15,924 bases of DNA from Archangiaceae bacterium (GCA_043750125.1 JAYVCD010000198.1:1-15924); one strand, 5' to 3'; positions 1 to 15,924 are shown, counted from the stretch's first letter. Numbers and translations are program-made. The notes: generated by a model not told the origin, from the sequence alone.

Positions 1-2
1 TG

Positions 3-1688
3 ACGCCGATGCTGGCCTCGCGCTGGTTGAAGAAAAAGCTGCCGGGCAATCACAAGAAGCCGCTGCTCGAGCGGGTGGTCGACAATGGTTACCGACCGAT
101 CGAGCGCGTCTACACCCGGGCGTTGCGGTTCGCGATGGCCCACCGCTGGATCGTGGTGATCGCCTGCGTGCTGACGATGGTGTCGGTGTTTCCTCTGGCG
201 AAAGCGTCGCGGAAGGGCTTCCTGCCGATCGACGATCGGGCCCAATTCGAGGTGGTGGTGCGGCTGCCCGAGGGGCGCAGCGTCCCCGCGACCGAGCTCG
301 TCGGCGAACGGGTGGCGCGAATCATTCGGGCGATGCCGGAAGTCCTGGCGACGCTGGTAACGGTCGGTGACGACGAGCAGCGCACTCCGAACCAGGCGCG
401 AATCTACGTGAAGTTGATCAACCCTGAGCTGCGGACGGTCACCCAGAACGCGCTGAAGGACATCGTGCGGCAGAAGATCCTTCCGACGCTGCCCAAAGAT
501 CTGCGGGTTTCGATCGCCGACGTGAACGAGTTCGGTGGCGCCCAGTCGACCGCGCGCATTCAGTACATCCTCTCGGGCCCGGACCTTCGGGTGCTGACCG
601 GGGTGAACGGGAAGATCCTCGAAAAGATCAAAAAGATTCCTGGCGCGGTCGACGTGGACTCTTCGCTGATCGTCGGCAAGCCCGAGCTGAGCGTGTTCGT
701 CGATCGCCCCCGGGCGGCCGACCTCGGAGTCCAGGTGGCCGACGTGGCTTCGGCGCTGCAGTTGCTCGTCGGCGGGCAGAAGGTGTCGAGCTACGCCGAG
801 AATGGCGAGCAGTACGACATCCGGTTGCGCGCCGCTCCCGACTTCCGCACCAGCGAAGACCAGCTGCAGCTGATCACAGTGCCTTCGAAGAAGGTCGGGC
901 TGGTGTCGCTGGCCGAGGTGGTGAAGATCCGTCCGTCCGAAGGTCCGAGCAGCATTCTGCGCTACCAGCGCGAACGGCAGGTCACCTTCATGTTGAACGG
1001 AGGGCCGGGGTCCAGCGAAGGAGAGCTGGGCGACGCGGTGAAGCAGGTGCTGACCGATGAAAACCTTCCCAAGGGCTTTGCGGTCAAACCGCAGGGCCAG
1101 ACCAAGCTGATGCGCGAGACGGGAATCAGCTTCATCTTCGGGCTGCTCGCGTCGCTGCTGTTCATGTACCTCATCCTCGCGGCGCAGTTCGAATCCTGGC
1201 TGCACCCGATCACGATCTTGATTTCGCTGCCGCTGACCCTGCCCTTTGCGATCGCTTCGGTGATCCTCTTCGACCAGGCGCTCGACCTCTACAGCTTCCT
1301 CGGGATCTTCGTGCTGTTCGGGGTGGTGAAGAAGAACGCGATCTTGCAGATCGATCACACCAACAAGCTGCGCGAGGCGGGCATGCCGAGGGCCGAGGCG
1401 ATCATCCGGGGCAACGTCGACCGGCTGCGTCCGATCTTGATGACCACCTTCGCGTTCGTGGCCGGAATGATTCCGCTGGTGACTGCGCGCGGCATCGGCT
1501 CGGGCTTCAACCGCGCCACGGCCGGCGTGGTCGTCGGAGGTCAGGTGCTGTCGTTGGCGCTGACCCTGATGGCGGTGCCGGTCGCCTATTCGCTGCTCGA
1601 TGACTTGTCGTTGTTCCTGAAGCGAACGTGGGCGCGAGTCACCAGCAGCCCCGAGCCGATTTCTGTCGGGGAAGAGGTGGGGAAGTGA
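3..1688 (+). CDS. RND-family (AcrB/AcrD/AcrF, MdtBC-like) efflux permease, 5'-truncated by the window edge
   Basis: The frame is open from position 3 (TPMLASR, the end of the first TM half), so ATG at 9 is internal. The C-terminal half has RND motifs: YLILAAQFESWLHPITILISLPL, GVVKKNAILQID (TM10 proton-relay Lys) and RLRPILMTT (TM11). Stop TGA at 1686-1688. Confidence 0.95.
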   Translation, partial: TPMLASRWLKKKLPGNHKKPLLERVVDNGYRPIERVYTRALRFAMAHRWIVVIACVLTMVSVFPLAKASRKGFLPIDDRAQFEVVVRLPEGRSVPATELVGERVARIIRAMPEVLATLVTVGDDEQRTPNQARIYVKLINPELRTVTQNALKDIVRQKILPTLPKDLRVSIADVNEFGGAQSTARIQYILSGPDLRVLTGVNGKILEKIKKIPGAVDVDSSLIVGKPELSVFVDRPRAADLGVQVADVASALQLLVGGQKVSSYAENGEQYDIRLRAAPDFRTSEDQLQLITVPSKKVGLVSLAEVVKIRPSEGPSSILRYQRERQVTFMLNGGPGSSEGELGDAVKQVLTDENLPKGFAVKPQGQTKLMRETGISFIFGLLASLLFMYLILAAQFESWLHPITILISLPLTLPFAIASVILFDQALDLYSFLGIFVLFGVVKKNAILQIDHTNKLREAGMPRAEAIIRGNVDRLRPILMTTFAFVAGMIPLVTARGIGSGFNRATAGVVVGGQVLSLALTLMAVPVAYSLLDDLSLFLKRTWARVTSSPEPISVGEEVGK

Positions 1689-2962
1689 AGCGAGTCCTTT
1701 GGGTTCTGATGTTGGCAGGCTCGACCGTGGCGTCGGCGCAGAGCGTGACGTTGCAGCAACTGCTCGAGGCCGCGGACAAGAACAACCTCGATCGGCGGGT
1801 GTCGGTCGAGCAGACCCACCGGGCTGAGGCCGAGTTTCGGCAGGCCTGGGGTGGGCTGCTGCCTTCGATGAGCGCCAGCGCGTCGGCCACCTACAACCAG
1901 TACCCGACGGTGATCGAGCAGCCGGACGGAATGGGCGGAACCAAGCAGTTCGTGATCGTTCCGTCCGACCAGTACGACGCTGTGATTCGCTTTGATCTGC
2001 CCCTGCTCGACCCCTCGCGCTGGGCTCGCGCAGCAGCCAGCTCGGTGGGTCAGGAAAGCTCGGCCCAGCGCGACCTGCTCACCCGCGACCAGATTCGGCG
2101 GCAGGTGGTGTCGGCCTGGTACAACTATGCGGCGGCGCTCGCGGTGCGCGAGTCGGCGAAGAAGTCGTTGGTGTTGTCGGAAGCGCAGGCGAAGTTGCAG
2201 GAAATCCGACAGAACGCGGGCGCGGCCACCGAGCTCGAACGGCTGAGGGCCAACGCGGAACGAGCCCACAACGTTCAGCAGCTCGCGGACACTGAAAACC
2301 TCGTCGCGATCAGCCGGCGCTCGCTGCGGTCTTTGACCTTCGTGGATCCTGGAGAGCAGGTTCCTCTGCCTGAAGACGACCTTCGGGCCGAAGCTCCGCT
2401 GGAAGAGCTCGAGGCGCGGGTGGAAGAGCTGCCTGCGGTGCGAGCCTCGGACAAGGACGTGCTGTTCAATGAACGGCTGTTGACCGCCCAGCGGTTGGCC
2501 GCGCTGCCGGTGATCGGGGCGCAGTTCACCGAACGGGTCACCAACGCGACCGGCTTCTCGGGTCGAACCACCGGATTCAACGTCGGGCTGAACCTCTCCT
2601 GGCGGCTCGATGTGCCCACCTTCCAGGCGATGTCCGTGCAGCAGTCGGGCTTGTCGGTTGCCCAGCTTCAGGCCGAGCGTTCGCGGCTGAACGCGAAGGA
2701 CCAGATCCATTCGGACTGGCAGCGCCAGCGGGCTTCGCTCATCAAGATCGATGCGGCGCGGGCCCAGGTCGAAGCGGCGCAGCGCGCAGCCAGCGTGGCG
2801 CGCGATCGTTACGCCGTCGGAGTCTCGACCCAGGTCGATGTCATTCAGGCCGACCGCGATCTGTTCAGCGCCGAAGTCAGCCAGATCCAGGCGCGGACAG
2901 ATCTGGCCTCGGCCCGGACAGGCTTGCGGATCAGCGCCGGGCAGCCGCTGGCCGGCCCGTAA
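1685..2962 (+). CDS. TolC-family outer membrane efflux protein (about 425 aa)
   Basis: The GTG start overlaps the RND stop (GTGA) and follows GAGGTGG. Sec signal peptide MKRVLWVLMLAGSTVASA|Q. There are two OEP-like repeats with LLPSMSASAS/ALPVIGAQF strands, RQNAGAATELE and RYAVGVSTQVDVIQA, and the gene sits next to the RND pump. Confidence 0.9.
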   Translation: MKRVLWVLMLAGSTVASAQSVTLQQLLEAADKNNLDRRVSVEQTHRAEAEFRQAWGGLLPSMSASASATYNQYPTVIEQPDGMGGTKQFVIVPSDQYDAVIRFDLPLLDPSRWARAAASSVGQESSAQRDLLTRDQIRRQVVSAWYNYAAALAVRESAKKSLVLSEAQAKLQEIRQNAGAATELERLRANAERAHNVQQLADTENLVAISRRSLRSLTFVDPGEQVPLPEDDLRAEAPLEELEARVEELPAVRASDKDVLFNERLLTAQRLAALPVIGAQFTERVTNATGFSGRTTGFNVGLNLSWRLDVPTFQAMSVQQSGLSVAQLQAERSRLNAKDQIHSDWQRQRASLIKIDAARAQVEAAQRAASVARDRYAVGVSTQVDVIQADRDLFSAEVSQIQARTDLASARTGLRISAGQPLAGP

Positions 2963-3007
2963 CGTTCCATTCTGATGTGAAGCCGGGCCATGGCAGTCTG
3001 CGTCGCC

Positions 3008-5440
3008 ATGGCTCCGACCGACGTGAAGTTTCCCATCGCGCACAAGTTCGGCGGCAGCAGTGTCGCCAACGCCGAACGGATTCGTCGGGTCGCCGACATT
3101 CTGCTCGCGCGCACCGAACGGCAGGTGGTGGTCGTCTCTGCGATGCAGGGCGTCACCGATGCTTTGATCGCCCTGGTCCACAAAGCGTCGACCCGGGATT
3201 CCGGGTGGGAAAAAAATCTTCAGGCCCTGGGCGATCGCCACCGCGACACCGCGATCGAGCTGCTGGGCGAGCAGGCCCCGTCGATGGTCAGCCGCTTCGA
3301 AGCCGAGCTCGCCGGGCTGCGCGCCCTGCTGCAGGCGCAGACCCTGGTCGGCGCGGTCTCGAATGATCTGCTCGAGCTGATCAGTGGGCTGGGCGAGGTG
3401 TGGTCCTCGCTGATGCTCGAGGCGGCGCTTCGCCAGCGCGCGGTCTCGACCGATTGGCTCGATGCGCGCGAGGTGCTGGTGGTCGAGAAGACCGAACTGG
3501 GCGCGCTGGTCGATTGGGAACGTTCGGCCGCGGCGCTCGCGAAGTGGGGCGCGAGCCGGTCTGCCGAACGGGTGATCGTCACCGGCTTCATCGCGCGGGA
3601 CAGAGCAGGGCGGATCACGACCCTCGGCCGCAACGGCAGCGACTACTCGGGAGCCATCTTCGCAGCGCTGTTCGAGGCGAAGGAAATCCACATCTGGACC
3701 GATGTCGACGGAGTGCTCTCGGCAGATCCACGGCTGGTCCCCGAGGCGGTGCTGCTTTCAGAGATGTCCTATTCCGAAGCCTGCGAGCTGGCGTATTTCG
3801 GAGCGAAGGTCATTCACCCCCAGACGATGGCCCCGGCGATTAGCCGCAAGATTCCAATTTTCATTCGCAACACCTTCGCGCCGTCGAAGCCGGGCACGCG
3901 CATTGGCGCTTCGTCCGACGGGACCCAGCCGGTGAAGGGCGTCACCACCATCTCGGGCCTCGCGGTGCTCAACGTCGAAGGCGCTGGAATGATCGGCGTT
4001 CCCGGAACCGCCGAGCGGGCCTTCGGGGCGCTGAAGGCAGCGGGCGTCTCGGTGGTGATGATTTCCCAGGGCAGCTCGGAGCATTCCATCTGCTGCGTGG
4101 TCCAGGAAAAGGAAGCCGAGCGGGCTCGGGTGGCGCTGCTCGAGGCTTTTTCGCGCGAAGTCACGGCGGGTCACATTCAGAACGTGAGCGTGATCCCCAA
4201 AATCGCGGCGCTGGCGGTGGTGGGCGATGCGATGGCGGGCCGGCCCGGAGTCGCCGCGCAGCTGTTCACCTCGTTGGCCCGCGCCCGGGTGAACGTTCGA
4301 GCGATCGCCCAGGGCGCGTCCGAGCGGAACATCTCGGTTGCGATCTCGGCGGAAGACGCGACCCGAGCGCTGCGAGCGGTGCACGCGGGCTTCTACCTCT
4401 CTGCCCAGACGCTCTCGATCGGGATCATCGGCCCGGGCAATGTCGGCCAGGCTTTGCTCAAACAGATCGAGGGATCCCGGAAGAGGCTGCTGCAGACCAG
4501 CAACCTCGATCTGCGGGTGCGGGCGGTGGCGAAGAGTCGAACGATGAGCCTCGAGGACCTCGAAGTCCCGACCGACCTGCTGCGGTTCACCGACCACGTT
4601 CATGCCGAACATCTGCCCCACGCGGTGATCATCGATTGCAGCGCGAGCAACGCGGTGGCCGACCAATATGCCGGTTGGCTCGCCCGCGGAATCAACGTCA
4701 TCACCCCGAACAAGAATGCAGGCGCGGGCCCCTGGGCGCGCTACGCGGCGATTCGTGCCGCGGCGACGAAGGGCTCGGCGCACTTTCGATACGAGTCGAC
4801 CGTGGGCGCGGGTCTGCCCGTGATCTCGACCCTGCGAGATCTGGTCGACACCGGCGATGAAGTGTTCGCGGTCGAAGGCATCTTCTCGGGCACGTTGGCG
4901 TACCTGTTCAATCGCTTCGATGGGTCGATTCCTTTCTCCGAGCTGGTGCGAACCGCACGCGAGCTGGGGTACACCGAGCCCGATCCTCGAGACGATTTGT
5001 CGGGGCTCGATGTGGCGCGAAAGCTGGTGATCCTCGCGCGCGAGAACGGGGGGCAGACCCAGCTCGAAGCGGTCGAGCTCGAGAACCTGGTTCCGGCTGC
5101 GCTGCGCAGCATTCCCGCGGCAGAATTTCTCGAACGGCTGACCGAGCTCGACGGCCCGATGGAACAGCGGCTCGAGCGCGCCCGGAAAAACGGCACCGTC
5201 CTGCGCTACGTCGCCCGGCTCGAGACCGGAGCGAAGGCCCGGGTCGGGCTCACCGAGCTGCCCGCCGGACATGCGTTCGCGCACATTCGGCTCACCGACA
5301 ACGTGGTGCAGTTCACGACCCGCCGGTACCGCGACAACCCGCTGATCGTTCAGGGGCCGGGGGCCGGACCCGAAGTGACGGCGGCCGGAGTGTTCGCCGA
5401 TTTGCTCCGAATTGCCGCTGCCCTCGGGGCCCGGCTTTGA
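3008..5440 (+). CDS. thrA: Bifunctional aspartate kinase / homoserine dehydrogenase I
   Basis: Aspartokinase motifs HKFGGSS, VVSAM, TTLGRNGSDYS and WTDVDG. Two ACT repeats (MISQGSSEHSIC, IAQGASERNIS). Dehydrogenase motifs GPGNVG, TPNK, YESTVGAGLP, GYTEPDPRDDLSG and GPGAGPEVTA. The start is uncertain (ATG 2990 or ATG 3008; neither has a clear SD). Confidence 0.97.
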   Translation: MAPTDVKFPIAHKFGGSSVANAERIRRVADILLARTERQVVVVSAMQGVTDALIALVHKASTRDSGWEKNLQALGDRHRDTAIELLGEQAPSMVSRFEAELAGLRALLQAQTLVGAVSNDLLELISGLGEVWSSLMLEAALRQRAVSTDWLDAREVLVVEKTELGALVDWERSAAALAKWGASRSAERVIVTGFIARDRAGRITTLGRNGSDYSGAIFAALFEAKEIHIWTDVDGVLSADPRLVPEAVLLSEMSYSEACELAYFGAKVIHPQTMAPAISRKIPIFIRNTFAPSKPGTRIGASSDGTQPVKGVTTISGLAVLNVEGAGMIGVPGTAERAFGALKAAGVSVVMISQGSSEHSICCVVQEKEAERARVALLEAFSREVTAGHIQNVSVIPKIAALAVVGDAMAGRPGVAAQLFTSLARARVNVRAIAQGASERNISVAISAEDATRALRAVHAGFYLSAQTLSIGIIGPGNVGQALLKQIEGSRKRLLQTSNLDLRVRAVAKSRTMSLEDLEVPTDLLRFTDHVHAEHLPHAVIIDCSASNAVADQYAGWLARGINVITPNKNAGAGPWARYAAIRAAATKGSAHFRYESTVGAGLPVISTLRDLVDTGDEVFAVEGIFSGTLAYLFNRFDGSIPFSELVRTARELGYTEPDPRDDLSGLDVARKLVILARENGGQTQLEAVELENLVPAALRSIPAAEFLERLTELDGPMEQRLERARKNGTVLRYVARLETGAKARVGLTELPAGHAFAHIRLTDNVVQFTTRRYRDNPLIVQGPGAGPEVTAAGVFADLLRIAAALGARL

Positions 5441-5468
5441 GCTGTATGCGCGCAGGGAGGCGGCTGTG

Positions 5469-5537
5469 GCCTGTTTCAAAGCGCGACGAAGTGAGGGTTC
5501 CTCCCCACGCCCGGGGGCCAGGAGCCTGGTTCAAGGC
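5469..5537 (+). repeat. Imperfect 14-bp direct repeat pair, candidate regulator-binding sites
   Basis: GCCTGTTTCAAAGC (5469-5482) and GCCTGGTTCAAGGC (5524-5537) match at 12 of 14 positions, with starts 55 bp apart, in the thrA-cassette intergenic region. Confidence 0.5.
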
Positions 5538-5569
5538 ACCGAAATTAAAGGCGAAAACGGCATCGGGTC

Positions 5570-5586
5570 TTGGCGCATTTATTGGA
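5570..5586 (+). promoter_or_regulatory. Candidate sigma54 (-24/-12) promoter for the DUF1592/DUF1552 cassette
   Basis: TTGGCGCA-TTTA-TTGGA against the consensus YTGGCACG-N4-TTGCW. The spacing is exact, but the -12 element reads GG instead of GC. An AT-rich patch lies upstream (5541-5557) and the SD GGAGG (5613-5617) downstream. Confidence 0.4.
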
Positions 5587-5622
5587 TCCAACCGGCGATT
5601 GCCTTGCCCCCGGGAGGTCCAG

Positions 5623-7341
5623 ATGTCCTTCGTGCGCGCGACCCACTTTGCCTTTCTGGCGCTGGCCCTTGGAGGCTGTGACGGCTTCGTGGGTTCGCCC
5701 CCCGACAAGGGCGGCCCGACAGTTCCGAATCCGGTCGTGGTCCCCGACCCGGGGGTGGGGGTCATGCCGACCGATGCGTGCGCTGGCGTCACCGTGGCCG
5801 CTGGGCTCACGTCGCTTCGCCGGCTGAGCGTCGAAGAACAGCGCAACTCGTTTCGCGACATTCTCGCCGACGCGACCTTGACCCCGGCGCTGGCTCCGGC
5901 GAATGGGCCGGTGATCACCGAAGTCGAGGTGGACAAGTTGAACCTCGCCGTCGCCGCTCTGGTCGGCGCCAACAAGCACCTCACCTACCTTCCGTGCGAT
6001 CCCGCTGGGGCAGTCAACCTGGGGTGCGCCGACGCTTTCATCGCCAGCTTCGGCCAGGTCGCTTTTCGCCGTCCGCTGACCGACGCAGAGAAGCTGTCGC
6101 TGCGCAAAGACGTGTTCGATGCGATCCGGGCCCGGGCCGAGATCATTCCCGCGGTCAGCTTTCGCGAGGCGATCGACGCGGTGGCTCAGGCCATCTTGCA
6201 GGCGCCCCAGCTGCTCTACGTTCACGAGGACGGTGTCGCCGACGCCACCTTGCCCCCCCGAATCCGCCGCCTCACCGGGTACGAGCGCGCGACCCGACTG
6301 TCGTTTCTGCTGTGGAAGACGACTCCCGATTCGGTGCTGCTGGCCGCTGCCGGGGCTGGAACGCTCGACACTGCCGCCGGAATGCGGGTGCAGGCTGAAC
6401 GGCTGATCGCCAGCCCCCGGTCGAAAGGCACTGTGCGCGGGTTCGTTTCGTCCTGGCTCGAGCTGGACGGCAACTCGCACCAGCCTTCACTGGAAGCCAC
6501 GCCCAAGAGTCTGACCGCGTTTCCGTTCGACAGCCCCGCGCTTCGCGGCGCGATGCGCGAGGAGCTCGTCTCGTTGTTCGATCTGACCTTCTTCAGCCCC
6601 GGCGCCTCGTTCAAGACCCTGATGACGAGCAACAAGGCGTACGTGAACAAGTCGCTGGGCACCCTCTACGGAGTGGCCGCGCCCCCCGCGAACGACACCA
6701 CTTTTGCCTGGGTCGACCTCAATGCTCAGCAGCGCGCGGGGCTCTTTACCCGGGCCGGCTTCCTGTCGCTCTACGCGCCGCAGGACCAGAACTCGCCCAT
6801 TCGCCGCGGGGTGTTCCTCTTCAAAGAGGCGCTGTGCCGACCGCTGGGCGCGCCGCCGGCGAACGTGAACAACACCCCCTTCATGCTCACCGACAAGCCG
6901 CTCACCGTTCGGGAACAGGTGGAAGCGCGGACCGGAGCTGCGTCCTGCCAGGGCTGCCACCAGAGCATCAACCCCCTGGGCTTCACGCTGCAGGGCTACG
7001 ACGCCATCGGTCGCTACCAGCAAACCGAGAAGGGAATTCTCAACGCCATTCCATTCGAGCTGGCGATCAACAGCACCGCGACCCCGGTGGGCACAGACTT
7101 CGACAAGCCCGTCGCGGGGCCGATCGAGCTGTCCAACCAGCTGGCTCAAAGCGGCATGGCCCACGATTGTCTCGCCGCCACCTGGTTCGAACAGGCCAAC
7201 CCCAATGGGGTCACGGCGGCGGGCGGCGCCTGCAGCCTGCAGCGCCTCAAAGCGAAATTTCGCCAGACGGATGACATGAAGGATCTCTTGCTCACGCTTG
7301 CGACCGACGACAGCGCGCTGTTCTTCCAGGAGACTCCATGA
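5623..7341 (+). CDS. DUF1592/DUF1588/DUF1595/DUF1587-type (PSD/PSCyt3) lipoprotein with a single CxxCH motif (about 572 aa)
   Basis: SD GGAGG lies 5 nt before ATG 5623. Lipobox LGG|C19 is followed by a Pro-rich linker. Recognised blocks: LRRLSVEEQRNSFRDIL (DUF1587-like), CADAFIASFGQVAFRRPLT (DUF1595-like), LTGYERATRLSFLLWKTTPD (DUF1592-like), and SPIRRGVF..LC..PP plus CQGCH..INPLGF...YDAIGRY (DUF1588-like). Confidence 0.9.
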   Translation: MSFVRATHFAFLALALGGCDGFVGSPPDKGGPTVPNPVVVPDPGVGVMPTDACAGVTVAAGLTSLRRLSVEEQRNSFRDILADATLTPALAPANGPVITEVEVDKLNLAVAALVGANKHLTYLPCDPAGAVNLGCADAFIASFGQVAFRRPLTDAEKLSLRKDVFDAIRARAEIIPAVSFREAIDAVAQAILQAPQLLYVHEDGVADATLPPRIRRLTGYERATRLSFLLWKTTPDSVLLAAAGAGTLDTAAGMRVQAERLIASPRSKGTVRGFVSSWLELDGNSHQPSLEATPKSLTAFPFDSPALRGAMREELVSLFDLTFFSPGASFKTLMTSNKAYVNKSLGTLYGVAAPPANDTTFAWVDLNAQQRAGLFTRAGFLSLYAPQDQNSPIRRGVFLFKEALCRPLGAPPANVNNTPFMLTDKPLTVREQVEARTGAASCQGCHQSINPLGFTLQGYDAIGRYQQTEKGILNAIPFELAINSTATPVGTDFDKPVAGPIELSNQLAQSGMAHDCLAATWFEQANPNGVTAAGGACSLQRLKAKFRQTDDMKDLLLTLATDDSALFFQETP

Positions 7342-8834
7342 GCCGGCGATACCCACGCAGGTTGGTCTTGCAGGGCCTGGGCGGGCTGGCGATCGGGCTG
7401 CCGTTCCTCGAGTTCACGGGCCGCGCGTACGGCGCTCCGCCCGCGACTCCCAACCGGTTCATTACTTTCTTCGAGCACGGCGGCACGCTCACCAACTGCA
7501 CCGATGGCGTCTACGGCTACGCGGGCTTTACCGATGGCGTTTCGGAAATGCAGGGAATGGACGGCTGGCGTCCCACCAGCACTCCGGGCCAGCCGCTGGT
7601 GTTGGGAGCGATTCACAAGCCGCTCGCCGACGCCGGCCTCACCCCCGACGTAAACGTGCTGCGCGGCATCGACAACCACGCCGGCGACTTGCAGGGCGAC
7701 TACGGCAACGGCCACGGCATCTCGAACGTCACCATCCTCACCGCGGGAAAGGGCAAGCTCGCAGGCCAGAAGGACGACCTGTCGATCGCCTACAGTCCGT
7801 CGATCGATCAGGTGATCGGCGCCCGCTGGGGCCCGCCGGCCGGCGGACAAGCGGTCGTCAACCTGCTGATCGACGCGCACAACTACGGCTCGCCGTACTT
7901 CCGCGGGCCGAGCCAGCGCGCGTCGTCGTTCTCGAATCCACTCGACGCCTTCAACACCTTGCTGGCGGGGGTGACGACCGGCCCCGGTGGACCCAACCCG
8001 GCCGTGGTGCGCGCCCAATTAATTCGACGCAGCATTCTCGACGGCACCGGCAAGGGGCTCGAGCAGTACAAGAACCAGCTCACCTCACAGGACAAGCTGA
8101 CCGTGGAAGCGCACCTCGAGCACATCCGGGCGATCGAGCTGCGGCTGGCGGCGATCGTGCCCCCGCCCGCGCTCACCTGTTCCAAGCCCACGCTGGGGAC
8201 CTTCAACCCCAACAGCATTCCGAGCATTTCTCCGCTGATGGTGGACATCGGGTTGGCTGCGCTGCGGTGTGGGCGCACCCGGGTGCTGAACATCGAGATC
8301 GGCGACTTCCACATGACGTGGGATCCGACGGTTCTGCCGTTCGAAGTCGGTTACGACATCGGCCATTCGCTGCACCACATGGCGCGGGATCTCGGGACGA
8401 CGGGCTCATTGAACGTCCAGAACCCCGGCTGGAGAGGGCCGTGGCAGCAGGCGATGATCCGCAACCGCCAGTTCCGCGCAGGCCTGGTCGCCAAGTTGCT
8501 CAAGGGCCTGAAGGACACTCCCGAGACGGGCGGCAACATGCTCACCAACTCGCTGTTCATGTGGACCAGTGAGTTCAGCAACGGCTCGGTGCACAACGGC
8601 AGCGACATGCCGTTCTTGATCGCCGGTAAGGGCGGGAGCCCGACGATGCAGACCGGCCGGTACCTCAACTACAACACCAAGGCCGCGACCAACGACTTCA
8701 TCAACCAGTACTTGTCGAAGGCCACCACCAACAACCTCTACATCTCGCTGTTGAACGTGCTCGGGTTTACGGACACGACCTTCGGCGACATGGCGTACTC
8801 GAAAGTGCCCGGACCGCTCGCCGGCCTGGGCTGA
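7338..8834 (+). CDS. DUF1552 (HXXSHH-family) Tat-signal protein (498 aa)
   Basis: ATGA overlap with the upstream gene. N-terminus MSRRYPRRLVLQGLGGLAIGLPFLE (twin-Arg plus the family LPFLE). Family-like motifs SIDQVIG, RRSILD, DKLTVEAHLEHIRAIELRL, ALRCGRTRV, HSLHH and MLTNSLFMWTSEFSNGSVH...MPFLIAG. This is the usual partner of DUF1592 proteins. Confidence 0.9.
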   Translation: MSRRYPRRLVLQGLGGLAIGLPFLEFTGRAYGAPPATPNRFITFFEHGGTLTNCTDGVYGYAGFTDGVSEMQGMDGWRPTSTPGQPLVLGAIHKPLADAGLTPDVNVLRGIDNHAGDLQGDYGNGHGISNVTILTAGKGKLAGQKDDLSIAYSPSIDQVIGARWGPPAGGQAVVNLLIDAHNYGSPYFRGPSQRASSFSNPLDAFNTLLAGVTTGPGGPNPAVVRAQLIRRSILDGTGKGLEQYKNQLTSQDKLTVEAHLEHIRAIELRLAAIVPPPALTCSKPTLGTFNPNSIPSISPLMVDIGLAALRCGRTRVLNIEIGDFHMTWDPTVLPFEVGYDIGHSLHHMARDLGTTGSLNVQNPGWRGPWQQAMIRNRQFRAGLVAKLLKGLKDTPETGGNMLTNSLFMWTSEFSNGSVHNGSDMPFLIAGKGGSPTMQTGRYLNYNTKAATNDFINQYLSKATTNNLYISLLNVLGFTDTTFGDMAYSKVPGPLAGLG

Positions 8835-8857
8835 ATTCAGAACGCTTTTCAGGTTTT
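8825..8857 (+). terminator. Weak possible intrinsic terminator or hairpin after the cassette
   Basis: CTGAA (8831-8835) can pair with TTCAG (8848-8852), or CCTG (8825-8828) with CAGG (8850-8853), followed by TTTT. The stem is short and atypical. Confidence 0.2.
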
Positions 8858-8872
8858 CGGGGTCGCTTCGGC

Positions 8873-8878
8873 TACCGT
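8873..8878 (+). promoter_or_regulatory. Candidate -10 element (TACCGT) for leaderless thrB transcription
   Basis: A TANNNT hexamer ends 6 nt before the thrB ATG (8885). There is no SD-like purine run upstream and no convincing -35. Confidence 0.45.
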
Positions 8879-8884
8879 TGGCTG

Positions 8885-9829
8885 ATGTCCGCGTTCCCCA
8901 CCGCGACGGCGTTCGCTCCCGCGTCGATTGGCAATGTCGCCGTCGGCTTCGACATTCTTGGGCAGAGTCTGGCGGGCCCCGGCGATCGCGCGACGGTGCG
9001 GCTCACTTCCGACGGGCAGGTGCGGATTCTCGCCATCCGCGGGGTGGTCAAGAATCTTCCGCTCGATCCCCACCACAACACCGCCGGTCGCGCGCTGCTG
9101 GGACTGATTGCCTTGCGTCCCGGCATCGGCATCGGCTTCGAGGTCGAGCTCGACAAGGGCATTCCGCTTGGGTCGGGAATGGGAGGTTCGGCGGCCTCGG
9201 CCGTCGCCGCGCTGCTCGCCGCGAACGCGTTGCTCGAAGTCCCGCTGACGATCGACGCGTTGTACGAGCTCGCGATGGACGGAGAAGCCGCCGCGAGCGG
9301 AAGTCGCCATGGCGACAACGTGGCCCCAATGCTGCTGGGAGGGCTGGTGATCGCCCCCGCCGAAGGAATGCCGATTCGGATTCCGGTTCCCGAGAGCCTG
9401 TTTTGCACGCTGGTGCACCCGCACTTCGAGCTCGCCACCCGAACCGCCCGTGAAGCGCTGGCCGGCAGCTACGCGCTTCATGATTTCGTCAAACAGAGCG
9501 AAGCGCTGAGCCTGTTCCTCACCGGCTGTTTCACGAACGACCTTTCGCTGATTCGCCGGGGGCTGCGCGACACCCTGGTCGAGCCCCGACGGGCGGCCCT
9601 CATTCCGGGCTTCGCGGCCGTGAAGCAGGCGGCGCTCGACGCCAGAGCGCTCGGAGCCAGCATCTCGGGCGCAGGCCCCAGCGTGTTCGGGTGGTTCGAA
9701 AATCGGGGCGTGGCCGAGCAGGCGGGGAGCGCGATGTCGGAAGCCTTTGCGAAGGCCGGCCTGGCCTCGGACGTGTTCGTCTCTCCGGTGGCAGGCCCCG
9801 CGGCGAGGGTCGAATCATGCGATGCGTGA
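8885..9829 (+). CDS. thrB: Homoserine kinase (GHMP family)
   Basis: N-terminal APASIGNVAVGFDILG, GHMP loop KGIPLGSGMGGSAAS, HGDNVAP and ISGAGPSVF. It lies next to thrC. Confidence 0.97.
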   Translation: MSAFPTATAFAPASIGNVAVGFDILGQSLAGPGDRATVRLTSDGQVRILAIRGVVKNLPLDPHHNTAGRALLGLIALRPGIGIGFEVELDKGIPLGSGMGGSAASAVAALLAANALLEVPLTIDALYELAMDGEAAASGSRHGDNVAPMLLGGLVIAPAEGMPIRIPVPESLFCTLVHPHFELATRTAREALAGSYALHDFVKQSEALSLFLTGCFTNDLSLIRRGLRDTLVEPRRAALIPGFAAVKQAALDARALGASISGAGPSVFGWFENRGVAEQAGSAMSEAFAKAGLASDVFVSPVAGPAARVESCDA

Positions 9830-11049
9830 GCACCCGGACTCCCGGAATGGACGGCGTCGCACTGTCCGATGCGATGTCCCGGGGCCTGGCCCTGGACGGG
9901 GGGCTCTTCGTTCCCCAGACCCTTCCCGAAGTGGACCTTCTTCCGGGGCCGCTGGCGCAGATCGCCGCCGGAATTCTCTCCCCATACTTCGCGGACGAGC
10001 CGCTGGGGGCTCAGCTCGAGGAAATCTGCACCGCCGCTTTCAACTTCGAGGCGCCGCTGGTTCCGCTGGGGCCCGATTACCTGCTCGAGCTGTTTGCGGG
10101 TCCGACCGCGGCGTTCAAAGATTTTGGGGCGCGCTTCCTCGCCGAATGTCTCACCCGACTGGGCGCGCGGCAGACGATTCTGGTCGCCACTTCCGGAGAT
10201 ACAGGCGCCGCCGTCGCCGCTGCCTTCCACCGCCGGGCGGGAATCCGAATCGTGATCCTCTACCCGAAGGGGCGCGTCTCGGCGCGACAGGAACACCAGC
10301 TCGGAGCGTTCGGCGACAACGTCCACGCCTTCCGCGTCAACGGCACCTTCGACGACTGCCAACGCATGGTGAAGGCTGCTCTCGCCGATGCCCCGCTTCG
10401 CAACACCCTTCAGCTCGGCAGCGCGAACAGCATCAGCCTGGGCCGCCTTCTTCCCCAGATGGCCTATTTTGCCCACGCGGCGCTGCAGGTGCCGGGGGTG
10501 AACATCGTCGTCCCGACCGGAAATCTCGGCAACGCGCTGGCCTGTTTGATGGCGAAGAAGATGGGCCTGCCGATTGGCCGAATCGTCCTCGCCACCAACG
10601 CCAACCGCGTGCTGGCGGACTTCGTCAAGTCGGGCACCTACCAGGCGCGAACGTCGATCGTGACGTTGGCAAACGCGATGGACGTGGGCGCTCCAAGCAA
10701 CCTCGAGCGGCTGCGCTTCTGGAACTTCAAGCCTGAAGCCGACTGGGTCGACGATGAGACGATTCGTTCCACCATTCGCCGAACCTTCGAGCAGTTCCAG
10801 CAGATGATTTGCCCCCATACCGCTTGTGGGGTCGAGGTCCTGCGGCGGCTGCGGGCCGACAGCGCCAGCGGTCCGTGGATTGTGGCTGCCACCGCTCACC
10901 CGGCCAAGTTCGAGACGATCGTCGAGCCCCTGGTCGGTCGAACAGTTCCGGTGCCGCCGCCGCTGCTGCAGCTGCTCACCCGGCCGTCCAGCGCCGAGCC
11001 CCTGGCCCCCTCCGATTCGGCCCTGATCGCCCGCCTCGCCCGCTTGTAG
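9817..11049 (+). CDS. thrC: Threonine synthase (PLP-dependent, E. coli-like class; about 410 aa)
   Basis: The start MRCVSTR at ATG 9817 overlaps the thrB end by 13 nt. Motifs GLALDGGLFVP, GPTAAFKDFG (PLP Lys at 10117-10119), ATSGDTGAA, GTFDDCQ, SANSISLGR, VPTGNLGN and TAHPAKF. Confidence 0.97.
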   Translation: MRCVSTRTPGMDGVALSDAMSRGLALDGGLFVPQTLPEVDLLPGPLAQIAAGILSPYFADEPLGAQLEEICTAAFNFEAPLVPLGPDYLLELFAGPTAAFKDFGARFLAECLTRLGARQTILVATSGDTGAAVAAAFHRRAGIRIVILYPKGRVSARQEHQLGAFGDNVHAFRVNGTFDDCQRMVKAALADAPLRNTLQLGSANSISLGRLLPQMAYFAHAALQVPGVNIVVPTGNLGNALACLMAKKMGLPIGRIVLATNANRVLADFVKSGTYQARTSIVTLANAMDVGAPSNLERLRFWNFKPEADWVDDETIRSTIRRTFEQFQQMICPHTACGVEVLRRLRADSASGPWIVAATAHPAKFETIVEPLVGRTVPVPPPLLQLLTRPSSAEPLAPSDSALIARLARL

Positions 11050-11060
11050 AACCGACACGA

Positions 11061-11089
11061 TTGCCGAGCCTGACGCGGTGCATTATCTA
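11061..11089 (+). promoter_or_regulatory. Candidate sigma70-type promoter for gltBD
   Basis: TTGCCG (11061-11066), a 17-nt spacer and TATCTA (11084-11089) lie in the short thrC-gltB gap. The -10 lacks the final T. Confidence 0.3.
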
Positions 11090-11098
11090 GGGGCTCCC

Positions 11099-15640
<4,542 letters not shown>

Positions 15641-15645
15641 ACCCC

Positions 15646-15924
15646 ATGGGCAAACCCACCGGCTTCATCGACTGGCCCCGCACCGCGCCTTCGAAGCGCG
15701 ACAAGCACGCGCGCCTTTCCGACAGCCGCGAGTTCACTTCTCCGCTCGGACCTGAAGAGTCGACGAAGCAGGCCGGCCGCTGCATGGACTGCGGAGTGCC
15801 CACCTGCCACCAGGGTTGCCCGCTGGGAAACGTGATTCCCGACTTCAACGATCACGTCTTTCACGGCCGATGGCGCGCAGCGTGGGCCAGCCTGTCGAGC
15901 ACCAACAACTTTCCCGAGTTCACC
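15646..15924 (+). CDS. gltD: Glutamate synthase small subunit, 3'-truncated by the window edge
   Basis: Not in the ORF track; translated by hand as MGKPTGFIDWPR...QAGRCMDCGVPTCHQGCPLGNVIPDFNDHV...TNNFPEFT. This has the Fe-S Cys cluster and the NNFPEFT motif. It starts 5 nt after the gltB stop. Confidence 0.96.
   Translation, partial: MGKPTGFIDWPRTAPSKRDKHARLSDSREFTSPLGPEESTKQAGRCMDCGVPTCHQGCPLGNVIPDFNDHVFHGRWRAAWASLSSTNNFPEFT

Follow-up and report, generated by a model that had tools for sequence, protein, structure and literature searches.

A PSCyt3/PSD and DUF1552 gene pair of Myxococcota encodes a candidate heme-c lipoprotein and a probably Tat-exported protein with a predicted sulfatase-like core

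The PSCyt3 and PSD domains are said to have been named by Studholme et al. in 2004. Proteins of the PSCyt3/PSD type constitute group III of He et al. (2017, PMC5615132), in which PSCyt3 occurs with PSD4 and often with PSD2, PSD3 and PSD5, and the PSCyt3 genes usually adjoin DUF1552 genes (PMC5615132, Text S1). For a sister pair, PSCyt2/PSD1 with DUF1501, a combination of electron transport and a Tat-exported enzyme has been proposed (Kamneva et al., 2012, PMC3542564). Here, a pair of the former kind was analysed in a 15,924-nucleotide stretch of DNA from an Archangiaceae bacterium (GCA_043750125.1, JAYVCD010000198.1), referred to below as the window. Since both the pairing and the idea of a cytochrome working with a Tat enzyme are already in print (PMC5615132; PMC3542564), the window pair belongs to a known, uncharacterised kind, and its portrayal as an undescribed system in a preliminary description of this DNA has to be given up. 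Such gene pairs are widespread and have been described before, the window pair being one of them. New here are the Myxococcota pairing in 77 of 80 related loci, the co-divergence of the two proteins, the invariant CxxCH of the first protein and the lack of a solved counterpart to its confident model, the fold and conserved residues of the second protein, and the predicted interface.

Both genes lie on the + strand. Gene A (5623-7341) encodes 572 amino acids counted from its ATG, and gene B (7338-8834) encodes 498. The preliminary description was right that they are joined by an ATGA overlap (7338..7341, +), in which the ATG of gene B (7338-7340) overlaps the TGA of gene A (7339-7341). A Shine-Dalgarno-like sequence stands 5 nt ahead of each start, GGGAGG (5612-5617, +) for gene A and AGGAG (7328-7332, +) for gene B. 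In the window, the pair is enclosed by a thrA-thrB-thrC cluster, a setting seen in 0 of the 80 related loci.

In 77 of these 80 Myxococcota loci, an A-type gene immediately precedes B in the same orientation, in agreement with the recurrence of DUF1592/DUF1588 and DUF1552 neighbours that had been claimed earlier. Of the 77 pairs, 29 overlap by 4 bases, 7 overlap by 1 base and 25 are separated by a gap of +2 to +10, and a full-length B without an adjoining A was encountered once (locus L028). The distance matrices of A and B agreed with r = 0.93, a value reached by 0 of 999 Mantel permutations. Moreover, across 12 comparisons of paralogues within a genome, the identity of A tracked that of B (for example, 0.65/0.67, 0.45/0.44 and 0.76/0.80). 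A search of longer proteins for an A-B fusion gave none, which constitutes weak evidence. Upstream, 3 of the 80 loci have a di-heme peroxidase/MauG-like gene.

The product of gene A begins with a signal peptide (5623..5679, +) that ends in the lipobox L-G-G-C19, in which the Gly at position -2 is less usual when set against the consensus [LVI][ASTVI][GAS]C. A has 233 homologues at E<=1e-5, and A and B each have hundreds of full-length ones; conservation of A was evaluated in 46 sequences that are 39-79% identical to window A. C19 is kept in 93% of these 46 homologues, which supports the Sec/lipoprotein route proposed previously. A Pro/Gly-rich tether follows at residues 20-52 (5680..5778, +; 8 Pro and 6 Gly in 33 residues), and residues 15-46 have a pLDDT below 50 in the AF2 model, indicating a disordered tether. 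Pfam assignments for A and B were judged against the gathering score. A contains PSD5/DUF1595 (residues 135-202, 6025..6228, +; 44.6 bits, cut-off 34.2), PSD4/DUF1592 (residues 217-351, 6271..6675, +; 106.7 bits, cut-off 23.3) and PSCyt3/DUF1588 (residues 371-469, 6733..7029, +; 94 bits, cut-off 27). With all three above cut-off, A is of the PSCyt3/PSD type (PF07627 with PF07631), and the earlier DUF1592/DUF1588 assignment is upheld. PSD2 and PSD3 gave no Pfam match in window A, and were matched in 44 and, weakly, in 22 of the 46 homologues, respectively. When conservation was scored by 20-residue windows in the 46 A sequences, the PSCyt3 domain, with its invariant R371, R377, R395 and R430, was among the best-kept stretches. 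A has exactly nine Cys residues (19, 53, 125, 135, 405, 442, 445, 516 and 537); the C125/C135 pair is invariant, and C516 and C537 are kept in 87% and 96% of the 46 homologues. The lipobox, the Pro-rich tether, the nine Cys and a single CQGCH had all been read correctly from gene A before. The AF2 model of A has a pLDDT of 90.4, and Foldseek returned no PDB match to it at E<=1e-3 (best E = 0.39, TM about 0.1), suggesting that A adopts a large all-helical fold without a solved counterpart.

The only CxxCH of A, the CQGCH at residues 442-446 (6946..6960, +), is a candidate site for covalent heme c. C442, C445 and H446 are invariant in 46/46 sequences, and the motif starts helix 440-454 of the AF2 model. 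By sequence, A has the motif of a c-type cytochrome, a CxxCH together with a lipoprotein signal peptide, and Sec-type export is the route taken by apo-cytochromes c. A His kept as strictly as both Cys marks heme c attachment and not a CxxC redox pair. Pfam gave no cytochrome family for window A, and the structure search of the PDB gave no cytochrome-c fold; Paired_CXXCH_1 was matched in 1 of the 46 homologues (E = 0.084), and Rieske_2 and Fer2_BFD were matched weakly in 7 and 4 of them. The four invariant Arg belong to the candidate heme pocket, in which no distal His or Met is invariant, H446 being the only invariant His or Met in the 46 sequences; possible sixth-ligand positions are M311 (87%), K295 (100%) and Y349 (100%).

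Gene B starts with a predicted twin-arginine signal peptide (residues 1-32, 7338..7433, +), in which the RR at residues 7-8 (7356-7361) lies in the context P-R-R-L-V-L-Q and is followed by a hydrophobic stretch. Conservation of B was evaluated in 151 sequences with a median identity of 29% to window B and in a smaller set of 53. R7 and R8 are present in 53/53 and in 146/151 sequences, the remaining 5 being gaps, and related loci show the Tat-consensus contexts SRRxFLRG and GRRAFLRG (S/G-R-R-x-F-L-R/K). Pfam TAT_signal did not match window B and matched 7 of the 53 homologues at E<=1. The conserved arginines speak for a probable twin-arginine route, as envisaged for B. Furthermore, HXXSHH/DUF1552 (PF07586) matched residues 74-351 with 101.2 bits against a cut-off of 30, as well as 53/53 aligned homologues, confirming the assignment made at the outset. 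The nearest other family is DUF1501, with weak Pfam matches in 2 of the 53 homologues (best E = 0.005); its likeness to B at an Atlas score of 0.84 is a lead only.

The AF2 model of B (pLDDT 86.3, pTM 0.82) gave 50 Foldseek matches in the PDB at E<=1e-3, the best being choline sulfatase 6fny (E = 9.2e-6, probability 1.00), and all matches listed were sulfatases, sulfamidases or phosphonate monoester hydrolases. The preliminary description had suggested this search as a check for an alkaline-phosphatase/sulfatase fold, and such a fold was matched. TM-scores were low (0.21-0.37) and rmsd values exceeded 10 Å; the likeness to sulfatase structures appears to be confined to the fold core. The model therefore suggests an alkaline-phosphatase-superfamily (sulfatase-like) core alpha/beta fold. 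A sequence search of the PDB with A and B, as single sequences and as profiles, gave no match.

Several residues of B stand out in the 151 sequences. H126 in GNGHG (7713..7715, +) is invariant (151/151) and lies at a helix N-terminus. S155-I-D157 (7800..7808, +) provides a candidate nucleophile and an acidic residue, position 155 being Ser in 145 and Thr in 6 sequences and D157 occurring in 150/151. The HSLHH motif at residues 343-347 (8364..8378, +), also at a helix N-terminus, forms an HxxxH of candidate metal ligands (H343 151/151, H347 148/151); position 346, His in the window, is most commonly Ser in the family (84/151). Position 412, E412 in the window, is Glu or Asp in 135/151, and H419 in GSVH (8592..8594, +), after strand 405-411, is again invariant (151/151). 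T403 (8544..8546, +) replaces the family Asp (141/151): window B is the sole Thr in this set, and T403 is common only to window B and its two closest relatives, P0003 and P0004. The histidine motifs picked out earlier thus contain the invariant family residues H126, H343 and H419, and the sequence features ascribed to B, namely the twin-Arg signal, GNGHG, HSLHH and GSVH, are all present. In the secondary structure of the model, the candidate catalytic residues each come directly after a beta-strand or at the N-terminus of a helix. Following strand 1, the position that we take to hold a metal-binding Asp in alkaline-phosphatase enzymes varies in B, where residue 46 can be Thr, Ser, His or Glu and 75/151 sequences have Pro at residue 47. 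Judging from conservation, secondary structure and familiar motifs, S/T155, the HxxxH and H419 may correspond to canonical superfamily sites.

Prediction of an A-B complex gave an ipSAE of 0.78 (0.77, 0.80 and 0.78 in three runs), whereas the best of 3 controls scored 0.00. The ipSAE mark is attained by 116 of 157 solved complexes and by 2 of 215 mismatched pairs, counts that hold only roughly here because the complex was run on its own unpaired alignments. The runs shared at least 83% of contacts, with a partner pLDDT of at least 85. The N-terminal domains of A were placed on a helical hairpin of B and on its active-site rim. On the A side, the contacts involve a predicted docking region in a PSD3-like position (residues 62-111, 5806..5955, +; interface residues 64-67 and 92-111), the PSD5 domain as the main predicted contact surface (interface residues 155-203, including invariant E156 and Q193), and residues 292-294 and 296, which flank invariant K295. 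On the B side, they involve the hairpin (residues 221-271, 7998..8150, +; helices 221-247 and 250-271; interface residues 225-266), H126, and residues 336-341 adjoining H343. The CxxCH of A lies outside the confidently placed interface residues, and a short electron path from heme to B is therefore unsupported. Conservation was not enriched at the interface of A (mean 0.599 vs. 0.642 for the rest, p = 0.17) or of B (0.522 vs. 0.511, p = 0.64), with p values that ignore burial. The association of A and B that had been proposed is favoured by the prediction. The word 'scaffold' undersells A, whose conservation peaks in the PSCyt3 heme pocket and not at the predicted docking surface.

On this evidence, we consider, with a probability of roughly 0.55, that A and B are two subunits of one periplasmic enzyme, a tethered heme-c protein and a Tat-exported metal-dependent partner. 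Sec would export A in the unfolded state, and C19 would receive the lipid; A would hang from a membrane by a disordered tether of ~30 residues and would carry one covalent heme c at C442-x-x-C445-H446 within its all-helical fold. B would be exported by Tat in the folded state, with a catalytic crevice made up of H126, S/T155, D157, H343-x-x-x-H347, E412 and H419, presumably comparable to that of alkaline phosphatase and NPP enzymes, where a Ser/Thr nucleophile accompanies a His/Asp metal centre. In the periplasm, the PSD3-like and PSD5 domains of A would clamp the hairpin of B and abut its active-site rim; with A against this rim, the substrate pocket is probably composite. Our committed guess is that anionic (phospho- or sulfo-) ester groups are cleaved or transferred at a metal in B, and the heme pocket of A may provide a coupled redox or ligand-sensing step. 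The families, signal motifs, residue conservation, fold class of B, tight pairing, co-divergence and predicted interface are computed results; heme and metal binding, the ligand residues, the substrate class and any electron transfer within the pair are what we infer.

This two-subunit reading was weighed against several others. That B is an ordinary type I (formylglycine) sulfatase is effectively refuted even though its top structural matches are sulfatases, because the formylglycine signature C/S-x-P-x-R is missing; in addition, Pfam Sulfatase (PF00884) gave no match at E<=1 in window B or any of the 53 homologues, and the PDB sulfatases were reached at TM-scores of 0.21-0.37 only and none by sequence. 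A and B might instead act in one pathway without a stable complex, their adjacency and overlap reflecting co-expression only. The interface without conservation enrichment and the solitary B of L028 would fit such an arrangement, and the complex score, computed from unpaired own alignments, reflects the confidence of the model itself. However, concordant runs gave 0.78 against 0.00 in all three controls, the stop/start overlaps are conserved, and paralogous pairs of one genome show near-equal divergence of A and B, which makes this improbable. We are similarly sceptical that the CxxCH is a metal-binding or thiol-disulfide motif, with A a non-redox lid, anchor or substrate-binding subunit. Although A matches no cytochrome-c fold or family, lacks a conserved sixth heme ligand, has weak Rieske_2 and Fer2_BFD matches among its homologues, and carries further conserved Cys pairs (C125/C135 and C516/C537) suggestive of a disulfide-rich periplasmic protein, the His is as invariant as both Cys, Sec export suits periplasmic heme ligation, and the name given to the domain in Pfam is that of a planctomycete cytochrome (He et al., 2017, PMC5615132).

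A further alternative concerns the chemistry of B: its His-rich site (H126, H343, H347 and H419) might bind a redox-active metal, Fe or Cu for example, that enters B in the cytoplasm ahead of Tat export, and might exchange electrons with the heme of A. The pair would then be no hydrolase but an oxidase, oxygenase or reductase with a periplasmic substrate. To our knowledge, no characterised enzyme of the alkaline-phosphatase superfamily is redox. Moreover, the alternation of Ser and Thr at position 155 together with D157 resembles a nucleophile rather than a redox ligand, the confidently placed interface does not include the CxxCH, and Pfam found no redox cofactor family in window B or the 53 homologues. 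On the other side, an invariant CxxCH accompanies B at nearly all loci, the conserved set of B has many His and no strand-1 Asp, the di-heme peroxidase/MauG-like gene occurs upstream in three loci, and Tat export is typical of cofactor-loaded enzymes, as argued for DUF1501 (Kamneva et al., 2012, PMC3542564). In Cellvibrio japonicus Cbp2D, a DUF1587/PSD3 domain and a c-type cytochrome domain that donates electrons to copper LPMOs share one polypeptide (Branch et al., 2021, PMC8981238). Overall, we regard redox chemistry in B as a possible but doubtful account. It is a speculative and rather unlikely extension that PSCyt3/PSD with DUF1552 represents a new periplasmic enzyme class, in which a mono-heme subunit of unseen fold is wired to an alkaline-phosphatase-fold subunit with a redox His-rich metal site, for example to oxidise organic phosphorus or sulfur esters or to cleave them oxidatively. 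If true, the superfamily would no longer be confined to group transfer, a family of > 25,000 sequence clusters would acquire a function, and the DUF1501 sister module would gain one by analogy.

Comparison with known systems places the window pair as follows. SoxB, a Tat-exported periplasmic metallohydrolase, works in one pathway with the heme-c protein SoxAX, and PhoD and PhoX are Tat-exported phosphatases. B would share with them only the concept of a folded, metal-loaded, Tat-exported hydrolase; they differ from it in fold and family, without any relationship, and a carrier protein gene is absent here. With type I sulfatases and phosphonate monoester hydrolases (6fny, 9fo1 and 4upk), B has the core alpha/beta fold in common, and its conserved polar residues at strand ends and helix N-termini are a likeness to the alkaline-phosphatase superfamily. 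In contrast to those enzymes, B has neither the formylglycine motif nor sequence similarity, its conserved set is His-rich, and it has the extra hairpin 221-271 as predicted contact for A, probable Tat export and a partner with a heme motif. For Cbp2D, PSD3 is common to it and, weakly, to 22 of the 46 A homologues, whereas window A has no PSD3 match; its heme domain X183 is a different domain, and the part of its description considered here mentions no DUF1552 partner (PMC8981238). The PSCyt1/PSCyt2/PSD1 and DUF1501 pairs of PVC bacteria follow a like logic, a multi-domain CxxCH protein beside a twin-arginine protein with membrane electron transport proposed (PMC3542564), but are set apart by Pfam family, both genes of the window pair belonging to different ones. 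Many PVC copies of the PSCyt3/PSD type carry carbohydrate-binding or protein-interaction domains (He et al., 2017, PMC5615132). Relative to these PSCyt3/PSD and DUF1552 pairs, the Myxococcota version is minimal, without such domains; window A lacks a PSD2 or PSD3 match and is a lipoprotein, and window B has T403 in place of Asp. In their Pfam families and adjacency, the pairs of Planctomycetota and Verrucomicrobiota are the same as the window pair.

The genes at 5623–7341 (gene A) and 7338–8834 (gene B), both on the + strand, coincide exactly with the module outlined in the preliminary description, and every sequence detail listed there was found in the two proteins. Gene A encodes 572 residues from an ATG. 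A longer alternative frame opens with TTG at 5437, and the ATG at 5623 was preferred because GGGAGG lies 5 nt upstream, a signal peptide is encoded from this start, and the resulting length agrees with that of homologues. Gene B encodes 498 residues and carries AGGAG 5 nt upstream of its ATG, which overlaps the TGA of gene A (ATGA). Protein A has the lipobox L-G-G-C19, a tether with eight Pro and six Gly (residues 20–52), and nine Cys in total, with CQGCH occurring once, at 442–446. Protein B has the twin arginine at residues 7–8 and the motifs GNGHG (H126), HSLHH (343–347), and GSVH (H419). Pfam matches above the gathering scores were obtained to PSD5/DUF1595, PSD4/DUF1592, and PSCyt3/DUF1588 for A and to HXXSHH/DUF1552 for B. 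No NCBIfam model matched either protein, and a search of PDB sequences with both proteins and both profiles returned nothing meaningful.

The conservation of the pair was evaluated in a locus scan, using one genome per species and two peptide patterns that single out the Myxococcota-type subfamily. The scan yielded 80 loci, nearly all from Myxococcota metagenome-assembled genomes and isolates, Sorangium and Paraliomyxa among them. In 77 of the 80 loci, B is immediately preceded by a homologue of A in the same orientation; since the patterns are subfamily-specific, the sample is biased to close relatives and this figure is valid for that subfamily, with PVC-type pairs lying outside the sample. 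The three exceptions are loci L028, L056, and L062. The L028 gene (5968–7431) is a full-length DUF1552 gene with unrelated genes upstream and no A-type gene nearby, and the genes of L056 (1966–3156) and L062 (5956–6957) are N-terminally truncated DUF1552 remnants lacking a signal peptide. Of the 77 pairs, 29 have a 4-base overlap between the two genes and 7 a 1-base overlap, whereas 25 show a gap of +2 to +10 and 4 a gap of 19–90. The other 12 junctions were unusable, the automatic choice of start being clearly wrong.

The distance matrices of A and B, calculated for 76 pairs, were strongly correlated (r = 0.93, a value reached in 0 of 999 permutations), and shared species history contributes to this correlation. 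Paralogous pairs within the same genome are more telling: the identities of A and B were almost equal in all 12 comparisons, which indicates that each pair was duplicated, and then diverged, as a unit. Homologous pairs are present in the cultured strains Sorangium cellulosum So ce56 (locus L070) and Paraliomyxa miuraensis (locus L036), and a B homologue (P0067) is present in cultured Sandaracinus amylolyticus. No fused or longer form of B was found, in a search that by its own statement is weak evidence.

An alignment of 46 homologues of A (39–79% identity to the window protein) showed that C442, C445, and H446 of the CxxCH motif are invariant, as are C125, C135, K295, Y349, and four Arg that lie within the PSCyt3 domain or immediately follow it. 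The lipobox residue C19 is 93% conserved. Apart from H446, no His or Met is invariant among these homologues, so that the sixth ligand of the putative heme would be unusual or absent. In this respect it would resemble hemes with a catalytic or ligand-binding role more than a simple electron shuttle. The AF2 model of A (pLDDT 90.4, pTM 0.86) is almost all helical after the disordered N-terminal tether, and the CxxCH motif forms the start of helix 440–454. Foldseek found nothing significant among solved structures (best E = 0.39, TM about 0.1), and the Atlas search with A returned its own family only.

The AF2 model of B (pLDDT 86.3, pTM 0.82) adopts an alpha/beta fold into which a helical hairpin (221–271) is inserted. 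A Foldseek search against the PDB gave 50 matches at E ≤ 1e-3, and the listed ones were all sulfatases, sulfamidases, or phosphonate monoester hydrolases. The match probability was up to 1.00 and the TM values were only 0.21–0.37; on the model, the resemblance of B to the alkaline-phosphatase-superfamily fold is confined to the core. A formylglycine sulfatase, as the structural matches might suggest, was ruled out: B has no C/S-x-P-x-R motif, and no Pfam Sulfatase match was found at E ≤ 1 in 53 sequences. The nearest other family is DUF1501, to which 2 of 53 homologues gave weak Pfam matches; its Atlas score of 0.84 is to be taken as a lead only. The DUF1552 family itself is very large; an exhaustive profile search gave 25,577 clusters (50% identity) at E ≤ 1e-3 and 6,895 at E ≤ 1e-30.

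Candidate catalytic residues of B were obtained from the 150 best representatives together with the window protein (151 sequences; median identity to the window protein, 29%). H126, H343, and H419 are each present in 151 of 151, D157 in 150, and H347 in 148. Position 155 is Ser in 145 sequences and Thr in 6, position 412 (E412 in the window) is Glu or Asp in 135, and C281 and C311 are conserved in 146 and 148, respectively. In the AF2 model, each of the conserved residues is found at the N-terminal end of a helix or immediately following a strand, the location of active sites in this fold class. The H-x-x-x-H motif, together with a later His and a Ser/Thr hydroxyl, may resemble the way in which metal and nucleophile are arranged in alkaline phosphatase and NPP. 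Residue 403 (8544–8546) is Thr in the window vs. Asp in 141 of the 151 representatives; this Thr is common only to the two closest relatives of the window protein (95% and 84% identical) and is therefore a lineage trait rather than a sequencing error. Residues 21–25 (7398–7412) fall in the presumed Tat signal peptide, where L21, P22, L24, and E25 show almost no variation (P22 in 147 of 151). This conservation is unusually strong for a region expected to be cleaved off, and the N-terminal helix may stay on the protein as an anchor or serve some additional purpose.

The formation of an A–B complex was evaluated by structure prediction using the mature chains (A 47–572 and B 33–498) and alignments built for this analysis. 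The ipSAE of the pair was 0.78 (0.77, 0.80, and 0.78 in individual runs) vs. 0.00 for the best of three controls. In the calibration, 116 of 157 solved complexes scored as high, as did 2 of 215 mismatched pairs; with the alignments used here, these counts hold only roughly. The runs agreed in at least 83% of contacts, with a partner pLDDT of at least 85, and since no similar complex has been solved, the score is unlikely to stem from a structure already known to the predictor. In the predicted interface, residues 64–67, 92–111, and 155–203 of A (the PSD3-like and PSD5 regions) would pack against the hairpin of B at 225–266, with further contacts involving H126, 181–185, and 336–341 of B at the rim of the active site and 285–296 and 387 of A. 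The CxxCH motif of A is absent from the confidently placed contacts, and conservation at the predicted interface is not higher than elsewhere.

To identify further genes accompanying the pair, flanking ORFs from the 80 loci (653 greedy non-overlapping ORFs) were clustered all-against-all. No third gene was universal among the 80 loci. Seventeen loci contain Ser/Thr kinases and 8 contain FHA-sigma-54 activators, two families with very many members in Myxococcota. In 10 of the 80 loci (L018, L023, L042, L048–L051, L053, L057, and L060), the gene immediately downstream of B, in the same orientation, encodes a protein of about 500 residues that matches the Cys-rich DUF4215 repeat only below threshold. 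In addition, a di-heme protein resembling cytochrome c peroxidase (CCP)/MauG, with extra cytochrome c domains, adjoins the pair in 3 of the 80 loci (L023, 2256–4193; L025, 2283–4208; L043, 406–2787), and this protein could act as a redox partner in the three genomes concerned. None of these four gene types is present in the window.

All genes flanking the pair in the window are on the + strand and were assigned as follows: an RND permease (3–1688), an outer-membrane efflux protein (1628–2962), thrA encoding the bifunctional aspartate kinase/homoserine dehydrogenase I (2990–5440), thrB (8885–9829), thrC (frame 9691–11049), gltB (11078–15640), and the start of gltD (from 15646). The pair thus lies inside a thrA–thrB–thrC cluster (2990–11049) and interrupts it. 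Threonine genes adjoin the pair in 0 of the 80 related loci, and this placement is unusual and a new point. No direct or inverted repeats bracketing the pair as marks of insertion were found in the window, and the G+C content is even across the pair. Three minus-strand ORFs without a family match (1586–3691, 701 aa; 8849–9481, 210 aa; 9478–11058, 526 aa) run antisense to thrA, thrB, thrC, and the efflux genes, and probably represent the kind of spurious reading frame that a high-G+C genome contains.

The Rfam scan of the window gave no RNA family, the sigma-70-like promoter scan found no site, and terminator-like sites occurred at chance (3 found vs. 3.0 expected). The negative consensus scans thus lend no support to a promoter or terminator of the pair's own, and the pair may be co-transcribed with the thr genes. 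A sigma-54-like sequence at 5571–5586, 37 nt upstream of the start of gene A, carries two mismatches, with the -12 GC affected, and does not exceed chance, since 172 of 200 shuffles contained no fewer matches; it is mentioned because some related loci have FHA-sigma-54 activators and Ser/Thr kinases next to the pair.

The PSCyt and PSD domains were reportedly first named by Studholme et al. in 2004. No function for DUF1552 or the PSCyt/PSD-type families was reported in the open-licence literature and preprints searched by family name and accession, a search that could miss a study in a subscription journal. PSCyt3 genes had been described as usual neighbours of DUF1552 genes (He et al., 2017, PMC5615132), electron transport and a Tat-exported cofactor enzyme were suggested for the sister DUF1501 and PSCyt module (Kamneva et al., 2012, PMC3542564), a DUF1552 protein was among the stress-regulated genes of Rhodopirellula (Wecker et al., 2009), A-type domains were among those associated with anaerobic respiration (Kampers et al., 2021), and DUF1587 lies beside a cytochrome domain in Cbp2D (Branch et al., 2021, PMC8981238).

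The preliminary description had interpreted the pair as the best candidate in the window for an undescribed system, in which a lipoprotein scaffold docks a Tat-exported metalloenzyme. The computational results support this interpretation in part, namely its families, putative export routes, predicted heterodimer, and sulfatase-like fold; heme, metal, and activity are putative features of the pair. The word undescribed does not hold, because the family pair had already been noted; the system is uncharacterised. The compact two-gene form in Myxococcota offers a tractable route to the function of DUF1552, given a strongly scored predicted heterodimer, the fold and candidate catalytic residues of B, the fold of A, and homologous pairs in cultured strains. 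As a single locus, the pair in the window is one more member of an already noted family. What is new is the fold assignment of B, the finding that no solved structure resembles A, a shortlist of residues of B that may be catalytic, the parallel divergence of the two genes as a unit, and a strongly scored predicted interface that would put A against the active-site rim of B.
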